Shown: positions 1 through 64,000 of the stretch, in pieces | How positions within the stretch are numbered: position 1 is the stretch's first letter | Layout: the number at the start of each line of letters is the position of its first letter | Origin: a virus | Taxonomy: Duplodnaviria; Caudoviricetes | Strand: one strand, 5' to 3' | Virus record (IMG/VR): IMGVR_UViG_3300028048_000057 | Location: 97,443-161,442 of that record | Length of the DNA: 64,000 nt | Made by a program: the position numbers and the translations under genes | The notes under the pieces: generated by a model | What the model saw: the letters and a program-made list of their open reading frames with translations, nothing else | Database searches by the model: none | What the model was told of the DNA's origin: nothing

Positions 1-1
1 T

Positions 2-1072
2 GATTGTCAACCAGTAAATCAACAACTTAATACAGAAGAAAGAAGAGTTGATACAATTGAAGATGCTATTAATTATTTAAGAAATAATAGATTTATTCAA
101 GAAAAAGTATTAGGAGATGGAATCTCTTCCTTTAACTTTACAAGAGAAGCATTCTACAAAGGTAATTGGAATAAACAAACTGTTCTTGCTAGAGGTATCT
201 TTATTGATACAATTAATAATAAAATCATGGCAAGAAGTTATGAGAAGTTCTTTAAGATTAATGAAGTTCATCAAACAGAGATGGCATCATTAAGAAATTT
301 ATTACAATTCCCAGTTAAAGCCTATGTTAAGGAAAATGGATTTTTAGCCATTGTTTCTTATGATTATAGAAATGATGATTTATTTATTGCTTCTAAATCA
401 ACTAACAAAGGTGACTATGTTGAATATATTAAAAAGCAATTAGAGCCTTATAGAGAAAATCTTCTAAACTATTTTAGAAAAGAGTATGACCATCTTTATA
501 AAGACAGTAAAGAAGTGAGTGGTATATCCTTTGTATTTGAATGTATTGATATTGAAAATGACCCACATATTATCAAATATGATTCAAGTAAAATTGTCTT
601 ATTAGACATTATTTATAATGAACTTAGTTATAGCACTTATGATTATAATTCCCTAGTTCAAATAGCATTATATTTAGGAAATTGTCCAGTTAAAGAAAAA
701 GCATTTGAACTAAAAGATTGGGATGCTTTTAGAAGTCTCTACAATCAAGTTCAAGATGAAGAATATAAATATAATGGAAATTATATTGAAGGATTTGTAT
801 TTGTAGATTCTAATGGCTTTATGACCAAATGTAAAACAGGTTATTACAATCTTTGGAAAAAGATGAGAGGTGTTTGTGATACTACATTAAGATGTGGTTA
901 TATAACAAAAACAGGAATGTTAACTTCTTCTATTGAAAATTTATTTTATGGTTTTTGTAGAGAAATTTATAATAAATATTATGATAAGGATACTAAAGAA
1001 TATCCATTTAAAACAGACATTATTTCAATGAGAGAAAGATTTATTGAACAAGGTATTGACAAATTAAACTAA
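2..1072 (+). CDS. T4 Rnl1-like RNA ligase domain (5'-truncated by the window; possibly the C-terminus of a Pnkp-ligase fusion)
   Basis: Frame is open from nt 2, upstream of the listed Met at 227; ARGIF..ARSYEKFF, motif I KENG, FE, EGFVF, KCK motifs of Rnl1-type nucleotidyltransferases. Confidence 0.8.
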   Translation, partial: DCQPVNQQLNTEERRVDTIEDAINYLRNNRFIQEKVLGDGISSFNFTREAFYKGNWNKQTVLARGIFIDTINNKIMARSYEKFFKINEVHQTEMASLRNLLQFPVKAYVKENGFLAIVSYDYRNDDLFIASKSTNKGDYVEYIKKQLEPYRENLLNYFRKEYDHLYKDSKEVSGISFVFECIDIENDPHIIKYDSSKIVLLDIIYNELSYSTYDYNSLVQIALYLGNCPVKEKAFELKDWDAFRSLYNQVQDEEYKYNGNYIEGFVFVDSNGFMTKCKTGYYNLWKKMRGVCDTTLRCGYITKTGMLTSSIENLFYGFCREIYNKYYDKDTKEYPFKTDIISMRERFIEQGIDKLN

Positions 1073-1109
1073 AAAATATTACTATATTAAATAGGAGGTA
1101 ATTAGTGAT

Positions 1110-2003
1110 ATGAGTATAATAGACCAAATGTATTCTAATTTTTGTAGATGTGCTAGAACTATTCCAGGTTTTAAGATAGGCCAAAAAGAAGATGTTAATT
1201 ATGATATTACAGATTTAGCAAATGCTTATATTAAAGCCTATGATGAAAATGACCAAGAAGGCATGAATAGATATATTAGTGCTCTTATGGTTAGGTATTG
1301 GCATATGGTTCCTTATTTATGGGATAAAAGCAAATCATCCAAATTAAGCATGGAAGACATGGTTATGTGGATTTATGAGGGTTTTGCTAAGGCATTCAAA
1401 TATAGAAGTTGGTTAGACCCTAATAAAGAAGTAAGTAAAGACCCAAAGGGAGCAGAAAAATGTTTCAATCAATGTATTACAAGTGTAAGACAATATTGGT
1501 ATAGACATTTTAATACTAATCAATCAAAAGTAAACTATATAGCGTCTTCTTTAGATTCTATGTATGAAACTTTAGGGGATTCTTTTGATGATGGTCTTCC
1601 TCAAGAAGATATGTATGATAGTGCAAATAATTGTAGAGATATTATTTTAATGTTAGTTAAAGAAAACAAAATATTTGAGGCTATCTTAATGGATAGAATT
1701 TGTTTTGAAGATACATGTAAAGAGCATAAGCATACAAAACAAATTAAGATTGTTTCAGAAGAAGGGGAATCTTTTGAGGATGCAACTTCCTATAGTTATT
1801 CATTGGATAATAAGAAAATAATTTCATCTTTAAAGTCAATTGATAATAATTATATTTTAGATTTTAGTAAAACTTATGGAGTTAATCCTCAAGAAGTTAC
1901 TTTAACTTTAAACAAATATACTAAAAAGAATATTTCTAATAATATTCAAGAAGCACTTATAAGAGTTAGAAATGATAAAAAGGTGATGTCAGTATTATGT
2001 TAA
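1110..2003 (+). CDS. Putative phage sigma-factor-like protein
   Basis: Region-2-like pattern (ALMVRYWHMV..MEDMVMWIYEGFAKAFKY..FNQCIT..ASSLD); RBS AGGAGG; TTGACA upstream at 1056. Confidence 0.5.
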   Translation: MSIIDQMYSNFCRCARTIPGFKIGQKEDVNYDITDLANAYIKAYDENDQEGMNRYISALMVRYWHMVPYLWDKSKSSKLSMEDMVMWIYEGFAKAFKYRSWLDPNKEVSKDPKGAEKCFNQCITSVRQYWYRHFNTNQSKVNYIASSLDSMYETLGDSFDDGLPQEDMYDSANNCRDIILMLVKENKIFEAILMDRICFEDTCKEHKHTKQIKIVSEEGESFEDATSYSYSLDNKKIISSLKSIDNNYILDFSKTYGVNPQEVTLTLNKYTKKNISNNIQEALIRVRNDKKVMSVLC

Positions 2004-2725
2004 ATGCTTTAGACGCTTCAAATTATTTTCAATTTAATATAATTGCAGCACAAATTCTAGGTCTTAACAATGCTATTTATTGTTCAGAAGTTATTAATAT
2101 TTATCAAAAGGCCAAGAAAAAGAAAAAATTATATGATGATTTTTTCATTGTAAATAGAAATTACATTACACATAGAACCACTTTAGACATTACTACTCAA
2201 TATGAGTGTGATGCTTCTTTAAAAAAGGTGGGAATCATTTATATATCTAAAGATAATCCTGATATGATAAAATTAGATTATGAAAAATTTGTTCAAATAG
2301 TTACAGAAGAAGATTATAAATTCTTAAAAGAAGTAACTAAAAAAGCAAGAACAGTAACTCCTAGTGAAGTTAAAGAGGCTAAGAAGAAAAAGACTATAGA
2401 ATCTCTTCAAGAGAAAGTTAATAGTGGTAATGCTAATATAGATATGGCTTTAAGGCATTGGATTGAAGTTACTTGTGAAAAAACATTTATATCTAATGAT
2501 ACTGTAATGGATTTTCAAAATGTATTAATGCAATATGCAAAAGTAGATACTAAGAAGGCTTTGAGAATTATAGAAATTGCTACTTCTCAAGCATGGACCT
2601 CTATTGTTCAAGCAATTTCTTCTTTTGAAAAAGAACAAGAGGTATTAAATAAAGTAAATAATTTACCTAGAGTATCAAACATAAAAAGAGGCTCCTCTAA
2701 AAATTTAAGTAAAGAAGTTTATTAG
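1997..2725 (+). CDS. Putative replication initiator (N-terminal winged helix)
   Basis: AAQILGLNNAIY..FF..YITHRTTL pattern typical of phage initiators; directly upstream of loader/helicase/primase. Confidence 0.5.
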   Translation: MLNALDASNYFQFNIIAAQILGLNNAIYCSEVINIYQKAKKKKKLYDDFFIVNRNYITHRTTLDITTQYECDASLKKVGIIYISKDNPDMIKLDYEKFVQIVTEEDYKFLKEVTKKARTVTPSEVKEAKKKKTIESLQEKVNSGNANIDMALRHWIEVTCEKTFISNDTVMDFQNVLMQYAKVDTKKALRIIEIATSQAWTSIVQAISSFEKEQEVLNKVNNLPRVSNIKRGSSKNLSKEVY

Positions 2726-2747
2726 GTGTATAATAAATTGATATAAT

Positions 2748-3434
2748 ATGGAAAAAGTAATATTAGAAGAAAATAAAAATTGTTGGTTATGTAAAGAATG
2801 TAATCATATTGATTGTGATAAGTTTTGTCTTAGAAGATTTAAACTTGATTGTCTTTACAATGAAGCACTAGTATCTCTTAAACAAAGAACTAGAATTCCT
2901 TTAAGATTAGATGGTGATGAATTAGACAAAGATAATTTTGATTATCTTTCTACCATTGAGAAAAATATCCTTAATTTTGTAAAAGAAGGAGGTAGTCTTT
3001 ATATCTATTCATCTACTACAGGGAATGGAAAAACTTCTTGGGCTTTAAGAATGATTCAATCATATTTGAATAAGATTTGGTATGATAGTGAATTAGTTTG
3101 TAGGGCTTTGTTTATTAATGTTCCTAGATATTTATTGGCTCTTAAAGATAACATTTCAGAGAAGAGTGAATATGTTACTCATATTAAAGAAAATGTATTG
3201 AATGCAGACCTTGTTGTTTGGGATGAAGTAGGAACTAAAGGATTGACTCAATTTGAACATGAAAATATTTTAAATATTATTAATGCTAGAATTGATTTAG
3301 GTAAAGCCAATATCTATACCTCTAATCTTAGTGATGAAGAATTACATCAAGCAGTTGGAGATAGACTTTATTCTAGAATTGCCATTTTAAGTGATGGTGT
3401 TGAATTATTTGGCAGTGATAAAAGAGCATTATAG
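2748..3434 (+). CDS. dnaC: DnaC/IstB-like ATPase, helicase loader
   Basis: Walker A TGNGKT, Walker B VVWDEVG, TSN, DRLYSR; N-terminal Cys cluster. Confidence 0.85.
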   Translation: MEKVILEENKNCWLCKECNHIDCDKFCLRRFKLDCLYNEALVSLKQRTRIPLRLDGDELDKDNFDYLSTIEKNILNFVKEGGSLYIYSSTTGNGKTSWALRMIQSYLNKIWYDSELVCRALFINVPRYLLALKDNISEKSEYVTHIKENVLNADLVVWDEVGTKGLTQFEHENILNIINARIDLGKANIYTSNLSDEELHQAVGDRLYSRIAILSDGVELFGSDKRAL

Positions 3435-3448
3435 GGAGGACTTAAATT

Positions 3449-4726
3449 ATGATACAATTACAATTTATTAATAAGATTCTCTCTACTAGAGATTCTTCAC
3501 TTATTGAATTAAATAATTTGACTAGTGATTATTTTTGTGATTACAAAAGTGAATTTAATTTTATTAAAAATCATTTAGATTTGTATGGAAATATTTGTGA
3601 TTTGCCTACATTTTTAAGTAACTTCCCAAATTTTGAAGTTATTGAAGTGTTAGAAAGTGATGAATATTTAATCAAGGCTTTAATTGATGATTATAATGCT
3701 AGAAAGATGAGTGATACTTTTAATGCAATTAAACCACTTGTTTTAAATGGTCAAATTGATAAGGCCATTGATATTTATAGACAGATGGGTGAATCTTTAA
3801 ATAAAGGAGTTTCACTTAAAACTGTAGATTTATTGCATGACACAAGTAGATATGATAGATTTTTAGATAAAACAGAAAATTTTAATAAGTATTATATATC
3901 TACAGGTTTTCCAGAACTTGATGAAGTTATTGGAGGATTTGATAGACAAGAAGAATTGGCTACTATTGTTGCTAGAACAAATTATGGTAAATCATGGATT
4001 CTTTTAAAATGTGCCACAAGTGCTTGTGAACAAGGTTTAAGAGTTGGTTTATATAGTGGTGAAATGAGTGCAGATAAAGTTGGATATAGAGCAGATACTT
4101 TAATTGGACATATTAGTAATGGTGCTCTAACTCATGGTAATGTAGATTTTCAAGTTGAATACAAAAGATATATTGATTCTTTACATGAAAGATTTCCAAA
4201 TGCTGTACTTAAAGTACTAACTCCAGATAGCATTAATGGACCAGCAGATGTTAATGCTCTTAAAGTATTCATGGAAAAAGAAAAATTAGATATTCTTTTT
4301 ATTGACCAACTATCCTTATTAGAAGATATGAGACATGGTAGGACAGACCCAGAAAAAGCAGGAAACATTATTAAAGATTTAAAAAATCTTCAAGTAATGA
4401 AACATATTCCTATTATTTGTGTTTCTCAACAAAATAGAACTACAAGTGAAAATGGTGTGGACACAACTCAAATTGCAAATAGTGATAAGATTGGTCAATA
4501 TTCTACAGTTGTAATCTTTATTGAGAAAAAAGATTATGTAATGAAACTTACTATTGTAAAATCAAGAGATAGTGAAAATGGTAAAGTGTTAACTTATAAT
4601 GTAGATTTAAACAAAGGTGATTTTACATATGTCCCAAGTGAAAAAGATGGTATTAAGGGTAAAATTATTAAGGAAGAATTTGTAAAAAGATATGAGTCTA
4701 GAGATGATGGAGGAGATTACTTTTAA
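3449..4726 (+). CDS. dnaB: Replicative DNA helicase (DnaB family)
   Basis: STGFPELD..GG, ARTNYGKS, SGEM, FIDQL, SQQNR, KSR motifs. Confidence 0.92.
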   Translation: MIQLQFINKILSTRDSSLIELNNLTSDYFCDYKSEFNFIKNHLDLYGNICDLPTFLSNFPNFEVIEVLESDEYLIKALIDDYNARKMSDTFNAIKPLVLNGQIDKAIDIYRQMGESLNKGVSLKTVDLLHDTSRYDRFLDKTENFNKYYISTGFPELDEVIGGFDRQEELATIVARTNYGKSWILLKCATSACEQGLRVGLYSGEMSADKVGYRADTLIGHISNGALTHGNVDFQVEYKRYIDSLHERFPNAVLKVLTPDSINGPADVNALKVFMEKEKLDILFIDQLSLLEDMRHGRTDPEKAGNIIKDLKNLQVMKHIPIICVSQQNRTTSENGVDTTQIANSDKIGQYSTVVIFIEKKDYVMKLTIVKSRDSENGKVLTYNVDLNKGDFTYVPSEKDGIKGKIIKEEFVKRYESRDDGGDYF

Positions 4727-5715
4727 TGGGTGATTTAATCATTGATAATCATATTATAGATACTCCTATTGAAACAATTCTTAATCAACTCAAAAAAGAA
4801 TTAACCAATGGGAAGTTAAGCCAAATTGAAAAGAAGGGAGACAATTTTTGTGTCACTTGTCCTCATCATAAAGGTGGACAAGAATCTAGACCTTCTTCTT
4901 ATGTTTATTGTGGAAGTGACCCTAATATTGAATATGGATATTATCATTGTTTTACTTGTGGAGAACAAGGAAGTCTTTGGCATTTTGTAGCAGAATGCTT
5001 TGATAAAAGTGATGAATTTGGAAAGAAATGGTTATTAAATAGATTTGGAAATACTTTTGTAGAAAATACTATTAAATTCCCAGATTTTGATTTGTTGCAA
5101 AAAAATGATTTGTTGCATAAAGATGAAACAAAAGAAATAGATGAAACAATTTTAGATAATTATCAATCTTGGCATCCATATATGGCTAAAAGAAAATTAT
5201 CTAGAGATGTTTGTGAAAAATTTAAAATTAAATATGACCCTAAAGGAGAACATATAGTGTTTCCTTGTTGGGATGAAAATGACAAACTTGTAATGTGTAC
5301 TAGAAGGAGTGTACATACAAAACAATTTTTAATTCCTAAAGATGTAGAGAAACCAGTATATTTACTTAATGTTATTAAAAGAAATAATATAAATGAAGTA
5401 ACCATTTGTGAAAGTCAAATAAATTGTCTTACTCTTTGGGGTTGGGGAATTCCTTCTTGTGCTTTATTTGGTACAGGGACTTCTCATCAATATGAAATTT
5501 TAAATAAAAGTGAAATTAAACACTATTATTTATGCTTTGATGGTGATGATGCAGGTGACAAAGGAATTAGAAGATTCCTAAAGAATATTAGAAAAGATGT
5601 TTTTGTGGATATTATTCTAATGATTAGAGGAAAAGATATAAATGACCTTACTCAAGAAGAATTTGATAAATTAGAAATTATAGATAAATCAGAATGGTTG
5701 AGGAGGAATAAATAA
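4726..5715 (+). CDS. dnaG: DNA primase (CHC2 zinc finger + TOPRIM)
   Basis: CPHH..HCFTC zinc-binding domain; TOPRIM CES..FDGDDAG..KDIND. Confidence 0.9.
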   Translation: MGDLIIDNHIIDTPIETILNQLKKELTNGKLSQIEKKGDNFCVTCPHHKGGQESRPSSYVYCGSDPNIEYGYYHCFTCGEQGSLWHFVAECFDKSDEFGKKWLLNRFGNTFVENTIKFPDFDLLQKNDLLHKDETKEIDETILDNYQSWHPYMAKRKLSRDVCEKFKIKYDPKGEHIVFPCWDENDKLVMCTRRSVHTKQFLIPKDVEKPVYLLNVIKRNNINEVTICESQINCLTLWGWGIPSCALFGTGTSHQYEILNKSEIKHYYLCFDGDDAGDKGIRRFLKNIRKDVFVDIILMIRGKDINDLTQEEFDKLEIIDKSEWLRRNK

Positions 5716-6452
5716 TGTTAGATTATTCTAGATTTAATGAAATTAGGTTTTGGTCCCCTAGTGCTTCTTTAGAGGAGAGTATTGAGGAGGCAAGAATACT
5801 TGAATTAAGTAAAGCCAAATATGCTTTGGATGAAACACAAAAAAGAATTGAAATGGCAAGTAAGAAACAAGAAGTAATTGATAATCTTACTTATGAAAAG
5901 AATTTAATTCTTAGAGATGCTATGCTTGCTATTAAAGAAGATATTGCTCAAAGTTATTATAATGTCTTTAAATTTTTTATGCCTAATAATATATTAGGAA
6001 AAGCATGGAAATATTCTATGTTTAAAAATCAAAATAGATTAAAAGAAATAGAAGAATCATATAAAAAAGACCCTAGCGAGGGTTATTCTCTAAAAGATTA
6101 TAAAAATAGTTTTGATTTTGTTATTAATACAATTAAAGATAGATTAATACCAGATAAGTATAAAAAAGAATCTAAATTAATTGAAATCATTGATAGCAAT
6201 TATGCTACAACATATGAGTTCACATTTAATTATAAAAATGTAGAGTTCATTGTTTGTATTCCTATTTTTGAAAATGCCAATATAAACAATTATTCAGAAT
6301 TATTAAATGGGTATGTGTTAAGATTTCATGAGAGTAAATATTGTGTAGGATATGCATTCCATGCATTAAATCCAGATGAATTTAAAGAAAAATTAGAAAA
6401 ATGGTTAGATGAAAAATTAATTAGTGAAAAGGAGGCCTCTTCTAATGAGTAA
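5715..6452 (+). CDS. Hypothetical protein
   Basis: 245-aa ORF translationally coupled to primase; RBS GAGGAGG. Confidence 0.6.
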   Translation: MLDYSRFNEIRFWSPSASLEESIEEARILELSKAKYALDETQKRIEMASKKQEVIDNLTYEKNLILRDAMLAIKEDIAQSYYNVFKFFMPNNILGKAWKYSMFKNQNRLKEIEESYKKDPSEGYSLKDYKNSFDFVINTIKDRLIPDKYKKESKLIEIIDSNYATTYEFTFNYKNVEFIVCIPIFENANINNYSELLNGYVLRFHESKYCVGYAFHALNPDEFKEKLEKWLDEKLISEKEASSNE

Positions 6453-7203
6453 AAATAATACATTATATAATCCTTATCCTAAAGAATTGATAAGTGATGT
6501 TGTTTGTCCAAAATGTGGTGGGGAAGCAACTATAGATACTTCAATGATACTAACTTCACACCCACCAAAATATAAATGTGTTTGTAAAAAGTGTGGACAT
6601 GTTTTTTACACTGAAAGTTTAATAGGAAGTAAAGTAGTACCACAAGAAAACAATGATTATAATAAATTTGAATATGTTTCATGGTCTAAAAAAGAATTTG
6701 CTCTCCCTCAAAGAGCAACAAAAGGAAGTGCTGGTTATGACTTTTTCTCTCCAATAGAAACTACAATATATCCAGGTGAAACGAAAGAATTTTCATTAGA
6801 AGTTAAATGTAAAATTAAACAAGGGGAATTTTTAATGATTCCACCAAGAAGTAGTTTAGGATTTAAAAGGGATAATCATGTTGCTTTAACAAATACAATA
6901 GGAATTATAGATAGTGATTATTATAATAATGAAGACAATGAAGGTGAAATTAGATTAAGATTACATAATTTTGGAAATAGTCCATTTGTAATTAAAAAGG
7001 GAATGGCCTTAGTTCAAGGTATATTCTTAAAGTTTGACACTACCATTGATGATTGTCCAAGAGAAAATGAAAGAGTAGGTGGATTAGGTTCTACTGATAA
7101 ATTATTTAATTTTATGAATCAAATATTTACTGAAAATGGTACAATTAGAGTGTATAATAATGTAGAAACAAAGGAGAATAATAAATGTCTAGAAAGAAAA
7201 TAA
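6445..7203 (+). CDS. dut: Trimeric dUTPase with N-terminal zinc ribbon
   Basis: GSAGYD, PRSS, GIIDSDY, RVGGLGST motifs; CPKC..CKKC N-terminal extension; ATG 6445 after AGGAGG. Confidence 0.9.
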   Translation: MSKNNTLYNPYPKELISDVVCPKCGGEATIDTSMILTSHPPKYKCVCKKCGHVFYTESLIGSKVVPQENNDYNKFEYVSWSKKEFALPQRATKGSAGYDFFSPIETTIYPGETKEFSLEVKCKIKQGEFLMIPPRSSLGFKRDNHVALTNTIGIIDSDYYNNEDNEGEIRLRLHNFGNSPFVIKKGMALVQGIFLKFDTTIDDCPRENERVGGLGSTDKLFNFMNQIFTENGTIRVYNNVETKENNKCLERK

Positions 7204-7367
7204 ACACAATTCCAGATTTTATTTCATTGATAGGTAAAGATAATAAACTCAATTCTAGTCTAGTTGAAGATACTTTAATTAATAATGATAGATTTTATGT
7301 TAAAGATATTTATGGAATGATTTTTAGAATTGATGAAAAAACATACAAACTTTTAAGGGAGGAATAA
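7185..7367 (+). CDS. Small hypothetical protein
   Basis: 60-aa ORF with AGGAG RBS and GTGTATAAT at 7150. Confidence 0.55.
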   Translation: MSRKKINTIPDFISLIGKDNKLNSSLVEDTLINNDRFYVKDIYGMIFRIDEKTYKLLREE

Positions 7368-7372
7368 TTTAA

Positions 7373-8257
7373 ATGGTTACAGGTATGTATTCATATGAGA
7401 CTTATGCAAGTGCAAAGTCTAAAGAAAAAGAAACAAAAGAAACCTCTGAAAAACCTAGAGGTAGTGTGGGCTATTTTAAACTCATGGATGATGGTGATGA
7501 AGCCATTGTAAGATTTGTTTATGATGACCCAAAGGAATTAGTAATGGCTCATGTTCATGATGAACCAGTAGGTAAGAATAAGCATAGAAGAATCTTATGT
7601 TTAAGAGAAAATGCAAGAGATGATACAGAAAAATGTCCTCTTTGTGCAAGAGGAGATAAATACTTTGCAAAAGTTTATCTTAAATTAATTGAATACACTA
7701 AAGATGAAAATGGTAAAATTATTCATCAAGCAAAGATTTGGGAAAGACCAGAATCATTTGCAGACACCATTGTTGAATACATCAATAATTATGGTGGTTT
7801 AAAAGATACTGTATTTAAAATTAAAAGAAAAGGTATTAGAGGAAGTACAGACACTAATTATATTTTAACACCATTACCATCTACTGTTTTTACAGAAGAA
7901 AGTGGATATATTAAAGACTTTAGTGATTTTGATAAATTCTATTTTTATCCTCATTCATTTTTAAGTAAAACTAAAGAAGATATTGAAGAATATATTAAAA
8001 CAGGTGAATTCCCATTCCATAAAAAAGATGGAAGCACTCCAACCACAACACCTACAACTCCAAAAGAATCCACTTCAGTAGTTGAAGAAGTGGTTGTTAA
8101 GGAAGAACCAAAAGGAATTGAACCACCTACATCAGTAGTTACAGCACCAGTTGGTGGTCAAGCAACTTCTTCCACAATTCCTACAACTAATACTCAAAGT
8201 GGAGATACAAATAATCCTTTAATGGATAGACCAAGAAGAAGATATGATTATAAATAA
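7373..8257 (+). CDS. Single-stranded DNA-binding protein (T4 gp32-like)
   Basis: YFKL.DDGDEAIVRF, H..C..CPLC zinc site, KIKRKG..T.Y; long T/P-rich tail; directly upstream of polymerase. Confidence 0.75.
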   Translation: MVTGMYSYETYASAKSKEKETKETSEKPRGSVGYFKLMDDGDEAIVRFVYDDPKELVMAHVHDEPVGKNKHRRILCLRENARDDTEKCPLCARGDKYFAKVYLKLIEYTKDENGKIIHQAKIWERPESFADTIVEYINNYGGLKDTVFKIKRKGIRGSTDTNYILTPLPSTVFTEESGYIKDFSDFDKFYFYPHSFLSKTKEDIEEYIKTGEFPFHKKDGSTPTTTPTTPKESTSVVEEVVVKEEPKGIEPPTSVVTAPVGGQATSSTIPTTNTQSGDTNNPLMDRPRRRYDYK

Positions 8258-8271
8258 TTAGGAGGTATTTA

Positions 8272-10725
8272 ATGTTTAGTGAAAATTTATTTGGTGATGA
8301 CTTTCCTTTAGAAGATAAAGAAGAAACAAGTAAACTTTTAAAGAAAGCCAAAGAACCAAAAAAGGCAAAAACTAAAAAGGTTGTTGACCCTACACTAGCA
8401 TTACATGATAAACTCTTAGTTATTGAGCAAGAAGTGTACAGAATACTAGGTAGGCATAAAGAGGATACCTTAGTTATTAAGTCTTATGATGACTTTGTTA
8501 AGTACATTGATGCAATTATTCAAAAGGGCATTTGTGCTCTAGATACAGAAACAAATAACTCATTAGACCCACATACATGTAAGTTGATGGGTCTTTGTTT
8601 ATATACATATGGTCAAAAACAAGTATATATTCCTTGTAACCATGTAGATATATTTACCAAGGAGAGATTCTCATGGCAAATTAATGAGCAACAAATAAAG
8701 GAACAAATGCAAAGACTTTTAGACAACAATGTTAAAATTGTCTATCACAATGCCTCTTTTGATATTAGAGTAGTTCAATGTACTTGTGGTATTGAAATGT
8801 CTTATTATTGGGATACACAAGTTGCAGCAAAAATATTAAATGAAAATGAAGAATCTAAGTTGAAAGTTCAATACAAATTACATATTGACCCAACTCATGA
8901 AAAATATGATATAGAAGGACTTTTCCAAAAACTTCCATATGAATTAGTTGACCCAGATTTATTTGCCTTGTATGCAGCAACAGATGCTATGATGACACTT
9001 AAATTATATGATTATCAATTAAAGGAATTCTCAAAAGAAGAAAATAAAAAGATTTATGATTTATTGTTAACTGTAGAGTTCCCATGTATTCAAGTTGTTA
9101 AGGATATGGAACTTGAAGGTATTGAAGTAGATTTAGATTTTTGCCATAGAATCCAAACTAAATATCATGGAATATTAGATGGCTATGATGCTAAAATTCA
9201 AATTGAATTAGAGAAATTACTTCCTAAGATTAATGAATGGAAACTTAGTGAAGATGGTCAAGTAAAGGTAGGTAAGAAAACAAAAGCAGAACAACTTACA
9301 GACCCAATCAACTTAGATTCATCTACACAATTAGCAATTATTGTTTATGATGTATTAAAAGTACCAACAACATATGGAATTAAAGGGCCAAGAAGTGTGG
9401 ATAAAGATACAATCCCATTAATTTTAGAGGATTATAAGATTCCACTATTAGAAGTATTTAATGAAAAGAAAGTCTATCAAACATTAGTTAATAACTTCCT
9501 AGATAAGATTCCAGAGATGGTCAATCCTAATACAGGAAGAGTTCATTGTTCTTTCAATCAAGTTGGAACAGTTACAGGTAGATTCTCTTGTAGTGACCCA
9601 AATCTTCAACAAATTCCATCCCACAACCATGAAATTAGATTAATGTTTAAAGCAAGAGATGGTTATACTTTAGTTGGTAGTGACTTTTCACAACAAGAAC
9701 CAAGATTACTTGCATTCTATTCTCAAGATGATGATATGATGAGAAACTATGCAGAAGGTAAAGACTTATATGCACTTATTGCAATGAAGGTTTATCACAA
9801 CAATTATGAAGAAAATCTTGAGTTCAATCCTATTACAGGACAAAGGAGTGAAGAAGGTGCTAGAAGAAGAAGTATTTGTAAACAAGTTCAATTAGCCATT
9901 TCTTATGGTATGTCTACTAAATCATTAGCAAATAAAATTGAAACTAGTGAAAAAGAAGCCCAAGGAATTATTGATGGTTTCTATAAAGGATTTCCTAAAG
10001 TTAGAAAATGGACAGATGAAACTATTGCTAATGCCAAAAAGACAGGTTATGTAGAAGATTGGCATGGTAGAAAAAGAAGACTTCCAAATCTATTACTACC
10101 TAAATATACCATCAAATTAGTCAATAATGATGAGGAATCTAACTTCAACCCATTTATAGGTTGTTCAAATAGAGAAATTGATGAAGCAAGTTTGAACAAA
10201 TATCAAGAATTACTTTCTAAGGCAAAATGGTATAAAGATGTTAAAAAGATTAAAGACCAAGCCTATCAAGAAGGAATTTCTATTATATCTAATAATACTC
10301 TTATAGGTAAATCAGAGAGACAATGTGTTAATGCTAGAATCCAAGGTGGAGCAGCAACTATGACTAAAGTTGCTATGATTAAAATCTATAATGATGAAGA
10401 AATGAGAAAACTTGGATTTAAACTTTTAATTGGTGTTCATGATGAATTGATTGGTGAATGTCCAAAGGAAAATCAAGATAAAGTTGCAGAAAGATTATCA
10501 TATTTAATGAAAACATGTATTAGTGATGTATGTAATGTTGGATTCAAGTGTGATGCTGATGTAAGTGAAAGATGGTATTGGAACCCATATATTTCAGGTC
10601 TTGAAAAAGAAATTAAAGATTTTATAAAAGAAGAACACTTGACAAGAGAAGAAGCAATTGATAAAGTTGTTATAGAACACACTGAAATGCCAGAAGATAT
10701 TCTTAGAAACACTTTAGGTGTATAA
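8272..10725 (+). CDS. polA: Family A DNA polymerase with 3'-5' exonuclease
   Basis: Exo I DTET, Exo II HNASFD, Exo III YAATD; TGRFSCSDPNLQQIP, DFSQQEPR (motif A), R..K...ISYG (motif B), VHDE (motif C). Confidence 0.95.
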   Translation: MFSENLFGDDFPLEDKEETSKLLKKAKEPKKAKTKKVVDPTLALHDKLLVIEQEVYRILGRHKEDTLVIKSYDDFVKYIDAIIQKGICALDTETNNSLDPHTCKLMGLCLYTYGQKQVYIPCNHVDIFTKERFSWQINEQQIKEQMQRLLDNNVKIVYHNASFDIRVVQCTCGIEMSYYWDTQVAAKILNENEESKLKVQYKLHIDPTHEKYDIEGLFQKLPYELVDPDLFALYAATDAMMTLKLYDYQLKEFSKEENKKIYDLLLTVEFPCIQVVKDMELEGIEVDLDFCHRIQTKYHGILDGYDAKIQIELEKLLPKINEWKLSEDGQVKVGKKTKAEQLTDPINLDSSTQLAIIVYDVLKVPTTYGIKGPRSVDKDTIPLILEDYKIPLLEVFNEKKVYQTLVNNFLDKIPEMVNPNTGRVHCSFNQVGTVTGRFSCSDPNLQQIPSHNHEIRLMFKARDGYTLVGSDFSQQEPRLLAFYSQDDDMMRNYAEGKDLYALIAMKVYHNNYEENLEFNPITGQRSEEGARRRSICKQVQLAISYGMSTKSLANKIETSEKEAQGIIDGFYKGFPKVRKWTDETIANAKKTGYVEDWHGRKRRLPNLLLPKYTIKLVNNDEESNFNPFIGCSNREIDEASLNKYQELLSKAKWYKDVKKIKDQAYQEGISIISNNTLIGKSERQCVNARIQGGAATMTKVAMIKIYNDEEMRKLGFKLLIGVHDELIGECPKENQDKVAERLSYLMKTCISDVCNVGFKCDADVSERWYWNPYISGLEKEIKDFIKEEHLTREEAIDKVVIEHTEMPEDILRNTLGV

Positions 10726-10756
10726 TAAATTGAAATGAAAGGAAAAAATTTTAAAG

Positions 10757-11893
10757 ATGATTTTAAAAGTTAAAAAATTTCAAGAAGCATGTAAAAAGAT
10801 TTTAGGAGCAGTTGATACAGACTCAGAATTAAAAGGAGTTGTTGGAGCCTATGATACTTTAGAAGTTTGTGCTTCAAATAACAAATTACAACTTAATGTT
10901 GGTAATGGTGAGTATTATGCTAGTGTATCACTAGATTATACCATTGATGAAGAATTTAGAGCAGTAATTGATGCAAAAGTATTTGTTACTTTAATTAGCA
11001 AATTAACTACAGAAGATGTGGAATTGGTTATGAGTGCTAATACTCTTATTGTTAAAGCAGATAAAGGTATCTATAAGTTCCCACTTAAATGTGATGATAA
11101 GGGAATGGTTGTTTTATCTAAGATTGAAGTTAGTAAACCAAGTGTAGAGATGATTATTGAAAATTCAAAATTACAAAGTATGCTTGACTTCAACTCAAAA
11201 GAATTTAGTAAAGGTGCCATATCTAATCCAGTACAAAGACTTTATTATTTAGATGAAGAAGGATGTCTAACATTTACTAATGGTACAGCATGTATCAACT
11301 CATTCCCATTAACTAAACCAGTTCAAGTAATTTTAAGTCAAAAAGTAGTTAAATTATTTAAATTGTTTGATACTGAAGATGTTAAGTTTATATTAGGCCA
11401 TGAGGAAGTTGGTGGAATGATTCAAACTAGAGTTAAATTTGAAAGTGGTAATGTTTCCATTTCTTATCTTTCTTTAAATGACCAATCTTATATTGCTAAA
11501 TTCCCTACAAAATCAATTAGAGGAATGGCTAATAAAGCATATAGTTATTCAGTATCAATGGAAACTAAAGAATTTATTAGTGCTCTTGATAGATTACTTT
11601 TATTTGATGATACAAACAATTTAAATAGAGGAGTAGGTATTTTTGAATTTGGTAACATGGGAATCACCATTTATGATTCAAGAAAGAGCAATCAAGAATT
11701 TGTTGCTTATCATAGTGTTAATGCTTTACCTACAGAAATTGTGACTATTAATTTAGGTTTAGCAGAACTTAAATCTTCTTTGGAAAATAGTGAAGAAGAA
11801 TTCTTAGTATTTAATTTTGGTACTCAAGATAAAGCCATTGTACTTGCTAATGGTAATATTAAAAATGTTATTGCAAGAAAAGTAATTAAATAA
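10757..11893 (+). CDS. dnaN: DNA polymerase sliding clamp (beta subunit-like)
   Basis: 378 aa, three-domain beta-clamp pattern (KFP..., KEFISALDRL); directly follows polymerase; clamp-loader genes present in window. Confidence 0.75.
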   Translation: MILKVKKFQEACKKILGAVDTDSELKGVVGAYDTLEVCASNNKLQLNVGNGEYYASVSLDYTIDEEFRAVIDAKVFVTLISKLTTEDVELVMSANTLIVKADKGIYKFPLKCDDKGMVVLSKIEVSKPSVEMIIENSKLQSMLDFNSKEFSKGAISNPVQRLYYLDEEGCLTFTNGTACINSFPLTKPVQVILSQKVVKLFKLFDTEDVKFILGHEEVGGMIQTRVKFESGNVSISYLSLNDQSYIAKFPTKSIRGMANKAYSYSVSMETKEFISALDRLLLFDDTNNLNRGVGIFEFGNMGITIYDSRKSNQEFVAYHSVNALPTEIVTINLGLAELKSSLENSEEEFLVFNFGTQDKAIVLANGNIKNVIARKVIK

Positions 11894-11900
11894 AAGAGAG

Positions 11901-12341
11901 GTGCTTAACATGGATGAATTTGATTTATTTGGTGTAGTTGAAAGTGAGGAAGATAAAAAATATACAACTAAGGTAGGTATTCCTCAATATCTACCTTCTA
12001 TGGATTGTCCTAGACTTGATACTTTAGTTGATAAAAATAAGTATAATGAACTTATTAGAGAAATTAATTCCTCTAATGTTAGTGAACAGGAAAAAGAATT
12101 TTTAAGATTTGCAGCAACTAGGCATTTAGTTTTTACTTATTCAAGAATTGCAGATTATTATGCTCATGCTACTCCAGAAATGCAAAAACTCATGGAAAAG
12201 AGTGCATTAGTTATTATTGACATTGATGATGCTATTGCTAATGGCTATGTTAAGTTAAGTGAATCTATTAAAAAGATTATGGAAGAAACTGGTAGACAAG
12301 CAGGAGATGACTACCATAATCAAACAACTCCTAAACAATAA
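11901..12341 (+). CDS. Accessory protein of the glycosyltransferase cluster
   Basis: KYTTKV.IPQY..EKEFL..AA.RH.VF.Y..IADYYAHA..EMQ.LME.SALVIID pattern that I recognise from proteins beside phage TAGT-like genes. Confidence 0.55.
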   Translation: MLNMDEFDLFGVVESEEDKKYTTKVGIPQYLPSMDCPRLDTLVDKNKYNELIREINSSNVSEQEKEFLRFAATRHLVFTYSRIADYYAHATPEMQKLMEKSALVIIDIDDAIANGYVKLSESIKKIMEETGRQAGDDYHNQTTPKQ

Positions 12342-12343
12342 AT

Positions 12344-12904
12344 ATGATTTATTTGATAATAGGTGCATCTTGTAGTGGAAAAACCTCCTTTACCTATAAT
12401 TCATTTCTTAAAGATAAAGAATTTATCAACAATAAGAACATTCTTGATTATTGTGAGACAAAGGACACCATCCTTTTAGGTAAATGGGATAAAGAAGGAA
12501 GAACTAAAGGTTCAGACACAATTAGTAGAAAAGACATCTCATTAATTAATTCTTGGATTGCAGAGATGCTTAAAATTTCAAATAAAGATATTGTTTTAGA
12601 AGGAGATAAGATAACATCAAGAACTATTTTTAATTTCATAAAAGACTTTAGATTACCTTGTAAATTATATTGGATACAAGTTACTCCAGAAGTTAGTTAT
12701 TCTAGAAATGTGAATAATGGTTCAACTTGTTCTTTTTCCCATCTTAAAGCAGTTACTACAAAAGCACAAAACATCTATATGGATTATTGTAATTATTTCA
12801 ATGGAGAAATAGTTAATACATGTAATCTAACTAGAAAAGATTTTGATGTATTAAATAAAGATAACTACAAAACAATTTGTGGATGTGAAGATTTTTTGTT
12901 TTAA
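12344..12904 (+). CDS. P-loop nucleotide kinase of the type associated with phage DNA base modification
   Basis: GASCSGKT; LGK..GSDTIS..IVLEGDKI pattern; lies in the glycosyltransferase operon. Confidence 0.7.
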   Translation: MIYLIIGASCSGKTSFTYNSFLKDKEFINNKNILDYCETKDTILLGKWDKEGRTKGSDTISRKDISLINSWIAEMLKISNKDIVLEGDKITSRTIFNFIKDFRLPCKLYWIQVTPEVSYSRNVNNGSTCSFSHLKAVTTKAQNIYMDYCNYFNGEIVNTCNLTRKDFDVLNKDNYKTICGCEDFLF

Positions 12905-12920
12905 AAAATGAGGTATTTAA

Positions 12921-13772
12921 ATGAGAGATGATTTTGCAATATTAATATTAACTCATGGCAGAGCCAACAATGTTATCACATTATCTACATTAGGCAAATG
13001 TGGATACACAGGAAAATGGTACATGGTTATTGACAATGAAGATAAACAAGCAGAGGATTACTATAGATTATATGGTAAAGACCATGTAATTATGTTTGAT
13101 AAACTCAAAAAATCACAAGAATTTGACACTTGTGATATGCCTTATGCTAAAAGGAATGCTATAGTGTATGCAAGAAATGCTTCTTTTGATATTGCAAAAG
13201 ATTTAGGTTTAAAATATTTTATGGAACTTGATGATGATTACATTGAGTTTAGAAATAGATTTGAAAAGGATGGAATGCTTTCTAGTGCTTGGGTAAATGA
13301 TTTAGATTCAATGCTAGAGGCAATGATAGAATTTCTAGATACAAGTGGTGCTTTAAGTGTAGCCATGTCTCAAATGGGAGACTTTATTGGTGGACTTGGA
13401 TGTTCTATGTTTAGAGATAGATTAACTAGAAAGTGTATGAACTCCTTTATATGTAGGACAGATAGACCTTTTACATTTGTTGGTAGAATTAATGAAGATG
13501 TTAATACTTATGTTTGGAGAGCATCAAGAGGAGAATTGATGTTTACAATTGCAGATGTCTCTTTGAATCAAGTAGATACTCAACAAAATAAAGGTGGAAT
13601 GACGGACTTTTATCTTGATGGTGGCACTTACATTAAATCTTTCTATAGTGTTATTATAAATCCTTCTAGTGTTAAAATATCTACTATGGGAGTAGGCCAC
13701 ATAAGATTCCACCATAATGTTAATTGGGAAAATTGTGCTCCTAAAATTATTAGTGATAAATTTAGAAAATAA
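12921..13772 (+). CDS. GT-A fold glycosyltransferase, TAGT/GREB1-like (copy 1)
   Basis: ILTHGRA, YARN, ELDDDY (DxD), GRINEDV, QQNKGG motifs. Confidence 0.8.
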   Translation: MRDDFAILILTHGRANNVITLSTLGKCGYTGKWYMVIDNEDKQAEDYYRLYGKDHVIMFDKLKKSQEFDTCDMPYAKRNAIVYARNASFDIAKDLGLKYFMELDDDYIEFRNRFEKDGMLSSAWVNDLDSMLEAMIEFLDTSGALSVAMSQMGDFIGGLGCSMFRDRLTRKCMNSFICRTDRPFTFVGRINEDVNTYVWRASRGELMFTIADVSLNQVDTQQNKGGMTDFYLDGGTYIKSFYSVIINPSSVKISTMGVGHIRFHHNVNWENCAPKIISDKFRK

Positions 13773-13773
13773 T

Positions 13774-14607
13774 ATGGATTCATTTGCTATTTTTATTACT
13801 ACCCACGGAAGAAGTAATAATTGTACAACTTTAAACACATTAAAATCTTTGGGATGTAAATATCCTATTTATCTTATTGTAGATGATTTGGATAAAGACT
13901 TAGACTCCTATAAGGTAAAATTTGGTGATTGTGTAAAGGTTTTTAGTAAACAAAAATATGTGAACCTTACAGATACAATCATGACTCCAAAAGTATTTAG
14001 TGCAGTAGTTTTTGCTAGAAACTTTTGTGAAGACTTGGCCAAAATGATGGGTTTAAAGTATTTTTTAATACTAGATGATGACATTAAAAATTTTAAAATA
14101 AGGTTTCCTATTAACACTAAATTAACTAGTACAAAGATAAATAATATAGATAAAATATTAGATATCTATTTAGATTATTTGGATAACTCTCCTTTAGGGC
14201 TTTTAGGGTTTGGTAATAAACCAAGTTATATTGGTGGGTTAAGTAATTTTTATAAAACTAAAAGAAGATGTTTTAATGCTTTTCTAAGAAAAACTTCTAT
14301 TCCTTTTACTTGGGTATCAAATTTTAATGAAGATACTATATCTTGTGTAGTTGAAGGAAAAAGAGGATTTCTTGTTTTAGAACTTCCTTATGTTCAATTA
14401 GAAGCAATAGAAACAGGAAAAGGAACACAAAATGGTGGAATGTTTGAAATGTATAATAATATAGATGAATATAAAAGGAAATTTAACTATGTTATAATCC
14501 AACCAAACATTTATAGTATTTATATTAATAGTGATAAAGAAATTAAAGTAAGAAGAATTTGGGATAATGCAATTCCTAAAATAATAAAACAAAAGTATAG
14601 AAAATGA
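13774..14607 (+). CDS. GT-A fold glycosyltransferase, TAGT/GREB1-like (copy 2, divergent)
   Basis: ITTHGRS, FARN, ILDDDI, FNED, QNGG; start moved to ATG 13774 by alignment with its paralogs. Confidence 0.75.
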   Translation: MDSFAIFITTHGRSNNCTTLNTLKSLGCKYPIYLIVDDLDKDLDSYKVKFGDCVKVFSKQKYVNLTDTIMTPKVFSAVVFARNFCEDLAKMMGLKYFLILDDDIKNFKIRFPINTKLTSTKINNIDKILDIYLDYLDNSPLGLLGFGNKPSYIGGLSNFYKTKRRCFNAFLRKTSIPFTWVSNFNEDTISCVVEGKRGFLVLELPYVQLEAIETGKGTQNGGMFEMYNNIDEYKRKFNYVIIQPNIYSIYINSDKEIKVRRIWDNAIPKIIKQKYRK

Positions 14608-15455
14608 TTAGAGAAAATTTTGCAGTATTTATATTAAGTCATGGTAGGGCTAATAACCTTATCACTTTAAACTCACTTAAAAGATGTGGTTATAGTGGTA
14701 AATGGTTTGTTATAGTTGATAATGAAGATTCTACTATTGATGAATATATCAAAGTTTGTGGGAAGGAACATGTCATTGTATTTGATAAGTTAGCAACTTC
14801 CAAAACATTTGATACCTTTGATATGTCCAATAATAGAAAAACAATTGTCTATGCTAGAAATGAATGCTTTAAAATTGCAAAAGATTTAGGATTAGATTAT
14901 TTTTTAGAATTGGATGATGATTATAGATGGTTTGAATTTAGGTGGCCAGAAGGAGATGTTCTCAAAACTAAAGAAATGAAAGATATTGATAAGGTCTTTG
15001 AGGCCTTTTTGACTTTCTTGGATGAAACAAATGCTAAAACAATTGCCTTTGCTCAAGGTGGGGACTTGATTGGTGGAGTTAATGGTTCAAGATTTAAACA
15101 AGGCCTTTTGAGAAAAGCCATGAATAGTTTCTTTTGTAAAGTTGATAGACCATTCACCTTTGTAGGAAGAATTAATGAGGATGTTAATACTTATACAACT
15201 CTAGGCTCTAGAGGTGATTTATTTTTCACTTTTACAAAAGTAGACTTAGTTCAAGTAAATACTCAAAAGAATGAGGGAGGTATGAGTGATGTTTATATGG
15301 ATTATGGTACCTATAATAAATCATTCTACACAATTATGACTATGCCTTCATGTACAAAGATAGGGATGATGGGAGATAAACATTTAAGAATACATCATCA
15401 AGTAGATTGGGAAACATGTGTTCCTAAAATTATAAGTGAGAGGTTTAGAAAATAA
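14604..15455 (+). CDS. GT-A fold glycosyltransferase, TAGT/GREB1-like (copy 3)
   Basis: ILSHGRA, YARN, ELDDDY, DRPFTFVGRINEDVNTY identical to copy 1. Confidence 0.8.
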   Translation: MIRENFAVFILSHGRANNLITLNSLKRCGYSGKWFVIVDNEDSTIDEYIKVCGKEHVIVFDKLATSKTFDTFDMSNNRKTIVYARNECFKIAKDLGLDYFLELDDDYRWFEFRWPEGDVLKTKEMKDIDKVFEAFLTFLDETNAKTIAFAQGGDLIGGVNGSRFKQGLLRKAMNSFFCKVDRPFTFVGRINEDVNTYTTLGSRGDLFFTFTKVDLVQVNTQKNEGGMSDVYMDYGTYNKSFYTIMTMPSCTKIGMMGDKHLRIHHQVDWETCVPKIISERFRK

Positions 15456-15698
15456 ATGGAAAGTAAATATTTAGATTTTATAGAAGATACAATACCAAAT
15501 AGAAAAACCCCTATTGTTCATGTAATGAATAAGTCTACTACTTATTTAGGGATGATTTATTTTTATCCTTCATGGCGTAAGTTCATTTTTAGACCAGAAG
15601 CAGATATAATTTTTGACACAAATTGTTTATTAGATATAGTAAATAAATTAAATGAACTTCAAGAAAATTGGAAAGAAGGTTTAAAAAAGAATGGCTAA
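15456..15698 (+). CDS. Small hypothetical phage protein
   Basis: 80-aa ORF in operon. Confidence 0.55.
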   Translation: MESKYLDFIEDTIPNRKTPIVHVMNKSTTYLGMIYFYPSWRKFIFRPEADIIFDTNCLLDIVNKLNELQENWKEGLKKNG

Positions 15699-16161
15699 AA
15701 AGAATTATGGTAAAGATTGGGAAACTCATTTCAAAACTGATTTTATGAGAACTTTTCCAAATGAATTTATATTAAGATTAAAAGATAATACTTCAAAATA
15801 TAAAAATGCATCCAAAAATCCATGCGACTTTTTATGTCATATAGATGGAAAATTATTTATGATAGAAGTTAAATGTCACTATGGAAACACTTTCCCATTT
15901 AGTGCTTTAAGTCAATATGATGAATTAGCAAATGATTGGTGTGGCTTAAAGGATGTTAGAAAATGTGTAGTTCTATGGATGATTGACCATGATTTAGTTT
16001 TAATAGTCCCTATTAGTGAAATTACTAAAATGATGAATGATGGTTTAGTTTCTATTAATGTTAAAACATATAAGAAGTATAATATAATAGAACCTACTTA
16101 TACTATGAAAAGGGTATTTCCAGAAGTAGACTATACAAAAATATTAGAAGTGGAGGATTAA
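15691..16161 (+). CDS. recU: RecU-like Holliday junction resolvase
   Basis: GK.WE, PCDF, IEVK PD-(D/E)xK motif, FPFSAL..Q. Confidence 0.75.
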   Translation: MAKKNYGKDWETHFKTDFMRTFPNEFILRLKDNTSKYKNASKNPCDFLCHIDGKLFMIEVKCHYGNTFPFSALSQYDELANDWCGLKDVRKCVVLWMIDHDLVLIVPISEITKMMNDGLVSINVKTYKKYNIIEPTYTMKRVFPEVDYTKILEVED

Positions 16162-16164
16162 TGT

Positions 16165-16719
16165 ATGTCAGATTCATTCCTTAAGACAATAGATACAACT
16201 AAATTAGATTCATTAATGAAAGAAACTACATTAAATGTTCAATATTTTAATAACACTTGTTTAGATATTATTTCTAAATATAGTAAACCTTTAGATGATT
16301 TAATGAAAGACATCTATGTTGATTGTATTAAAAATGATAACCCAACTTTAGATGTTCTTGAAAAGTATTATCTAGAACTTCAAAATATGATATACTTTAT
16401 GAATGAACAATTAGAACAATTAGGTATTCATGCTGATATGGCTGAAAAAGCATCTAATGAAATGTATTCTAAAGGTTATATTAAAGCAAGTGAAATTAGA
16501 GATGAAAATGGTAAAAAGAAACCAGTTGATGAAATCAAGGCTTTAGCAAATACAGAATCTCAATATGAAAATGTAGTTGCTTCTATATATGACCATGCAT
16601 ATAAGGTAGTTAAAGGTAAGATGTCTAGTGGGCAAGATTTATGTGATTGCTTAAGAAGAATTATTTCTACTAGAACAGAAGTAATGAAGATGGATTCTTA
16701 TCATGGAGGTTCAGTATAA
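16165..16719 (+). CDS. Helical protein, possibly a UvsY-like recombination mediator
   Basis: All-helical composition; located between resolvase and RecA. Confidence 0.3.
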   Translation: MSDSFLKTIDTTKLDSLMKETTLNVQYFNNTCLDIISKYSKPLDDLMKDIYVDCIKNDNPTLDVLEKYYLELQNMIYFMNEQLEQLGIHADMAEKASNEMYSKGYIKASEIRDENGKKKPVDEIKALANTESQYENVVASIYDHAYKVVKGKMSSGQDLCDCLRRIISTRTEVMKMDSYHGGSV

Positions 16720-17147
16720 TGAGACATGATTTAGAATATCTTTACCAAGTTACTCTTGAAAGTGGGTATGGAGAATCTTTAGGAAGTTATACAGATTTAA
16801 AAAGATTAAGAATAGATGAAGATTTACAAGATATATTTGAATACAACTTTCAAATAAAATATGATAAACAATATAATCCATTAAGTTGGTATTTAGAACC
16901 AAATTCAAAAGAATTATATAAAGAACTAGAGGAATTATGGAAGAATAATAATATCAACACCCATAAACTTTATATTGAAGATTATGCCTTTCAAGAATTC
17001 TTAAAAGAAAAATATGCTTCACAAGTAAGTGGACTTGTTGAAAGAGATGTAATTAAAAAGATTAAAACTAATTATATTATAAATGATGGTGTAATATACT
17101 TTATTGAAGGTGAATATTTATATATTGATGGTGCAGTTCAAGAATAG
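16719..17147 (+). CDS. Hypothetical protein
   Basis: 142-aa coupled ORF. Confidence 0.55.
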   Translation: MRHDLEYLYQVTLESGYGESLGSYTDLKRLRIDEDLQDIFEYNFQIKYDKQYNPLSWYLEPNSKELYKELEELWKNNNINTHKLYIEDYAFQEFLKEKYASQVSGLVERDVIKKIKTNYIINDGVIYFIEGEYLYIDGAVQE

Positions 17148-17153
17148 ACAATA

Positions 17154-18341
17154 TTGGAGGAAAACAAAATAATGTCAGATAATAAAAATTTACAAGAAAT
17201 TTTAAAAGGGATTGAAAAATCTTATGGAAAAGGAATTACAACAGTTGGTGTTGGAGATAGACCTAAGAAATCTTATTTCTCATTAGGAACCCCAGGATTT
17301 GATTTTTGTACTTACAATTCAATTCCAGAAGGTGTTTTCATTGAAGTACAAGGTCCAGAACAAAGTGGTAAAACTACTTGGGCTTGTTTAGCAGCAAGTA
17401 GTTTTATTAGAAATGAGAAAAAGAAACCAGTGGATGAAAGAAGAAAAATCTTATTTGTTGATGCAGAAGGTACAGCAGACCCAGATTGGATTTTAACTTC
17501 TACAGGATATAATATGAATGATGTAGATATTCAAACTATTTATCTTACACCATTAGGACAAAGTGCAGAACAAATCTTTGATATGGTTATTGATTTAGTC
17601 AAAACAGGTGAAGTTGGTTTAGTTGTTTTTGATAGTTTAGTAGCAATTGCTCCTCAACAAGTCAATGAAGAATCCATGGAAAAGAAAGATATGGGTGGAT
17701 TAGCAAGTGTGCTTAAATACTTTGTTACAAAAGGAACAGGTGTATTTAATAGATACAAAACTACATTTATTGGAATTAATGGAACTACTATGAATTTAAC
17801 TCCTTATGGAAATCCAGAAACATCCCCAGGAGGCACTTATTGGAAAAGAGCATGTTCATTAAGATTAAAATTCAAAAGAGGAGAGTTCTTTGATGAAGAT
17901 GGCAATACTCTTAAAGGAAGTGCAGAAAGTCCAGCAGGACATGTTATTGAAATGGCAGTACTTAAAACTAAGTTTTGTAGATGGGATAGAAAATTAGGTA
18001 GATGTCATTTAAACTATACAAAAGGTATTGATATTCTCCAAGATACCATTGAATTAGCATGTAGAAGTGACTTTGATATAATTAGAGAACCTTCAAAAGG
18101 ATGGTTTGTTGTAGTAGACCCAGATACAGGAGAGGCATTAACTGATAAAATTCATGGTATTAATAATATTGCTCCTTTCTTTAAAGAACATGTTGATATT
18201 TGGAAAAAAGTATATGATAAGGTTTATGAAAAACTATCAATTAAAGATGACCCAAATATTGTATCATTTGAAAAAATGTTAGGAGTTAATGTTAGTGAAG
18301 CATTTAATGTTGATTTTGTAAAAGAAGGAGAAGAACAATAA
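17154..18341 (+). CDS. recA: RecA/UvsX recombinase
   Basis: GPEQSGKTT, FVDAEG, VVFDSLVA, ETSPGG motifs. Confidence 0.93.
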   Translation: MEENKIMSDNKNLQEILKGIEKSYGKGITTVGVGDRPKKSYFSLGTPGFDFCTYNSIPEGVFIEVQGPEQSGKTTWACLAASSFIRNEKKKPVDERRKILFVDAEGTADPDWILTSTGYNMNDVDIQTIYLTPLGQSAEQIFDMVIDLVKTGEVGLVVFDSLVAIAPQQVNEESMEKKDMGGLASVLKYFVTKGTGVFNRYKTTFIGINGTTMNLTPYGNPETSPGGTYWKRACSLRLKFKRGEFFDEDGNTLKGSAESPAGHVIEMAVLKTKFCRWDRKLGRCHLNYTKGIDILQDTIELACRSDFDIIREPSKGWFVVVDPDTGEALTDKIHGINNIAPFFKEHVDIWKKVYDKVYEKLSIKDDPNIVSFEKMLGVNVSEAFNVDFVKEGEEQ

Positions 18342-18661
18342 TGGAAGAAATTAATAGATTCTATATTAGAAAAACAGATTTCCAAAGTAAGGATGAGTTT
18401 AATACTTATCTTAATAATCTAATTAATACCTTAACAAAAGTAGATTCCAATATTGTGGTTGCTTATCAATCTATGGACCCTAATGTATACATTATTGAAT
18501 GCAATACTCAAGACCCTACTTTAAATGGTGTATTTCCATTTTGGGTTACTCCTAGTGAAATGATGTCAATTAAACAATATAGAGAAAATCCTAAAAAGAT
18601 TGTTAAAAAGGCTCAGACCAAAGATGATGACTTTGGTGGATTCCCAGGAGGGGAAGCCTAA
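18341..18661 (+). CDS. Hypothetical protein
   Basis: 106-aa coupled ORF. Confidence 0.55.
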   Translation: MEEINRFYIRKTDFQSKDEFNTYLNNLINTLTKVDSNIVVAYQSMDPNVYIIECNTQDPTLNGVFPFWVTPSEMMSIKQYRENPKKIVKKAQTKDDDFGGFPGGEA

Positions 18662-19011
18662 TGGCTAAAATTGGGACTACTAGATATTACTCTACAATTC
18701 AAGAAGATAGTGTAGTTGACCTTATTGGTGGATTTAGAGTAAGTAATTCTGGAGGTGGGCTTTTTACTAAATGTGATGTAATAAATAAAGAGGCCTCCAT
18801 TGGAATAGAATGTAAAACTCCTACTAGTGAAAAAGATTCATTCTCAATTAAAAAGGAATGGATTGAAAAGAATATAAAAGATGCTAGAGATATGAGACTA
18901 TTCAATAGTGCATTAGCATTTACATTTGCTCCAAATCAAGAAAACTTCTTTGTGATTGATGAAAAGTTGTTTAAATTTTTAATTGAAAAATTAGAAGAAG
19001 AATATAAATAG
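18661..19011 (+). CDS. PD-(D/E)xK nuclease, Hjc-like resolvase
   Basis: QE..V..SGGG..CDV..IECK..SFSIKKEW. Confidence 0.7.
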   Translation: MAKIGTTRYYSTIQEDSVVDLIGGFRVSNSGGGLFTKCDVINKEASIGIECKTPTSEKDSFSIKKEWIEKNIKDARDMRLFNSALAFTFAPNQENFFVIDEKLFKFLIEKLEEEYK

Positions 19012-19014
19012 TTG

Positions 19015-19044
19015 TTGACATATTGAATTATTTCTTGTTATACT
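19015..19044 (+). promoter_or_regulatory. Sigma70/SigA-type early promoter
   Basis: TTGACA-18-TATACT. Confidence 0.7.
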
Positions 19045-19059
19045 TTAATAAGGAGTTAA

Positions 19060-19278
19060 TTGATGATTTGTTACAATAATTATAGATTAGGTAAAAATAA
19101 GAATATTGAATCTCATTACAATTTTCATGATGACAAAGTTCATACTATTAGAAGAGATTTAAGAAAACTTCATAGAGGTTGGGGTAAACATAGAATTGAA
19201 GATGAAACTTGCACAACCTTTTGTAAAAGATTAAGTAAAGTTGTACAATATCAAAAAGGTAAACCAAAAAAAAGTTGA
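19060..19278 (+). CDS. Small basic early protein
   Basis: ORF after promoter and AGGAG RBS. Confidence 0.55.
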   Translation: MMICYNNYRLGKNKNIESHYNFHDDKVHTIRRDLRKLHRGWGKHRIEDETCTTFCKRLSKVVQYQKGKPKKS

Positions 19279-19303
19279 CAAACATATAAAACTAAAGTAT
19301 ACT
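19275..19303 (+). promoter_or_regulatory. Sigma70/SigA-type early promoter
   Basis: TTGACA-17-TATACT. Confidence 0.75.
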
Positions 19304-19325
19304 TTATAATGAAGAAGGTTCAAAT

Positions 19326-19529
19326 ATGGTGTGGGAAGTAATTGATAATATTGTAGGTGAGACCACCTCTCATACAAATTATATGAATGCTTTGGAAGAA
19401 GCAGAAAGAAGAGTATCTATGCATGAAAGTGAATTTCCTTATAGACATAGAGGATATCATTATGCTATTCCATGTGAAATGATTGAAAACAAAGACACTA
19501 AAACTATAACTATTGTAAGAAAGGACTAA
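19326..19529 (+). CDS. Small early protein
   Basis: ORF after promoter. Confidence 0.55.
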   Translation: MVWEVIDNIVGETTSHTNYMNALEEAERRVSMHESEFPYRHRGYHYAIPCEMIENKDTKTITIVRKD

Positions 19530-19535
19530 ATTAGT

Positions 19536-20033
19536 ATGGAAGGATTAGAAAAATTATCTTTTGAAGAAAAAGTAAAAGCAGCAAAAGCAGTTGATTCTTT
19601 AATTGCAGAAATGGAAGCCCAAATTGAAAGTTGTAAACAAACAATTGCAGAATGTACTCCAGATAGAGATGCTATCTATGCAAGTCTTTTAGAAGATGTT
19701 AAGAGTAAAGGTGTTAAGGACTATGATGAACAAGTTGATGATTTATTTGTTACTCTTTTCTCTAAAGAAGATGTAGCATGGCTTGATGATGCTGGATTAC
19801 TTAAAAAGTTACAAGAAAATGGTGATTATGGATTTATTAAAACTACAACTAAGATTACAACTAGTGTAGACAAAAATGCACTTAAGAAAGCATTTAAATC
19901 TAATGAGTCTCTAAAAGAAGCATATAAAGATTTCTATGGAACTAAATTAACAGAGTATGTTACAGTAACTACAGAAGAAAATCATGCTAAAATGTTAGAG
20001 CACATTAGTGAAAATACAAAGAAAGGAAAGTAA
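19536..20033 (+). CDS. Coiled-coil protein, possibly Gam/Gp157-like
   Basis: N-terminal coiled coil; FIKT..SVDKNALKKA motif. Confidence 0.4.
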   Translation: MEGLEKLSFEEKVKAAKAVDSLIAEMEAQIESCKQTIAECTPDRDAIYASLLEDVKSKGVKDYDEQVDDLFVTLFSKEDVAWLDDAGLLKKLQENGDYGFIKTTTKITTSVDKNALKKAFKSNESLKEAYKDFYGTKLTEYVTVTTEENHAKMLEHISENTKKGK

Positions 20034-20035
20034 TT

Positions 20036-20221
20036 ATGGCAGAACCAAAAGAAGTTAAAAAAGAAGTTAGTTCTACACCAGCAAAAGAGGAAAGTGTTGC
20101 TAAATCAGACTTTGACAGGGTTGTCAAAGAGTATGAAAAATTAGCCAATGCATTCAATAGACTCTTAAAAGAGTATAATGAGTTGCATCTTAAAACTCTC
20201 TTTGTTGAAGAAACTAAATAA
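20036..20221 (+). CDS. Small coiled-coil protein
   Basis: 61-aa ORF with RBS. Confidence 0.5.
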   Translation: MAEPKEVKKEVSSTPAKEESVAKSDFDRVVKEYEKLANAFNRLLKEYNELHLKTLFVEETK

Positions 20222-20227
20222 TAACAT

Positions 20228-20253
20228 AAATGGTCTTAAACAAGACCATTTTT
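20228..20253 (+). terminator. Intrinsic terminator or processing hairpin
   Basis: AAATGGTCTT-aaac-AAGACCATTT followed by T's. Confidence 0.6.
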
Positions 20254-20330
20254 GGACCCATATCTCAATTAGGTAGAGAAGTCGCCTCATAAGCGAATAG
20301 TTCTAGGTTCGAGTCCTGGTGGGTCCACCA
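20254..20330 (+). tRNA. tRNA with CAT anticodon, probably Ile2 (lysidine type)
   Basis: GGACCCA/TGGGTCC-A-CCA acceptor; CT-CAT-AA loop; GGACC 5' end resembles Bacillota Ile2. Confidence 0.85.
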
Positions 20331-20333
20331 TTT

Positions 20334-20420
20334 GGAGGGCTGTGATAATTGGTAGTCAGCCTGTCTTGAAAACAGGTGTGTCGTAAGGCATTTAGGGTTC
20401 GAGTCCCTAGCCCTCCGCCA
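20334..20420 (+). tRNA. tRNA-Ser(TGA)
   Basis: GGAGGGC/GCCCTCC-G-CCA; CCTGT-CT TGA AA-ACAGG; long variable arm. Confidence 0.93.
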
Positions 20421-20423
20421 AAT

Positions 20424-20496
20424 CCCTGTATGGTTCGGTGACCAAGTGCGTCTCATAAGCGTATTAGCCTTAGTTCAACTCTAGGTGCAGGGACCA
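20424..20496 (+). tRNA. tRNA-Met(CAT), short D-arm
   Basis: CCCTGTA/TGCAGGG-A-CCA; CT CAT AA loop; TTCAACT T-loop. Confidence 0.8.
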
Positions 20497-20511
20497 TTTT
20501 AATAAAGCATA

Positions 20512-21255
20512 GTGTATAATAAAGTAAAGGAGATTATGCTCATGTTAGATGAACAACAATTAGTAGAAGTTAAAAATGAATTTATTTCTCTTTTAAGAAA
20601 TATTAAAAGAGAGGGTAGTGATATAGATGGATTAATTAGTTGGATGGAAACTAATGGATTTTTTAGTGCTCCAGCAACATCTAAATATTACTGCTCTTTT
20701 GAAGGTGGTTTAGCACTTCATTCTATCAATGTATATAAAACAATGTGTAGATTTGCTAAAGCATTTGCCTCTAAAAAAGAAACAATTGAACCAGCAAAAT
20801 TTGGTGCAAAAGGTGAAATTATCCCTGCAGTAGAAGAAACTAAATATAAATATGACCAAGACACTTTATTGATAATTGGCTTATTACATAGTATTTATAA
20901 ATCAAATCTTTTTGAAAAATATTTCAAGAATGAAAAAGTATATAGTAAATATGGTAAGAAAAAAGATGAAGGTGGATTTTATGATTGGGTTAGCACACCA
21001 GGGTATAAAGTAGTTGATGAAAGTGAAAGAGAAATTTATGGAGATAGTGGATTCTCATCTTATTTCATTATTAGTGAATTTATTCCATTAACTACAGAAG
21101 AAAGTGTTGTATTGGCTAATTTTAATGAACTATTAAGTGATGAATCAAACAAGGCTAGTATGTATCAAGTATTGTCTAAATATCCTTTAGCATCTATTTT
21201 ACTTTCAGCATCAGTGATATCTTCTTATTGTATTGAGAATCCAAATTTATTTTAA
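20512..21255 (+). CDS. HD-domain hydrolase homolog with degenerate HD motif
   Basis: FFSAPA.SKY..GGL..HS.NVY..LLH(S)IYK; true start probably the downstream ATG after AGGAG. Confidence 0.65.
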   Translation: MYNKVKEIMLMLDEQQLVEVKNEFISLLRNIKREGSDIDGLISWMETNGFFSAPATSKYYCSFEGGLALHSINVYKTMCRFAKAFASKKETIEPAKFGAKGEIIPAVEETKYKYDQDTLLIIGLLHSIYKSNLFEKYFKNEKVYSKYGKKKDEGGFYDWVSTPGYKVVDESEREIYGDSGFSSYFIISEFIPLTTEESVVLANFNELLSDESNKASMYQVLSKYPLASILLSASVISSYCIENPNLF

Positions 21256-21626
21256 TGCTTGACAAAATAATAAAACAACAATTAGATAGTCTTGAAGTTG
21301 CTGAGGTAAGTGTCTACAATGAAGATAAACATAGATACTTATTTAGAAAAGTAGGCCATTCTATTGAAATTGGTAGAAATTATATAATAAGACTAGATAA
21401 AAATTTGACTAACAAAGAACAGTCAAGTGTAATAGCAAATAATTGGAATCATGGATTAGTCCCTACTTATACTTTAATGAAAATAATTATTAAAGATAAA
21501 ATGGGAAGTATGTATTTAGTTCATGGAGATTATTTAAATGAAGATTATTCTTTAGTTGATGATTGTGCTTTTTGGGAAGGTTGGCTTCCTATAGAGCAAA
21601 TAGAAGTTTTAGAGGAGGTAAATTAA
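21255..21626 (+). CDS. Hypothetical protein
   Basis: 123-aa coupled ORF. Confidence 0.55.
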   Translation: MLDKIIKQQLDSLEVAEVSVYNEDKHRYLFRKVGHSIEIGRNYIIRLDKNLTNKEQSSVIANNWNHGLVPTYTLMKIIIKDKMGSMYLVHGDYLNEDYSLVDDCAFWEGWLPIEQIEVLEEVN

Positions 21627-21627
21627 C

Positions 21628-22662
21628 ATGGAAGCATTGGCTACTAAATATAGACCACAGACATTTGAAGAAGTTAGTGGTCAAGTCAATATTATTCAAA
21701 TATTAAAAAGACAACTTGAAACTAATTCTTTCAAGCATACCTATTTATTTTGTGGTCCTAGTGGAGATGGTAAAACAACTATTGCTAGGATTTTTGCTAA
21801 AGAATTGAATCATGGTTTTGGAGAACCTATTGAAATTGATGGTGCTTCAAATAATGGTGTGGATAATGTAAGAGCAATTATTGATGAATCAAAATCAAGA
21901 GCCATGGATTGTGAATATAAAGTTATAATTATTGATGAATGTCATATGTTAACTATACAAGCATGGAATGCTTTCTTAAAATGCCTTGAAGAACCTTCTC
22001 AATTTACAATTTTTATATTTTGTACTACAGACCCTCAAAAGATTCCTCAAACAGTTCAAAATAGATGTCAAAGATTTAATTTATCTAAAATTGAAACTAA
22101 TCTAATTAAGAATAGATTATTGTATGTTTGTAAACAAGAAGGGTTTATTAATTATGAAGAAGGTTGTGATTATATTAGTAAACTAGCAAATGGTGGAATG
22201 AGAGATGCTTTAAGTTTACTAGAAAAAGCAAGTGACTATAATAAAGATTTAACTATTATTAATGTACTAAATGCATTAGGCAATTTTTCATATAAAATGT
22301 TTTTAGAGTTAGAAAATGCCATTTATGATGGAGACCAAAAAACTATTATTGAAGTTGTAGATTCTATTTATAATAATGGAAATGATATGAAATTATTTAT
22401 TGAACAATTTTTAGAATTTACTTTAGACTTAAATAAGTATTGTTTATTTAAAGATTTAAGCATGACAAAAATTCCAACTTCTTTAGAAAAAGAAAGTGGA
22501 GACCACTTAAGTGTAGAATATGTCACTCACATTGAAAATCCTATAAATTATTACAATAGTCTAATAGATAAATTATTAGAATTAAAAACTTACTTAAAGT
22601 ATGATTCAACTCCAAAAACAACAATTGAAATTCAATTAATTCATTTTTCTAGAGGTGCTTAA
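21628..22662 (+). CDS. dnaX: Clamp loader ATPase, DnaX (gamma-like)
   Basis: LATKYRP.TF, GPSGDGKTT, IDGASNNGVD, IIDECHML, LEEP, NRC, GGMRDALS. Confidence 0.93.
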   Translation: MEALATKYRPQTFEEVSGQVNIIQILKRQLETNSFKHTYLFCGPSGDGKTTIARIFAKELNHGFGEPIEIDGASNNGVDNVRAIIDESKSRAMDCEYKVIIIDECHMLTIQAWNAFLKCLEEPSQFTIFIFCTTDPQKIPQTVQNRCQRFNLSKIETNLIKNRLLYVCKQEGFINYEEGCDYISKLANGGMRDALSLLEKASDYNKDLTIINVLNALGNFSYKMFLELENAIYDGDQKTIIEVVDSIYNNGNDMKLFIEQFLEFTLDLNKYCLFKDLSMTKIPTSLEKESGDHLSVEYVTHIENPINYYNSLIDKLLELKTYLKYDSTPKTTIEIQLIHFSRGA

Positions 22663-23462
22663 TGTTAGGCCAACAAGAAATTAAAACTAGATTACTGGAA
22701 TTACCTAATGTTACTTATTTACCTAATTCTATGCTCTTTTTAGGAGAAAAGGGATGTGGTAAACATACATTGGCTAATGAAGTATCCAATCATTATAGGT
22801 TGGCTCTTTTAGATATTACTAAAAATGTATCCTATGAAAGTATAGAAGAAATTTATTTAAATCCTACTCAAGCCTTCTACCTAATTAATGTGGATGAGAT
22901 TAGTGAAAGACAACAAAATGCTCTTCTTAAATTTATTGAAGAACCATTACCTAGTTCTTTTATTATATTAATCTCTTCATCTAAAACTCATTTACTTGAA
23001 ACTATTGTAAATAGATGTGTTGCATATGAATTTAAACCTTACACAAAAGAAGAGTTAAAAGAATTTATTCAAGATGGGGATGTAGATGATATTTTATCTC
23101 TTTGTACAACTCCAGGTCAAATACTTAGTCTTAATACTAAGTCATTAGAAGGGCTTCATACTTTATGTGATACAATGATTGATAAACTTGGAATAGCAAA
23201 ATATCCAAATGCTTTAAAAATTGTTAAAAAGATTAATTATAAAGATGAATATGATAAATATGATTTTAATATATTTTTAAATTGTTATAAATTACATTTA
23301 ATGAATAAAATACTAGTAGATAATTCTAAACTTTATTTAGACTTGTATAATATATTAGTTAAGACTTGTGAATTATTGAGCATAAATAATATTAATAAAG
23401 AATACTTCATGGAATATTTAATTACTAAGTTATGGGAAAGGTGTAAGGATGAAGTTAAGTGA
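22662..23462 (+). CDS. holB: Clamp loader delta-prime subunit
   Basis: GEKGCGK, QNALLKFIEEP, LLETIVNRC. Confidence 0.8.
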   Translation: MLGQQEIKTRLLELPNVTYLPNSMLFLGEKGCGKHTLANEVSNHYRLALLDITKNVSYESIEEIYLNPTQAFYLINVDEISERQQNALLKFIEEPLPSSFIILISSSKTHLLETIVNRCVAYEFKPYTKEELKEFIQDGDVDDILSLCTTPGQILSLNTKSLEGLHTLCDTMIDKLGIAKYPNALKIVKKINYKDEYDKYDFNIFLNCYKLHLMNKILVDNSKLYLDLYNILVKTCELLSINNINKEYFMEYLITKLWERCKDEVK

Positions 23463-24387
23463 ATTAAAGAATAATATTTTAAATAATACTTTAAGTAATA
23501 ACTTACTTATTTTTACTTGGAAAGAAAATAACTTTTTAACTTCTCAGTATATTCATGAAATAGCAAAAGTTAGAGGTCAATCAATTCAATTTGTTGATTC
23601 TTTTGAAGAGTTGATGGGCATATCTTCTAATGAAAATGTATTTGGTGAAGATTTTGGAGAAGGTGTGCTTAAAGTTTTGAGTGTGGATGTTTTTGATGAA
23701 TTGGCTAATGATTCAATGGTTAATATTGAAAATTCAATCATAGTTTGCAAAGAGATAGCCAAAGAAGTTAAGCATAGTTATGAAAATTATCCTAATTTAA
23801 TTGTGGAGTTTCCAAAAATTGAATCTTGGCAAGTTAAAGATTATATTAGGGTAAATTGTAAAGGTCTTAGTAAAGAATCTATTGAAACTTTATATTCAAT
23901 TACAAATGGAGATATATTTAGAATAGATAGTGAGTCGGGAAAAATAAGTTGTTTCCCTATAGGCAAACAAGATGAATTATTTAGAAAAATGTTATCAAGT
24001 GGAGCCTATAGTGATTTAGTCCAACTAAATGTATTTAATTTAGTAAATGCAGTAATCAAAAGAGATATGACTCTAGTAAGTGATGCTTTAAGAAATATTA
24101 ATAATATTGATATTGATGCTATAGGATTATCTACTATTCTTCACAATAATATAAAAAACATTATAGATATTCAAATGAATAGTAAAGCAACTGCAGAAGA
24201 ATTAGGGATGAGTGAAAAACAATTTATTGTTATTAAAAAGTACAATTGTGGAAAATTTAGTGATGGTCAATTAAGAAAATTATTATTATTTTTAGATGAA
24301 ATTGATTTCAAATTAAAAAGTGGAAAACTTGACATTTCTAATAAAGATAAAGTAGAATATATTGTATGTAAAATGTTAGAGAGGTAA
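23449..24387 (+). CDS. holA: Clamp loader delta subunit
   Basis: NGDIFRIDSE..K, NVFNLVNAV, IDFKLKSG C-terminal delta pattern; follows dnaX-holB. Confidence 0.7.
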   Translation: MKLSELKNNILNNTLSNNLLIFTWKENNFLTSQYIHEIAKVRGQSIQFVDSFEELMGISSNENVFGEDFGEGVLKVLSVDVFDELANDSMVNIENSIIVCKEIAKEVKHSYENYPNLIVEFPKIESWQVKDYIRVNCKGLSKESIETLYSITNGDIFRIDSESGKISCFPIGKQDELFRKMLSSGAYSDLVQLNVFNLVNAVIKRDMTLVSDALRNINNIDIDAIGLSTILHNNIKNIIDIQMNSKATAEELGMSEKQFIVIKKYNCGKFSDGQLRKLLLFLDEIDFKLKSGKLDISNKDKVEYIVCKMLER

Positions 24388-24389
24388 TT

Positions 24390-24554
24390 ATGGAACTTAC
24401 ACTTGAATATAAAGATTTAAACTATAAAATACATATAGAAGGTGAAGAAGTTAAGGTAAATAGATTTTTACAAAAATTACATCTCTTTGCTTTAAATGAA
24501 TTAAATGAAGAAGATTTAGAAGATATTACTATAGATGAGGAAATGATAAGATGA
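24390..24554 (+). CDS. Small acidic protein (54 aa, not in ORF track)
   Basis: GAGGT RBS; ATG..TGA overlapping the next start. Confidence 0.5.
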   Translation: MELTLEYKDLNYKIHIEGEEVKVNRFLQKLHLFALNELNEEDLEDITIDEEMIR

Positions 24555-25039
24555 ATAAATTTGAAAAAATAATGTTTGGTATAATGTTTTGGATTGTATC
24601 CTTAACTTGGGGAGCACTTTTAACTATTCCAGGTATCATTATTGCATTATTTGCAATTTTGTTAGGGGGAACTCTTCATAAAAATGGTTGCACTTTTATT
24701 ATTGAGGTAGGAAATAATTGGGGAGGTCTTGAAATTGGTGCTATTGCTTTTTGTGGTAGATATTCACAAAAAGAAGGCCCTTGTTATAATCCAAGTTGGT
24801 ATGAACACACAAGAGCACATGAATTTGGTCATAATCTTCAACAATTAATTTTAGGTCCATTTCAACTATTTTTAGTTTTTATTCCTAGTGCTATTAGATA
24901 TTGGTATTCTAGAATTCATGGATTAAAACATCCTTATGACTATGCTCTTTTTGAATATATAGCAAGCAAATTAGGATACTATTGGATGAGAAAGTTAGAT
25001 GCTTCTTTCAAGGAAGAATATACATATAAAAGAAAATAA
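24551..25039 (+). CDS. Membrane protein with HEXXH zinc-peptidase motif
   Basis: Hydrophobic N-terminal segments; RAHEFGH..Q..LGP; FE..A. Confidence 0.6.
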   Translation: MNKFEKIMFGIMFWIVSLTWGALLTIPGIIIALFAILLGGTLHKNGCTFIIEVGNNWGGLEIGAIAFCGRYSQKEGPCYNPSWYEHTRAHEFGHNLQQLILGPFQLFLVFIPSAIRYWYSRIHGLKHPYDYALFEYIASKLGYYWMRKLDASFKEEYTYKRK

Positions 25040-25065
25040 GTGTATAATAAACTAGAGGTAAAGGG

Positions 25066-26079
25066 ATGAAGAAAATATTAATTGTTGGTGATGTACATTG
25101 GTCAACTTATTCTTCTATACTAAGAACTAGAGGACTTAAATGTTCTATAAGATTAGAAAGATTAATTGCAAGTTTAAATTGGTGTGAGCAGTTAGCAATA
25201 GAAAAAGGATGCGATAGTGTCCTTTATTTAGGTGACTTCTTTGATAAACCAGAATTATATGGTGAAGAAATTACTATGCTTAATTCTATTAAATGGAATT
25301 CACTTCCACATTATTTTATTGTAGGTAATCATGAAAGTGATGTTGCTTCTTTAGAGTACAATTCTACAGAGGCACTTAGAAAGAATAATTTTGAGATTAT
25401 TAATAAACCAACAATAATAGATAATATTGTTATTCTTCCATACATTACAGAAGATGCTAGACTTCCACTTAAAGATTATTTACAAGGAACAAATAAACCT
25501 ATTGTTTTTGCTCATAATGACTTAAAGGGAATTAGGTATGGTAAATATGAATCCAAAACAGGATTTGAATTAACAGAAATTGAAGAATTAACTTCATTGT
25601 ATATTAATGGTCATCTTCACAATGGGGCTTGGGTTACTAAGAAAATTTTAAACCTAGGTATTTTATGTGGTCAGAATTTTGGAGAAGATGCCTTTAATTA
25701 TGAACATCAAGTTATGATTTTAGATGTGGATACTTTATCTTATGATTTAATTGAAAATCCACATGCTATTAATTTTTATAAAATAGAAATAAATACTAGA
25801 GAAGATTTTAATTGCATAAAAAATATTAAAAATTATGCAGTTCTTTCTATTAAATGTGCAAATAGTCTTAAAGAAGAACTCAAAGAAATTCTAGATAAAG
25901 ACCCTAGAATTCTAACTTATAAATTAGTTATCTATATAGAAACTAAAGATGATACTACAAGTGAAGCACAAGTAGAATTAAAAGGATTAGATTATATAGA
26001 TAGATTTAAAGAATTTATTATTAATAATATGGGCAATGATGAGGTTGTCATGGAAGAACTTGAGGAGGTATGTAAATAA
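25066..26079 (+). CDS. sbcD: SbcD/Mre11-like nuclease
   Basis: GDVH, LGDFFD, GNHE, AHND, GHLH motifs. Confidence 0.88.
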   Translation: MKKILIVGDVHWSTYSSILRTRGLKCSIRLERLIASLNWCEQLAIEKGCDSVLYLGDFFDKPELYGEEITMLNSIKWNSLPHYFIVGNHESDVASLEYNSTEALRKNNFEIINKPTIIDNIVILPYITEDARLPLKDYLQGTNKPIVFAHNDLKGIRYGKYESKTGFELTEIEELTSLYINGHLHNGAWVTKKILNLGILCGQNFGEDAFNYEHQVMILDVDTLSYDLIENPHAINFYKIEINTREDFNCIKNIKNYAVLSIKCANSLKEELKEILDKDPRILTYKLVIYIETKDDTTSEAQVELKGLDYIDRFKEFIINNMGNDEVVMEELEEVCK

Positions 26080-27971
26080 TGAATATCACATTCAATAAGT
26101 TAACTATCCATCATTTTCTTTCAATGGGAGATTGTGAAATTGATTTGAATAATAGGGGATATTGTTTAGTTAGTGGAATCAATAACAACCCTAAAGATGC
26201 AGCAAAATCTAATGGTTCAGGAAAATCAACAATTTGGAGTGCTTTATCTTATGTTTTAACTGGAAAAACAGTTCAAGGAACTACAAGTGATTTACCTAAT
26301 AACTTTTATGGAGATGGTTGTTGGGTATCTTTGTCCTTCAATGTTGATGGCCATGATTATATAGTTACAAGAAGTAAAGAAGATAAAAATCTTGGAACTA
26401 ATTTAAAAATTGTTATGGATGGTGTAGATAAGAGTGGTAAAGGCATTCAGGAATCACAAAAAGCCTTGAGTGATTTACTTCCAGACCTTAATGAAGAATT
26501 AATTGGAAGTATTATCATTTTAGGTCAAGGCATGCCAGATAAATTCACTAAAAATACTCCAGCAAAAAGAAAAGAAATTCTTGAACACTTATCCAAGAGT
26601 GATTTTATGATTGAAGACCTTAAGAATAGGGTTACAAATAGAATAAATGCATTAAGTGCCATGGTAAGAGAAGTGGAAGACACTACTCTTAAAAACAGCA
26701 CCTTAAAGACTACTTTTAGCCAACAATTAGAAAATGCTAAAGTGGAGTTAGAAAACCTTATTAAAAGTGTGGAAGACATTGATTTAGATAAAAATATTGA
26801 GGATTTGCAATTAAAATTAAATGAATTGGATGAAACAATTAAAAGTTTAAATGAAAAAATTTCTCAAATGAATGAAGACATTGAAAAGGCAAATGCCTCT
26901 GTTTTAGATGCAACAAACATGAAACAAAATGCAATTAATAAAGTTAGAGAGACTCATGAACAATATGCTAAAGAGGATAATGAAAAGAAAACTAAATTGA
27001 ATGGTGATATCTATATTCTTAATAATGAGATAACAAAATTAAAATCAATTACAGATGTTTGTCCTACATGTGGTCAAAAAATACCTAATGTTAGTAAACC
27101 AGATACAAGTACAAAAGAACAAGAATTAGAAGCATTAAGAAAACAATTACAAGAACTAAATAATATTATTCTTGAAGATAATGAAGAATATCAAGAAATT
27201 TTAAAAAAGATTGATGCTGAGTTTAATGGTAATATTCAATCTTTACAAAAGAAGTTATCAGAATTAAAAGAAGAATTGAGACAATTTAATCAAAAAGTTT
27301 ATACTCATAGTAATGATAAAATTATATTAACTCAACAACTAACTTCTTCTAAAGCCAAGAAAGATACATATTTAGAAAATAAACAAAGAATTGAAAATAC
27401 AATTAATGATTTAACTAAAAAGGTAAATGAGTTAGAAAAATCATTAGAAGAACTTGCTACCAAGAGTAGTAATTTGAAATTACATCAGGATGTAGTCAAC
27501 AAGATGAACACTTATATTAAAAGAGATTTTAGAGGATTCTTACTTGCCAATGTTATTGATTACATTCAATTAAAAGCAAAAGAATATAGTTCTCAAATAT
27601 TTGATACAGATGAAATTGTATTTGCCTTAGATGGCAATAATATTGATATTTCATTTTGTGGAAAAGCATATGAAAATCTTAGTGGTGGAGAAAAACAAAG
27701 GGTTGACCTTATTGTTCAATTTGCAATTAGAGATATGATGTGCCAATATTTAAACTTCTCTTGCAATATTTTAGTTTTAGATGAGATTACAGATGCTTTA
27801 GATAGTGTAAGTTGTGATAGGGTATTAAACTTTATTACTAAAGAATTAACAAGTGTAGAAAGTGTATTTATTATTTCACACCATGCAAATGAATTAGATA
27901 TTGCTTGTGATGGAGAAATTATAGTAATGAAAGATTCAAATGGTGTTAGTGAAGTAACAAGTCAATATTAA
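26079..27971 (+). CDS. sbcC: SbcC/Rad50-like ABC ATPase
   Basis: NGSGKS, coiled coil with CPTCG hook, LSGGEKQR, LDE..D.LD, ISH. Confidence 0.92.
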   Translation: MNITFNKLTIHHFLSMGDCEIDLNNRGYCLVSGINNNPKDAAKSNGSGKSTIWSALSYVLTGKTVQGTTSDLPNNFYGDGCWVSLSFNVDGHDYIVTRSKEDKNLGTNLKIVMDGVDKSGKGIQESQKALSDLLPDLNEELIGSIIILGQGMPDKFTKNTPAKRKEILEHLSKSDFMIEDLKNRVTNRINALSAMVREVEDTTLKNSTLKTTFSQQLENAKVELENLIKSVEDIDLDKNIEDLQLKLNELDETIKSLNEKISQMNEDIEKANASVLDATNMKQNAINKVRETHEQYAKEDNEKKTKLNGDIYILNNEITKLKSITDVCPTCGQKIPNVSKPDTSTKEQELEALRKQLQELNNIILEDNEEYQEILKKIDAEFNGNIQSLQKKLSELKEELRQFNQKVYTHSNDKIILTQQLTSSKAKKDTYLENKQRIENTINDLTKKVNELEKSLEELATKSSNLKLHQDVVNKMNTYIKRDFRGFLLANVIDYIQLKAKEYSSQIFDTDEIVFALDGNNIDISFCGKAYENLSGGEKQRVDLIVQFAIRDMMCQYLNFSCNILVLDEITDALDSVSCDRVLNFITKELTSVESVFIISHHANELDIACDGEIIVMKDSNGVSEVTSQY

Positions 27972-27982
27972 GAGGTGATTAT

Positions 27983-28837
27983 ATGGCATTATATACAAAT
28001 AATGAAAACTTAAAAGTAGTAGACATGTGTAAAATTTTTGATGAGGAGTTCCCTTTAGAAAATAGAGATGATAATAAATTATTTAAATATTTATATCTCA
28101 TAATTTATGCAGTAACCCTTAAAGAAAAACCAACATGGTTTCAAAGATATGAAGATTATGATGCGTATGCTACATATAGCACAAAAGTACTATATGGAAG
28201 ATTTATTAAGCAACAAAAAGAAGGTAAACAACTTAAATCTATTTTAAATTATTTTCATGGAGCAATGAATGGTTTAAGAATTAACTTTCAAAGAGAAGAA
28301 TTTGCAGAAGTAATTAATGCAGAGCATAGTGAATTTATTCCAGAGCAATTTTTGGAAAATATGCAAGTTAGTTTATCAAATGAATACTTTGCACAAGAAA
28401 GAGAAGATGAAATTACTAAATTACTTAATAATGTACATAAAGTAGCCAAACAAGTTATTAAAGAAAGTCCTTATGCAAAAGACTCTATTATGAGTCATAG
28501 ATTATATATTTCAATGTTATTGACTTTCTTAAGTAATCTAACCATTAATAATAAAGCAATGAGTAAATTTAATAAAAAATTAAAGAAAAATGTAAAAGAT
28601 TCAGATGATATATTTACAAAACTTTTAGAAAAAGAAAAATTAGAGTCTCCTATTTTATGGAAACTTGATTCATCAATGAGTGATTATGTTAGATTATTAG
28701 TTAATAAAATGAAATTTAAGTTAGCCAATAAATTAAGAGATATAAAAAATTATTATATACTCCCAGAAGATGTTGTGGTTGGAATTATGGCTAGTGCTTA
28801 TAGTGATGGATATAAAAATGATGTGGAGGAAGAGTAA
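27983..28837 (+). CDS. Hypothetical protein, possibly a gp55-like late sigma factor
   Basis: Weak sigma region-2-like pattern; adjacent to gp46/47-like genes. Confidence 0.3.
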   Translation: MALYTNNENLKVVDMCKIFDEEFPLENRDDNKLFKYLYLIIYAVTLKEKPTWFQRYEDYDAYATYSTKVLYGRFIKQQKEGKQLKSILNYFHGAMNGLRINFQREEFAEVINAEHSEFIPEQFLENMQVSLSNEYFAQEREDEITKLLNNVHKVAKQVIKESPYAKDSIMSHRLYISMLLTFLSNLTINNKAMSKFNKKLKKNVKDSDDIFTKLLEKEKLESPILWKLDSSMSDYVRLLVNKMKFKLANKLRDIKNYYILPEDVVVGIMASAYSDGYKNDVEEE

Positions 28838-29230
28838 ATGCCAAAAAGTAATATTGTAAAGGAATTAAATAATTTAAGTGCAAAAGATATATTTTCTATG
28901 ACTTTATTTGCACTATATAAATTAAAAGACAATCCAAAGTATGCAACATTAAGTGAATTAGTTTATGTTTTAGATAAAGAAAGTCTTTTTAACTTTTTAA
29001 GTGTATTTGAAGGATTAACTATCAATGTACCTAAGTTAAGTGAATTGCAAGAAATTATTTATGGGTTAATGCTATTTACATTAGTGAATGTACAAGAAGT
29101 TCCTTATGATGAAGCATTTAATCAAGTGTATAAACCTTCTATGGATAGAGAAGCACTAAAGAAGAGTTATGAAACTATTTGTCAAGTAATTGATGTGAAT
29201 GAGTTTAAAAGAGAGGGAGACCATGAATGA
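28838..29230 (+). CDS. Possible Mor/C-family transcription regulator
   Basis: ELVYVLDKESLFNFLSVFEGLTINVP resembles the Mor 'FGG..IYIP' segment. Confidence 0.35.
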   Translation: MPKSNIVKELNNLSAKDIFSMTLFALYKLKDNPKYATLSELVYVLDKESLFNFLSVFEGLTINVPKLSELQEIIYGLMLFTLVNVQEVPYDEAFNQVYKPSMDREALKKSYETICQVIDVNEFKREGDHE

Positions 29231-29441
29231 TTTTTGTAAAATAGTCTATGAACTAGCAACTAAAATAGAGAACCTCCCTTCTAGAAAAGAAACTTTAGAG
29301 AAATGTGTTGAAGAAAAACTATTATTTAGTGACACTATGTATAAAGAGCAAATAGAAGAATCAAAAAAATATTTATTGTCTAGAGATAATTTAAAAGTAG
29401 TCAAAACAATTGCAAGAGAAAATAAAAAGAAAGGTGTATAA
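29199..29441 (+). CDS. Hypothetical protein
   Basis: Coupled ORF (likely start at ATG 29223). Confidence 0.5.
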   Translation: MSLKERETMNDFCKIVYELATKIENLPSRKETLEKCVEEKLLFSDTMYKEQIEESKKYLLSRDNLKVVKTIARENKKKGV

Positions 29442-29444
29442 TAA

Positions 29445-29783
29445 ATGATGGAAACTAACAAAAATTTAATTAAAGGTCTATCTATATTAACCACAATTAA
29501 TGAATCACATTTAGAAAGATTAGTGGATTTAAGCAAATTAGTTATTGTAGATGAAATAGTTGAACAATTAGAACAAGGTCAAGAAATAGTAAAAATTGAC
29601 ATTGGAATTGGTACTTTACTTTTACATTATTCAGGAGAATCCATAAAATTCAAATTTACTCCAAATGCTAAATTTGAAGAAGATATTGTTAATGCATGTA
29701 TCCATAAAGTAAATTTAATTGATGACAAAGTAGAGTCTTCATTGAAAGATAAGATAGTAAATACATATAAGGATTTAATTTAA
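29445..29783 (+). CDS. Possible HU/IHF-like DNA-binding protein with short arm
   Basis: DEIVEQLEQGQEIV..GIGTL..KFKFTPN pattern. Confidence 0.4.
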   Translation: MMETNKNLIKGLSILTTINESHLERLVDLSKLVIVDEIVEQLEQGQEIVKIDIGIGTLLLHYSGESIKFKFTPNAKFEEDIVNACIHKVNLIDDKVESSLKDKIVNTYKDLI

Positions 29784-30430
29784 TGATTGAAGATAAAACA
29801 TTAGTGGAAAAGGAATTAGAACCTCAATTTGAAGAAGATTCTAATGATGTTGAAGAAGAGCCTTTAACCGAAGAACCAAAGGCCACTTTAACTATAGAAT
29901 CTCCAGTAGTTGTAGTTGAACCTATTTCACTAAAATCTTCTTCAGATGAAATATTAGATAGAATATCAAAAGCAGAAAGTGTGGAAGAGTTAAAAGAATT
30001 AACTAGACTCTTTCATTTAAGTCTTGCTAAAAAAGAGGCTTCAAGAGCCTTAACTCAAAGTGAATTAGTTGATTTATTGTTGGAGCAAGCCAAAGAAAGA
30101 ATTACTAAGAGAGCAGATGAATTATCACATAAAGATGTGTTAGATTATATAACTGCTTTTCAAAATTCTCTTGACAAATCTTCAAAATCATTAGATAGTA
30201 AAATAGTAGAGGCTCAACCTTTAACTTTAAATCAAACTAATCAAGAAATAAATATTAATATTGATTCTGGAAAATCTATTGCTATTGATGAAGAATCTAG
30301 AGCAAGAATATTAGATGTTATTAATGCTATTACAAAAGGTAGTGTACAACAAAAAACAATACAAGAAATAAGTGATGAAGTTATGACTGTTAAAAGTGAT
30401 TCTAAAGAAGAACCAAAAGGAGAAGAATAA
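29783..30430 (+). CDS. Acidic helical hypothetical protein
   Basis: 215-aa coupled ORF. Confidence 0.55.
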   Translation: MIEDKTLVEKELEPQFEEDSNDVEEEPLTEEPKATLTIESPVVVVEPISLKSSSDEILDRISKAESVEELKELTRLFHLSLAKKEASRALTQSELVDLLLEQAKERITKRADELSHKDVLDYITAFQNSLDKSSKSLDSKIVEAQPLTLNQTNQEININIDSGKSIAIDEESRARILDVINAITKGSVQQKTIQEISDEVMTVKSDSKEEPKGEE

Positions 30431-30433
30431 AGA

Positions 30434-31648
30434 ATGACAAAACATGAGATTGTAAACTTAATAAAAGAAAGAAGAGCCTTACATGGTGGAATTTTAACCA
30501 AAGAAGATTTATTTGATATTGGTATGGCCCATAGACAACTTCCAAAAACAGAAAGAAGTTGGGCTTGGTTATTAAGTCTTACAGGGGGATTTGGTACTAG
30601 TGAAGCATATAGAGTTTTTATTGTGCATAGATTAAAGACCCAAGGTAACTTAGAATCTTTTGATAAGGAAAATGCTACAGAAGAAGAAAAACTTATTCAT
30701 CTTAAACATGAACTTCAAAAAGAAAGAATGAGAATTAGTGATGAAAGAACCAATCTCAATAAAACTTTAAGAGATGAAGCAAGAATTGAAAGATTAGAAG
30801 AAACAGTTAAAGAATGTGCTAGAAAGTATTCTAAACTTCCAAATGTAGTTAAAGGTACTTATAATAAAAGACTCCCATCTTCATATGCCTTTTTACCAAT
30901 TGCTGATTTACATTTAGGTGAAATTTTTGAAAATTATGTTAATTCTTATAACTATGAAGAAGCAGTTGAAAGAATTAATGTAGTTGCAGAAGAAACTATC
31001 CATTTCTGTAGAATGCATAATGTTCATACCCTTATGGTTGCCAATATGGGTGATTTAATTAGTGGTATCATTCATGTTGGTTTAAGATTAGGACAAGAAT
31101 ATGATGCTATTGACCAAACAATGAGAGCAGCAGAATTATTAGCAGAGTTTTTAAATGAAATTCAACAAGCATGTCCTACCATTGAATATAGAAGTGTTTT
31201 AGATAATCACTCTAGATTAATTGCAGATAAGAATCAAAATATTGCTTTAGAAAATTTAAATAGAATTTGTGATTGGTTTGTGGGAGAAAGACTAAAAGCC
31301 ACATCTATTAAGTTTATGAAAGATAATTTAGACCCAGGAGTTGGTAGGGTATATCTTCCAAATGGTAAACCTATTTTCTTTATGCATGGGCATGAAGATA
31401 AAAAATCAACAGTTGTTCAAGATATTATGGGAATGACTCATGAATTTCCAAGTTATATTGTGATGGCACATTATCACAATAGTGCAGAAAAGACTTATCA
31501 AGGAGCCAAAGTATTTATTACAGGAAGTCTTGTTGGCACAAATCCATATGCCTTCTCTAAAAGAATGTTTGGAGAACCTGAACAAAAATTATTAATCTTT
31601 GATGATAAAGACAATATCATTGATATCAACATTAGATGTAAAAAATAA
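30434..31648 (+). CDS. Calcineurin-like metallophosphoesterase with N-terminal coiled coil
   Basis: ADLHLG, MGDLI, DNH, HGH, AHYH. Confidence 0.8.
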   Translation: MTKHEIVNLIKERRALHGGILTKEDLFDIGMAHRQLPKTERSWAWLLSLTGGFGTSEAYRVFIVHRLKTQGNLESFDKENATEEEKLIHLKHELQKERMRISDERTNLNKTLRDEARIERLEETVKECARKYSKLPNVVKGTYNKRLPSSYAFLPIADLHLGEIFENYVNSYNYEEAVERINVVAEETIHFCRMHNVHTLMVANMGDLISGIIHVGLRLGQEYDAIDQTMRAAELLAEFLNEIQQACPTIEYRSVLDNHSRLIADKNQNIALENLNRICDWFVGERLKATSIKFMKDNLDPGVGRVYLPNGKPIFFMHGHEDKKSTVVQDIMGMTHEFPSYIVMAHYHNSAEKTYQGAKVFITGSLVGTNPYAFSKRMFGEPEQKLLIFDDKDNIIDINIRCKK

Positions 31649-31682
31649 TTAATTACTTACAAATGAAAGGAGGGTAATTAAT

Positions 31683-32603
31683 ATGAGTGTAAATTATACC
31701 AAATATCAACATATTGAAAAATGGGGAAGTGGTGAAGTAGAAGGTATCAATAAAGGTACTTGCTATCTTTTCTATAAAATAGATGGTACTAATGCTTCCA
31801 CATGGCTTAATGAAGGATTACAATTTGGTTCAAGAAATAGGCAATTAAGTTTAGATAATGATAATTCTAACTTCATGAAAATGATGACTAGTGACCCTAG
31901 ATTAAAACCTATGATTGAAGATTTATTGAAGTTTCTTCAAAATCATACTAATTTTATTGTTTATGGTGAGTGGTTAGTACCAACAAATATTAAAAGATAT
32001 AAAGATGATGCATGGAAAAATTTCTATATATTTGACATTTTAGATACAAATACAGATTGTTATATCAACTATGATATTTATTCTAAGTGGTTTGATGACC
32101 AATATCCTAATATCAAGTATATTCCACTTTTAGCCAAATTAGAAAATCCTACTGAAGAGGATATTAGAGCATTACTTCCTAAAACAGGGGAATTCCTAAT
32201 TAGTGAAGGTGTTGGTGAAGGTATTGTTATTAAAAACTATGATTATGTTAATAAATATGGTAGAAGAACATGGGCAAAGATGTTAACCGAAGATTTTCTC
32301 ATGAACAAAAAAGAAAATAGAAGTCAAAAGAAAGTTGCTCAAGAAAAGGGTGAATCTATTGAAAGAGACATTATTAAACTCATGACAGTAGACCATGTAC
32401 TCAAAGAAAAAGCAAAAATAATGGAAAATAAAGGTTCTACTACATGGGAATCTAAATTTACATTTGAACTTCTTAATAGAGCATTTAATGAATTTTTTAG
32501 AGATAATTGGGAAATCATACTTAAAAAATTTCACAACCCAACTATCAACTTTCAAGTTCTTAAAAAATATAGTGATGACTTTGTTAAGAGTATAATATTA
32601 TAG
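31683..32603 (+). CDS. Rnl2-family RNA ligase
   Basis: KYQHI, KIDGTNAS, GSRN, YGEW, FDI, EGIVIK, WAK. Confidence 0.85.
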   Translation: MSVNYTKYQHIEKWGSGEVEGINKGTCYLFYKIDGTNASTWLNEGLQFGSRNRQLSLDNDNSNFMKMMTSDPRLKPMIEDLLKFLQNHTNFIVYGEWLVPTNIKRYKDDAWKNFYIFDILDTNTDCYINYDIYSKWFDDQYPNIKYIPLLAKLENPTEEDIRALLPKTGEFLISEGVGEGIVIKNYDYVNKYGRRTWAKMLTEDFLMNKKENRSQKKVAQEKGESIERDIIKLMTVDHVLKEKAKIMENKGSTTWESKFTFELLNRAFNEFFRDNWEIILKKFHNPTINFQVLKKYSDDFVKSIIL

Positions 32604-32614
32604 GAGAAATTACT

Positions 32615-32995
32615 ATGTCCAAAAGAGATGTTAATAATATTTATTTACAACAACAAATGCTTTATTTTGGCATGTTAGAAAATGCTAAAGAGTTTGATAG
32701 AATGTATAAAGCAGGAGAAATTTCAAAAGAAAGATTTGAACAAGCCCAAAGAGAAGTGGAAAGAGTTAAAGATAACTATATGCAAATTAGTTACTTTATG
32801 CTTGAATTACAAAAACCATTTAAGAAAAGAGAAAGACAAGAATGGGAAAGAATAAATAAAGTGCTTTATGATTCTTTAGAAGGGTATTCTAAAGAGGCTT
32901 TATTAGATGAAAGCAAGGATGCTTTAGCAGATTTTAGAAAATTAATTGAAGAATCTAAAAAAGAAAGTGAGATTAAAAAAGATGAACTTAGATAA
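32615..32995 (+). CDS. Hypothetical protein
   Basis: 126-aa ORF with AGGAG RBS. Confidence 0.55.
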   Translation: MSKRDVNNIYLQQQMLYFGMLENAKEFDRMYKAGEISKERFEQAQREVERVKDNYMQISYFMLELQKPFKKRERQEWERINKVLYDSLEGYSKEALLDESKDALADFRKLIEESKKESEIKKDELR

Positions 32996-33266
32996 AATTA
33001 AAGAATTTTTAACTCAATTGAATATTACTAAGGAAGGTAAACTAGAAGGAAATAAATACATTATTAATTTAGGTGATAGTAATGCCTATTCTAGAATGTA
33101 TACTATTTTAGATAAAAGTGAATTAGTTGATTTAGACATTGAAAACATTTCTATGAATGAAGAAGAATCTAAGATGATTTATCTTAGTGATGATTATGAC
33201 CTTACTTTAGATGCAAATTTTAATGATAACACATATACACTTACTATTGAGGAGGCAAATGATTAA
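32946..33266 (+). CDS. Hypothetical protein
   Basis: Coupled ORF (likely start at ATG 32982). Confidence 0.5.
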   Translation: MKNLKKKVRLKKMNLDKIKEFLTQLNITKEGKLEGNKYIINLGDSNAYSRMYTILDKSELVDLDIENISMNEEESKMIYLSDDYDLTLDANFNDNTYTLTIEEAND

Positions 33267-34027
33267 TGGCTTATAAAAATGCAAAAAGAATTTATGATAA
33301 AGAAGTTCTTAGTGTTAGAGCAGATGAAATTAATATGCTCAAAAATAAAAAGAACTATAAATTAGTCACTACAATTGTGGGTAGATTAAAAGATGTTTTA
33401 AGAACAAATAAAGACATTGTTGCTTTAAGTGCTCCTCAAATTGGATATCCTTATAGAATTTTTTGTGTAAAATTTAGTGATGATGAAATTAGAGGTTTTG
33501 TAAATCCTTTAATTTATAAATATTCTCCAGAAATTCATTTAAGTAGAGAAATTCAATTAGGACATAACTCTAATGTAGAATATATTGTACCTAGATTTAA
33601 TGAAATTGAGATGAGTTTTCAAACTCCAGTAGGTAATTTACAATCAAATATGTTTACTGAAGTAGTTGGTGAAGTTATGCAACAAATGGATGACTTACTA
33701 AATGGAGTTTTACTTGAAGACTATGGTCTTGAAGTTATTGAAGGTTTTGATGAAGCATCTCAAGAAGAAAGAGAAGAAATCATTAAAATGTATTTAGAAC
33801 ACCTTCAAAAACAAAAAGATGATTTACAAAAAGTCATTGAAGAAGATAAAGAAAATGCTAAGATTAATGAAGCAATTGAATTCATGGAACAAGCAAAACT
33901 AGGTAACATTGAAGTTAAGTTTGAAGAAAAACCAAAAACTTCTAAAAAACCTACTAAAGTAGAAACTAAACCAAGAAAGAAAACCATTAAAGAAATCCTT
34001 AAAGATATTGATGAAATTAGAGAATAA
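33266..34027 (+). CDS. Peptide deformylase homolog lacking catalytic motifs
   Basis: VLSVRA, ALSAPQIG, RIF, FVNP.I, VPR retained; EGCLS and HEXXH absent. Confidence 0.75.
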   Translation: MAYKNAKRIYDKEVLSVRADEINMLKNKKNYKLVTTIVGRLKDVLRTNKDIVALSAPQIGYPYRIFCVKFSDDEIRGFVNPLIYKYSPEIHLSREIQLGHNSNVEYIVPRFNEIEMSFQTPVGNLQSNMFTEVVGEVMQQMDDLLNGVLLEDYGLEVIEGFDEASQEEREEIIKMYLEHLQKQKDDLQKVIEEDKENAKINEAIEFMEQAKLGNIEVKFEEKPKTSKKPTKVETKPRKKTIKEILKDIDEIRE

Positions 34028-34033
34028 TTAAAT

Positions 34034-34420
34034 ATGGAATTTAAATATGATGGTGTAACTACCTATAACAATAGCATTGATATAGATAATATTTATCAAA
34101 CATGTCTAAAGGCCACTGATGAAAATAATATGAATTATTATTTAATCATTAGAACTTTATTAGGAGAATGTTCTTGTTTAGAGTATGGGCCATTAGTTGA
34201 AGGAGACCCTTTACTTCCAGATAATACAAAAATTGAATTTTCAAGATTTGAGAGTGATGATTTTAAACTTAAAAAGATGATAAAGAAGTTTTTATCTCCT
34301 AGAAATAAAGGAAGAACTCAAATAGTAGATGTTTATGAAATTCAATTTAAAGAGGCTTTGGATGAAGGAATAGACTTATTAAAATATATGAGAGGATTTA
34401 GTAAGGAGAGTAACTACTAA
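34034..34420 (+). CDS. Hypothetical protein
   Basis: 128-aa ORF. Confidence 0.55.
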   Translation: MEFKYDGVTTYNNSIDIDNIYQTCLKATDENNMNYYLIIRTLLGECSCLEYGPLVEGDPLLPDNTKIEFSRFESDDFKLKKMIKKFLSPRNKGRTQIVDVYEIQFKEALDEGIDLLKYMRGFSKESNY

Positions 34421-34656
34421 TGAGAGAAAATGTAAAAGATTTCTATGGTAGAATAATTGGTACTAGAGAAACACAAACAAATGGAAATGTAATTGCTAGG
34501 GATATGCATGGTAAGATTCTTGGAAAATATGATAAAGCACAAAATGTTACTATGGATTTCTATGGTAAAATCATAGCCAGAGGGGACACCACTAGTGCTC
34601 TTATATGGCAAGCCTATAATGAATATTTGCAACAAATAAATTTAACTAAAAAATAA
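34420..34656 (+). CDS. Small beta-repeat protein
   Basis: Three D(F/M)(Y/H)G(K/R)I repeats. Confidence 0.55.
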   Translation: MRENVKDFYGRIIGTRETQTNGNVIARDMHGKILGKYDKAQNVTMDFYGKIIARGDTTSALIWQAYNEYLQQINLTKK

Positions 34657-34678
34657 GGGGTTAAAAATCCCTTTTTTT
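34655..34678 (+). terminator. Intrinsic terminator
   Basis: AAGGGG-ttaaaaa-TCCCTT followed by T tract. Confidence 0.65.
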
Positions 34679-34682
34679 ATTG

Positions 34683-34711
34683 TTGACATGTTTTTAATTT
34701 ATGCTTATAAT
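34683..34711 (+). promoter_or_regulatory. Consensus sigma70/SigA early promoter
   Basis: TTGACA-17-TATAAT. Confidence 0.85.
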
Positions 34712-34731
34712 ATAATCAGAGGTAAGGAAAC

Positions 34732-35037
34732 ATGACAAAAGCACAAGAAAAAATGGTTAATAAAATTAAAGTTATGATGGAACAAGAATTCTTTTATGAC
34801 AAAGAAAAATATGAAATTAAAAGATTTGATGTTACTGAAACAGAATACTTTGTTAGTGTTTGTGGTGAAGTAGGATTAAAGGGTGATGAAGGCACTTTAG
34901 CCCAAGTTTTTGGAAGAGAAAGATTTCAATTATTTATTGGCAAAAATGGTGGAATCACTTATTATAATAGAAAAGGAACAAATAAACATCTTAAGAGATA
35001 TGAAGGTCTTTTAACAATTAGTCTTGCTCAAAGATAA
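34732..35037 (+). CDS. Early hypothetical protein
   Basis: Promoter plus CAGAGGT RBS. Confidence 0.65.
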   Translation: MTKAQEKMVNKIKVMMEQEFFYDKEKYEIKRFDVTETEYFVSVCGEVGLKGDEGTLAQVFGRERFQLFIGKNGGITYYNRKGTNKHLKRYEGLLTISLAQR

Positions 35038-35046
35038 AAAAAATTA

Positions 35047-35075
35047 TTGACACATTATTAAAATAATGTTATATT
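35047..35075 (+). promoter_or_regulatory. Sigma70/SigA early promoter
   Basis: TTGACA-17-TATATT. Confidence 0.75.
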
Positions 35076-35095
35076 ATTTTCAGAGGTAGAAAAAC

Positions 35096-35947
35096 ATGAC
35101 ACAAGAACAATTAAAAGAAAGAATCCAAAAGGCAGAAGCCAAAATTGAAAAGATTGAAAGAAGAATCACAAAATGGCAAAAGGCTCAAACTAGAGAAGCC
35201 TTCCTTAAAGCAGATGGTTGGTTACTTAACATGGGTAGAGATGAAGAATATCTTTGGAATGAATACATCAAGAATTGTAATTGGGAACTTGACCATGCAG
35301 TTCAAGATTTACATGATGCTCAAGTTACTCTTGAAAAATATCAAAACTTGTTAGCCTTGGAAGAAGCAAAAGATAATGAATTTGAAACCAATAGAATCAT
35401 GGTTATTTGGGAATTCTTACTTCACTATAAAGAAGAAGTTGCTCAATACATTAGAAACAACATGAAGGTTCTCAATGAATATTATGAGGTTAATAGTAGG
35501 GCATGTGATTGGCACAATAACAATCGCTATAAAGTATATAATGGTGAAATGACCAAAGAAGAGTACAATAGAGTGTATAATGAACTCAATCAAAGAGAAA
35601 AAGAACTTGAAGCATCTATTCACCCTTATACAAAGTTAGTTGCCACTAGAAATTATCCTGAAAAAGAAAGAATTGTTGATGAAGCAAAGTTAGATGAAAT
35701 TCTTCTTAAGGATTGTAAGGCTAGATACTTCCAATTAGTCAATGAAGTAACTGAGATTACAGGAATCATCTTAGATGCTACAAACCTTAATATGAGAGGT
35801 GGAGAACTCAATGGAATTATCATTGGTGAAAAAGGTAAAGCAAAAGTTCAAACCTTCTCTGCAGGAGGACATTCAACTCACATTATTGTTAATGAAAAAC
35901 ATGGTCAGTGTTTCCATTATAGACATAAAGTATCAAGGGTAGATTAA
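35096..35947 (+). CDS. Early phage protein
   Basis: 283-aa ORF; C-terminal ELNGII.GEKG.AKV.T..AGG..QCFHYR pattern; promoter and RBS. Confidence 0.65.
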   Translation: MTQEQLKERIQKAEAKIEKIERRITKWQKAQTREAFLKADGWLLNMGRDEEYLWNEYIKNCNWELDHAVQDLHDAQVTLEKYQNLLALEEAKDNEFETNRIMVIWEFLLHYKEEVAQYIRNNMKVLNEYYEVNSRACDWHNNNRYKVYNGEMTKEEYNRVYNELNQREKELEASIHPYTKLVATRNYPEKERIVDEAKLDEILLKDCKARYFQLVNEVTEITGIILDATNLNMRGGELNGIIIGEKGKAKVQTFSAGGHSTHIIVNEKHGQCFHYRHKVSRVD

Positions 35948-35988
35948 TTATCTATCCTTTTAGTCTTTTAAGTGTATAATAAATAGAG

Positions 35989-36696
35989 GTGTATATATAT
36001 ATGAGTAAAAAAAGTTTAATGCAAGACCCAAACATGAGAAATTATGAATGGGGTCAATCAGTTTGTGCTACTAGAGTAAATAGCCTCATTGAAGAAGTTT
36101 CTAACATGGATTTGGATTCTAAACTTAGACTTAATAAATTTAAAATTTTTATTGAGAAGTTTAGAAAAGAATGGGATGGCTATATTTATAAAATAGGTAA
36201 AACAAAACCATCTAAATATGAAATGAAATTTAATTATCTAAAGACATATAAATATCGTGGTTATAAAATTAAAGTATTTAATGATGATTATGGTCAACAA
36301 TACTATTTCTACTTTAATAATGAGTGCCATGGATGTGGAACATATAACTTTGATTATGAAGGATGTATAAGATATGAAGTAGACCATTATTTAGATGATA
36401 TCTTTGATTTTTGGGACTTAGATATCAAATATGCAGGGGCTCGTTTAAAATTTAATAATCATGAACATACAGAGATTTTATTTACCTATAGAATGGATTC
36501 TTTAAAAATTTTCTTTCCTAATGAAGATGGTACCTTTGACATTGAAGATATTAAAAAACAATGTGTTAAAATGTTAGATGAGTTATTTGCAAGTGAAGAA
36601 TTTCAAAAAAGTGAATCAGAAAGAAAAGCAAGTGGAAATCTTTATTTTAGTGAGATGATATCACAAATGGAAGAAGAAGATGAAAACAACAAATAA
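35989..36696 (+). CDS. Hypothetical protein
   Basis: 235-aa ORF after GTGTATAAT motif. Confidence 0.55.
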   Translation: MYIYMSKKSLMQDPNMRNYEWGQSVCATRVNSLIEEVSNMDLDSKLRLNKFKIFIEKFRKEWDGYIYKIGKTKPSKYEMKFNYLKTYKYRGYKIKVFNDDYGQQYYFYFNNECHGCGTYNFDYEGCIRYEVDHYLDDIFDFWDLDIKYAGARLKFNNHEHTEILFTYRMDSLKIFFPNEDGTFDIEDIKKQCVKMLDELFASEEFQKSESERKASGNLYFSEMISQMEEEDENNK

Positions 36697-36870
36697 TTTT
36701 GTAGAATTACTTAAAAATAACCCAAATAAAGAGTTTTTGATTAAAATCAAAGGATTTTATATGCCTATTGAATTTTGTGGCTTAGAATTTGATTCTATAG
36801 TGTTTAAATTAAGACCAGACTTTGAAGATAATATAGAGAAGATTAATTTTGAAAGAGAATAATAATATTT

Positions 36871-37740
36871 ATGACATATAAACAATTTAAAGAAAAGTTT
36901 GATAAAACAAAAAGGAAGGAGTTATTTTGGACTTTTATGGGAATGAGAATTAAAGAATTGTGGGGTATATTTTTAACTACCTCTTTTATGAGACATATTT
37001 CATTTTTATGGCATTGGAAAAATTTTTTCTTTTGTTTAAAGTATCCTTTTTGGAAGGCCAGAAATGTTTGGTCAGGAAAATTTATGGGATACACTCATAC
37101 TTGGTATGATGATATCCCAGAAGGATGGAAAATTGCTTTTGGTAAAAATTTAAGTAAAGATATATTAAAAGCAGGAAGACAAACAAGAAAAAGATTAGAA
37201 AAACATGTTTCTTGGGAAGATATGCTTTCATTTCAACAAATTAAAGAAAAATGGGGAGTACTTTGTCTTTATGCATCTGCATCTAAAGAAATTCAGGAAG
37301 TGTTAGATTATTATGAACATCTATCTCAAGGATATTGTATTTGTTGTGGAAAACCAGCAAGATATATTACTAAAGGATGGGTTTCATTCCAATGTGAGAA
37401 TTGTTTTGTAAAAAATGATTGTTACACATATAAAGATGGAAATAAAGTCCCTTTAGAAGGAGAAGCACTAGAAAAACATAAACAAGAGTGTAGATTAACT
37501 AAAAAAGACATTCCTAGTATTTATACTTATGACTATAAATTGATTAAAACTGAAATGTTTTCAAATGAAGAAGATTGTAATAGAAAGTATGAGGCTCTTT
37601 GGGATAATCCTAATAGACCTGAGGGGGAAATTTATATTAAACTTTTAGATGTAGCAATTGAATATAAACAATCTATTAAACAAGAAGTTAGTCTTAAAGA
37701 AAAATATGGTATTGACTTTGAACAATTATGGGATTTATAA
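36871..37740 (+). CDS. Phage protein with C4 zinc ribbon
   Basis: GW..QIKEKWG.L..CICCGKP..GW..CENC. Confidence 0.6.
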   Translation: MTYKQFKEKFDKTKRKELFWTFMGMRIKELWGIFLTTSFMRHISFLWHWKNFFFCLKYPFWKARNVWSGKFMGYTHTWYDDIPEGWKIAFGKNLSKDILKAGRQTRKRLEKHVSWEDMLSFQQIKEKWGVLCLYASASKEIQEVLDYYEHLSQGYCICCGKPARYITKGWVSFQCENCFVKNDCYTYKDGNKVPLEGEALEKHKQECRLTKKDIPSIYTYDYKLIKTEMFSNEEDCNRKYEALWDNPNRPEGEIYIKLLDVAIEYKQSIKQEVSLKEKYGIDFEQLWDL

Positions 37741-37974
37741 TAAATAATAAGGAGGATATTTATTTATGTCAGTAATAACTATATTATCTAGTATTGGAGT
37801 AATTTTAGGAAGCCTTTGTTTAGAAATGATTCTATTATTAGGTCTAGAAACATCAAAAGGAAAAAAGATTACTAAGAAGATTAAAAATAAGATTAGACAT
37901 TTATGGTGGACTTATTTTGATTATAAAAATGATTTTGTGGAAAAAGACTAATTTCTAGTTGTATAATAAATTAT

Positions 37975-39816
37975 ATGAAAGAAGAAAGAATATTAGTAAT
38001 AATTGAATCTAAGAATAAAGTTGATACAATAAAACCTTATCTACCTAAAAATTATATTGTAATGGCTTGTAATGGACATATTACAGAATTAAGTGATGGT
38101 AGTGGTTATTTTAATACAGGTATTGATATTGAAGAAGGATTTAAACCAGATTTCAAGGTATCTAAAAGTCAATTAACCACAGTAAAGGCTCTTAAAGAAC
38201 AAGTTAAACTTGCAGATAAAGTTTATTTATGTACAGACCCAGATAGAGAGGGAGAATCAATTGCTTGGGCACTTAAAGAATTCTTAAAGATACCTACAAA
38301 TAAATGCTATAGAGCAACCTTTCATGAAATAACTAAAAATGCAGTTCTTAAGGCTTTAGAAAATCCTAGAAAAATAGATAATAATTTAGTCCATGCATCT
38401 CATGCTAGACAAAAATTAGATAAACTTTTAGGCTATAGAATGTCATCAATTGCTAGAGATAATGTTGGAGCCAAAAGTGTAGGAAGATGTCAAAGTGCTG
38501 GATTAGAATTAATTGCCAATAGAGAAGACTCAATTACTTCTTTTATTCCAGATAAATATGGTGAACTTGTTGCTACTTTAACAAAAGATGGACAAGAATT
38601 TAGAGCCAAATATTTTAATACAAATGATAGAGAAACTAAACCATCTTACTCAAAATGCTTAGAAGTTTTTGATATAATTAATAAATCATTAAAGAAAGAT
38701 GGTAAATTTAAAGTTGAATCTATTGAAAGAAAAAAGATTAGGTCAAATCCAAAACCACCATTTATCACTTCTACCTTTCAACAAGAAGTCTCTAGTAAAT
38801 TAGGGATTAGTGTAGAAGTTGCACAATCTTTAGCCCAAAAATTATTTGAAGGAATTAATGTTAATGGCCAACATATTGCTTTAATCACTTATATTAGAAC
38901 AGATGATGCCTCTTTTAGTCCAGAGTTTTTAGTTAATCTTGAACAATTTGTTAAATCTAAATATGGGGATAAATATTATGCTCCTGTTAGAGAAACTAAA
39001 AATAGTGAAACTGCTCAAGAAGGACATGAAGCAATTAGACCAATTGACCTTAACATGACTCCAGAAATGCTTAAAGAACATATAAAAGATGAAAAATTAA
39101 TAAAAGTCTATGACATTATTTATAGAAGAACTATTGCTTGTGCAATGGCTCAATCTCTAACAAGTGAAACTATTTATACTTTAAGCCAAAGTGGTTATTT
39201 ATTTAACATGACATCTAAAGAATTAATCTTTGATGGTTATCAAAAAGTATATAACTATAAAGAAAAAGAGGATGAAGAGTTAATTAAAGTTACTTTCAAT
39301 GAAGGTGAATTAGTTAAATGTTCTAATTTAACAGTAGAAGAAAAAGAAACAAATCCACCTGCAAGATATAAAGAGGCAACTTTCATCAAGGAGTTAGAGA
39401 AAACAGGAATTGGAAGGCCTAGTACTTACTCTACAATTGTTAAAACTTTAAAAGATGAAGGTAGAGGATATTGTACTTTGCAAAAAGGATATTTAATACC
39501 TACAGATAAAGGGATGAAATTAGCCAACTTCTTAAAGGAAAAATTTCCAGATTTAATTAATGTAGAGTATACTTCTAACATGGAATCTGATTTAGATAAA
39601 ATTGCTAAGGGTAAATTAGATGAAATCCAATTTCTAAACACTTTCTTAAATAATATGGAAAAAGCAATTAAGAAGGCTAATGTAAATAGTGGAGAGGTAT
39701 TATGTCCAAAGTGTGGAGCCCCTATGAAAATTAGAAAAGGTCAATATGGTTCTTTTTATGGATGTACTAATTATCCAAATTGTGATGGAGTTAGAAAAAT
39801 TAATAAAAAATATTGA
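37975..39816 (+). CDS. topA: DNA topoisomerase IA
   Basis: TDPDREGE, SVGRCQS, ITYIRTD (catalytic Tyr), HEAIRP, GIGRPSTY, C-terminal zinc ribbon. Confidence 0.95.
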   Translation: MKEERILVIIESKNKVDTIKPYLPKNYIVMACNGHITELSDGSGYFNTGIDIEEGFKPDFKVSKSQLTTVKALKEQVKLADKVYLCTDPDREGESIAWALKEFLKIPTNKCYRATFHEITKNAVLKALENPRKIDNNLVHASHARQKLDKLLGYRMSSIARDNVGAKSVGRCQSAGLELIANREDSITSFIPDKYGELVATLTKDGQEFRAKYFNTNDRETKPSYSKCLEVFDIINKSLKKDGKFKVESIERKKIRSNPKPPFITSTFQQEVSSKLGISVEVAQSLAQKLFEGINVNGQHIALITYIRTDDASFSPEFLVNLEQFVKSKYGDKYYAPVRETKNSETAQEGHEAIRPIDLNMTPEMLKEHIKDEKLIKVYDIIYRRTIACAMAQSLTSETIYTLSQSGYLFNMTSKELIFDGYQKVYNYKEKEDEELIKVTFNEGELVKCSNLTVEEKETNPPARYKEATFIKELEKTGIGRPSTYSTIVKTLKDEGRGYCTLQKGYLIPTDKGMKLANFLKEKFPDLINVEYTSNMESDLDKIAKGKLDEIQFLNTFLNNMEKAIKKANVNSGEVLCPKCGAPMKIRKGQYGSFYGCTNYPNCDGVRKINKKY

Positions 39817-39841
39817 CACATACAAATTATTTAATTATACT
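39813..39841 (+). promoter_or_regulatory. Sigma70/SigA early promoter
   Basis: TTGACA-17-TATACT. Confidence 0.75.
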
Positions 39842-39846
39842 AATAA

Positions 39847-40446
39847 GTGATAGTGGAGGTACAACTTATGGTAGCCAGAAGAGTTAAACCAGGTGTTCTT
39901 AAAATTATTAATAAACCTTTTGATGAATCAATGATTGAATCTTATACTCTATTAAATGTAAGTGAAGAAGATGCTTTAGCACTTCTCTTTGCTTCTATTA
40001 ATATAGAAAAAGAAGATGAAACTACATTTGTAATTAAATATGAAAATGATGAATTGGTTTCTAAAATGTATAAAGCAATTGCCCATAAACATAAAGAAAA
40101 CAATCCAGATTTCATTGATGTTAGTGTTAGGTATGAATTGGATATGGATGCTATTCCAGGAACTAGTGTTCTTGTAAGAGACCCAGAAAAACAAACTATT
40201 AAAGTAGCCTATAGAAAATCTACTAATTTTTCAAAGGCATGTAATATCAATAGACTGTTTATTAACAATGCTCAAAGAGATTCTTTCTTTAGAGATGTTA
40301 AAAATGGAAGTGAGTATAAAAAGACAGAAAAATATGTACTTAGTTCAGTTGATAAAGAAACCTACTCAAAATGGTCTTCCTTCATGAATGATAGATACTT
40401 TGAAATTGTTACCCAATTAAAGAAAGGAAGTAATGCTAATGCCTAA
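39847..40446 (+). CDS. Hypothetical protein co-transcribed with FtsH-like protease
   Basis: ORF overlapping the next start; GGAGGT RBS before ATG 39868. Confidence 0.55.
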   Translation: MIVEVQLMVARRVKPGVLKIINKPFDESMIESYTLLNVSEEDALALLFASINIEKEDETTFVIKYENDELVSKMYKAIAHKHKENNPDFIDVSVRYELDMDAIPGTSVLVRDPEKQTIKVAYRKSTNFSKACNINRLFINNAQRDSFFRDVKNGSEYKKTEKYVLSSVDKETYSKWSSFMNDRYFEIVTQLKKGSNANA

Positions 40447-41815
40447 AAAAGAAAAAATAAATTTAGATTCTATTGCTGGTTATTTTGAGGAAAAAGAAGA
40501 ACTCAAAAAGATTATCAATTTAATTCAAAATTATGATAGATATAAAGAAATGGGAATTCAAGTACCTAGAGGAATTATTTTACAAGGCCCTCCAGGATGT
40601 GGAAAAACCTTAATAGCAAGTGTTATTGCAAATGAATGTAATGTCCCATTCTTCTCATTTAAAGCAGGTTCAGATGGAACTAAAGTTCTTGGAGAGTTAA
40701 AAAGAATCTATAGAGAAGCCGAAAAAGTAACTCCTTCTATTGTTTATCTTGATGAATTAGTTGAATTAGTAACAAATAGAAGATTTGCTAGTGATACCTC
40801 AAGAGCATGCTTACAATTTCTTTTAACTAAGTTAGATGGAGTTCAAAAAGGAATGGGGGTTTTAACTATTGCTTCTACTAATGCTTATGATGACTTACCT
40901 ATTGCTTTATTAAGAAGCGGAAGAATGGATAAAAAACTTAAGATTGATTTACCAGATGCTCAAAGTAGAGAAGAAATTTTAAAATTTTACACTAAAAAAT
41001 TTCCTATTTTTGATAAATTAAATTTAAAAATATTAGGAATAAAATTAAATGGAATGTCTGGTGCTGATATTAAAACACTAGTAAATAATGCTTTAATTGA
41101 ATATATTGACCAAAAAGAATATGTAGATGTAGATGATTTCACAAAACTAGTCAATGAAATGAATTTTGAAACTATAGGTAAGAAATGGAAAAGCACTAAA
41201 AGTGTTAAGAAAATTCTTGCTCATGAGGTAGGACATTCTTTAATTAGTTGGGTTTTAGAAGACAATCATGGAAGCATCAGTGCCCTTAGATATGGAGACA
41301 CAGCAGGGTTCACATCTTTTACACCTAAAGTAGATGAAGTTACAGATGAATATGGTGATGAAGAACTTAGTTTTGTATTATCTAAGAAGGATGCTAGAAA
41401 ACAATTTTGCATTGGTTTAGGTGGCATGGCAGGAGAACTTGTTTACTATGGTATTTATGATAGTGGTGTTGGAGGAGATGTTCAACAATTAAGAAACATG
41501 TATAAAGATTTAAGTGAAGTAGGAGTCTATGGAATAAAATATATGACCTTTAGATGGAATTATGATTCTACTTCATTAAAAGAAAAAGAAGAAAAACAAT
41601 TCTTAAAAGAACTAAGAAGAGCACTTAAAAAAGCAGTTAAAATTATTAAAAAATATAAATATTTGGGTAGATATATTATAGATAAGGCTTTAGATAATGA
41701 TGATGCTTTATCAGAAAACCAAATTGATAATATTATTGAAGATTATTTTACAAACAAAAGACAAATTATTAAAAAGTATAAAAAGATTCCTTTAACCTCA
41801 GAGGAGAAAGAATAA
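40433..41815 (+). CDS. Soluble FtsH-like AAA+ zinc protease (M41)
   Basis: PRG..GPPGCGKT, YLDE, ALLRSGRMD, SGADI, AHEVGH, GG..GE, GGD; no transmembrane segment. Confidence 0.88.
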   Translation: MLMPKKEKINLDSIAGYFEEKEELKKIINLIQNYDRYKEMGIQVPRGIILQGPPGCGKTLIASVIANECNVPFFSFKAGSDGTKVLGELKRIYREAEKVTPSIVYLDELVELVTNRRFASDTSRACLQFLLTKLDGVQKGMGVLTIASTNAYDDLPIALLRSGRMDKKLKIDLPDAQSREEILKFYTKKFPIFDKLNLKILGIKLNGMSGADIKTLVNNALIEYIDQKEYVDVDDFTKLVNEMNFETIGKKWKSTKSVKKILAHEVGHSLISWVLEDNHGSISALRYGDTAGFTSFTPKVDEVTDEYGDEELSFVLSKKDARKQFCIGLGGMAGELVYYGIYDSGVGGDVQQLRNMYKDLSEVGVYGIKYMTFRWNYDSTSLKEKEEKQFLKELRRALKKAVKIIKKYKYLGRYIIDKALDNDDALSENQIDNIIEDYFTNKRQIIKKYKKIPLTSEEKE

Positions 41816-41816
41816 T

Positions 41817-42089
41817 ATGAAAACTAAAGAACTTATTATTAAATATTCAGTGTTAAGTGAAACACTAAATGAGATTCAAAGTAGAATAGGTGAAATAGAA
41901 GAAACTATTGATGCCTTAGATGCAACTATAGAACAATCTGAATCTAGAGGACTTAGTCCTAATTTGATTGATGAACTTAGTAAAGCAAGAAATGATTTAG
42001 ATTTAGTAAGATTAAATTTATCCTTAAAAGCAAATGAAATAGAGCATGCTTTATTAAATTTTGAAAGAGTAAGACTTTTAACAATTTAA
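41817..42089 (+). CDS. Coiled-coil hypothetical protein
   Basis: 90-aa ORF. Confidence 0.5.
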   Translation: MKTKELIIKYSVLSETLNEIQSRIGEIEETIDALDATIEQSESRGLSPNLIDELSKARNDLDLVRLNLSLKANEIEHALLNFERVRLLTI

Positions 42090-42098
42090 CAAATTAGT

Positions 42099-42140
42099 TG
42101 CTAAATTTATATACTAGGCTACAAATATTGGTATATAATA
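42099..42140 (+). promoter_or_regulatory. Dual promoter (TGCTAAATTTA plus TATAAT in an inverted repeat) heading the RNA island
   Basis: Same architecture as 47174-47215. Confidence 0.6.
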
Positions 42141-42159
42141 TTATGTAGACCAAGTAAAA

Positions 42160-42236
42160 GGGCTGGCATGTACTAAGGGTAGCGAGCCTCCCTTGCAAGG
42201 AGGCTGTTGTGAGTTCGATTCTCACCTGGTCCACCA
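42160..42236 (+). tRNA. tRNA-Ala(TGC), atypical D-arm
   Basis: G3:U70 pair, A73, CCA; CCTCC-CT TGC AA-GGAGG; GTGAG-TTCGATT-CTCAC. Confidence 0.85.
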
Positions 42237-42240
42237 TTAA

Positions 42241-42560
42241 AGTTAAGAAACACTTAAAGAGTTCAGAGAGTTCTAGATTAATCTCAAGTAAAAATATCTA
42301 GGTGGTCGAGAAGATGACTGTATCACATCTATAAAAAGACAGTGGAGGAGACTAGAGTTAATCTCTAAGCATAAGAAGGAAAACTTGTAAAACCAGTGAC
42401 TAGTTAACACTTATAACTATAGTGGTCCAAAAAGGGGAATCGCCATAAAATACACCTCAATAATTGAAAGGATAAGGTTCAATGGCGGTAGGTGAAGTTT
42501 TGTTTATAACAAGCATATGTATTTGTCCGAGATGACATTAAACTAAATACTTCTTAATTG
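42241..42560 (+). ncRNA. Unassigned ~320-nt structured RNA
   Basis: No ORF of 60 aa or more; termini pair (AGTTAAGAA/TTCTTAATT); several internal hairpins; retains CpG. Confidence 0.55.
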
Positions 42561-42579
42561 AAGAGAATAGGAGATACAT

Positions 42580-42798
42580 ATGTTTGATTACTTAGGATGG
42601 GGCAAACATCTATATTCCTTGGCAGCAACAGGAATTAAATTCAAAGACAAAGAATATACTTCTAGAAAAAGTGCAGAACGTGATATGTATGCATTTATGA
42701 ATAAGCATGGCTTAAGAATTGAAAAAGTATATGATGACAATCATTTTAAAACCTATATTTGCCAAAATGATATTAGATTTTACATTAATAGAATGTAA
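42580..42798 (+). CDS. Small hypothetical protein within the RNA island
   Basis: AGGAGA RBS; 72 aa. Confidence 0.6.
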   Translation: MFDYLGWGKHLYSLAATGIKFKDKEYTSRKSAERDMYAFMNKHGLRIEKVYDDNHFKTYICQNDIRFYINRM

Positions 42799-42842
42799 TC
42801 CCTAGAGGTACCAACTACCTTGAATTAAAACAGTTGGAAAAT

Positions 42843-42916
42843 GCAAATGTTGCATAATGGTAGTGCCCTTGCCTTCCAAGCAAGAGGTGAGAGTTCAATT
42901 CTCTTCATTTGCTCCA
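42843..42916 (+). tRNA. tRNA-Gly(TCC)
   Basis: GCAAATG/CATTTGC-T-CCA; CTTGC-CT TCC AA-GCAAG. Confidence 0.92.
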
Positions 42917-42917
42917 G

Positions 42918-43170
42918 TGCTGTTTCTATGGGTCTTCAGACACTAATAAATCAAAATGACCCACCCATAGGTAATTGGGAAGATTTACCTCCAGAAATTT
43001 GGTCGGCTAGTTGGCACGAACTTGAAAGACACTAAGTGTTGCAACAGACCCACAAGAACTGCAGTGAGTGGGCAAGCACGAGTGATGGACAGAGAATGGG
43101 ATGTTTTGAAAAAGAAACTACGATTGAGTCACCACACTGAGAGCACAAGGTTCACTGGGCAAAGAACAAA
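42918..43170 (+). ncRNA. Unassigned structured RNA between two tRNA-Gly genes
   Basis: Long closing helix 42918-42935/43045-43063; H-type pseudoknot; GC and CpG elevated. Confidence 0.55.
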
Positions 43171-43174
43171 ACAC

Positions 43175-43248
43175 GCAGGTGTAGGACAATGGTAGTCCAT
43201 TTGCTTGCCATGCAAAATATATGGGTCCGATTCCCATCACCTGCTCCA
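43175..43248 (+). tRNA. tRNA-Gly(GCC)
   Basis: GCAGGTG/CACCTGC-T-CCA; TTTGC-TT GCC AT-GCAAA. Confidence 0.9.
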
Positions 43249-43249
43249 T

Positions 43250-43335
43250 CCTCAAAGTGCTGGAAGTTGTGGCACATCTATTCAATTAAGGCTATAGACT
43301 TAGAATAGAAGGGGAGGGGTAAGGTCCCTCTGAGG
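43250..43335 (+). ncRNA. Cloverleaf-like four-way-junction RNA without canonical tRNA loops
   Basis: CCTCA/TGAGG closing GTGCT/GGCAC, TCTATTC/GAATAGA and GAGGGG/TCCCTC arms. Confidence 0.45.
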
Positions 43336-43343
43336 TCTAATAT

Positions 43344-43418
43344 TGCGGGGAAGTGTAACGGTTGCATACTAGGCTCATAACCTAGTGGTAGTAGGTTCAA
43401 TTCCCACCCCCGTAACCA
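43344..43418 (+). tRNA. tRNA-Met(CAT), initiator-like
   Basis: TGCGGGG/CCCCGTA-A-CCA resembles fMet acceptor; CTAGG-CT CAT AA-CCTAG. Confidence 0.85.
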
Positions 43419-43600
43419 TCACACATAAAAAGTGTGCTAAATTATAGTGAGGAAAAGTAACAATGAGAACTATTTTGACCATCAAGAGTATTGAATTAGT
43501 CACATTAGAAAAACATATTTGTGAAGATAATGTGATTTTTGTGCATGGTCAAGATACTTCTTATGAATAACATTAAATAATTATAAAGATGTTAAATTTG

Positions 43601-43628
43601 AGTGCTTGGCTATGCTAGGCACTTTTTT
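43601..43628 (+). terminator. Intrinsic terminator
   Basis: AGTGCTTGGC-tat-GCTAGGCACT followed by T tract. Confidence 0.75.
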
Positions 43629-43637
43629 CTTCTAAAT

Positions 43638-43716
43638 GCTCCCTTAGACGAAATGGTTTACAGTCACAACCCTTTCAAGGTTGTATTTGTGGGTTCGAGT
43701 CCCATAGGGAGTACCA
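43638..43716 (+). tRNA. tRNA-Glu(TTC)
   Basis: GCTCCCT/AGGGAGT-A-CCA; CAACC-CT TTC AA-GGTTG. Confidence 0.92.
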
Positions 43717-43760
43717 AGAGTATTGCCTTAACACATGCTAAATTAAATGAGGAACAATTT

Positions 43761-44429
43761 ATGTACAAATTAAATTTAGACAACAATTATTTAAAACCTA
43801 ATTATGAATCTTGTCCTTATTGTAATAAAATGTGTAAAAACAAAAATAGTTTTAAACAGCATGTGAGATTATGTAAAGAAAATCCAAATAGACAAGAATC
43901 TAATTTAAAAAATCAAGGTTGGTCTAAAGGACTAACTAAAGACACAGACATTAGAGTGTATAATCACTCTAAATATGAAAAGACTTTCTTTGAAAAGCAT
44001 AGTGGATACTTTAAAGGAAAGAAGCACACACAAGAAAGTAAAGATAAAATATCTAAGGGGAGGAAAAAATATTTACAAGAAAATCCACAAAAAGTTCCAT
44101 ACATTCTAAACCATTCATCCAAAAGTAGTTATCCAGAACAATACTTTAAAGAATTATTTGATTTAGAACAAATACCTTTACAGTATCATTTACAAATTTC
44201 TAAATATGAATTAGATTTCTACAATCTAGAAAATAAAATAGATTTAGAGATTGATGGGGAACAACATTATTTAGATTCTAAAATAGCAAAAAGTGATTTA
44301 GAAAGAACAAAATATCTTGAATCTCTTGGATGGACTGTGATTAGAATTAGATGGTCTAATTATCAAAAATTAACTTTAGAAGAGAAAAAGAAGTTAATTA
44401 ATGATATTAAAGAATTAATGCACCCATAA
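43761..44429 (+). mobile_element. Free-standing homing endonuclease (C2HC zinc finger + NUMOD3 + DUF559/Vsr-like nuclease)
   Basis: CPYC..H..C, GWSKG, FKGKKHTQESK.KIS, S.PE, LDFY..EIDGEQH..D..R..L...GW.VIRIRW; start reassigned to ATG 43761 after GAGG. Confidence 0.8.
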
Positions 44430-44495
44430 CTCAGTTGGTAGAGTAATAGACTTTTAATCTATGAGTCGGTGGTTCGAGCCCACCTGGGTGTACCA
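44420..44495 (+). tRNA. tRNA-Lys(TTT)
   Basis: GCACCCA/TGGGTGT-A-CCA; ATAGA-CT TTT AA-TCTAT. Confidence 0.93.
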
Positions 44496-44572
44496 TCCTC
44501 CATAGCAAAATTGGATAATGCACCTGACTCTTAATCAGGGGATTCTAGATTCAAGTTCTAGTGGAGGAACCA
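44496..44572 (+). tRNA. tRNA-Lys(CTT)
   Basis: TCCTCCA/TGGAGGA-A-CCA; CCTGA-CT CTT AA-TCAGG. Confidence 0.88.
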
Positions 44573-44576
44573 ATAA

Positions 44577-44652
44577 GGTCTCTTAGTTTATTTGGTAAAA
44601 CATTCCCCTGATAAGGGAAAGAGGGTTGGTTCAAAACCAGCAGAGACCACCA
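44577..44652 (+). tRNA. tRNA-Ile(GAT)
   Basis: GGTCTCT/AGAGACC-A-CCA; TTCCC-CT GAT AA-GGGAA. Confidence 0.92.
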
Positions 44653-44685
44653 AACACCTAAATAAGGTGTATAATAACATAGATT

Positions 44686-44762
44686 GCCCTTGTAGCATCA
44701 ATTGGTAGATGTCCTCACTTGTAATGAGGCTGTTGGGAGTTCAAGTCTCTCCAAGGGCACCA
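44686..44762 (+). tRNA. tRNA-Thr(TGT)
   Basis: GCCCTTG/CAAGGGC-A-CCA; CCTCA-CT TGT AA-TGAGG. Confidence 0.92.
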
Positions 44763-44764
44763 TC

Positions 44765-44830
44765 CATCTCTATGATTGGGTTCAACTCCCTTTGGCCGAG
44801 GAAGGCTTGGCAAGTGGTGTAGTAGAGATG
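44765..44830 (+). ncRNA. Permuted tRNA-like small RNA (T-loop before a D-loop-like segment)
   Basis: CATCTCTAT/GTAGAGATG closing GGG-TTCAACT-CCC, GCCGAG/CTTGGC and AGTGGTGTA. Confidence 0.5.
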
Positions 44831-44836
44831 CCTTAT

Positions 44837-44921
44837 GCTCAAGTGTTGGAACTGGTATACATCACTGACTTAAAATCAGTGGCCGAGAGGATTAAGGGTT
44901 CAAATCCCTTCTTGAGCACCA
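44837..44921 (+). tRNA. tRNA-Leu(TAA)
   Basis: GCTCAAG/CTTGAGC-A-CCA; ACTGA-CT TAA AA-TCAGT; variable arm. Confidence 0.92.
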
Positions 44922-44924
44922 TAT

Positions 44925-44998
44925 GGGTCCTTGGCATATCGGTAGTGCAGTTGGCTGTTAACCAACCTAGGTAGGTTCAACTCCTTCAGGTCCCGCCA
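44925..44998 (+). tRNA. tRNA-Asn(GTT)
   Basis: GGGTCCT/AGGTCCC-G-CCA; GTTGG-CT GTT AA-CCAAC. Confidence 0.9.
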
Positions 44999-45020
44999 TT
45001 AACCAATCAACAATTAATTT

Positions 45021-45097
45021 GGGCCATTGGTGCAGAGGTCAAACATGTCTCCTTGTCACGGAGAAGAACAGGGGTTCGAATCCCCTATGGCCCGCCA
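45021..45097 (+). tRNA. tRNA-Asp(GTC)
   Basis: GGGCCAT/ATGGCCC-G-CCA; TCTCC-TT GTC AC-GGAGA. Confidence 0.92.
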
Positions 45098-45098
45098 A

Positions 45099-45173
45099 GT
45101 ATAGTTGGCTGATTGGCTTAGGCAGTGGTCTGCAACACCATTTAGTAGGGTTCGATTCCCTAACTATACTCCA
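45099..45173 (+). tRNA. tRNA-Cys(GCA)
   Basis: GTATAGT/ACTATAC-T-CCA (U73); GTGGT-CT GCA AC-ACCAT. Confidence 0.9.
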
Positions 45174-45176
45174 TTT

Positions 45177-45252
45177 ACACCTTTAACTCAGTTGGGAGAG
45201 TGCCACCCCTACAAGATGGAAGTCATAGGTTCAAGTCCTATAAGGTGTACCA
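45177..45252 (+). tRNA. tRNA-Val(TAC) with C33 and an anticodon-stem mismatch
   Basis: ACACCTT/AAGGTGT-A-CCA; CCACC-CC TAC AA-GATGG. Confidence 0.8.
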
Positions 45253-45253
45253 T

Positions 45254-45327
45254 GTGACATTAGCACAAAATTAGTGCACTTGACTGTGAATCAAGGGAAG
45301 AGGGAGAGTTACCCTCATGTCACCCCA
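45254..45327 (+). tRNA. tRNA-His(GTG), atypical T- and D-loops, no encoded G-1
   Basis: GTGACAT/ATGTCAC-C-CCA; CTTGA-CT GTG AA-TCAAG; T-loop AGAGTTA. Confidence 0.85.
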
Positions 45328-45337
45328 TATATTTATT

Positions 45338-45428
45338 GGAGGATTACTCAAGTGGTTGAAGAGGGTGGTTTGCTAAACCACTAGTGGAAGAAATTCTAGC
45401 ATAGGTTCAAATCCTATATCCTCCGCCA
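45338..45428 (+). tRNA. tRNA-Ser(GCT)
   Basis: GGAGGAT/ATCCTCC-G-CCA; GTGGT-TT GCT AA-ACCAC; long variable arm. Confidence 0.93.
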
Positions 45429-45459
45429 TAAAATATTTATTGACAAGTATTTATTATTC

Positions 45460-45684
45460 ATGTATATTATTGGTATGGATATAATTATTTTTCATGAAAT
45501 TAGTATTGTGTTATTATGCTTGATTTATATTCCTAGCATGATTCCTTTCGTTCAATATATCTTATTAAAGAATAGAAAAGAATGTAATAGAAACAAATCT
45601 AAAGAAAAACTATGTTTGACTCTTTGGTTATCATCTATTATAATATTTATTGCAAATGTATTATTATTAATTGCTATTGATTAG
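45460..45684 (+). CDS. Small two-TM membrane protein
   Basis: Two hydrophobic stretches; TTGACA promoter at 45440. Confidence 0.5.
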   Translation: MYIIGMDIIIFHEISIVLLCLIYIPSMIPFVQYILLKNRKECNRNKSKEKLCLTLWLSSIIIFIANVLLLIAID

Positions 45685-45700
45685 GAGATAATTATAAAAT

Positions 45701-46474
45701 ATGATTAAACATTTATATGATGAAATTGCAAAAAGATGGTTAACAAATTGTGATTCTATTTATATCTATAGTGACACACATTTTTCTGATGTTGAATTAT
45801 ATGATATGAGAGGCCTTTTAAATATACCAGATGATATAGTATTTGCTAAAGAACAAGGTGATTCTAGAAGTTATGACTTATATGTTGAAGAAAGAGTTGA
45901 AGTTTTAGATGAGATGCAGATTAAAAACATTAATTCCAAAGCAGGTAAAAACTCTTGTCTCATCATCTTAGGTGATGTTGGTAATATAGAATGTGTTAAG
46001 AAATTAAAAGCAAAATATAAAATTCTTATTATGGGAAATCATGATAAAGGTGCTTCTAATTATTTAATGAGATGGGATGCTAAATGGTGGCCAGATTACG
46101 ATATGGAGGAACTTAAGAAAGATGGGCACACTGAAGTATTAGATTATCCTCCTGGTGCTATTTTATATGGAAAAAGAATTAACGAAGGATTATTTGATGA
46201 AGTCTACGAAGGCCCTTTAATGATTAATGATAGAGTTATTTTATCTCATGAACCTATTAATGTTCCTAATTATATGTTTAATATTCATGGTCATGTTCAT
46301 AAAGCAGATTATAAAGGTGATTCACATCATTTAAATTGCTGTGCAGAAGCCATTAACTACACCCCTATTAATCTTATTAATTTATTGCAAAAAGGGTTAT
46401 TAAAAGATATTGATTCTATTCATAGAATGACTATTGATTTAGCAACAACTAAGAAAAAGAAAAGAACAAAATAA
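45701..46474 (+). CDS. Calcineurin-like metallophosphoesterase
   Basis: SDTHF, LGDVG, GNHD, SHEP, HGHVH. Confidence 0.85.
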   Translation: MIKHLYDEIAKRWLTNCDSIYIYSDTHFSDVELYDMRGLLNIPDDIVFAKEQGDSRSYDLYVEERVEVLDEMQIKNINSKAGKNSCLIILGDVGNIECVKKLKAKYKILIMGNHDKGASNYLMRWDAKWWPDYDMEELKKDGHTEVLDYPPGAILYGKRINEGLFDEVYEGPLMINDRVILSHEPINVPNYMFNIHGHVHKADYKGDSHHLNCCAEAINYTPINLINLLQKGLLKDIDSIHRMTIDLATTKKKKRTK

Positions 46475-46503
46475 GTGTATAATAAATAAAGAGGATTATT
46501 ATT

Positions 46504-46704
46504 ATGATTAATGTTGAATCAAAAATTAGATGTTATGAAGTTAATGATGAAGAAATTCAGGGGTTAGATTATCCAACAATTAAAATCACTAATCATTGGA
46601 ATGAGCATGAATTTGTAGTTCTAGTAATTAATGGAAATACATACACTGTTTCTGCTAAAGATTTAAAAGCAGCAATTGAAAATGCAACTAATGTAGCAAG
46701 ATAA
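46504..46704 (+). CDS. Small hypothetical protein
   Basis: GTGTATAAT motif and GAGG RBS. Confidence 0.55.
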   Translation: MINVESKIRCYEVNDEEIQGLDYPTIKITNHWNEHEFVVLVINGNTYTVSAKDLKAAIENATNVAR

Positions 46705-46775
46705 AAAAAATAATTGACAAATAAAAATTACAAAATTAAAATAGTAAATGTAGAATAGGAGGATACAATTAAATT

Positions 46776-47042
46776 ATGAATCTACAAGAATTATTTTCAA
46801 AAATGGCTAAGCCTAGCAAACCTTATGTATTAGGAAGTGGAAAACCTAATAAGTACAACAAAACCTCTTTAGATGGACATAGAGTCCTTAAAAATGGTTC
46901 TATTGTTGTGAGAACAATTAATGTTGCTAAACCTGATGTTAAAAATCCAGGTAAAAAAGTTCCAACTCCAGTTGATGCTTCTTATGATGCTTCATTAATT
47001 AAAAGTTACAAAAAAGCATTATCTTCAAAGGTAAAGGCTTAA
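46776..47042 (+). CDS. Small basic protein
   Basis: AGGAGG RBS; TTGACA at 46714; Lys/Pro-rich. Confidence 0.6.
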   Translation: MNLQELFSKMAKPSKPYVLGSGKPNKYNKTSLDGHRVLKNGSIVVRTINVAKPDVKNPGKKVPTPVDASYDASLIKSYKKALSSKVKA

Positions 47043-47050
47043 TTAAAATT

Positions 47051-47179
47051 ATGACAAGAAAAGAATATGTTGAAAAAAGGTTACTAGAATTATCTTATAA
47101 AGAAGATAAGGATAGTGTAGACCTTAAAGAAGAAAAAAGACTTGAAGAAGAATTAAAAACTCTTTTAAGTGATTGCTAA
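47051..47179 (+). CDS. 42-aa charged protein (not in ORF track)
   Basis: MTRKEYVEKRLL..SDC; phage-like codon usage. Confidence 0.45.
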   Translation: MTRKEYVEKRLLELSYKEDKDSVDLKEEKRLEEELKTLLSDC

Positions 47180-47215
47180 ATTTATTACACTAGGAAGAAT
47201 ATCTAGTGTATAATA
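47174..47215 (+). promoter_or_regulatory. Dual promoter (TGCTAAATTTA + GTGTATAAT) for the giant ncRNA
   Basis: Both recurrent motifs present; TACACTAG/CTAGTGTA inverted repeat. Confidence 0.65.
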
Positions 47216-47216
47216 G

Positions 47217-48455
47217 ATTGAACCATCATTAGAGATGTTGACCTTAGGTAACTGATTCTAGTGGTAAGTTCAATTAAAATAAGGGCGTAATTCCACCGAT
47301 AACGGAATCATAATACAATAAGTTTAGGGGAAGATACCATTGAGAAATTACCGACCAGACATAAGGTCAATGGATGAAAATCACTAAACGAAATGGGATG
47401 TGGGTCGGTTGCCACCCTAAACTCCAGCCAAGTGGAGAAAGTAGAATAGGCTACGAACAAATCTTGGATACCTCATCTATAGTGCCTAATTGTGTAAGAC
47501 TAAACTATCGGGCCCACTAAAATTCTTTGAGAGCATAATGACTCAAGGACCCGAGCATGCGATAGATTAAAAGGTAGGATAATATAGGACCTTCCTTAAT
47601 TAATTTATTTTCTTAAGCATTACCTCCAAGTAATTACTTAATGATATCTTAAGTGAGGGAACTAATTATCATGCGTGGTAATTAAGTTTAAAAGATTACT
47701 TTAAATTGGTAGATACATCTTAATTGATGTGTGCTATATAGGTATCATTAACCTTGATAATTATTGGATAGATGAAATACTCAATTCTAATAAATATCTA
47801 AAGAGGTGGTTCTCTAATAAAATTGAGAATTTCTCCATGGCGATAGGATATTCATGGTGAGCCTTAATAGTTTATGAATAGGCAATAGCACAAAATAGTA
47901 AGAGAATCTATTAAATATGTGCATGGTCTAGTGTAGCCGAAAATACACTAATAGTTCCACCACCCAGTACTGAATGTTGTTTGATGGTATTGAAGACTAA
48001 CTTGCGTAGAAAGCCTTCTCATCAAGTAAGTGGACTACCTCAGCCTATCATCTTTTAAGAAATAATTACGTCGCCGTCTTAGGACATTGCGTGGTGAAAG
48101 CCCATACCAGCATCCTGATTGGGAGCCTTAAAAGTTTGGCTTATAACCATTAGTGATAGGTAATTAACCACATGCTATTTGCAAATACACCTATGGGAAC
48201 ATAGGTTATGTGGTAAAAAGAGACTAAAGCAGGGGAACTCCAGATAGTTGGTCTGCAAAAGAGGGTTGTGCCTCTTATAGGTCCAGAGGATGACGGACTG
48301 TGGTTCTAATCCCAGACAAATGGTTCTTGGACCATAACTAACCAAGTGTTCAAGTAATATGTAAACCGCCAGTAATGGTTGAGGTAGCAGGGCCTCAGTT
48401 AAAAGGAGTCTAAATATGAAAGAAGAGGAAGGAAAACCTCGTAAACCACTTTTTT
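47217..48455 (+). ncRNA. Giant (~1.24 kb) multi-domain structured ncRNA, GOLLD/ROOL-like context
   Basis: No ORF of 60 aa or more in any frame; about 30 helices by eye including long-range pairs and pseudoknots; GC and CpG elevated; promoter at 5' end, T tract at 3' end. Confidence 0.8.
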
Positions 48456-48499
48456 AAAAAATTAGACATCAATTAATAAAAGTTGGTGTATAATATAAT

Positions 48500-48620
48500 G
48501 AGTAAGAGTTTAGTGGGTGAACCTAAACTAACTACCAAAAAAACAAAAAGATGATTTTCATTCATGTTTTATTGCCTCCTTTCTATAGTTCACCAAAGTG
48601 GCTTGAGTGCCACTTTTTTT
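48500..48620 (+). ncRNA. Small RNA exposing anti-SD/anti-start sequence
   Basis: GTGTATAAT at 48486; GGTGAAC/GTTCACC stem enclosing CATGTTTTATTGCCTCCTTTCT; terminator AAGTGGC/GCCACTT plus T tract. Confidence 0.6.
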
Positions 48621-48659
48621 ATTCTTAACTAAAATTTTAAAATAACAATGCTAAAATTA

Positions 48660-48758
48660 ATGTGGTATTTAATTATCACTTTATTTAGGCTATGACTATG
48701 AGAATACTTATCCTTTCAATCTCATGGTTTAGTAAGGACTCCTGAGGGGGTCTTTTTT
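48660..48758 (+). ncRNA. Second small RNA with a CU-rich (anti-SD-like) loop
   Basis: TGCTAAAATTA at 48649; GACTATGAGA/TCTCATGGTT stem with loop containing CTTATCCTTTC; terminator AGGACTCC/GGGGTCTT plus T tract. Confidence 0.5.
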
Positions 48759-48810
48759 ATTTTTTACACTTTAATTTAAGGCATTATTTTATTTTTTACA
48801 CTTTAATTTA
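48755..48810. repeat. 24-bp direct repeat x2 (TTTTATTTTTTACACTTTAATTTA), period 32
   Basis: Copies at 48755-48778 and 48787-48810. Confidence 0.8.
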
Positions 48811-48820
48811 TTTTTTTTTA

Positions 48821-48850
48821 TTGACAAATTTATATAATCAAGTTTATACT
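48821..48850 (+). promoter_or_regulatory. Sigma70/SigA early promoter
   Basis: TTGACA-18-TATACT. Confidence 0.7.
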
Positions 48851-48883
48851 AATGTCAGATGAATCACATTGGAGGTATTTACT

Positions 48884-49474
48884 ATGAAAACTAAAAATTT
48901 AGATAAAAATCAAACTATTCAACTTATTGATTCTTGTAAAAAGAGAATTGATTTTAATAATAAACTTAATGCTTTTGCAAGAAAATTTATGAAAGATAGG
49001 GGTCTTGATGATTGGCATCAATTTAATGGATATCATGATGAACCAACACAAGAAATGAAAGATTCCTTATTAGATATTTTAAATAACAACACTTTGTGTG
49101 ATTTATCTTGGATGTCTAATGATTTAAAATTAGAATATCTTAAGTATACTGGTGCTATCTTTGGACAAGTTTATGGTCCTCATGTTAATGATTATGTAAG
49201 AAGAGATTTACATGACCTTGAATCTCATTTAGAAGAAATTGAGCATAGTGCAAATAATAGAGAAGAAGAAAATAGTGAATTTAGAGTTGAGAGAGATTTA
49301 GCCTCAAATAGATTAAATCTTTATTTTGATGAAATTCCTAATGAAGAGGCTAGAAGAATTCTTAAAAAGAATGGATTTAGGTATTCTCCTTATCTTGGTG
49401 CTTGGACTAGACAACTTACTCAAAATGCTGAAAATTCATTAAATAAAATTAAACAAGAAATGGGAATTAATTAA
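48884..49474 (+). CDS. Early protein with a C-terminal domain seen in phage/plasmid polyvalent proteins
   Basis: NRL.LYFD.IP.EEAR..LK.NGFRYSP...AW.RQLT.NA; GGAGGT RBS before ATG 48884. Confidence 0.55.
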   Translation: MKTKNLDKNQTIQLIDSCKKRIDFNNKLNAFARKFMKDRGLDDWHQFNGYHDEPTQEMKDSLLDILNNNTLCDLSWMSNDLKLEYLKYTGAIFGQVYGPHVNDYVRRDLHDLESHLEEIEHSANNREEENSEFRVERDLASNRLNLYFDEIPNEEARRILKKNGFRYSPYLGAWTRQLTQNAENSLNKIKQEMGIN

Positions 49475-49481
49475 AATTATG

Positions 49482-49510
49482 TTGACATCTATTTACAAAA
49501 AGTGTATACT
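49482..49510 (+). promoter_or_regulatory. Sigma70/SigA early promoter
   Basis: TTGACA-17-TATACT. Confidence 0.75.
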
Positions 49511-49538
49511 GAATGTAGAATAGAAGAGGTAATTTAAA

Positions 49539-50273
49539 ATGAAATTTAACTACAATGATGGTGGAAGAAGTAAGTACTTTCAAGGAAGTTCAGGTGATTG
49601 TGTAACAAGAGCAATCGCTATTGCTACTGGTAGAGATTATTTAGAAGTTTACAATGCTCTTAATAAGATGGCTAAAAGAGAATCTGTCAAGAGACACAGA
49701 GGTCATAAGAGAAGCCAAAGTAGAAATGGTGTATTTAAAGAGACTTGGAAAAGATATCTTAGAGATTCTGGTTGGGTAAGAGTGTCAACTTGTGAGTTTG
49801 GTTCTACTAAAAGTAAAGTTAAATTTGTTGATGGAGCCCTTCCAGAAAAAGGAACTTACATTGTTCAATTAAGTAAACATCTTACCACATTAGTAGATGG
49901 TGTTATCAATGATACCTATGATTGTTCTAGTAAAGATTATTATGACTGGGATACAGGTGCATTAGTAACCAATGATGAAAGATGTGTATATGGTTATTAT
50001 AGAGCCCCTAATGTAGAAGAAAAGAAAATGCATGAAGAGACCTTGGCTCAAGTTGAAGAATTTAAACAATTTAAAGAACAAGAGAAGAAAGAACTTCAAG
50101 CAAAGAAACAAGAAGTTAAAAAGCATAATGACAAGATTAAAAAACAATATGCACCTAAGATTAATAAGTTAAAAGCACAACTTAGAAAACTTGAAAGAGA
50201 AAGAGATTCTAAACTTCTTCCTACTCCACAAATGGAAAAGGATGCTTGGGCTAAAAGGAGATTTACATTATGA
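49539..50273 (+). CDS. Phage protein with possible Cys-His-Asp (papain-like) triad and coiled-coil tail
   Basis: GDCVTRAIAIA..Y, HLT..DG...DTYD. Confidence 0.55.
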   Translation: MKFNYNDGGRSKYFQGSSGDCVTRAIAIATGRDYLEVYNALNKMAKRESVKRHRGHKRSQSRNGVFKETWKRYLRDSGWVRVSTCEFGSTKSKVKFVDGALPEKGTYIVQLSKHLTTLVDGVINDTYDCSSKDYYDWDTGALVTNDERCVYGYYRAPNVEEKKMHEETLAQVEEFKQFKEQEKKELQAKKQEVKKHNDKIKKQYAPKINKLKAQLRKLERERDSKLLPTPQMEKDAWAKRRFTL

Positions 50274-50731
50274 AAGTAGTTCTATTACATAAAGATGTTT
50301 ACATTCCTGAGTGGGTAAATTCTAAAGTTAAGTACTTACTAGAAAAATATAATAAATTTACTTTATCTCAACATGTAATAAATCATGCTACTAGAGATGT
50401 AGATAGAAGTCATGGATATACTTTAGATAAATTAAATGAATCTTTAAGAAATGCTATTGGAAAATCTTTTGAAGCATTTGAAGTAGAACTCATTCAGTAT
50501 AATGAAGGTGACAAATGGTTAGTTTCAAAAATTTGTATTAGAATTCCTTACTCTTCTAATCAAGAGGCTTGTTTATCTATAAGACCTTATAGAGACCCAA
50601 TTACAAAAAAGATAGATGTAACTAATGCTCATATTATTACTACTTGGTTAAATAGTACAGAAGATGCACATTACACTTTAGATGAGTCTAAGTATTCAAA
50701 TAAATTAAAATGTGATATTTTAGGTATTTAA
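50270..50731 (+). CDS. Hypothetical protein
   Basis: 153 aa; H..TTWLN..D.H.TLD pattern. Confidence 0.55.
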   Translation: MKVVLLHKDVYIPEWVNSKVKYLLEKYNKFTLSQHVINHATRDVDRSHGYTLDKLNESLRNAIGKSFEAFEVELIQYNEGDKWLVSKICIRIPYSSNQEACLSIRPYRDPITKKIDVTNAHIITTWLNSTEDAHYTLDESKYSNKLKCDILGI

Positions 50732-50798
50732 ATATAAAGTGTCTTAGAAGGGCTAAAAACAGTGTTAAAATGAATAAGAAAGGAACTCTTGAATTATT

Positions 50799-51485
50799 AT
50801 GAGTAGATATAAAGAATCACCAGAGTATAGAGAACTTAGATGTCCTTGTTGTGGAAAGCCTATGCAAGAGATGGAAGTCTTAGATACTTATATGGGTTGG
50901 GATGATGAAATGTATGCAGAATCTCATTATAAATATAGATGCAAAGAATGTAATATAAAATATGATGAAAAAGATAAAGAATGGAAACTTCCAAAAGGAT
51001 ATGAAGCAACAATCACTCCTAAACAAATTGATTATTTAAATTTTCTTTATAATGGAGTTACAAGGTATCCTTATGATTTTGATTATTTAGGTAGGCCTAG
51101 AAGTGTTTATTTTGATAAATATACTCCTGATGTTTTATCTAAAGAATTTGCTACTAGACTTATTCAAGACCAAGTTGATGCAAGACTAGAATTAAACAAG
51201 AATAGAAAAAAGCAAAAAGAGTTTGAAGATTGCATTGAAAAGTATGGGATAAATCCTAGATATCATTATGGTGATGAAGTGGATGGGGTTGAAAGTTATG
51301 GTTTAAACATTGAGGATGTGGCTACTATTATTTTTAAAATTAATACTAAAACCTATGAATTAGATTTAAACCATCTAAGAATCAATATTGAAGATACAAA
51401 TAAATTTTTATCTCTTAATTTACAAGAGTATGTTGACATTCTTATTAAATTAAAGTGTGATTTAATTAATTTAAATAAAGATTAA
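50799..51485 (+). CDS. Zinc-ribbon protein
   Basis: CPCC..CKEC. Confidence 0.55.
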   Translation: MSRYKESPEYRELRCPCCGKPMQEMEVLDTYMGWDDEMYAESHYKYRCKECNIKYDEKDKEWKLPKGYEATITPKQIDYLNFLYNGVTRYPYDFDYLGRPRSVYFDKYTPDVLSKEFATRLIQDQVDARLELNKNRKKQKEFEDCIEKYGINPRYHYGDEVDGVESYGLNIEDVATIIFKINTKTYELDLNHLRINIEDTNKFLSLNLQEYVDILIKLKCDLINLNKD

Positions 51486-51498
51486 AAGAGGTGTTATT

Positions 51499-51825
51499 AT
51501 GAGCAGTTGGAAAGAAAAACAATCTATGTTAGAACAAGCAGATAAAGCAAACATAAGACTAGCAAAAGAGATTAAGCAGTATAAAGACATTGAAGAAGAA
51601 TTAGGTATTGATTTAATTACTTTGTTTAAGGCTTTAACTAATGGTTTTTATACAATAAGAGAAGATTTAGGTCTTATTACTGATGCTAGATTAGTTCTTA
51701 ATCATACTTATCCAAAGTTTGAATTTATTAGAGATGATTCAATGTATTTTTATAACCTAAAAGACTATGGTAAAACTTGGGCATTAACAAAGGAAGAACT
51801 CAAAAATGGCAAAGAAGAAAATTAA
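51499..51825 (+). CDS. Hypothetical phage protein
   Basis: IEEELG..DYGKTWALTKEE pattern. Confidence 0.55.
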   Translation: MSSWKEKQSMLEQADKANIRLAKEIKQYKDIEEELGIDLITLFKALTNGFYTIREDLGLITDARLVLNHTYPKFEFIRDDSMYFYNLKDYGKTWALTKEELKNGKEEN

Positions 51826-51985
51826 AGATTTGACTTTAGAAGAAATGAGCAAGATTTGTTCAAAACATACACAAGGTGGTGTTGTTTATTGTGAAAACTC
51901 AAATTGTCCTTTATTTTTTGCAGGAACTTGTCTTAAAGGTCTTATTGAAAGATTACAATATATTAAAAAAGAGGTATTGTTATGA
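51806..51985 (+). CDS. 59-aa Cys-rich protein (not in ORF track)
   Basis: MAKKKIKDLTLEE..C..C..CPLF..C; AAGGA RBS. Confidence 0.5.
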   Translation: MAKKKIKDLTLEEMSKICSKHTQGGVVYCENSNCPLFFAGTCLKGLIERLQYIKKEVLL

Positions 51986-52130
51986 AATATAAGATTATTA
52001 ACAAAATAGTAATGAATGTGGGGGAAGTATATAAACTACACAAAATTATTGCTGTATTAGAATGTAAAATAGTTCGCTATTGGTGTGGAGATTATTGTGA
52101 ATTAACTTTGTTGGTAGAGGTAGATGAATA

Positions 52131-52772
52131 ATGAAAGCAATCTTAATGAGTATCAAACCAAAATGGTGTGCCTTAATTATGAATAAGGATAAAAAGATTG
52201 AAGTTCGTAAAGGCACTACACTATATAAAGCAATTCAAAAACTCATTGATGAAAATGGGTATGCTGACATTTATGCTTATTGCACGAAAGGTAAAAGGAT
52301 ATTAGGGAAAATACTTAATATATGGACTACCTTCAAACCTACTAAATGGACTAACAAAAGATACAATGGCAAAGTTATCTTCAAGTTCCGTTGCTATAAG
52401 GTAGAAGAAATATGGAATAATAGATATAAAATGATTTCTTTTCCTAGAAATGATTATGTTGAAAGACCTACATATAAAACAGAGAATATTGCTATGGAAG
52501 AATTATTAAAAAAGTCATGCTTGACTGAAAAAGAAATATCTAGTTATTTAGAACTTTCTATTGGTTATGCCATTCACATTAGTGATTTAGAAATCTTTGA
52601 CAAACCAAAAGAGTTGTATGAATTTCATAAACCTTTAGGTTCATATGATTGTAATCATAATTGTGGAGGTGGTTGCAATATGTGTTGGTGTGAAGGTTGG
52701 GAAACTAGATTTCACTTTGAATGTGAGATACAAAAAGCACCTCAAAGTTGGTGTTATACAGAGGTAGATTAA
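52131..52772 (+). CDS. ASCH/PUA-like domain protein
   Basis: ILMSIKPKW..I..K.K.IEVRK, YAY.T, GKVI..F, APQSWCY. Confidence 0.8.
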   Translation: MKAILMSIKPKWCALIMNKDKKIEVRKGTTLYKAIQKLIDENGYADIYAYCTKGKRILGKILNIWTTFKPTKWTNKRYNGKVIFKFRCYKVEEIWNNRYKMISFPRNDYVERPTYKTENIAMEELLKKSCLTEKEISSYLELSIGYAIHISDLEIFDKPKELYEFHKPLGSYDCNHNCGGGCNMCWCEGWETRFHFECEIQKAPQSWCYTEVD

Positions 52773-53012
52773 TATGATTAAATATGCAGTAGGAGTAAAA
52801 ATAAATACAGGTTTTGAAAATGAAGAAGAACTGTTTGTTGAGAAACCAAAAATAACAATGGTTTGTGGAACAGGAGAACTTCTACACACAACTTATGCTA
52901 AAGATTTTGCTTATTTATACAAAAATAAATCATCAGCACAAAGATTTATAGATAAAGCAATTACCATGTTAGATACAACTTATTCCCTATATATTGTGGA
53001 GGTGGAAGAATA

Positions 53013-53576
53013 ATGAAATGTGTTAAACAAGATTTAATAAAGCAAAGAAGATTTATTTTTGATGGTGATGAACCTTATTCTATTGACCCTATAACTATAT
53101 TATTAGATGAGAATACAAAAACTTGTACTATAACAGATGGTTTTGGAAAAACTTATTCTCATACTTGGAGAGGATTTAATACTAAAGATAATGATTTTAT
53201 TAAGTTCTTTGAAACATCTGATAGGGATTGGGGATATTTTTGTGGAAAGTTAGGATTAGTCCCAACTCATTTAAATCTTAGTAAATCTAAAAAATATGCT
53301 TTACAATGCTTCTTTAGACATATTAATAAAGAAACTTCAAAAGAAGAAATAAAAAGTGTAATTCATAAAATTGAAACCATAAGTACATATGATGTTGAAA
53401 GTTTTGAAAGATTGGCCCATATAGTTATAGATGATTATAGTGATGCATGGGATTGTACTTTGGCAATTACATCTTGGGAAGGTACAGAAAAGAATATGAA
53501 AGAGGCCATCATTGCCTTAGCACCTATCATTAGAAAAGAATATGCAGAAAAGGAGAACCTAAATCATGAGTCTTAA
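53013..53576 (+). CDS. Hypothetical protein
   Basis: 187-aa coupled ORF. Confidence 0.55.
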   Translation: MKCVKQDLIKQRRFIFDGDEPYSIDPITILLDENTKTCTITDGFGKTYSHTWRGFNTKDNDFIKFFETSDRDWGYFCGKLGLVPTHLNLSKSKKYALQCFFRHINKETSKEEIKSVIHKIETISTYDVESFERLAHIVIDDYSDAWDCTLAITSWEGTEKNMKEAIIALAPIIRKEYAEKENLNHES

Positions 53577-53889
53577 TAATGAAATAGAAGTAGAACTTAT
53601 TGAAAACTATAAACCAGAATTTTCACAACTTGCTGAAATATCAGAGGTTGAAGTAGTAGTTCAACAAATCATAGTTAATAATGAGATACAAAATATAACT
53701 GGACATGCTTTTGTAATTTCATGTCCTAAATGTGGAAGAGTCCTTTATCAATTTCCATATGGTGTTAGTGAGGTTGAAGCACATTTAGCAAGAAATCAAG
53801 GAGGAAAAGAGTTATTAAAAATTGCAACTCATTGTCCTTCATGTGGAGTTAAATTAGACTATGGACCTAAAGAAATAATAAATTATTAA
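53566..53889 (+). CDS. Zinc-ribbon protein
   Basis: CPKCG..CPSCG. Confidence 0.6.
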   Translation: MSLNNEIEVELIENYKPEFSQLAEISEVEVVVQQIIVNNEIQNITGHAFVISCPKCGRVLYQFPYGVSEVEAHLARNQGGKELLKIATHCPSCGVKLDYGPKEIINY

Positions 53890-53941
53890 AGTTTATATCT
53901 AGATATAAACTTTTTTGAAGTATAATAAAATAGGAGTGTTC

Positions 53942-54811
53942 ATGGAAGAAAAGAAAAAATACTTTATATGTAGTGATATTCATAGTTTCTTTGATGAATG
54001 GCAAGAAGCCATTATATCTAATGGATTTGATATAAATAACCCAAACCATATTATAGTTATTTGTGGTGATATTTTTGATAGAGGAACTCAACCATTACAA
54101 GTATATAACTTTATAAAAAGTTTACCTAAAGAAAGAAGAATTCTTATTAGAGGTAACCATGAAATACTTTTAAGAGAACTTGTAGAAAGAGGTTATGGTG
54201 AAAATCATGATAGAAGTAATGGTACTTTAGATACTCTTTACTACTTACAAGGATTGCCTAATGAAGGTGAGTTTAATCATAATTTTTATAGAGAAACTTC
54301 TTGTGAAGAATATGATAGTCCTAGATACAATCAAATCAAAATTAAATATGAATCTAAAAGAAGAAATATTTGGAAAGGTTTGATTAAAGAGATTATAGAT
54401 TGGATTTATAGTGATGAGTGGGTAAATTATTGGGAAACTAATAATTATATCTTTGTTCATAGTTGGATTCCTCTTAAACAACATTTAATAGAAAAATGGG
54501 GAATGCTCTTTAAAAATAAAGAAGATGAATATAGAGAAGATTGGAGAAATGCCACTCAATGGGAGTGGGAAGATGCTATGTGGGGATGTCCTTGGCAAAA
54601 AGCCTACCTTAAATTAAATAAAACAGGAAAGACTATTGTTTGTGGACATTGGCATACAAGTGATTTCTTTAATCATTTAACTAAAACAAAAAAGGAACTT
54701 TATGACTGTCCTATATTCAAATCTAAAAGATATAAATTAATAGGTTTAGATGCTTGTACTGCAGGTTCTAAAAAAGTCAATTGTTTAGTAATGGAGGAGG
54801 ACGAATTATGA
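53942..54811 (+). CDS. Ser/Thr protein phosphatase-like metallophosphoesterase
   Basis: SDIHS, GDIFDRG, RGNHE, FVH, CGHWH, GLD; ATG 53942 after AGGAG. Confidence 0.85.
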   Translation: MEEKKKYFICSDIHSFFDEWQEAIISNGFDINNPNHIIVICGDIFDRGTQPLQVYNFIKSLPKERRILIRGNHEILLRELVERGYGENHDRSNGTLDTLYYLQGLPNEGEFNHNFYRETSCEEYDSPRYNQIKIKYESKRRNIWKGLIKEIIDWIYSDEWVNYWETNNYIFVHSWIPLKQHLIEKWGMLFKNKEDEYREDWRNATQWEWEDAMWGCPWQKAYLKLNKTGKTIVCGHWHTSDFFNHLTKTKKELYDCPIFKSKRYKLIGLDACTAGSKKVNCLVMEEDEL

Positions 54812-55077
54812 ATTCAAAAGAATTAACATTTGGTGAAAGAGTTAAAATTTTATTATCCTATATGAAGATGTCTCAAAGAGAATTTGCTAAGGAAACTAAT
54901 CTCAATGAAAGTCAATTAAGTAGATTATTAAAAGGTAAGAGAAAACCTTTATATTATGAGATAGTCTCTATAACTAAAGTTTTAGGGATTCCTTATGATT
55001 GTTTAGTTGGTAATTCTTCTTTATTTGATAAGTTATTATTAACTATTGAAGAAGTGGTGGCATCTTCACTTTGGTGA
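54808..55077 (+). CDS. XRE-family helix-turn-helix regulator
   Basis: FGERVK..MSQREFA..L.ESQLSR..GKRKP; ATG 54808 after GGAGGA. Confidence 0.85.
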   Translation: MNSKELTFGERVKILLSYMKMSQREFAKETNLNESQLSRLLKGKRKPLYYEIVSITKVLGIPYDCLVGNSSLFDKLLLTIEEVVASSLW

Positions 55078-55139
55078 GGTGGCAAGGGGCCCAAGTAACT
55101 TATTATTTTATTATATGGTTTACTAAGGTATATTATGGT

Positions 55140-55290
55140 AAATTATTAATAATTAATTTATTTACTATTCTATAAGAATAGATAAATAATTATTATTAAA
55201 GTGTAAAAGTGACATAAAGTCAGTGAATGTATGAATACTATGAATATTATATTTATATAATATGAATAGTATGAATACATGAACTTAAAA
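55140..55290. repeat. AT-rich palindrome plus TATGAATA repeat array (candidate origin or operator)
   Basis: TATGAATA at 55230, 55239, 55261, 55270; imperfect palindrome centred on CTATTCT-ata-AGAATAG. Confidence 0.65.
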
Positions 55291-55397
55291 CCCCATGGTA
55301 GAAAGAAAATATAAAATAAAAGAAAGAAATATTCCCCTTTTTTCTTATGAACTTAGGTGTATAATATTTTGAACAATATAAGAAAGGAATTGTTAGT

Positions 55398-55976
55398 ATG
55401 GGAAGAGAATTAGGTATCCATAGAATTGATTTCTTAAAGGATGGTAGTGCTATAATTAGGCATAGTGATTTTAATCTTTGTGGTAGAACAGAATTTACAA
55501 ATAGTATTACTCAATTATTTTATAATGCAGAACCACAAGTAGATTATCTCATTATTAGACCTAAAGGATATTCAAATGAGAATAAAGAACTTGAAAAAGT
55601 TAATAAAGTTCATGTTGCAGTAGAAGATAACTATTGGGATGAAAAAGAATTTGATATGGAATATTCTATAGTTAGTAGAGAAACTATAAATGATATTTGT
55701 AATGAACATATTGATAAGGATAATAATGAATTAGAAAGAGAAAGAGCAATGATAGAAGATGCTAGAATTGCTAGACAACATACAACTAATTTAAAAGATT
55801 TTGAAGATTTCTCAAATTTGATTGATGACCTTATAGAACATTACAATAACTACTCTAGAGAAGCAGAAGATTATTTAAATGCAATTAAAGGTATAGAAAT
55901 TAACTTTACTTATAATTCATCTATTGTTAAGGAGGAAGTAGTTGAATCTTATATTCTTCTAACTTATAGTGAGTAA
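55398..55976 (+). CDS. Hypothetical protein
   Basis: GTGTATAAT motif and AGAAAGGA RBS. Confidence 0.55.
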   Translation: MGRELGIHRIDFLKDGSAIIRHSDFNLCGRTEFTNSITQLFYNAEPQVDYLIIRPKGYSNENKELEKVNKVHVAVEDNYWDEKEFDMEYSIVSRETINDICNEHIDKDNNELERERAMIEDARIARQHTTNLKDFEDFSNLIDDLIEHYNNYSREAEDYLNAIKGIEINFTYNSSIVKEEVVESYILLTYSE

Positions 55977-56376
55977 AATTATGAATAAACAAAGTTTTAA
56001 TATTAATACACCTAATGGTAGAAAACATTTTCAAAAATTATTAGATACTCTTTTAGACTATAATTCTGATAAGGATGAAAATTATTATAATGACATTCAT
56101 ATTTATCAAGAAGAATCTTTTATTGTAATTGAATGGGAACATGTTCCTTACTCTCATGAATGGGGAGGTCAATTTAAATATGTTGATTATGATGAATATA
56201 TAATGAAAGAAGTTAATTTCCCAGATAATCATTATGAGTTTGTATTTCCTGAAGATGTGAACAATAGACTTAAAGAATGGCATGAAGAACATCCAGAATG
56301 GGTAATGAATGAATTTGGTATGTGGACTAAAAAGGAACCAGAGACAAGATTAAAAATTCAAAAAGAAAAGATATAG
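55969..56376 (+). CDS. Hypothetical protein
   Basis: 135-aa ORF. Confidence 0.5.
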   Translation: MSKIMNKQSFNINTPNGRKHFQKLLDTLLDYNSDKDENYYNDIHIYQEESFIVIEWEHVPYSHEWGGQFKYVDYDEYIMKEVNFPDNHYEFVFPEDVNNRLKEWHEEHPEWVMNEFGMWTKKEPETRLKIQKEKI

Positions 56377-56407
56377 TGTATAATAAAATGAAAGGATTTA
56401 TTTGTAT

Positions 56408-56572
56408 ATGGCTAAAGAAGAAAAAGAAGAATTAAGTTTTCCTACAGGGATTGTACCTCAAAAGAGAAGTCTTTTAATTAATCCAAAATCAAAGTGGTTC
56501 AATCCTAAAGTTGCTAAAAGAAGAGCAAAAGAAAAGAATAGAAGAAAAGTTAATCAAATGAAAAGGAAATAA
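56408..56572 (+). CDS. 54-aa basic protein (not in ORF track)
   Basis: GTGTATAAT motif and AAAGGA RBS; Lys/Arg-rich C-terminus. Confidence 0.5.
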   Translation: MAKEEKEELSFPTGIVPQKRSLLINPKSKWFNPKVAKRRAKEKNRRKVNQMKRK

Positions 56573-56579
56573 AATATTT

Positions 56580-57191
56580 ATGAAAGAAAAAATTAAAATT
56601 GTAATGGGTGTTCCATCTTACCTTATAAAAACAAAAGAAGATTTAAAGGAAATTAAAGAAAATGCAATCAATGAACTTCTCTCACAATTTTCTTATTTAG
56701 ATATAACTAAAGAAAATATTGATGTTGTTGTTAAAGAATCAAATGATTCATTTTATATGAAGATTGTAGATGAAGATGAAGGTCTTTTAGAAGAAGGAAA
56801 AGATGCTACTTCAACTAAGATTAGATTTTCAGAAGAACCAATTGACCTTAAAAAGGTTTTAGATAAGGACGATAAAGAAAAAGATTCATTTATTGTTAAT
56901 GATGATATTACAAAAGACCAAGAAAAGACTTGCATAGAAGATGATAATATTAGTATTTGTGAACTAGATGCACCAGAGGGTCCAGAGGGATTAACTAAAT
57001 TTGGAGAAAATATTGCTTTACTTAAGTTATTCCTTATGCTAAGTGATTCTAGTAGATGTGAAGAATTGCATTCAAATTACGGTACATTTGGATTAGATTC
57101 ATTTGAGAAAAGTTTTCTTTTAAAGAAGTTATTTGTTGAATCTGGTTTAATCTCTAGTATTGAGAGAGTTAAAGAAATTTTAGAAAAATAA
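56580..57191 (+). CDS. Acidic hypothetical protein
   Basis: 203-aa ORF. Confidence 0.55.
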   Translation: MKEKIKIVMGVPSYLIKTKEDLKEIKENAINELLSQFSYLDITKENIDVVVKESNDSFYMKIVDEDEGLLEEGKDATSTKIRFSEEPIDLKKVLDKDDKEKDSFIVNDDITKDQEKTCIEDDNISICELDAPEGPEGLTKFGENIALLKLFLMLSDSSRCEELHSNYGTFGLDSFEKSFLLKKLFVESGLISSIERVKEILEK

Positions 57192-57193
57192 TT

Positions 57194-57221
57194 AAGAATC
57201 TTAAAAAGATTCTTTTTTTTT
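57194..57221 (+). terminator. Intrinsic terminator
   Basis: AAGAATCTT-aaa-AAGATTCTT followed by T tract. Confidence 0.7.
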
Positions 57222-57222
57222 A

Positions 57223-57251
57223 TTGACATTATTTTTGAATCTCTTTATAAT
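57223..57251 (+). promoter_or_regulatory. Consensus sigma70/SigA early promoter
   Basis: TTGACA-17-TATAAT. Confidence 0.85.
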
Positions 57252-57271
57252 ATAGGCAGAGGTAAGAAAAT

Positions 57272-58492
57272 ATGATGTATCAAATTCCACTTCAAAAATT
57301 AGATAAACTTGAAAAGAAGATTAATAGAATTATCAACAAAGGTGCTCCTATTAAATTTGAAATTGGAGAAGATTGTCTTATTCCTTATACTATTGATGGT
57401 ATTTATGAAATTAATGGTTCTTTAAAAACTTTTTATATGAAGGCTAAAGAAGTCTTTGTAGAAGGTGTTTATGTTATTAATGGTTGGAGATTTGTGGCCA
57501 CTTTAGAACACAAAGAAAGTGGAAATATCATTAGATGTGTAGATTCTTCTTTAGAAGGAAAAATTCCTGAGAAGTATAGAACTTGTGCTCCATATTGTGA
57601 CCATTGTAAACAATCTAGACATAGAAAAGACACTTATCTTATTTATAATGAATCTACTAATGAATTTAAACAAGTAGGCAAATCTTGTTTAATGGAATAT
57701 ACTTGTGGATTAAGTGCTGATGTATGTGCTCAAATTTGTTCTTCTATTTCTATGTGTGAACAAGCAAGTGACTTAGATGATGAATTTATGAGAGTAGTTA
57801 GAAATTCTATGAGAAATTCTTCTTGTGCTTCTTCTAAAGAAGTTAAAGAAATTTCTTATAACTATGTCAAGCAAAATGGATATAAAAGTGGAGAAACTAC
57901 AAGAGCCATTTCAGATTTAGTTTTTGGAAGAGGAACTAATGATAAGGCTTCTAAAGAAGATATTGAAAAAGTAGATGCTTGGGTTAACTCCATGGATGCT
58001 AACAATGACTACCTTAAGAATGCAAAAGTGGCTTGGAACTCTAAATACAGTGAATATAGAGACATTGCTTTTATTGCTTCATTGATTAATACTTATTTTA
58101 AAGAAATGATTAAATTAGAAGAATTAAATAAAACCAACAATACTTATATGGGAGAAGTTGGTGATAAAGTTGTATTTAAAGTTGCTTCTAGAAGAGTTCT
58201 TTATAGTAAAGGTAAATATGCCTATTATGGTGATGAAGTATTAGTGTGGGAAATTCATGATGAACAAGGACATACAATCTTATGGTCAACTTCTACTTTT
58301 GTTAGTGTAGATGATATTATTCAAGCCAAAATCAAGTCTTTAGGAGAATATAAAGGTGTTAAACAAACCATTATTACTAGAGGTACAATTCTCTATAGTA
58401 GAGGAGATATTTATGAAACTAAAGAGGAAGAAGATAGTGCTAGAGAAAGTGCTATGGATGCCCTTGATAAATTTCTTTCCTTGTTAGATTAA
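57272..58492 (+). CDS. Early phage protein (zinc site + C-terminal OB-fold-like)
   Basis: GW.FVATLEH, CDHC...R.R..T, QVG..C, G.KQT.ITR. Confidence 0.6.
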   Translation: MMYQIPLQKLDKLEKKINRIINKGAPIKFEIGEDCLIPYTIDGIYEINGSLKTFYMKAKEVFVEGVYVINGWRFVATLEHKESGNIIRCVDSSLEGKIPEKYRTCAPYCDHCKQSRHRKDTYLIYNESTNEFKQVGKSCLMEYTCGLSADVCAQICSSISMCEQASDLDDEFMRVVRNSMRNSSCASSKEVKEISYNYVKQNGYKSGETTRAISDLVFGRGTNDKASKEDIEKVDAWVNSMDANNDYLKNAKVAWNSKYSEYRDIAFIASLINTYFKEMIKLEELNKTNNTYMGEVGDKVVFKVASRRVLYSKGKYAYYGDEVLVWEIHDEQGHTILWSTSTFVSVDDIIQAKIKSLGEYKGVKQTIITRGTILYSRGDIYETKEEEDSARESAMDALDKFLSLLD

Positions 58493-58499
58493 AATCTAA

Positions 58500-58529
58500 A
58501 TCACTCATTAAGTTGGGTGATTTTTTTTT
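58500..58529 (+). terminator. Intrinsic terminator
   Basis: ATCACTCA-ttaagt-TGGGTGAT followed by T tract. Confidence 0.7.
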
Positions 58530-58658
58530 ATTTGAATACAAGTAAATATTACTTTAATAATGCTAAATTAAGTGAGAAATTCAAAGAGTTATACTTTTCT
58601 CATATAATCAAAAAGTAAAGTTATGCCTACTAGATATAAAAGGCAAGGAGAATTTATA

Positions 58659-61346
58659 ATGAAATTAGAAAAAGTAACATTCAAATCAAATGGAAGTATT
58701 TTAGAAAAAGTTGAAGATGCTAATAAACCTACTAAAGTAGAGCCAGAAAAACTAGATGATATTGATTTAGGTGACCAAGAAGCAATAGCAAAAAGAGAAG
58801 AACAAATTAAAAAGATTATTGCAAAAAGACTTGAAGCAAATAAAAAAGTAGCAGAAGAAACTAAAGGTGAAGACCATGCTATTTTAAGCAAAGATATTAA
58901 AGTTCAAGAAAAACTTTGCAAAGATAGAAAAGAAGTTGGTGCTTTAGTTGAATCACTTAAAGCAAAAGGAATTAAACCTTTTGTTAAAAAAGTTAATGAA
59001 GGTGAAAATAGATATAAAGTCTTTTACAAACCTTTAAAAGAAAGTGATTGTGATAATGTGGATATTGAAGCACTTGAATTCTATGTTAAGAATTGGAATG
59101 AAGGTGACAACATTACAGTTACAGCAGACCTTTTAAATGTTTTAGAACAATCTTTAGAAATGTATAAAAAACATTGTAATGAAAAGTTAGATGAGAAATT
59201 GTCTAAAAATGAAAAAATTGATTTAGTAAATTCAATCATAAATGTATGTGAAAAATATGTTGAATATGTTAGTACTTTAGGCAATGAAAATGCTCATTCA
59301 GATAGAATTTTAGAAGATATTATTTCAAGAGTAAAAGAATTAGAAGGTGAGCATGAATCTCAATTTAAAGAAGATTATATTAGTGATGTTAATGCTTCTA
59401 AGGCTTATTGGGCTAATGAAGTTAAATATCAATTAGAAAATATTGAAGACCTTTCTCAAGATGAAAGAATTTTAAATGCAAGTGAAGAAACCATTAATGA
59501 GATGGCTAATAGAATTGCAGAAAAATTATTAGATGATGACCATATGTGGAATGAAATCAATGACTCTATTGAATGGTATATCTACCATGATGAATACATG
59601 CTTGAAAATAGAAAAGATGAATCTTTAAATGAAAGTGATACTTCTTTAAATGAAGAAATTATTTCTAAAGAAGAATTAAAAAAAGTTGTGGATAGATATG
59701 ACTTAGATAGTATTATGAAAGGTGATTTAGATTCTCAAGATACTGAAATCAATGAAATAATTTTAGATTGTGTTGATATAGTTAATAAAGATGGAGTTGA
59801 ACCTTTTACAAGTGAATGGGATGAACTTTATGCTAAGGTTGAGCCATTAGTGTATGCAGAAATTAGAAGTAGAGGATACAAAACAGAATCTACATCTTGC
59901 TCTAAAAAAGGTGCTAGAAAACTTAAAGAAGATTTAGAGACTCAAAAACAAGCAGCATTTGAAAATGCTTGTGATTGTTTAAAATATGGTTATGGAAAAG
60001 ATAAATGGAACTCATGTGGTCTTTCTAAAGAAGATGCAGATGAAGTTTGGAATAAAGCCTTTGCAGAAATGAGTAAGGAAGAATCCAAAAAACCTATTAA
60101 TAAAAAGATTTCTAACCCAAGAAAAGAATTAATTAAAGAAGAATCTCACAAAGGTCCTTTTGAAATTGAATATTGGGTAGATGAAGAAGCAAGAGATATG
60201 GGCTTTGGTGATATCTACTTAGAAAGATTTGATGACTTAGAAGAAGCAAAAGAAGTAGCAGATTCTTTATTTGGAGAAGTTGCTAGTGTTGAAGTTTTAG
60301 ATGCAAATGGTCAAGTTGTTTATGGAAGATATCCAGAAGATGAAAGTTGTAATAAAGAAACAATCAAAGAAGATACTAATAAAGAAATTTTAAGTGAGTT
60401 AAAAAAGGCTCCTATAGGTTATCATGGTACTATTGATTCAGATTGGGGAGATGATTTACATATTTATAAAGTATCTAACAACCATATACTTACAGTTGAT
60501 GATGAAAATGCTTGTTATTATATAGATTCTATTTCTCAATTTGTTAAAGACCTTGTAGGTGATATACACTTTGATGAATCATTAACCATTGATGAAATTA
60601 AATCTTTATTTAATAATCTTAAGAAAAATGATTATGCTTATATGAGTGGAGGTAAACTTCCACAAGAAATAACTAAATTGTTTAGTTTAAAAGATGAAAG
60701 TTGTTCTAAAAAGACAATTAAAGAAGAAGCGGAAGTAGCAATGGTTGAATATTGTGTCATGGATGAACTTGATAACAATATTGAAACTTTTTCCGAGGAA
60801 GAAGAAGCAATTGAATGGGCTAAAGCCAATGGTGGTGTTAGAGTATTAGAAGTTGAATATGGCCCAGAAGATGAATATGGTGATGCTCCAGAATTAAGTG
60901 CTTTTGAGATTTGGGCTCTTGAAGATGAATCTTTAAAGGAAGAAGATAAACCTGCACCTAAATCTATTGGAGATTGTCAAAAATGGATTGATTATGATAT
61001 GAAACATTATGGCAAGATTTCAAATAATACTAATGAAATTATTAAGAAAGCAGGTTTCCAAATTATAAAGGATGACCATGGTGACTATGAAGTTACTGCT
61101 GGTAAATATGAAGATTTGGATAAAGAAAAGAAATTTGCTAAAAAAGTAGTTAAGCCAGGTGTTCAAATAGATGATGATGACATGGATGCTCATATTAGTT
61201 TTAATGAAGCAGAAGCACATGCAATGATTGGGGATAAACCAATTGTAGAAGACCAAAAATCTGAAATTGAACAAGCAAATGATTTTTCAAGTACTATGAT
61301 GAATAGTGATGCTTTACAAGCATTAGAAGATGATGACAATATTTAA
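58659..61346 (+). CDS. Large acidic modular late protein
   Basis: Follows TGCTAAATTA at 58561; AGGAG RBS before ATG 58659; recurrent DES(C/L)..KE(E/D) linkers. Confidence 0.65.
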   Translation: MKLEKVTFKSNGSILEKVEDANKPTKVEPEKLDDIDLGDQEAIAKREEQIKKIIAKRLEANKKVAEETKGEDHAILSKDIKVQEKLCKDRKEVGALVESLKAKGIKPFVKKVNEGENRYKVFYKPLKESDCDNVDIEALEFYVKNWNEGDNITVTADLLNVLEQSLEMYKKHCNEKLDEKLSKNEKIDLVNSIINVCEKYVEYVSTLGNENAHSDRILEDIISRVKELEGEHESQFKEDYISDVNASKAYWANEVKYQLENIEDLSQDERILNASEETINEMANRIAEKLLDDDHMWNEINDSIEWYIYHDEYMLENRKDESLNESDTSLNEEIISKEELKKVVDRYDLDSIMKGDLDSQDTEINEIILDCVDIVNKDGVEPFTSEWDELYAKVEPLVYAEIRSRGYKTESTSCSKKGARKLKEDLETQKQAAFENACDCLKYGYGKDKWNSCGLSKEDADEVWNKAFAEMSKEESKKPINKKISNPRKELIKEESHKGPFEIEYWVDEEARDMGFGDIYLERFDDLEEAKEVADSLFGEVASVEVLDANGQVVYGRYPEDESCNKETIKEDTNKEILSELKKAPIGYHGTIDSDWGDDLHIYKVSNNHILTVDDENACYYIDSISQFVKDLVGDIHFDESLTIDEIKSLFNNLKKNDYAYMSGGKLPQEITKLFSLKDESCSKKTIKEEAEVAMVEYCVMDELDNNIETFSEEEEAIEWAKANGGVRVLEVEYGPEDEYGDAPELSAFEIWALEDESLKEEDKPAPKSIGDCQKWIDYDMKHYGKISNNTNEIIKKAGFQIIKDDHGDYEVTAGKYEDLDKEKKFAKKVVKPGVQIDDDDMDAHISFNEAEAHAMIGDKPIVEDQKSEIEQANDFSSTMMNSDALQALEDDDNI

Positions 61347-61364
61347 GGAAGGCAATATATTAAT

Positions 61365-61757
61365 ATGATGAAAAGAGAAGTTATTAAAGAGGCTATCTTA
61401 TTAGATGAACCTATTGATGAATTACCTCCTGTTGTAATGTCCACTCCAGAAATTGAAGAACCTACTATAGATGATTCAATAAAAGAAAATGCTATGTCTA
61501 GTGTTATTGCTAATGAAATTGCAAATACATATGCTAGTATAGATTCAATTAAAAGCATTATTGCTACTTTATCTAGTGAGATGCCAGAAAGAGAAGATAT
61601 CATTGCTATTATGAATCAGTTAATTGATGATAAAACAATTCATGTAGGTATGTTACAAAAAGCAATGGACTTGATTGATGGTAAGTCAAATGAATTAATA
61701 GATGGTGGTATTGAAGCAGCAGAGATTGCTTCACATAATACACAAGAAGGAGAGTAA
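61365..61757 (+). CDS. Acidic protein with possible ferritin-like helix pair
   Basis: IANE..Y..I..D...HVGMLQ. Confidence 0.45.
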   Translation: MMKREVIKEAILLDEPIDELPPVVMSTPEIEEPTIDDSIKENAMSSVIANEIANTYASIDSIKSIIATLSSEMPEREDIIAIMNQLIDDKTIHVGMLQKAMDLIDGKSNELIDGGIEAAEIASHNTQEGE

Positions 61758-61759
61758 TC

Positions 61760-62035
61760 ATGGAAGTTAAATTTGTTAAAAGAAAATTAAAAGAAGAATG
61801 GAATAAAAAATCTCTTTTAAAAGTTTTAGAACTTATTGGTAAAGCCCATGATGAAATAATGGAAGCCCAAGATGAATTGAGTTCTATAAAATATGAGTAT
61901 GAAGATAATGATGCTGTTGAAGTTGATTTATTAGATTCTTTGGAATATATATTAGATGATTTAGAAAGTGTTCTTAGTGAACATGATTATATGGGTAGTG
62001 ATGACCCTATAGAAACATTTATTGAAAATAATTAA
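61760..62035 (+). CDS. Acidic hypothetical protein
   Basis: AGGAG RBS. Confidence 0.5.
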   Translation: MEVKFVKRKLKEEWNKKSLLKVLELIGKAHDEIMEAQDELSSIKYEYEDNDAVEVDLLDSLEYILDDLESVLSEHDYMGSDDPIETFIENN

Positions 62036-62052
62036 TAGGAGGTAATCAATTT

Positions 62053-62478
62053 ATGGGAATGTTTGATGATTATAAAAACTTAGACCCAGATTATATTCCT
62101 AATAATAAACATAGATGTATTCCCTGTAAACAAAATAATATAGTTGCTGGTGGTAGTAGTTTTTTACTTTTTGAATTACCTAAATTTTATAATGAGGGCT
62201 TACAAAAAGTAACTATTATATTTAATCAAGAGCAAAGATTAACTATGCTTAAGGAACCTACATCTGTGGTTGTAGATGAACATTTTTTGTTTATAGAATG
62301 TAATTTAAATTCTACCGAATCTTTACAATTTGGTGATACAAATTTAGATACATTGGTGCAACTAAAACTAGAATATAGTGATAGAATTTTATATACAGAA
62401 ATTGAAAAAATTAATATTATTCCAACTTTAGAAATTGATGAATCAATATTGATTAGTGTAGATACTGGTGAAAATTAA
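62053..62478 (+). CDS. Hypothetical late protein (beta-rich)
   Basis: AGGAGG RBS. Confidence 0.5.
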   Translation: MGMFDDYKNLDPDYIPNNKHRCIPCKQNNIVAGGSSFLLFELPKFYNEGLQKVTIIFNQEQRLTMLKEPTSVVVDEHFLFIECNLNSTESLQFGDTNLDTLVQLKLEYSDRILYTEIEKINIIPTLEIDESILISVDTGEN

Positions 62479-63225
62479 ATGAATGGAAAGATTATTAAAA
62501 GTAGTAATTTAATTCCTGTAAAAGTTTTAGGGAATAATGAAATTAAAACTAAATCTAAGCATGACACTGTAGATTCTTTTCTTGATGCCAAAATAAATAA
62601 AGAAATAGAAAGAGCAACTGAAAAAGAAGATGATTTACAAAGACAAATAGACAATTTAAAAGAATTTGGTTTTTCTGTTAAAGATGTAGTTGCCACTCAT
62701 CAAGATTTAATTGACTATGATACCAGTAATCTTTTAGACAAAGATGTTATAATTGTTATAGATGATGGTGGTTATAGTTCTTTTTATAGATGGTGTAGTG
62801 TTTCATCTACATTTATTTCATTAGGCTCTTCTAGTTATACTATAGACCAAGTAGATAGATTAATATTAGATTTACAAAATCAAATAGATTATTTAGGTTC
62901 TAAAGGAGCAATTAGAGATGTTGTATTAAGTCATCAAGATTTAATTAATTATGATATTTCTAGTTTAATAGAAAATGATATTGTCATTGTTTTATCAGAT
63001 GAGGTTTTAAATAAAGCAACTACATACTATAAAAAAGATTCTAGTGGAAATATGGTTATTTGTGGTACTTTAGGGCCTACCTATTATACTAAAGATGAAA
63101 TTGATGCCATGATAATTGCAATAAATGAAACTTTAGCAGACCATGAGGAAAGAATTACTGACAATAGAAATGAATTAGATTTTAGAATTACAGAAGAAGA
63201 AGCATATGATATATTATCTAATTAA
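62479..63225 (+). CDS. Putative tail/baseplate-associated protein with internal duplication
   Basis: LQ.QID.L...DVV..HQDLI.YD.S.L...D..IV repeated twice. Confidence 0.55.
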   Translation: MNGKIIKSSNLIPVKVLGNNEIKTKSKHDTVDSFLDAKINKEIERATEKEDDLQRQIDNLKEFGFSVKDVVATHQDLIDYDTSNLLDKDVIIVIDDGGYSSFYRWCSVSSTFISLGSSSYTIDQVDRLILDLQNQIDYLGSKGAIRDVVLSHQDLINYDISSLIENDIVIVLSDEVLNKATTYYKKDSSGNMVICGTLGPTYYTKDEIDAMIIAINETLADHEERITDNRNELDFRITEEEAYDILSN

Positions 63226-63285
63226 TATAATAATTATGCTAAATTTATTGATAAAGTGAAATATTGATGAGGGAGAATTGTACAT

Positions 63286-63486
63286 ATGATTACATGGGTA
63301 ACTGGAGATAAAGTTCAACAAATTAGAGGCCTTAGTTCAGATATTAAACCTACTAATGCATCCTTAAAAGAAGGAATCATTCCTAATGGTTCTGTATTCT
63401 TTGAAATGGACACAAGTAAAATATACATGTTCAATTATGATAGCCAAACTTGGTTAGAAGTTAGTAATGCTGTTATTGCTCTTTAA
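63286..63486 (+). CDS. Small virion-associated-type protein
   Basis: GLSSD.KPT..NGS.F.EMDT.K.Y.F pattern; TGCTAAATTTA upstream. Confidence 0.55.
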   Translation: MITWVTGDKVQQIRGLSSDIKPTNASLKEGIIPNGSVFFEMDTSKIYMFNYDSQTWLEVSNAVIAL

Positions 63487-63510
63487 TTAAAAATTAAATT
63501 TATTATTTAA

Positions 63511-63543
63511 AAAGTACTTAATTGATTTATTAAGTGCTTTTTA
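63511..63543 (+). terminator. Intrinsic terminator
   Basis: AAAGTACTTAAT-tgattt-ATTAAGTGCTTT plus T's. Confidence 0.6.
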
Positions 63544-63603
63544 TTTGCTAAATTTAGAGAAGTAAGTCTTAATTTTAAATTTATCAAAGGAGATAAACTG
63601 AAT

Positions 63604-64000
63604 ATGGCAGGAACCAAAAATATATTAGGAAGAGAATCTTTATTAGCAATTAAAGATAAATTAGATACAAAAGTAGATAAGGAAGAAGGTAAAGGCCTTT
63701 CTTCAAATGATTTTACTGATAGTGAAAAATTAAAATTAGAAGGTATTGAAAATGGTGCTCAAGTTAATCCTGAACATTATTTAGAAAGTGCTTCTGTTAG
63801 TGAAAATACATTAACTATAGTTCCTAATATTGGTGAACCTATTGTGTTTACTGGTGGAAGCATTGATGCTTATACTAAAGAAGAGACTAATGCATTATTA
63901 TCTAATAAAGTTGACAAAGTTTCTGGTATGGGTTTATCTCATAATGATTTTACTGATAGTGAAAAATTAAAATTAGAAGGTATTGAAAAATGGTGCTCAA
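63604..64000 (+). CDS. Tail-fibre/head-fibre-like protein (3'-truncated)
   Basis: KVDK..G.GLS.NDFTDSEKLKLEGIE repeated twice; AGGAG RBS; TGCTAAATTTA at 63546. Confidence 0.7.
   Translation, partial: MAGTKNILGRESLLAIKDKLDTKVDKEEGKGLSSNDFTDSEKLKLEGIENGAQVNPEHYLESASVSENTLTIVPNIGEPIVFTGGSIDAYTKEETNALLSNKVDKVSGMGLSHNDFTDSEKLKLEGIEKWCS

What the first reader, a model, noticed from the sequence alone, without database searches (positions are those of the whole stretch)
42099..48760. RNA island: tRNAs interleaved with several unassigned structured RNAs under shared promoter architecture
Seen: 16 tRNAs are interspersed with non-tRNA structured segments (42241-42560, 42918-43170, 43250-43335, 44765-44830, 47217-48455) and followed by two sRNAs (48500-48758). 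The island's start and the giant RNA share a near-identical promoter cassette: GCTAAATTTAT-ATACTAGG...TTGGTATATAATA (42100) versus GCTAAATTTAT-TACACTAGG...CTAGTGTATAATA (47175), each with the -10 inside an inverted repeat. Inference: tRNA processing (RNase P, 3' trimming) could release the intervening RNAs as discrete species, so tRNAs may serve as punctuation for a co-regulated multi-RNA system.
Basis: partly seen in the sequence, partly recalled or inferred. Interest (0 to 1): 0.8.

Follow-up and report, generated by a model that had tools for sequence, protein, structure and literature searches.

The report
Phage tRNA island with new RNAs
A large cattle-rumen phage carries a cluster of 16 tRNA genes interleaved with conserved folded RNAs, including a 1.25-kb member of an uncatalogued modular RNA family that sits where ROOL and GOLLD RNAs sit in other phages; its function is unknown.

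Summary
The observation largely holds. All 16 tRNAs are real. Three of the five "spacer" segments are conserved structured RNAs: 42917-43174, 43249-43343 and the 1.25-kb stretch at about 47190-48460.

The 1.25-kb RNA belongs to a family of at least 43 distinct loci. All come from rumen-type metagenome or phage contigs. It has no Rfam 15 match and is not GOLLD, ROOL or a group I intron by covariance models. Its 3' core shows strong covariation: 18 compensated pairs, 94% of cells paired against 49% or less when partners are slid.

The family is modular. Its minimal form is 113 nt. Cores directly abut tRNAs in some phages, and in one phage the 5' module and the 3' core are separated by eight tRNAs and two ORFs.

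Rumen metatranscriptome contigs match 42930-43161 and four parts of the large RNA exactly.

The "shared promoter cassette" is real, but its TGCTAAATTT half is a genome-wide phage promoter motif (23 copies on the + strand, 1 on the - strand).

The island is not one operon: it contains ORFs, further promoters and a terminator. Segments 42237-42579 and 44763-44836 and the two tail sRNAs remain unverified.

By-sequence look-ups found no earlier report of these RNAs on other DNA in this scan.

The parts
42099..42139 (+). Promoter cassette 1: TGCTAAATTT (phage-type motif) followed by TATAAT at 42134-42139, which overlaps an ATATAC/GTATAT inverted repeat
   Evidence: Sequence read; genome-wide motif count
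42160..42236 (+). tRNA-Ala(UGC), atypical D arm
   Evidence: ARAGORN; Rfam 27.3 bits, below the cut-off of 29
42237..42579 (+). Spacer 1, which is also the leader of ORF 42580-42798. It carries an AAGGAAAA-loop hairpin at 42371-42394 and a module of about 100 nt shared with contig L069
   Evidence: No exact RNA-library contig seen. Folding z-score +0.4 for 42320-42440
42843..42916 (+). tRNA-Gly(UCC)
42917..43174 (+). Spacer 2: conserved structured RNA of about 258 nt, bracketed by tRNAs
   Evidence: Homologue in L067/L077/L078 (E 3e-26, blocks of 25 and 38 identical nt, one compensated CCCAC/GTGGG to CCCTC/GAGGG change), also flanked by tRNAs. Exact metatranscriptome contigs at 42930-43161 and 42941-43160
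43175..43248 (+). tRNA-Gly(GCC)
43249..43343 (+). Spacer 3: cloverleaf-like RNA of about 90 nt (closing stem plus three hairpins), directly upstream of tRNA-Met
   Evidence: Homologues in L027 and in L129/L130. The closing stem and two hairpins covary, and each homologue is followed by a tRNA
43344..43418 (+). tRNA-Met(CAU)
43600..43624 (+). Terminator-like hairpin inside the island, after small ORF 43463-43570
43638..43716 (+). tRNA-Glu(UUC)
43761..44429 (+). Homing-endonuclease-like ORF (DUF559 nuclease domain, NUMOD3, zinc finger) inserted in the tRNA array
   Evidence: Pfam
44420..45428 (+). Array of 11 tRNAs: Lys, Lys, Ile, Thr, Leu, Asn, Asp, Cys, Val, His, Ser
44763..44836 (+). Spacer 4, between tRNA-Thr and tRNA-Leu; status unverified
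   Evidence: No homologue in 469 kb of related loci; folding z-score -0.9
47174..47214 (+). Promoter cassette 2: TGCTAAATTT followed by TATAAT at 47209-47214, preceded by an ACACTAG/CTAGTGT inverted repeat
   Evidence: Exact RNA-library contigs begin at 47196 and 47203, upstream of the start expected from the TATAAT box
47190..48460 (+). Large ncRNA region of about 1.25 kb; the ends are approximate
   Evidence: ORF-free and GC-enriched. Family found. Exact RNA-library contigs at 47196-47562, 47756-47960, 48072-48222 and 48242-48408
47304..47425 (+). 5' module 'g5', with a covarying CCATTGA/TCAATGG stem
   Evidence: Homologues in L043, L070, L046, L052 and L022. In L022 it is separated from the core by 8 tRNAs and 2 ORFs
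47423..47605 (+). A domain (blocks A1-A4), with a variable insert between A2 and A3
   Evidence: 10-sequence alignment A3: 26 predicted pairs, 7 with compensatory change
47602..47740 (+). Insert module shared with L053 and L051 (90% identity)
47942..48284 (+). Universally conserved 3' core: block B (with the CAGTACTG palindrome), then C, D2, E and the E2 hairpin
   Evidence: Alignment A2 of 30 distinct sequences; helices 4, 6, 7 and 8 covary
48277..48357 (+). 3' extension modules. GGTCCAGAGGATGACGGAC... is shared with L064, L052, L071 and L040 at other relative positions; 48322-48357 is shared with L048
48424..48447 (+). Hairpin with an AAGGAAAA loop followed by AAACC, then a U-run; probable 3' end region
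   Evidence: The motif recurs with covarying stems at 42375 and in 9 other loci
48500..48625 (+). Candidate sRNA 1: TATAAT at 48489-48494, terminator at 48595-48616
   Evidence: folding z-score -3.3; no homologue found
48649..48765 (+). Candidate sRNA 2: TGCTAAAATT at 48649-48658, terminator at 48734-48755
   Evidence: folding z-score -3.8; no homologue found

Best explanation
Context. The region is the RNA-gene island of a roughly 161-kb cattle-rumen phage. It lies in the replication and recombination module.

Transcription. The RNA blocks are transcribed from the phage's own promoter type (TGCTAAATTT). At the two main RNA units a sigma-70-like TATAAT box is added. The transcripts carry 16 tRNAs interleaved with conserved structured non-coding RNAs.

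Processing (inferred). Host tRNA-processing enzymes, RNase P at tRNA 5' ends and RNase Z or exonucleases at 3' ends, release the tRNAs. In doing so they also release the RNAs lying between them. This is clearest for 42917-43174 and for 43249-43343.

The large RNA. The 1.25-kb RNA has its own promoter pair. It is a long-form member of an uncatalogued modular family. The family has an invariant 3' core of about 110 nt to 350 nt (blocks B-C-D2-E-E2). The core can stand alone, be flanked by tRNAs, or be fused to a variable 5' domain and to extra modules.

Function (inferred). By its position, abundance and architecture it works like the GOLLD/ROOL kind of phage RNA: an abundant, protein-independent structured RNA acting in the tRNA and translation sphere during infection. 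It possibly self-associates through its self-complementary CAGUACUG segment.

Shown versus inferred. Shown: conservation, covariation, modularity, tRNA adjacency and presence in RNA libraries. Inferred: the processing route, whether the large RNA is one molecule, self-association and function.
For: tRNAs and absence of coding.

Family size: colinear conserved blocks in relatives G001 and G003. Block B matched 42 metagenome and 6 true viral loci, giving 43 distinct contexts.

Covariation in the core:
- 94.3% of cells paired, against 33-49% when partners are slid.
- 18 pairs changed on both sides.
- 0 of 500 shuffles reached the observed covariation score.
- The A domain adds 7 compensated pairs.

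Modularity:
- Minimal cores of 113 nt in L056 and L073.
- In L022 the core has its own TTGACA-17-TATAAT promoter and its own terminator. It is separated from the 5' module by 8 tRNAs and 2 ORFs.
- Modules sit at different relative positions in different loci.

tRNA adjacency:
- In L027 a tRNA ends 3 nt before block B.
- In L066 the core (as extracted, 12 nt past its last hairpin) ends where the next tRNA starts.
- All 14 loci with tRNAs in the available flank have them on the same strand.
- Spacer 2 and spacer 3 homologues are bracketed or followed by tRNAs.

RNA libraries: exact contigs over spacer 2 and over four parts of the large RNA. A relative's version of the core reaches word depth 372 in X6 and 92 in X5.

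Promoter motif: 23 copies on the + strand against 1 on the - strand, upstream of ribosome-binding sites.

Genomic niche: a relative (L005) has phosphoesterase, then 22 tRNAs, then ROOL. Here the order is tRNAs, phosphoesterase, large RNA.

Literature: GOLLD and ROOL lie near tRNA islands. GOLLD has a conserved 3' region and a variable 5' region, with tRNAs sometimes in the linker (bioRxiv 10.1101/2024.12.08.627333, read).
Against: - No transcript ends were mapped. Logan contigs cannot show starts, ends, strand or level, and DNA can contaminate RNA libraries (notes).
- The gaps between the exact contigs fall at blocks shared with relatives (my reading). They therefore do not show whether the 1.25 kb is one RNA or several.
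- Spacer 1, spacer 4 and the two tail sRNAs have no conservation support beyond one partial match.
- The island is not one operon. It contains a terminator-like site at 43600-43624, several promoters and 1.75 kb of ORFs.
- The short form of the family co-occurs with ROOL in L066. The family is therefore not simply a ROOL substitute.
- The self-complementarity of block B across the family is partly circular, because my metagenome pattern fixed YR at the two varying positions.
- The long-range B/E helix shows no compensatory change.
Confidence: 0.7

Rival explanations
1. The 1.25-kb stretch is not one giant RNA. It is a tandem set of independent RNA genes or modules (5' g5+A RNA, insert module, core RNA, 3' modules). 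These are cut apart after transcription, or work in trans as they must in phages where they are separated.
For: - In L022 the core is a stand-alone promoter-to-terminator gene, far from the g5 module.
- Cores of 113-162 nt exist on their own in L056, L073 and L066.
- The 3' module GGTCCAGAGGATGACGGAC... lies upstream of the core, downstream of it, or kilobases away in different loci.
Against: - In the window there is one promoter pair at 47174-47214. Inside the stretch the consensus scan gives no terminator-like site and only weak (9 of 12) promoter-like matches before about 48460.
- In compact members (L059, L072) the A domain runs directly into block B, with about 20 nt between them.
- Contigs cannot settle continuity.
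Confidence: 0.35
2. The family is a very diverged branch of GOLLD: a true homologue that the Rfam model misses.
For: - The overall architecture matches what is reported for GOLLD: a universal 3' region, a variable 5' region, tRNAs sometimes between them, phage-encoded, near tRNA islands.
- The size range exceeds 800 nt.
Against: - The GOLLD covariance model gives no match at E<=10 in the whole genome.
- All-Rfam scans list no GOLLD match in the island at E<=10, nor in 14 family loci at E<=1.
- None of 12 block motifs of 9-12 nt occurs in the published GOLLD or ROOL Stockholm alignments (those files are cut at 400k characters, and gaps could split a motif).
Confidence: 0.1
3. The spacer RNAs or the large RNA are group I intron-type ribozymes of the rumen-phage family that Rfam misses. 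They would be either free-standing or splitting tRNA genes hidden from tRNA finders.
For: Earlier notes of this scan report such introns in tRNA genes of big rumen phages. The genome has no tRNA-Arg among its 25 tRNAs, so a hidden split tRNA was conceivable.
Against: - No Intron_gpI match at E<=10 in the genome or in the island.
- ARAGORN with introns allowed finds no credible split tRNA.
- Spacers 2 and 3 begin right after a complete CCA end and finish at or 8 nt before a complete tRNA.
- There is no GACTA/TAGTC (R/S-like) pairing in the ncRNA segments (that consensus was recalled from memory, so this point is weak).
- By-sequence look-ups show no shared words with the scan's intron findings.
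Confidence: 0.04
4. Spacer 1, spacer 4 and the two tail units are not functional RNAs. They would be a 5' leader of ORF 42580-42798, a processing spacer, and promoter/terminator debris.
For: - No homologues were found, apart from about 100 nt of spacer 1.
- Folding z-scores of +0.4 and -0.9 for spacers 1 and 4.
- No exact RNA-library contig over spacer 1 was listed.
- The perfect 14-nt complementarity between 42463-42476 and 48707-48720 arises in 20% of Markov-shuffled islands.
Against: - Spacer 1 carries the recurrent AAGGAAAA-loop hairpin and a module shared with L069.
- The tail units have promoter-like and terminator-like elements in the right order, and z-scores of -3.3 and -3.8.
Confidence: 0.4

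Closest known systems
GOLLD RNA (Rfam RF02032)
   Same: Phage-encoded and large (over 800 nt in long forms). Lies near tRNA islands. [quoted passage not shown] Function unknown (paper read).
   Different: No covariance-model match and no shared sequence blocks. The core can be as short as 113 nt. So far found only in rumen-type samples. Multimer formation was not tested.
ROOL RNA (Rfam RF03087)
   Same: Rumen origin, phage-encoded, next to tRNA arrays on the same strand. A relative (L005) carries ROOL right after its tRNA array beside the homologous phosphoesterase gene. Relative G004 also carries ROOL.
   Different: No model match in this genome. The short form of the new family co-occurs with ROOL in L066, so the two are distinct RNAs and not mere substitutes.
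Phage T4 tRNA gene cluster with the stable RNAs RNAC and RNAD
   Same: Small stable RNAs of unknown function encoded by a tRNA-carrying phage. RNAC and RNAD are described as 'of yet unknown functions' in PMC9697503. That they lie in the T4 tRNA cluster and come from tRNA precursors is from my own knowledge.
   Different: No sequence relationship was tested. Here the interleaved RNAs are larger, more numerous and belong to families shared across rumen phages.
Group I introns in phage tRNA genes
   Same: Structured RNAs of 200-800 nt inside phage tRNA clusters that Rfam can miss (scan notes).
   Different: These RNAs interrupt no tRNA. There is no Intron_gpI match and no split tRNA.

Membership tests
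GOLLD (RF02032) | Match to the family covariance model | tested here: not met
   No match at E<=10 in the whole 161-kb genome. All-Rfam scans list no GOLLD match in the island at E<=10, nor in family loci at E<=1.
GOLLD (RF02032) | Conserved 3' region, variable 5' region, tRNAs nearby or in the linker | tested here: met
   Core B-E2 is present in all 30 aligned members. The A and g5 domains are present in a subset, at offsets from -41 to -972 nt. In L022 8 tRNAs lie between them. This is an architectural resemblance only.
GOLLD / ROOL | Homo-oligomeric nanocage | not testable with these tools
   Only a self-complementary CAGUACUG segment in block B was noted. No RNA complex prediction is available.
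ROOL (RF03087) | Match to the family covariance model | tested here: not met
   No match at E<=10 in the genome. The same model finds ROOL in L005, G004 and L066.
Group I intron (RF00028) | Match to the model; interrupts a gene; P7 with R/S elements | tested here: not met
   No match at E<=10. No split tRNA. No GACTA/TAGTC pair in the ncRNA segments (weak test, consensus recalled from memory).
tRNA (RF00005) | Cloverleaf model score above the cut-off | tested here: met
   15 of 16 score above 29 bits. tRNA-Ala scores 27.3 bits but is called by ARAGORN.
New large-RNA family (defined here) | Blocks B, E and the E2 hairpin in order, with covarying helices between them | tested here: met
   The window carries all blocks with at most 1 mismatch.
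tRNA-punctuated stable RNA (T4 RNAC/RNAD type) | Encoded between tRNAs and released by tRNA processing | tested here: inconclusive
   Position between tRNAs is shown and is conserved. Release was not tested, because contigs cannot show ends.

The most novel reading that the evidence does not exclude
The 1.25-kb RNA and its short relatives are a third class of GOLLD/ROOL-like phage RNA. In this reading it is built from shuffling modules that can be encoded together, or apart between tRNAs, and that assemble in cis or in trans. The invariant self-complementary CAGUACUG segment of the core would drive RNA-only oligomers that act on tRNAs or ribosomes during infection.
Probability: 0.15. Interest if true: 0.85.

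Novelty: new variant of a known kind. Interest (0 to 1): 0.62.

Why it matters
GOLLD and ROOL are abundant phage RNAs that sit beside tRNA islands and form RNA-only cages, and nobody knows what they do. This island adds a further uncatalogued family in the same niche.

The new family has three useful properties:
- It has a minimal form of 113 nt, small enough for structural and biochemical work.
- Natural variants exist in which the domains are fused, split by tRNAs, or accompanied by ROOL.
- Rumen metatranscriptome contigs contain it.

The island also gives comparative support for the idea that phage tRNA arrays serve as processing punctuation for other structured RNAs. That idea can be tested directly with RNase P and RNase Z assays.

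Tried and rejected
Searches with no match:
- Rfam, at the gathering threshold and at E<=10: nothing but tRNAs for any spacer or for the large RNA.
- megablast and blastn against 50,697 phage records: no match.
- blastn and nhmmer of the spacers against the first 11 related loci: nothing. The relatives were found only through whole-record searches.

Coding readings. Alternative genetic codes open no long frame in 47180-48870.

Host search. Block B gave 0 matches in GTDB genomes. Block E gave 49 matches; only two had a core-like block nearby, and those two plus five rumen/gut-MAG hits, read in context, look like chance matches in other sequence. The host is therefore unknown.

Other negative or weak results:
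- An exact pattern for the spacer 1 module found nothing in viral contigs.
- No partner column covaries with the YR positions of block B.
- The idea that phages carry either ROOL or this RNA was dropped after L066 showed both.
- The 14-nt sRNA/spacer 1 complementarity is not beyond chance at island scale.
- Thermodynamic z-scores for spacers 1, 3 and 4 are unremarkable.
- The read-laying output gave no cover for spacer 1 in the RNA runs and no usable joints. Joints with sides of 21-26 letters were not used.
- No protein-complex or structure jobs were run, because they do not bear on RNA.

Full report
CONTEXT
The window is the last 64 kb of a 161,442-bp IMG/VR virus record estimated at 91% complete. 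The genome is about 28% GC and all long ORFs lie on the + strand. The window encodes a DnaB-like helicase, a DNA polymerase, a UvsX-like recombinase and an SbcC-like subunit (with further exonuclease genes), so the island lies in the replication and recombination module. The only run that holds nearly all of the stretch is a bovine gut metagenome that may be its own source. Other bovine and gut runs hold small shares.

THE OBSERVATION
- ARAGORN finds 16 tRNAs between 42160 and 45428, all on the + strand. Fifteen pass the Rfam cut-off. tRNA-Ala scores 27.3 bits against 29.
- The genome has 25 tRNAs in three clusters and none for arginine.
- The island is not pure RNA. It contains ORFs at 42580-42798, 43463-43570 and 43761-44429. 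The last is a DUF559/NUMOD3/zinc-finger, homing-endonuclease-like gene.
- It also contains five ORFs at 45460-47179, including a calcineurin-like phosphoesterase, and a terminator-like hairpin at 43600-43624.
- 47180-48868 has no ORF of 60 aa or more under tables 11 or 4 or with TAG=Q. Its GC content rises to 37-43%.

THE PROMOTER CASSETTE
Both cassettes exist as described, with identical spacing. However, TGCTAAAWTT occurs 23 times on the + strand and once on the - strand of the genome. Most copies lie 25-50 nt upstream of a ribosome-binding site and start codon. It is therefore the phage's general promoter-type motif and is not specific to the island. Reading it as an extended -10 element is my inference. 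What the two RNA units share beyond the motif is an ACTAGG stretch and a TATAAT box 34 nt downstream that overlaps or abuts a short inverted repeat. A third copy of the motif precedes the second tail unit, at 48649.

THE LARGE RNA IS A MEMBER OF A REAL FAMILY
Searching whole records of protein-level relatives gave colinear conserved blocks in G001 and G003. One block is 34 nt long and 100% identical, although the phosphoesterase gene shared with G001 is only 59% identical at protein level.

The most conserved block, B (GTTCCACCACCYRGTACTGAAT), then matched widely:
- 6 true viral loci.
- 42 metagenome loci.
- No GTDB genome.
- In total, 43 distinct contexts.

The blocks occur in a fixed order: [g5] - A1-A2-A3-A4 - variable insert - B - C - D2 - E - E2.

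Covariation in the core comes from 30 distinct core sequences (alignment A2):
- 94.3% of cells in the consensus structure are paired, against 33-49% when partners are slid.
- 18 pairs have compensatory change.
- None of 500 shuffles reaches the observed covariation score.
- Four helices carry the signal: the hairpin between B and C, the CCUAU/AUAGG helix between C and D2, the E hairpin, and the E2 hairpin with its conserved GUUGWG loop.
- The proposed long-range B/E helix never covaries.
- The A domain adds 7 compensated pairs in 10 sequences.

THE FAMILY IS MODULAR
- Minimal members (L056, L073) are 113 nt: B, a short C, E and E2.
- In compact members the A domain runs straight into B, giving about 430-450 nt, and a terminator follows E2.
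- The window's copy adds a g5 module (47304-47425) with a stem that covaries across five homologues.
- It also adds an insert module shared with L053 and L051, and 3' modules that sit at other relative positions in other loci.
- In L022 the core is a stand-alone gene with a TTGACA-17-TATAAT promoter and its own terminator. It is separated from the g5 module by eight tRNAs and two ORFs.

Whether the window's 1.25 kb is one RNA or several therefore remains open.

tRNA ASSOCIATION
Fourteen of the 43 distinct loci have tRNAs in the available flank, always on the same strand. Most loci without tRNAs are short contigs.
- In L027 a tRNA ends 3 nt before B.
- In L066 the core (as extracted, 12 nt past the E2 hairpin) ends where a tRNA starts, and a ROOL RNA follows 0.9 kb downstream.
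- L043 has a phage tmRNA upstream.

THE SPACERS
- Spacer 2 (42917-43174). It has a homologue in a 146-kb phage and in a 42-kb contig (E 3e-26). The two copies share identical blocks of 25 and 38 nt and show one compensated stem change. The homologue also lies between two tRNAs of different identity, and its conserved 3' block ends exactly at the tRNA start.
- Spacer 3 (43249-43343). It folds as a closing stem plus three hairpins. It is conserved in G003 and in L129/L130. The closing stem and two hairpins covary. A tRNA follows it each time.
- Spacer 1. It shares about 100 nt with L069. It carries a hairpin with an AAGGAAAA loop that recurs, with covarying stems, at the 3' end of the large RNA and in nine other loci.
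- Spacer 4 and the two tail units. No homologue was found for these.

EXPRESSION
Two metatranscriptome runs from one bovine sample hold contigs identical to:
- 42930-43161 and 42941-43160 (spacer 2);
- 47196-47562 and 47203-47479;
- 47756-47960;
- 48072-48222;
- 48242-48408.

A relative's version of the core reaches word depth 372 in X6 and 92 in X5.

Two cautions apply. Contigs cannot show ends, strand or level. The gaps between the exact contigs fall at blocks shared with relatives (my reading), so the breaks may come from assembly and not from RNA ends. Contigs that start at 47196 and 47203 lie upstream of the start site expected from the TATAAT box. This is a weak hint that the TGCTAAATTT element, or read-through, also drives the RNA.

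COMPARISON WITH KNOWN FAMILIES
- No Rfam 15 family matches the large RNA or the spacers at E<=10. Fourteen family loci, scanned at E<=1, gave no match over the family RNA either.
- The GOLLD, ROOL and group I intron models find nothing in the whole genome.
- None of twelve block motifs occurs in the published GOLLD and ROOL alignments.
- ARAGORN with introns allowed finds no split tRNA.
- The architecture nevertheless parallels what is reported for GOLLD: a universal 3' region, a variable 5' region, tRNAs sometimes in the linker, and a position near tRNA islands.
- Relatives carry ROOL in a comparable place.
- T4's RNAC and RNAD are the classical case of phage stable RNAs of unknown function.

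VERDICT
The island is real, and most of its non-tRNA RNA is conserved and structured. The idea that tRNAs act as punctuation has comparative support but no end-mapping support. The shared promoter is a genome-wide motif. The large RNA is a new, modular family of the GOLLD/ROOL kind, and its function is unknown.

By-sequence look-ups in this scan's notes found these RNAs only on this window. The notes do report other, unrelated uncatalogued large RNAs in rumen phages.

Noticed in passing
L066:6544-8215: A 162-nt minimal core of the new family ends where a tRNA starts. A second tRNA and a full ROOL RNA (199 bits) follow, so the two RNA kinds co-occur in one island.
   Followed up: partly
L043:2069-2448 (-): A phage-encoded tmRNA (85 bits, cut by the contig end) lies about 1.1 kb upstream of a full g5-A-core RNA.
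   Followed up: no
window 42371-42394 and 48424-48447; also L039, L041, L053, L055, L059, L069, L074: A recurrent small hairpin: a 3-5 bp covarying stem, an invariant AAGGAAAA loop, then nnAAACC. It is always on the RNA strand. The loop is Shine-Dalgarno-like.
   Followed up: partly
window 43761-44429: A DUF559/NUMOD3/zinc-finger endonuclease gene sits inside the tRNA array. Its stop codon overlaps the first bases of tRNA-Lys.
   Followed up: partly
whole genome G000: There are 25 tRNAs in three clusters but none for arginine. No intron-split tRNA was detected in the island.
   Followed up: partly
L026:6712-6748 and L066:6254-6289: Weak abiF-motif (RF03085) matches upstream of block B: directly upstream in L026 (36.8 bits, cut-off 37) and about 270 nt upstream in L066 (30.1 bits). 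L026 has block B but none of the other blocks.
   Followed up: no
window 47370-47383 vs 48552-48565: The conserved g5 block GGATGAAAATCA is complementary to the loop region of tail sRNA 1 (13 of 14 positions; the one mismatch would be a G.U pair). Its significance was not established.
   Followed up: no
window 48755-48778 and 48787-48810: A perfect 24-nt direct repeat follows the second tail terminator, upstream of a TTGACA-18-TATACT promoter at 48821-48850.
   Followed up: no
L027:225-330 (-) (G003): The tRNA-Met-like gene after the spacer 3 homologue has an enlarged D region. ARAGORN misses it, and Rfam gives only a weak tRNA-Sec-like match.
   Followed up: no

What the first reader, a model, noticed from the sequence alone, without database searches (positions are those of the whole stretch)
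42241..42560. ~320-nt structured RNA sharing motifs with the giant RNA
Seen: ends pair (AGTTAAGAA/TTCTTAATT); internal helices TCTAGAT/ATCTAGG, ACTGT/ACAGT, TAGAG/CTCTA, TAGTTA/TAACTA, ATCGCCAT/ATGGCGGT and TGTC/GACA. It carries AAG-AAGGAAAA-CTT-GTAAAACCA (from 42373), matching the giant RNA's 3' end GAGG-AAGGAAAA-CCTC-GTAAACCA (from 48425) with an identical loop on a different stem. It also carries GGTCGAGAAGATGAC versus GGTCCAGAGGATGAC (48280). Inference: a shared tertiary or protein-binding module; the two RNAs may be related or act together. No tmRNA, RNase P or intron hallmarks were found.
Basis: partly seen in the sequence, partly recalled or inferred. Interest (0 to 1): 0.72.

Follow-up and report, generated by a model that had tools for sequence, protein, structure and literature searches.

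The report
Composite phage leader with shared hairpins
The "320-nt RNA" is most likely not one folded RNA but the transcribed leader between a phage tRNA gene and a conserved small gene, and it carries two short hairpin modules: one also found in the neighbouring giant RNA, the other an uncatalogued hairpin widespread in phages and some RNA viruses.

Summary
The sequence facts hold. Every helix listed exists at its coordinates. Both motifs shared with the giant RNA are real and beyond chance.

The reading as one ~320-nt structured RNA is not supported:
- The fold is no more stable than shuffles (z +0.58).
- No Rfam family matches.
- Relatives lack the stretch. G001 and G002 have only a 70-85-nt 5'UTR at this position.

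The stretch 42237-42579 runs from tRNA-Ala to a conserved 72-aa gene. I found no terminator-like site between the promoter-like cassette and 43600. It has two parts:
- The last ~60 nt are the gene's conserved 5'UTR, with a hairpin (UGUC-CGAGAU-GACA) also seen in three relatives.
- The upstream ~290 nt are lineage-specific. They carry a similar "box" hairpin, then the AAGGAAAA-loop hairpin with its GUAAAACC tail, in the same order as in the giant RNA and its homologue L302.

The AAGGAAAA hairpin is a widespread viral motif absent from Rfam:
- 41 aligned copies have covarying stems.
- 41 phage promoter cassettes place it about 10 nt after the -10 box.
- Other copies follow tRNA 3' ends or sit in RNA-virus untranslated regions.

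I read it as a leader module that binds a protein or the ribosome, or stabilises the RNA. That function is inferred, not shown.

The scan had already noted the giant RNA and this RNA island on the same genome.

The parts
42098..42139 (+). Promoter-like cassette TTGCTAAATTTAT...TATAAT that drives tRNA-Ala, the leader and the 72-aa gene
   Evidence: Sequence; promoter scan hit 42086-42115. The same TGCTAAATTA...TATAATAT cassette precedes the orthologous gene in G001 and G002, the giant RNA, and an HNH ORF in G006.
42160..42236 (+). tRNA-Ala(UGC), directly upstream of the finding
   Evidence: ARAGORN. Rfam tRNA scores 27.3 bits, just under the gathering score of 29. 79% identical to a tRNA-Ala(UGC) in G006.
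42237..42523 (+). Lineage-specific part of the leader (~290 nt), absent at this position in relatives; carries box1 and the AAGGAAAA hairpin
   Evidence: No ORF of 50 aa or more. No match in G001, G002 or G006. G001 and G002 go from promoter to gene in 70-85 nt.
42305..42318 (+).
   Evidence: A loose box regex hits the 161-kb genome three times only, all on the + strand (42305, 42525, 48281); shuffles give 0.63.
42373..42396 (+). AAGGAAAA-loop hairpin (AAG / loop / CUU) plus tail GUAAAACCAG
   Evidence: It scores 34.4 bits with model R1, but it was a training row. Family evidence.
42524..42550 (+). Box2: conserved 5'UTR hairpin UGUC-CGAGAU-GACA plus tail UUAAACUAAAUAC
   Evidence: Orthologous UTRs carry GGGGTC-CGAAAT-GACCCC+TGTTAAAAACTAC (G001), GGGGTC-CGAAAC-GACCCC+ACAAAAACTAC (G002) and TGTC-CTAAGCAT-GACG+TTAAACTGC (G006). 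Alignment A5.
42570..42573 (+). Shine-Dalgarno GGAG of the 72-aa gene
   Evidence: Sequence; 6 nt before the ATG at 42580.
42580..42798 (+). Conserved 72-aa phage gene of unknown function whose leader is the finding
   Evidence: ORF. 22 homologues at 51-97% identity. Syntenic copies in G001 and G002 and a distant one in G006. AlphaFold pLDDT 82, beta-beta-alpha-beta-beta-beta. No Pfam or PHROG match and no clear fold match.
48280..48294 (+). Box of the giant RNA, GGUCCAGAGGAUGAC
   Evidence: Identical in L302.
48425..48449 (+). AAGGAAAA hairpin (GAGG/CCUC) plus GUAAACCAC at the 3' end of the giant RNA
   Evidence: The closing helix GUGG(UU)/(AA)CCAC becomes GCGG/CCGC in L302.

Best explanation
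Window 42237-42579 is the transcribed spacer and 5' leader between tRNA-Ala(UGC) and a conserved 72-aa phage gene. No terminator-like site lies between the promoter-like cassette at about 42100 and 43600, so they are probably made as one transcript (inferred).

It is composite. The last ~60 nt are the gene's ancestral 5'UTR: a hairpin UGUC-CGAGAU-GACA, an A-rich UUAAACU tail and the Shine-Dalgarno sequence, kept in relatives of 29-53% GC. The upstream ~290 nt are a lineage-specific addition. They bring in a second, similar box hairpin (GUC-GAGAAGAU-GAC) and an AAGGAAAA-loop hairpin with a GUAAAACC tail. The same two elements occur in the same order in the giant RNA family.

Inferred mechanism: these are autonomous, sequence-specific recognition hairpins, not parts of one tertiary fold. 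The AAGGAAAA hairpin normally sits at or near a new RNA 5' end: about 10 nt after the -10 box of phage promoters, or just behind a tRNA 3' end. I therefore read it as a leader module that protects and/or marks the RNA released by tRNA processing. It could do so by binding a protein or the 30S subunit, since its loop contains the SD-like AAGGA. The box hairpin next to the ribosome-binding site looks like a translational operator.

Shown: the anatomy, the conservation, the covariation and the genomic contexts. Inferred: transcription, processing and every functional step.
For: Context:
- tRNA-Ala ends at 42236. ORF 42580 has a GGAG ribosome-binding site.
- No terminator-like site lies between 42090 and 43600.

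The gene and its UTR are conserved; the insert is not:
- The 72-aa gene is syntenic after the FtsH-like gene in G001 (49% identity) and G002 (39%). A distant member is in G006 (HMM E 3e-8).
- All four UTRs have GUC-N6-8-GAC plus a (U)UAAA(A)ACU tail plus SD. The pair outside the GUC/GAC core is U-A, G-C, G-C or U-G.
- G001 and G002 reach the gene 70-85 nt after the same promoter cassette.
- No match to 42237-42579 exists in G001, G002 or G006.

Box hairpins: three in 161 kb, all in these ORF-free stretches, against 0.63 expected. The giant RNA's box is identical in L302.

AAGGAAAA hairpin:
- Of 84 unique IMG/VR pattern hits, 36 have a stem of 3 bp or more. By my arithmetic about 14% would do so by chance, with G-U allowed.
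- Stem and A0-3CC tail go together: odds ratio 13.8, p 4e-5.
- In 41 aligned copies 95.7% of cells pair, 55 cells change on both sides, and 0 of 500 shuffles reach this. The fourth pair was not selected for, yet pairs in 34 of 41 with 6 pair types.
- Model R1 finds unseen copies in G005 and G006.
- 41 promoter cassettes place the stem 8-14 nt (mode 10) after the -10 hexamer.
- Copies lie 13 nt after tRNA-Lys in G003 and 13 nt after tRNA-Ala(AGC) in G006.

The module is portable. It lies in the 5' third of L302 and of G006's RNA but at the 3' end of the otherwise collinear giant RNA.
Against: - No expression data, so transcript ends and processing are inferred.
- In the finding the AAGGAAAA hairpin lies 137 nt behind the tRNA and about 190 nt before the ATG. 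It is neither at a predicted 5' end nor next to the ribosome-binding site.
- In the giant RNA it is 3'-terminal, and in L302 and G002 it is internal. In picorna-like RNA viruses it lies in 3'-proximal or intergenic regions. One single 5'-end function therefore does not fit every context.
- The close relatives of this phage (FtsH homologues at 69-81% identity) could not be fetched, so the ~290-nt insert may be conserved and structured in them.
- Two local helices are thermodynamically strong (0.91-0.96) and remain unexplained.
- Rows of the hairpin alignment were chosen for stems of 3 bp or more, so part of the covariation count is circular.
Confidence: 0.55

Rival explanations
1. One reading: a stand-alone, globally folded ~320-nt non-coding RNA, cut out between tRNA-Ala and the next gene. 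It would be a reduced paralogue of the giant RNA and work with it.
For: Two motifs are shared in the same order with the giant RNA and L302. It sits in a tRNA island, as other phage ncRNAs do. Two very stable local helices exist. G003 has three ORF-free stretches in its tRNA islands that carry the same hairpin; two of them are 277- and 316-nt spacers that open with it.
Against: Fold z is +0.58. The terminal helix has probability 0.27. Nothing beyond the motifs aligns to the giant RNA, L302, G002 or the G003 RNAs. The stretch is absent from G001, G002 and G006. Its 3' end is demonstrably the conserved UTR of the next gene. There is no excess complementarity to the giant RNA. The G003 spacers are not well folded either (z +0.19 and -1.5).
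Confidence: 0.17
2. RNA-protein circuit: the conserved 72-aa protein binds the box hairpin GUC-N6-8-GAC. It would repress its own translation at box2 and also bind box1 and the giant RNA's box, linking the gene, the leader and the giant RNA.
For: A box-like hairpin lies 35-45 nt before the start codon of this gene family in four phages of very different GC content. The only three boxes in G000 are box1, box2 and the giant RNA's box. In G006 a distant member of the gene family lies about 800 nt upstream of its giant-family RNA. Autoregulatory operators of this design are established for T4 RegA, gp32 and gp43 (my knowledge).
Against: No RNA-binding domain or fold was recognised. Pfam and PHROGs are empty; Foldseek gives nothing at E 0.001 or better; the best VIA-align hit is Z 5.5, to a crenarchaeal ribosomal protein, below the level that means anything. 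No homologue lies in the 6-kb L302 locus. G006's giant-family RNA has no clear box. The hairpin core GUC/GAC never varies, so it offers no covariation.
Confidence: 0.2
3. The stretch is functionally neutral filler. tRNA-Ala and an adjacent piece of giant-RNA-like sequence were recombined into an old 5'UTR, and the motif matches are decaying remnants.
For: The ~290 nt are lineage-specific. tRNA islands in these phages are reshuffled: an HNH endonuclease gene follows the homologous tRNA-Ala in G006, and a DUF559/REase-like ORF lies in this island. The module sits at different places in related RNAs.
Against: The loop and tail of the hairpin are intact to the letter and its stem is closed with different base pairs from the giant RNA's copy (AAG/CUU against GAGG/CCUC). 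That is how functional copies of this motif differ everywhere. Box1 also keeps its stem and the loop's AU end.
Confidence: 0.13
4. The AAGGAAAA hairpin plus its linear tail is a nut-like site for processive antitermination. It would be loaded just after promoters and inside untranslated tRNA and ncRNA operons to keep RNA polymerase resistant to Rho.
For: It sits at a fixed distance behind 41 promoters. It occurs in untranslated tRNA islands and giant RNAs. A purine-rich loop plus a linear box recalls lambda boxB and boxA (my knowledge).
Against: The same hairpin and tail occur, often in tandem, in RNA-dependent-RNA-polymerase-encoding picorna-like contigs, where there is no DNA-templated transcription. 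G000 uses it only twice, and not behind its own promoters.
Confidence: 0.07

Closest known systems
5'-terminal stabiliser elements of bacterial and phage mRNAs: ompA 5' stem-loop, phage SP82 polypurine 5' stabiliser, cryIIIA STAB-SD (named from my own knowledge, not tested here)
   Same: A short stem-loop and/or an SD-like polypurine tract (the loop contains AAGGA). It lies within a few nt of the predicted transcript start in 41 phage promoter cassettes and directly behind tRNA 3' ends. It is independent of the downstream gene.
   Different: Loop and tail are invariant across phages of 29-58% GC and also occur in RNA viruses. In the finding itself the hairpin is 137 nt from the tRNA end. No stability data exist.
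Translational operators of phage RNA-binding proteins: T4 gp43 operator hairpin with an 8-nt loop, T4 RegA and gp32 sites, MS2 coat-protein hairpin (my knowledge)
   Same: Box2 is a small hairpin with a conserved loop just upstream of the ribosome-binding site of a conserved small phage gene, kept in four phages.
   Different: The binding protein is unknown. Extra copies lie far from any start codon, in the leader and in the giant RNA.
Giant tRNA-island RNA of this phage (47217-48455) and its homologues L302 and G006; GOLLD and ROOL as the known class of large phage RNAs
   Same: Shares the box and the AAGGAAAA hairpin in the same order, and the tRNA-island location.
   Different: None of the collinear core blocks of that family is present. 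It is four times shorter. GOLLD and ROOL models do not match either RNA at E up to 10.
Lambda nut sites (boxA plus boxB hairpin)
   Same: A promoter-proximal hairpin with a purine-rich loop plus a conserved linear element.
   Different: The order is reversed, the loop has 8 nt, and the motif is present in RNA viruses. Nothing was tested functionally.

Membership tests
AAGGAAAA-loop hairpin motif (defined here; alignment A3, model R1) | Stem of 3-4 bp of free sequence closing an invariant 8-nt loop AAGGAAAA | tested here: met
   42373-42386 is AAG / AAGGAAAA / CUU. Family stems covary. This copy was a training row of R1, so its 34.4 bits hold by construction.
AAGGAAAA-loop hairpin motif (defined here; alignment A3, model R1) | 3' tail G/U-W-AAA(A)-CC directly after the stem | tested here: met
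   GUAAAACCAG at 42387-42396. Stem and tail are associated in an unselected hit set: odds ratio 13.8, p 4e-5.
AAGGAAAA-loop hairpin motif (defined here; alignment A3, model R1) | Position at a new RNA 5' end (about 10 nt after the -10 box, or 15 nt or less after a tRNA) | tested here: not met
   The hairpin starts 137 nt after tRNA-Ala, with no strong promoter match before it. This is a typical context, not a strict definition: L302, G002 and the giant RNA also hold internal or 3' copies.
Giant tRNA-island RNA family (giant RNA 47217-48455, L302, G006 RNA) | Collinear conserved core blocks, for example AATAGTTCCACCACCC..TACTGAATGTTGTTTGA and GGGGAACTCCAG | tested here: not met
   blastn with word size 7 finds six collinear blocks between the giant RNA and L302 but only the hairpin between the small stretch and any member. 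Local alignment score is 30 against shuffles of 23.4 +/- 2.7, maximum 36.
Giant tRNA-island RNA family (giant RNA 47217-48455, L302, G006 RNA) | Box GGUCSAGARGAUGAC followed downstream by the AAGGAAAA hairpin | tested here: met
   Box at 42304 and hairpin at 42373, as in the giant RNA and L302. G006's RNA has the hairpin but no clear box.
Rfam families (GOLLD, ROOL, tmRNA, RNase P, group I/II introns, 6S, riboswitches) | Covariance-model match at or near the gathering score | tested here: not met
   cmscan at gathering scores and at E up to 10 on 41500-49500, and on 42237-42579 alone, gives only noise hits of 12-16.5 bits. ARAGORN finds no tmRNA.
Conserved 5'UTR of the 72-aa gene family | Hairpin GUC-N6-8-GAC plus (U)UAAA(A)ACU tail, 35-45 nt before the start codon, behind the TGCTAAATT..TATAAT cassette | tested here: met
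   42524-42550 against G001, G002 and G006. The GUC/GAC core is invariant, and only the adjoining pair varies: U-A, G-C or U-G.
CsrA/RsmA-sponge sRNAs (CsrB, RsmZ type) | Many hairpins with a GGA-containing loop in one RNA | tested here: not met
   Only one AAGGA loop lies in the stretch, and R1 finds only two in the genome.

The most novel reading that the evidence does not exclude
The AAGGAAAA hairpin and the box hairpin are two uncatalogued recognition elements of one viral RNA-protein system. The box would be the operator of the conserved 72-aa protein, which also docks on the giant tRNA-island RNA. The AAGGAAAA hairpin would be a universal ribosome- or nuclease-facing leader module shared by DNA phages and picorna-like RNA viruses. 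Because some of those RNA-virus copies are followed by strong Shine-Dalgarno sequences, those viruses might infect bacteria.
Probability: 0.12. Interest if true: 0.85.

Novelty: new variant of a known kind. Interest (0 to 1): 0.52.

Why it matters
First, it corrects an over-reading. An ORF-free, hairpin-rich stretch in a phage tRNA island need not be one structured RNA.

Second, following the shared motif turned up a compact, sequence-invariant hairpin (AAGGAAAA loop plus A-rich CC tail). Its stems covary in 41 aligned copies and Rfam 15 has no match for it. It recurs at phage transcript starts, behind tRNA genes, inside an undescribed giant RNA family and in RNA-virus untranslated regions. 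A motif kept to the letter across genomes of 29-58% GC implies a conserved partner such as the ribosome, a nuclease or a protein. It is short enough to test directly in reporters.

Third, the operator-like hairpin before a conserved small gene gives a concrete handle on a possible protein partner of the giant RNA.

Tried and rejected
**Searches that found no relative of the stretch**
- blastn of the stretch and of the giant RNA against 50,697 phage records: only tRNA or noise hits.
- tblastn of the FtsH-like protein against the same records: nothing above 32% identity.
- The search for related loci with the 72-aa ORF: nothing.
- The search for related loci with the FtsH-like protein: only G001 and G002.
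Contigs of the close relatives P0002-P0009 (69-81% identity) and of the 72-aa homologues could therefore not be read.

**Pattern scans that gave only chance, mostly in-ORF hits**
- GGTCNAGANGATGACGGAC.
- AAGGAAAA..GTAAA..CCAGTGA, apart from L094.
- Six of the seven metagenome hits.
- A prokaryote-genome scan: 26 of 121 hits have stems of 3 bp or more, near chance, and nearly all lie in open frames. The motif is therefore essentially viral, with about three prophage-like leaders.

**Analyses that were uninformative or negative**
- k-mer sharing among seven hairpin-bearing RNAs showed nothing robust beyond the hairpin.
- MAFFT of eight flanks conserved only the hairpin and tail.
- Full-text search for AAGGAAAA with stem-loop and phage found nothing relevant.
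- G003 spacers are not unusually stable.
- Duplex folding of the stretch against the giant RNA is no better than shuffles.
- Fold searches of the 72-aa protein gave no clear match.

**Readings considered and dropped**
- preQ1-I or another small pseudoknot riboswitch: the loop is all purine, only a 2-bp GG:CC pseudoknot is possible, and Rfam gives no hit.
- tRNA-like T-loop in the giant RNA's module: the stem is not supported in L302.
- Hidden small ORF behind the hairpin: there is no start codon.

Full report
**Setting.** The window is the last 64 kb of a 161-kb uncultured virus record (G000, 29% GC). The finding lies at the head of a tRNA island.
- ARAGORN calls tRNA-Ala(UGC) at 42160-42236. 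Rfam's tRNA model gives 27.3 bits, just under its threshold.
- ORF 42580-42798 (72 aa) follows, with a GGAG ribosome-binding site.
- A promoter-like cassette TTGCTAAATTTAT...TATAAT lies at about 42098-42139.
- No terminator-like site occurs on the + strand before 43600.
- The "RNA" is therefore exactly the 343-nt ORF-free interval 42237-42579 inside what is probably one transcript.

**The observation.**
- Both shared motifs are beyond chance. GGTCSAGARGATGAC occurs at 42304 and 48280 against 0.14 expected. The hairpin-plus-tail pattern occurs at 42376 and 48429 against 0.13 expected.
- The fold is no more stable than dinucleotide shuffles: -58.3 against -61.2 +/- 5.0 kcal/mol, z +0.58.
- In the ensemble only TAGTTA/TAACTA (0.96), ATCGCCAT/ATGGCGGT (0.91) and TGTC/GACA (0.60) are likely. 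The end-to-end helix reaches 0.27 and ACTGT/ACAGT 0.00.
- Rfam 15 has nothing, either at gathering scores or at E up to 10 on the stretch alone.

**Relatives.**
- The FtsH-like gene upstream led to two distant relatives, G001 (45% GC) and G002 (53% GC).
- The 72-aa gene belongs to a conserved family of 22 homologues. It is syntenic in G001 and G002.
- In both, the same TGCTAAATTA...TATAATAT cassette is followed by only 70-85 nt of 5'UTR. That UTR holds a hairpin GGGGUC-CGAAAY-GACCCC, an AAAAACUAC tract and the Shine-Dalgarno sequence.
- A third phage, G006, has a distant member of the gene family (HMM E 3e-8) behind UGUC-CUAAGCAU-GACG plus UUAAACUGC.
- In G000 the equivalent is UGUC-CGAGAU-GACA plus UUAAACUAAAUAC at 42524-42550.
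- tRNA-Ala and the ~290 nt behind it are additions. No match to them exists in G001, G002 or G006.
- In G006 the homologous tRNA-Ala(UGC) (79% identity) is followed by a promoter and an HNH endonuclease gene instead.

**The box.**
It also resembles the giant RNA's GUC-CAGAGGAU-GAC.
- A loose expression for this shape hits the whole 161-kb genome three times only: at 42305, 42525 and 48281, all on the + strand. Shuffles give 0.63.

**The AAGGAAAA hairpin.**
- Pattern scans of IMG/VR returned many coding-sequence chance hits plus a clear enriched class. Of 84 unique hits, 36 have a stem of 3 bp or more and 24 have 4 bp. By my arithmetic about 14% and 5% would do so by chance, with G-U allowed.
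- In a hit set that did not demand the CC tail, stem and tail are associated: odds ratio 13.8, p 4e-5.
- In 41 aligned copies the four stem pairs are standard in 95.7% of cells, with 55 cells changed on both sides. The covariation score is 0.89 against 0.17 in shuffles, and 0 of 500 shuffles reach it. Sliding the partner by 1-3 columns drops pairing to 15-46%.
- Rows were chosen for 3 bp or more, so part of this is circular. The fourth pair was not selected and still pairs in 34 of 41 with six pair types.
- A covariance model (R1) finds two copies in all of G000, one in G002, none in G001 and three in G003. It also finds copies it was not trained on in G005 and G006.
- Prokaryote genomes show no stem enrichment: 26 of 121 hits, nearly all in open frames. 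The motif is essentially viral.

**Contexts of the hairpin.**
- *Promoter cassettes.* 41 distinct phage cassettes read TTGAC(A/T)-N16-18-TAYRMT, then 8-14 nt (mode 10), the hairpin, GAAAACCAGAAAGGA and an ATG. The downstream ORFs are unrelated, and there are several cassettes per contig with different stems.
- *tRNA islands.* Copies lie 13 nt after tRNA-Lys(CUU) and right after a tRNA-like unit in G003, each opening a 280-315-nt ORF-free spacer. Another lies 154 nt after tRNA-Val in G003, and another 13 nt after tRNA-Ala(AGC) in G006, in an 85-nt spacer.
- *Large RNAs.* Copies occur in the giant RNA; in L302, an ~850-nt homologue with its own promoter and terminator; in G006's homologue; and in a 1-kb ORF-free stretch of G002.
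- *RNA viruses.* Picorna-like contigs that encode an RNA-dependent RNA polymerase carry it, often in tandem, near the 3' end or between ORFs.

**Relation to the giant RNA.**
- L302 and the giant RNA share six collinear blocks. The box-plus-hairpin segment, however, lies in the 5' third of L302 and at the 3' end of the giant RNA. It behaves as a portable module.
- Its closing helix covaries: GUGG/CCAC against GCGG/CCGC.
- The finding holds a third copy of that pair of elements, with different stems and spacing, and none of the family's core blocks.
- I found no excess complementarity between the two RNAs.

**Mechanism.**
- Shown: anatomy, conservation and context.
- Inferred: the hairpins are autonomous recognition elements.
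- The usual placement of the AAGGAAAA hairpin at new 5' ends, and the SD-like AAGGA in its loop, fit a protective or ribosome- or protein-binding leader module.
- Its internal and 3' copies, and its presence in RNA viruses, show that this cannot be the whole story.
- Box2 next to the ribosome-binding site looks like a translational operator. The 72-aa protein is the obvious candidate binder, but its predicted beta-beta-alpha-beta-beta-beta fold (pLDDT 82) has no clear match: Foldseek finds nothing at E 0.001 or better, and the best VIA-align Z is 5.5.

**Earlier notes.** The scan had already noted the giant RNA as a new family and this RNA island, both on this same genome. I used these notes as leads. 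I independently found the homologues L302 and G006, and confirmed that Rfam has no match.

**Verdict.** The single-RNA reading is not supported. The "shared module" idea is supported and extended. I found no catalogued match for the motif itself, and it is worth testing.

Noticed in passing
L302:4530-5390 (- strand), compared with window 47217-48455: L302 is an ~850-nt homologue of the giant RNA with its own TTGACA/TATAAT promoter and terminator, upstream of 10 tRNAs. Six blocks are collinear with the giant RNA. The box-plus-hairpin segment lies in the 5' third here and at the 3' end in the window: a domain at two positions on one scaffold.
   Followed up: partly
L480:6690-8070 and L480:10013-10097 (G006): A third giant-family RNA, with the AAGGAAAA hairpin at L480:6988. 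There is also an 85-nt spacer between tRNA-Ala(AGC) and tRNA-Pro that consists of the hairpin plus one further stem-loop (CAGCTT...AAGCTG).
   Followed up: partly
L210, L072, L004, L034/L055/L234, L038 (IMG/VR contigs of 5-9 kb): Picorna-like contigs carry one to three AAGGAAAA hairpins with the same tail, near the 3' end or between ORFs; Pfam found an RdRP domain in L038 and L034. In L210 one copy is followed by GGAGGA and an ATG, an arrangement like the phage leaders. I could not say what these viruses infect.
   Followed up: partly
L236, L272, L222, L262, L267, L202, L239, L256, L275, L288, L192: A group of gut and rumen phage contigs reuses one cassette before many unrelated genes: TTAACTTGAC-N17-TATAAT, about 10 nt, the AAGGAAAA hairpin, GAAAACCAGAAAGGA, then ATG. 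There are up to four copies per contig, each with a different stem.
   Followed up: partly
L119:1115-2150 (G002): A 1-kb ORF-free, GC-rich stretch behind the same promoter cassette holds GGGG-AAGGAAAA-CCCC-GAAAACCA. It lies between genes whose G000 orthologues are adjacent at G000:51.2-52.6 kb, outside the window. A large RNA gene is therefore present at a different genomic position in a relative.
   Followed up: partly
L294:1100-1175 (- strand, G003): A tRNA-like unit with acceptor, D and anticodon arms but a degenerate T arm, not called by ARAGORN, lies directly before one AAGGAAAA hairpin.
   Followed up: no
window 43602-44429: A 275-aa ORF with DUF559/REase-like and zinc-finger matches sits inside the tRNA island. 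Its listed GTG start overlaps tRNA-Glu (43638-43716), so the true start is probably later. It may be a homing-type endonuclease. G006 has an HNH gene at the equivalent tRNA-Ala.
   Followed up: no
window 42098-42139 and 47170-47215; L002:11560-11620; L003:11565-11610; L480:9124-9150: The cassette TGCTAAATT(A/T)...TATAATAT is conserved before tRNA and ncRNA units and small genes in four phages of 29-53% GC. The distance between its two parts varies, so the first part may be an activator site rather than a -35 box.
   Followed up: no

What the first reader, a model, noticed from the sequence alone, without database searches (positions are those of the whole stretch)
47217..48455. A ~1.24-kb phage-encoded ornate ncRNA with its own dual promoter
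Seen: 1.24 kb with no ORF of 60 aa or more, in a genome that is otherwise wall-to-wall coding. GC is raised and CpGs are retained. Pairing is dense: ATTGAAC/GTTCAAT with inner ATCATTAGA/TCTAGTGGT (47217-47274); AGTTTAGGG/CCCTAAACT (47321/47415) enclosing CCATTGA/TCAATGG and a crossing ACCGACC/GGTCGGT (pseudoknot or alternative fold); long-range TCATCTAT/ATAGATGA (47473/47768); TAGTTCCAC/GTGGACTA; CCTATCA/TGATAGG; ACCACAT/ATGTGGT; and a 3' multibranch closed by AGACT/AGTCT. T-loop-like GGTGAAAGCC and GGTTCTAATCC are present. It is bounded by two phage promoter motifs and a terminal GAGG-AAGGAAAA-CCTC hairpin plus T tract. Established: GOLLD (~800 nt) and ROOL (~600 nt) are large phage/tRNA-linked RNAs of unknown function that form RNA-only oligomeric cages. 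Inference: this is a much-extended member of one of these classes or a new class of giant phage RNA.
Basis: partly seen in the sequence, partly recalled or inferred. Interest (0 to 1): 0.92.

Follow-up and report, generated by a model that had tools for sequence, protein, structure and literature searches.

The report
New giant phage tRNA-island RNA family
The 1.24-kb gene-free stretch is a real, transcribed, structured RNA of a rumen phage: a hugely expanded member of an RNA family absent from Rfam 15, which sits beside phage tRNA gene arrays like the known giant RNAs GOLLD and ROOL but matches neither model.

Summary
Confirmed: window 47217-48455 has no ORF above 56 aa under four codes, raised GC, and no Rfam 15 match even at E<=10.

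It has homologues. About 20 distinct sequences in IMG/VR and JGI metagenome contigs share a ~330-nt core (47952-48277), and six distant phage members keep only a ~100-130-nt version.

Core helices covary: 11 of 28 tested pairs change on both sides, 95.5% of cells pair against 84% in shuffles (0 of 500 reach it), and slid controls give 30-38%. Hairpins of the 5' domain (47312-47605) also covary in relatives.

Wherever enough flank is held, family members lie in or just downstream of phage tRNA arrays, on the same strand.

Bovine gut metatranscriptome contigs from two studies match 47196-48408 exactly, while the flanking genes are barely covered.

It is not ROOL or GOLLD. A relative carries a true ROOL (222 bits) 3 kb from its own copy of this RNA.

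Folding energy alone is unremarkable (z -0.9 to -1.4).

Open: whether it is one 1.2-kb transcript (about 0.6), its exact ends, and its function. My best guess for function is a GOLLD/ROOL-like stable RNA that self-assembles (about 0.3).

The parts
47173..47214 (+). Promoter cassette. It holds TTGCTAAAT (47173-47181), a -10-like TACACT (47187-47192) and an extended -10 TGTATAAT (47207-47214).
   Evidence: The same cassette stands at 42098 ahead of the tRNA island. RNA contigs of two studies begin at 47196 and 47203. That is upstream of the start expected from TGTATAAT, so the true 5' end is unsettled.
47217..47311 (+). 5' leader with the hairpin ATTGAAC...GTTCAAT (47217-47274) and the ATTCC/GGAAT hairpin. 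It is specific to this phage.
   Evidence: The hairpin is in both the MFE and the centroid fold. No homologue was found in the collected loci. It is covered by exact RNA contigs 47196-47562.
47312..47421 (+). Block Z domain. GTTTAGGG (47322-47329) pairs with TCACTAAAC (47381-47389) and encloses CCATTGA/TCAATGG (47337-47343 / 47367-47373).
   Evidence: Identity is 83-88% to L063 and L049. Four pairs change on both sides among only 3 sequences.
47422..47482 (+). Block A. Hairpins CTCCA/TGGAG (47422-47426 / 47433-47437) and GTAG/CTAC (47441-47444 / 47451-47454), followed by ATCTAT (47475-47480).
   Evidence: Conserved in L014, L053, L054, L057, L063 and L064. Changes kept as pairs: CG to GC in L057; UA to CG in three sequences; GC to AU in L014.
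47483..47556 (+). Insertion 1 (74 nt). Relatives carry only about 23 nt here.
   Evidence: Seen in alignment A2 and in RNA contigs of relatives that skip it (table 5).
47557..47605 (+). Block B. ATAGAT (47562-47567) pairs with 47475-47480. A hairpin AAGGTAGG/CCTTCCTT (47571-47578 / 47590-47597) carries the conserved loop AUAAUAnAGGA.
   Evidence: L063 has ATTTGT/ACAAAT in place of ATCTAT/ATAGAT. The hairpin reads GATAAG/CTTATC in L057 and CATAGG/CCTAT in L014 (sequences, read by eye). In L064 and L057 block B abuts the core directly.
47601..47951 (+). Insertion 2 (351 nt) between block B and the core. The part 47602-47721 is shared with L053.
   Evidence: Identity is 90% over 120 nt with L053 only. 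Relatives' RNA contigs join 47600 straight to the core start. Exact RNA contigs cover 47756-47960, so the insertion is present in RNA. Two weak promoter-like sites lie inside it (47754-47781 and 47823-47852).
47952..48277 (+). Conserved core, with these helices and blocks:
- H1: 47952-47960 / 48030-37
- H2: 47980-47987 / 48019-26
- H3: 48043-51 / 48153-61
- H4: 48167-73 / 48208-14
- 3' block AAAGCAGGGGAACUCCAG: 48226-48243
- H5: 48241-45 / 48251-55
- H6: 48260-64 / 48271-75
   Evidence: About 20 distinct homologues. On A1, 95.5% of cells pair against 83.7% in shuffles (0 of 500), the covariation score is 0.306 against 0.095, and slid controls stay at or below 0.056. By anchored registers, 8 of 9 pairs change on both sides in H2, 5 of 9 in H3, 5 of 7 in H4 and 5 of 6 in H5. 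H6 has 4 of 5.
47965..47972 (+). 8-nt palindrome CAGUACUG in the single-stranded 5' block of the core. It is a candidate symmetric RNA-RNA contact. Alternatively it is part of a long-range pairing CCCAGU with GCAGGG (48229-48234).
   Evidence: It is present in all close members, but they were found with a pattern that contains it. Members found independently show GGUACC (L074), GGUACU (L075, L077, L083), UGGUACUG (L076) or none (L082). RNAalifold proposes the intramolecular alternative.
48161..48166 (+). Nearly invariant 6-nt palindrome UAAUUA in the junction between H3 and H4.
   Evidence: Columns 301-308 of A1 are at least 90% conserved. This is a short AT-rich palindrome, so it is weak on its own.
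48278..48455 (+). 3' extension specific to this phage. It ends in a weak GAGG..CCTC hairpin (48425-48440) and a T run (48450-48455).
   Evidence: Exact RNA contig 48242-48408. No homologue except a short GUCCAGAGGnnGACGGACU shared with L044. The fold is not better than shuffles. In relatives a strong terminator follows H6 at +19 to +50, or after a different 100-260-nt extension.

Best explanation
Window 47.2-48.45 kb encodes a stable non-coding RNA on the + strand. It is a lineage-specific, greatly expanded member of a phage RNA family that Rfam 15 does not hold.

Shared architecture (shown): a 5' strand yCCACCACC(C/U)(A/G)GUAC; a 3' block AAAGCYGGGRAACUCCAG; hairpin H5; CUGC; and hairpin H6 with a GUUGnG loop. 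This totals about 100-130 nt in the smallest members.

In the rumen-phage subfamily, helices H2, H3 and H4 are inserted to give a core of about 330 nt. A modular 5' domain (blocks Z, A, B) and variable 3' tails are added. This phage adds further insertions to reach about 1.24 kb.

The gene lies on the same strand as, and just downstream of, the phage's tRNA array, and it is transcribed in bovine gut samples.

Mechanism (inference): like GOLLD and ROOL, it acts in trans as a folded RNA made together with the phage tRNAs. Most likely it builds a homo-oligomeric RNA assembly through self-complementary single-stranded segments (CAGUACUG, UAAUUA), while the variable insertions decorate the outside.

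My odds: real transcribed structured RNA of a new family, about 0.9. One roughly 1.2-kb transcript, about 0.6. RNA-only self-assembly as the mode of action, about 0.3.
For: - Non-coding under four codes.
- No Rfam family at E<=10 on the window, nor at E<=1 on 17 member loci.
- Collinear conserved blocks in relative G001, whose phosphoesterase is only 59% identical in protein, including a 34-nt block at 100%.
- About 20 distinct core homologues plus 6 distant ones found with a different pattern.
- Covariation.
- G-U pairs are fixed on the + strand: UG in 17 of 17 at the base of H2 and GU in 17 of 17 at the base of H3.
- Own promoter and terminator in relatives. G006 has TTGACA-17-TATAAT about 45 nt before the core and a terminator 50 nt after it.
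- tRNA arrays of 15-22 genes lie upstream on the same strand in L047, L054, L022 (G006), L062 (G009) and the window. In L076 the RNA starts 2 nt after a tRNA 3' end.
- RNA: exact metatranscriptome contigs of two studies at 47196-47562, 47756-47960, 48072-48222 and 48242-48408. Flanking coding bins have depth 0-2. Relatives' versions reach contig depth 192-372.
- Analogy: GOLLD has a conserved 3' and a variable 5' region. GOLLD and ROOL lie near phage tRNA islands and use palindromic kissing loops (bioRxiv 10.1101/2024.12.08.627333, read).
Against: - No single contig spans 47196-48408, and contig ends coincide with branch points between co-occurring relatives. Continuity and both ends are therefore unproven.
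- Weak internal promoter-like sites precede the core.
- The 3' terminator is weak.
- The RNA runs are contigs from libraries that may hold DNA, and the strand is not shown.
- Folding energy is not better than shuffles.
- The palindrome's invariance in the close family follows partly from the search pattern. Only one independent member (L074) shows a double change that keeps it, and one (L082) lacks it.
- An intramolecular pairing of the same nucleotides is equally possible.
- No experiment bears on assembly or function.
Confidence: 0.6

Rival explanations
1. The region holds two or more separate RNAs: a 5' RNA (about 47.2-47.6 kb, ending at the block B hairpin followed by a U-rich tract) and the core RNA (about 47.9-48.3 kb, with its own start). 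It is not one 1.24-kb molecule.
For: In G006/G007 the core stands alone with its own promoter and terminator. The block B hairpin in the window is followed by AAUUAAUUUAUUUU. Promoter-like sites lie at 47754-47781 and 47823-47852. RNA contigs come in pieces.
Against: In L064 and L057 block B is fused directly to the core with no gap. Relatives' RNA contigs carry block A, block B and the core on one contig (depth 54-192). The internal promoter-like sites score only 9 of 12, no better than the shuffled background (17 found against 14.3 expected). Exact RNA contigs cover 47756-47960 across the supposed start.
Confidence: 0.3
2. The RNA works on or with tRNA metabolism rather than as a self-assembling particle. 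It could be a decoy or sponge for a tRNA-binding host factor (nuclease, CCA-adding enzyme, processing enzyme), or a ribozyme or cofactor for maturing the phage tRNA array.
For: It is constantly linked to tRNA arrays and in one case abuts a tRNA 3' end. The conserved 5' strand UCCACCA resembles a tRNA acceptor end (by eye). RNA-repair-type genes lie nearby: a metallophosphoesterase at 45701-46474 and an RNA ligase PF09414 1.7 kb downstream in L054 and L061.
Against: ARAGORN and the tRNA/tmRNA/RNase P models find nothing in it. No protein partner is conserved across the family. GOLLD and ROOL show the same tRNA linkage without a known tRNA function.
Confidence: 0.2
3. It is the RNA part of a ribonucleoprotein with phage proteins encoded next to it, as OLE RNA is with its Oap proteins.
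For: Eight member loci share an unknown protein of about 200 aa, and five share one of about 130 aa, directly downstream.
Against: Neither protein has a homologue in the window (tblastn, E 0.01). They match no Pfam or PHROG family. Distant members have other neighbours.
Confidence: 0.12
4. It is a very divergent or expanded GOLLD or ROOL RNA that the Rfam models miss.
For: Same habitat (ROOL was first found in cow rumen; PMC5737381), same phage tRNA-island context, similar size class, and a GOLLD-like layout with a conserved 3' and a variable 5' part.
Against: No hit to RF03087 or RF02032 at E<=10 in this genome. Compact relatives match no Rfam family at E<=1 either. G006 and G007 carry a full-length ROOL (222 bits) in addition to their copy of this RNA, so the two are distinct genes.
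Confidence: 0.03
5. It is not a functional RNA but a decayed gene, a spacer or a DNA-level element (origin, recombination site).
For: About 700 nt have no homologue found. Folding energy is ordinary.
Against: Compensatory changes in at least nine helices, G-U pairs specific to the strand, conservation higher than in the flanking proteins, and RNA contigs confined to the region.
Confidence: 0.03

Closest known systems
GOLLD RNA (Rfam RF02032)
   Same: Phage-encoded and next to tRNA islands. Very large. It has a conserved 3' region with a variable, modular 5' region. Palindromic single-stranded segments like those that form its intermolecular kissing loops are present (bioRxiv 10.1101/2024.12.08.627333).
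   Different: No match to the GOLLD model at E<=10 in G000 or G006, and none among all Rfam families. The conserved sequence blocks are different. The universal core here is only about 110 nt. No assembly has been shown.
ROOL RNA (Rfam RF03087)
   Same: Found in cattle gut or rumen samples, in phages, near tRNA arrays, and abundant in RNA data. It lies in the same RNA island of phage G006/G007.
   Different: No model match in this genome. In G006 it is a separate gene 3 kb downstream of this family's member. ROOL intertwines its 5' and 3' regions, whereas this family is modular.
Small stable RNAs of the T4 tRNA gene cluster (species 1 and 2; from my own knowledge, not tested)
   Same: Non-tRNA stable RNAs encoded inside a phage tRNA cluster, co-transcribed and processed with the tRNAs, with unknown function. 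This is comparable to the minimal members that abut tRNAs (L076, L082, L083).
   Different: No match was found in 50,697 phage records by blastn.
OLE RNA
   Same: A large ornate bacterial RNA with many covarying helices. It forms a symmetric dimer through a palindromic loop.
   Different: It is chromosomal in extremophilic Bacillota and works with the Oap proteins. There is no model match.

Membership tests
ROOL (RF03087) | Covariance-model score at or above the gathering cut-off of 99.1 bits | tested here: not met
   No match at E<=10 in G000 and none in G001, G008, G009 or G011. As a positive control, G006 and G007 score 222.3 bits at another place.
ROOL (RF03087) | Located in phages or prophages, often near tRNA genes | tested here: met
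   The window RNA lies 1.8 kb downstream of a 16-tRNA array. The same holds in relatives.
ROOL (RF03087) | [quoted passage not shown] | not testable with these tools
   Only secondary-structure helices with covariation could be established. No 3D or oligomer data are available.
GOLLD (RF02032) | Covariance-model score at or above the gathering cut-off of 150 bits | tested here: not met
   No match at E<=10 in G000 or G006. None in the cmscan runs of the window and member loci.
GOLLD (RF02032) | Universally conserved 3' region with a less conserved 5' region; near tRNA islands in phages | tested here: met
   The core and 3' block are conserved in all members. The 5' blocks Z, A and B occur only in subsets. 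For the tRNA linkage. This is a resemblance in layout, not homology.
Group I / group II introns, RNase P RNA, tmRNA, OLE, HEARO | Match to the respective Rfam models | tested here: not met
   cmscan of all 4,227 families found nothing in 47000-48900 at E<=10 except chance-level snoRNA/sRNA hits of at most 24 bits. Terminators directly after the core in relatives argue against an intron.
New family (this report): phage tRNA-island RNA with a CCACCACC...AAAGCYGGGRAACUCCAG core | 5' strand yCCACCACCyrGUAC, 3' block AAAGCYGGGRAACUCCAG, H5, CUGC, and H6 with a GUUGnG loop, in that order | tested here: met
   The window has all of these at 47955-47972 and 48226-48275. H5 and H6 covary across close and distant members.

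The most novel reading that the evidence does not exclude
This is a third class of giant phage tRNA-island RNAs, beside GOLLD and ROOL. At 1.24 kb it would be longer than either. It is built by accretion of modules onto a universal core of about 110 nt. It forms an RNA-only multimeric assembly through palindromic single-stranded contacts. The size series (110, 390, 700-950 and 1,240 nt) would then show how such RNA architectures grow.
Probability: 0.3. Interest if true: 0.9.

Novelty: new variant of a known kind. Interest (0 to 1): 0.78.

Why it matters
Large, ornate bacterial and phage RNAs are few: rRNAs, group II introns, GOLLD, ROOL, OLE, raiA and HEARO. Two of them were recently shown to form RNA-only cages of unknown purpose.

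A further, unrelated family in the same genomic niche, sometimes in the same phage as ROOL, suggests that phage tRNA islands are a general home for such RNAs. It also offers a natural size series for structural work.

The minimal 110-nt form is small enough for crystallography or NMR. The 1.24-kb form is a candidate for cryo-EM.

The RNA appears abundant in cattle gut metatranscriptomes. It may therefore matter for phage-host biology in the rumen, and for annotation of reads that are otherwise unassigned.

Tried and rejected
- blastn of the region against 50,697 phage records found no match. A compact relative gave only chance AT-rich hits.
- Loci found through the flanking phosphoesterase and the 244-aa protein held no homologue near those genes. 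The homologue in G001 lies elsewhere in that genome.
- Alternative genetic codes gave no long frame.
- The pattern TAAAGCNNGGNAACTCCAG was too strict. Of the hits to AGTGGACTNNNTCAGCCTAT, only L040 was new, and the other new hits lie in coding sequence.
- The pattern CCACCNGGTACN{10,40}AAAGCNNGG gave 78 new hits, all chance.
- The genome-contig scan with the 19-mer gave 5 hits without any other motif. About 4 are expected by chance.
- The 3' block pattern is absent from 401 genomes of the phylum of a Clostridiales MAG, so no prophage copy or host was found in those searched.
- A whole-core covariance model was not built. The alignment exceeds 400 columns and the model would exceed the calibration limit. 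I used anchored registers and the count of structure pairs instead.
- My first H6 register was off by one.
- A pseudoknot between the GGUUGAG loop and CUCAGCC was considered by eye and dropped, because several members break it.
- Similarities to RNase P and to the SRP Alu domain were noticed by eye. They are not collinear, and no model supports them.
- Parts of 47563-47755 and 48409-48455 have no exact RNA contig among the rows shown. No conclusion is drawn from that.
- The DNA polymerase is at most 38% identical to that of Clostridium and Streptococcus phages. This is only a weak hint of a Bacillota host.

Full report
**Observation.** The window is the last 64 kb of a 161-kb IMG/VR virus record, CheckV 91% complete. 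It carries a replication module: DNA polymerase, DnaB-like helicase, clamp loader, UvsX-like recombinase and SbcCD. The polymerase is at most 38% identical to that of any cultured phage, the best being Clostridium and Streptococcus phages.

Between a 42-aa ORF ending at 47179 and a gene starting at 48869 there is no ORF above 56 aa. Reading TGA, TAG or TAA as sense does not open a frame. GC rises to 0.37-0.43 against 0.24-0.29 in the neighbouring genes, as it does over the tRNA array at 42.1-45.4 kb.

Folding energy alone is not remarkable: z = -1.37 for 47952-48277, -0.93 for 47217-47610 and about 0 for the 3' tail. The pairing density seen by eye is not in itself more than chance.

**Known families.** cmscan of the whole window at gathering thresholds finds only tRNAs. 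At E<=10 the region gives only chance-level hits of at most 24 bits. ROOL (RF03087) and GOLLD (RF02032) have no match at E<=10 in the whole genome.

**Homologues.**
- A DNA search of relatives' genomes found collinear blocks in G001 over window 47423-48273, including 34 nt at 100%. The two phages' phosphoesterases share only 59% protein identity.
- Exact-pattern scans with the invariant words found five more viral contigs.
- They also found 20 true hits among 23 metagenome contigs.
- The five hits in prokaryote genomes carry no other motif and match the chance expectation.
- A scan with the 3' block AAAGCYRGGRAACTCCAG, which does not contain the first pattern, added six distant members: L074, L075, L076, L077, L082 and L083. 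None matches any Rfam family.

**Anatomy.** All members share, in order:
- a 5' strand yCCACCACC(C/U)(A/G)GUAC;
- a 3' block AAAGCYGGGRAACUCCAG;
- hairpin H5, then CUGC;
- hairpin H6 with a GUUGnG loop.

In L075, L082 and L083 this is nearly the whole RNA, about 100-130 nt.

The close family adds H1, H2, H3 (with a small inner hairpin) and H4, giving cores of 222-387 nt. The window's core is 47952-48277.

Many members add a 5' domain made of blocks Z (window 47312-47421), A (47422-47482) and B (47557-47605), at variable distance from the core. Block B abuts the core in L064 and L057. It lies about 90, 220 and 470-480 nt upstream in L063, L054, and L014 and L053.

The window has two extra insertions, 47483-47556 and 47601-47951, of which 47602-47721 is shared with L053. 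It also has a private 5' leader and 3' tail.

Relatives show promoters and terminators that bound the RNA:
- G006 has TTGACA-17-TATAAT about 45 nt before the core and a terminator 50 nt after H6.
- L054 and L064 have consensus promoters upstream of the 5' domain and terminators 19 nt after H6. The L054 RNA is roughly 950 nt.
- Others have 100-260-nt tails before a terminator.

**Covariation.** On alignment A1 (18 sequences), the structure H1+H2+H3+H6 gives:
- 95.5% standard pairs against 83.7% in shuffles (0 of 500 reach it);
- 11 of 28 pairs with changes on both sides;
- a covariation score of 0.306 against 0.095;
- slid controls with 30-38% pairing and scores of at most 0.056.

With registers anchored on invariant words, the pairs with double changes are 8 of 9 in H2, 5 of 9 in H3, 5 of 7 in H4 and 5 of 6 in H5. 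No shuffle reaches the observed pairing. H6 has 4 of 5. H1 is invariant.

In the 5' domain:
- CTCCA/TGGAG becomes CTGCA/TGCAG.
- GTAG/CTAC becomes GCAG/CTGC and GTAA/TTAC.
- ATCTAT/ATAGAT becomes ATTTGT/ACAAAT.
- In block Z, GTTTAG/CTAAAC and CCATTGA/TCAATGG both covary.

Fixed G-U pairs show that the + strand is the RNA strand.

The partner of 47322-47329 is 47381-47389, not 47415. The partner of 47475-47480 is 47562-47567, not 47768.

**Context.** Wherever enough flank is held, the RNA lies on the same strand as a large tRNA array and usually 1-7 kb downstream of it:

| Locus | tRNA genes in the array |
|---|---|
| Window | 16 |
| L047 | 15 |
| L054 | 17 |
| L022 (G006) | 16 |
| L062 (G009) | 22 |

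L064, L029 and L050 have tRNAs within 1-2 kb. The distant members sit inside arrays, and in L076 the RNA begins 2 nt after a tRNA's CCA end.

No protein is conserved beside all members. An unknown protein of about 200 aa (eight loci) and one of about 130 aa (five loci) follow the RNA, but neither has a homologue in the window.

G006 and G007 carry a full ROOL 3 kb downstream of their copy of this RNA. This proves the two are different genes and places them in one RNA island.

**Expression.** The region's words occur in bovine gut metagenomes and metatranscriptomes. Laid on 42000-52000, RNA-library contigs of two studies match the window without differences at 47196-47562, 47756-47960, 48072-48222 and 48242-48408. 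The adjacent coding bins have depth 0-2.

Contigs of relatives' versions reach depth 192-372. They carry block A, block B and the core on one contig.

Caveats:
- These are contigs, not reads.
- Their ends coincide with places where co-occurring relatives diverge, so they give neither RNA ends nor strand.
- The runs were chosen because they hold this stretch.

**What it most likely does.** Shown: a conserved, structured, transcribed RNA gene of a family not in Rfam 15, tied to phage tRNA arrays, with a conserved 3' part and a modular 5' part.

Inferred: it acts in trans as a folded RNA produced with the phage tRNAs. GOLLD and ROOL share the niche. GOLLD shares the layout. Both assemble into RNA-only cages through kissing loops, some palindromic and covarying between palindromes.

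This family has a single-stranded 8-nt palindrome CAGUACUG and a nearly invariant UAAUUA. One independently found member has GGUACC, a double change that keeps the palindrome. Others keep wobble-compatible forms and one lacks it.

The same nucleotides could instead pair within the molecule with GCYGGG of the 3' block. The data do not decide between the two. I put self-assembly at about 0.3, a tRNA-related decoy or processing role at about 0.2, and a protein scaffold at about 0.1.

**Novelty.** No paper found in the searches describes it. It is absent from Rfam 15, from 50,697 phage records by blastn and from the prokaryote genomes searched. I file it as a new class within the known kind 'large ornate phage RNAs of tRNA islands'.

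Noticed in passing
L072 (G006:C1:93404-93998, minus) and L073 (G007:C1:1990-2584, minus): A full-length ROOL RNA (222 bits) in a 118-kb phage with direct terminal repeats. It lies 3 kb downstream of that phage's copy of the new RNA and of a 16-tRNA array.
   Followed up: partly
window 42930-43161: Metatranscriptome contigs of one sample (X2, X3) match exactly the non-tRNA segment between the two tRNA-Gly genes.
   Followed up: no
window 48567-48581; also downstream of the RNA in L047, L061, L063 and G001: The word (G/A)CCTCCTTTCTAT, the complement of a strong ribosome-binding site, recurs 60-290 nt downstream of the RNA's core in several relatives. There it sits inside a CCTCC...GGAGG hairpin ahead of the final terminator. 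The minus-strand ORFs behind it have inconsistent lengths (0-30 aa).
   Followed up: partly
window 42098-42150 and 47173-47214: A shared promoter cassette: TTGCTAAATTTAT, then about 21 nt holding a TAtACT-like box, then T(G/A)TATAAT. It stands ahead of the tRNA island and ahead of the large RNA.
   Followed up: partly
A1 columns 432-497 (L028, L065, L047, L061, L049, L050, L060, L063): H5 exists in two forms: a short hairpin, as in the window, or a branched insertion of about 70 nt with the conserved words GUAAAA and AGUAAAUCUAAGAACCUGC.
   Followed up: no
L025:95-169 (G008, 214-kb phage): ARAGORN calls a tRNA with anticodon CTA (labelled Pyl), that is, an amber-reading tRNA. This may indicate TAG recoding in that phage.
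   Followed up: no
L074:5907-6324 and L082:12549-12626: A full tmRNA match (77.9 bits), and a short match that reaches the tmRNA model's cut-off, in phage contigs that also carry distant members of the new RNA.
   Followed up: no
window 43602-44429: A 275-aa protein with a zinc finger and a DUF559/REase-like nuclease domain sits inside the tRNA array and overlaps the start of tRNA-Lys. It looks like a homing-type endonuclease.
   Followed up: no
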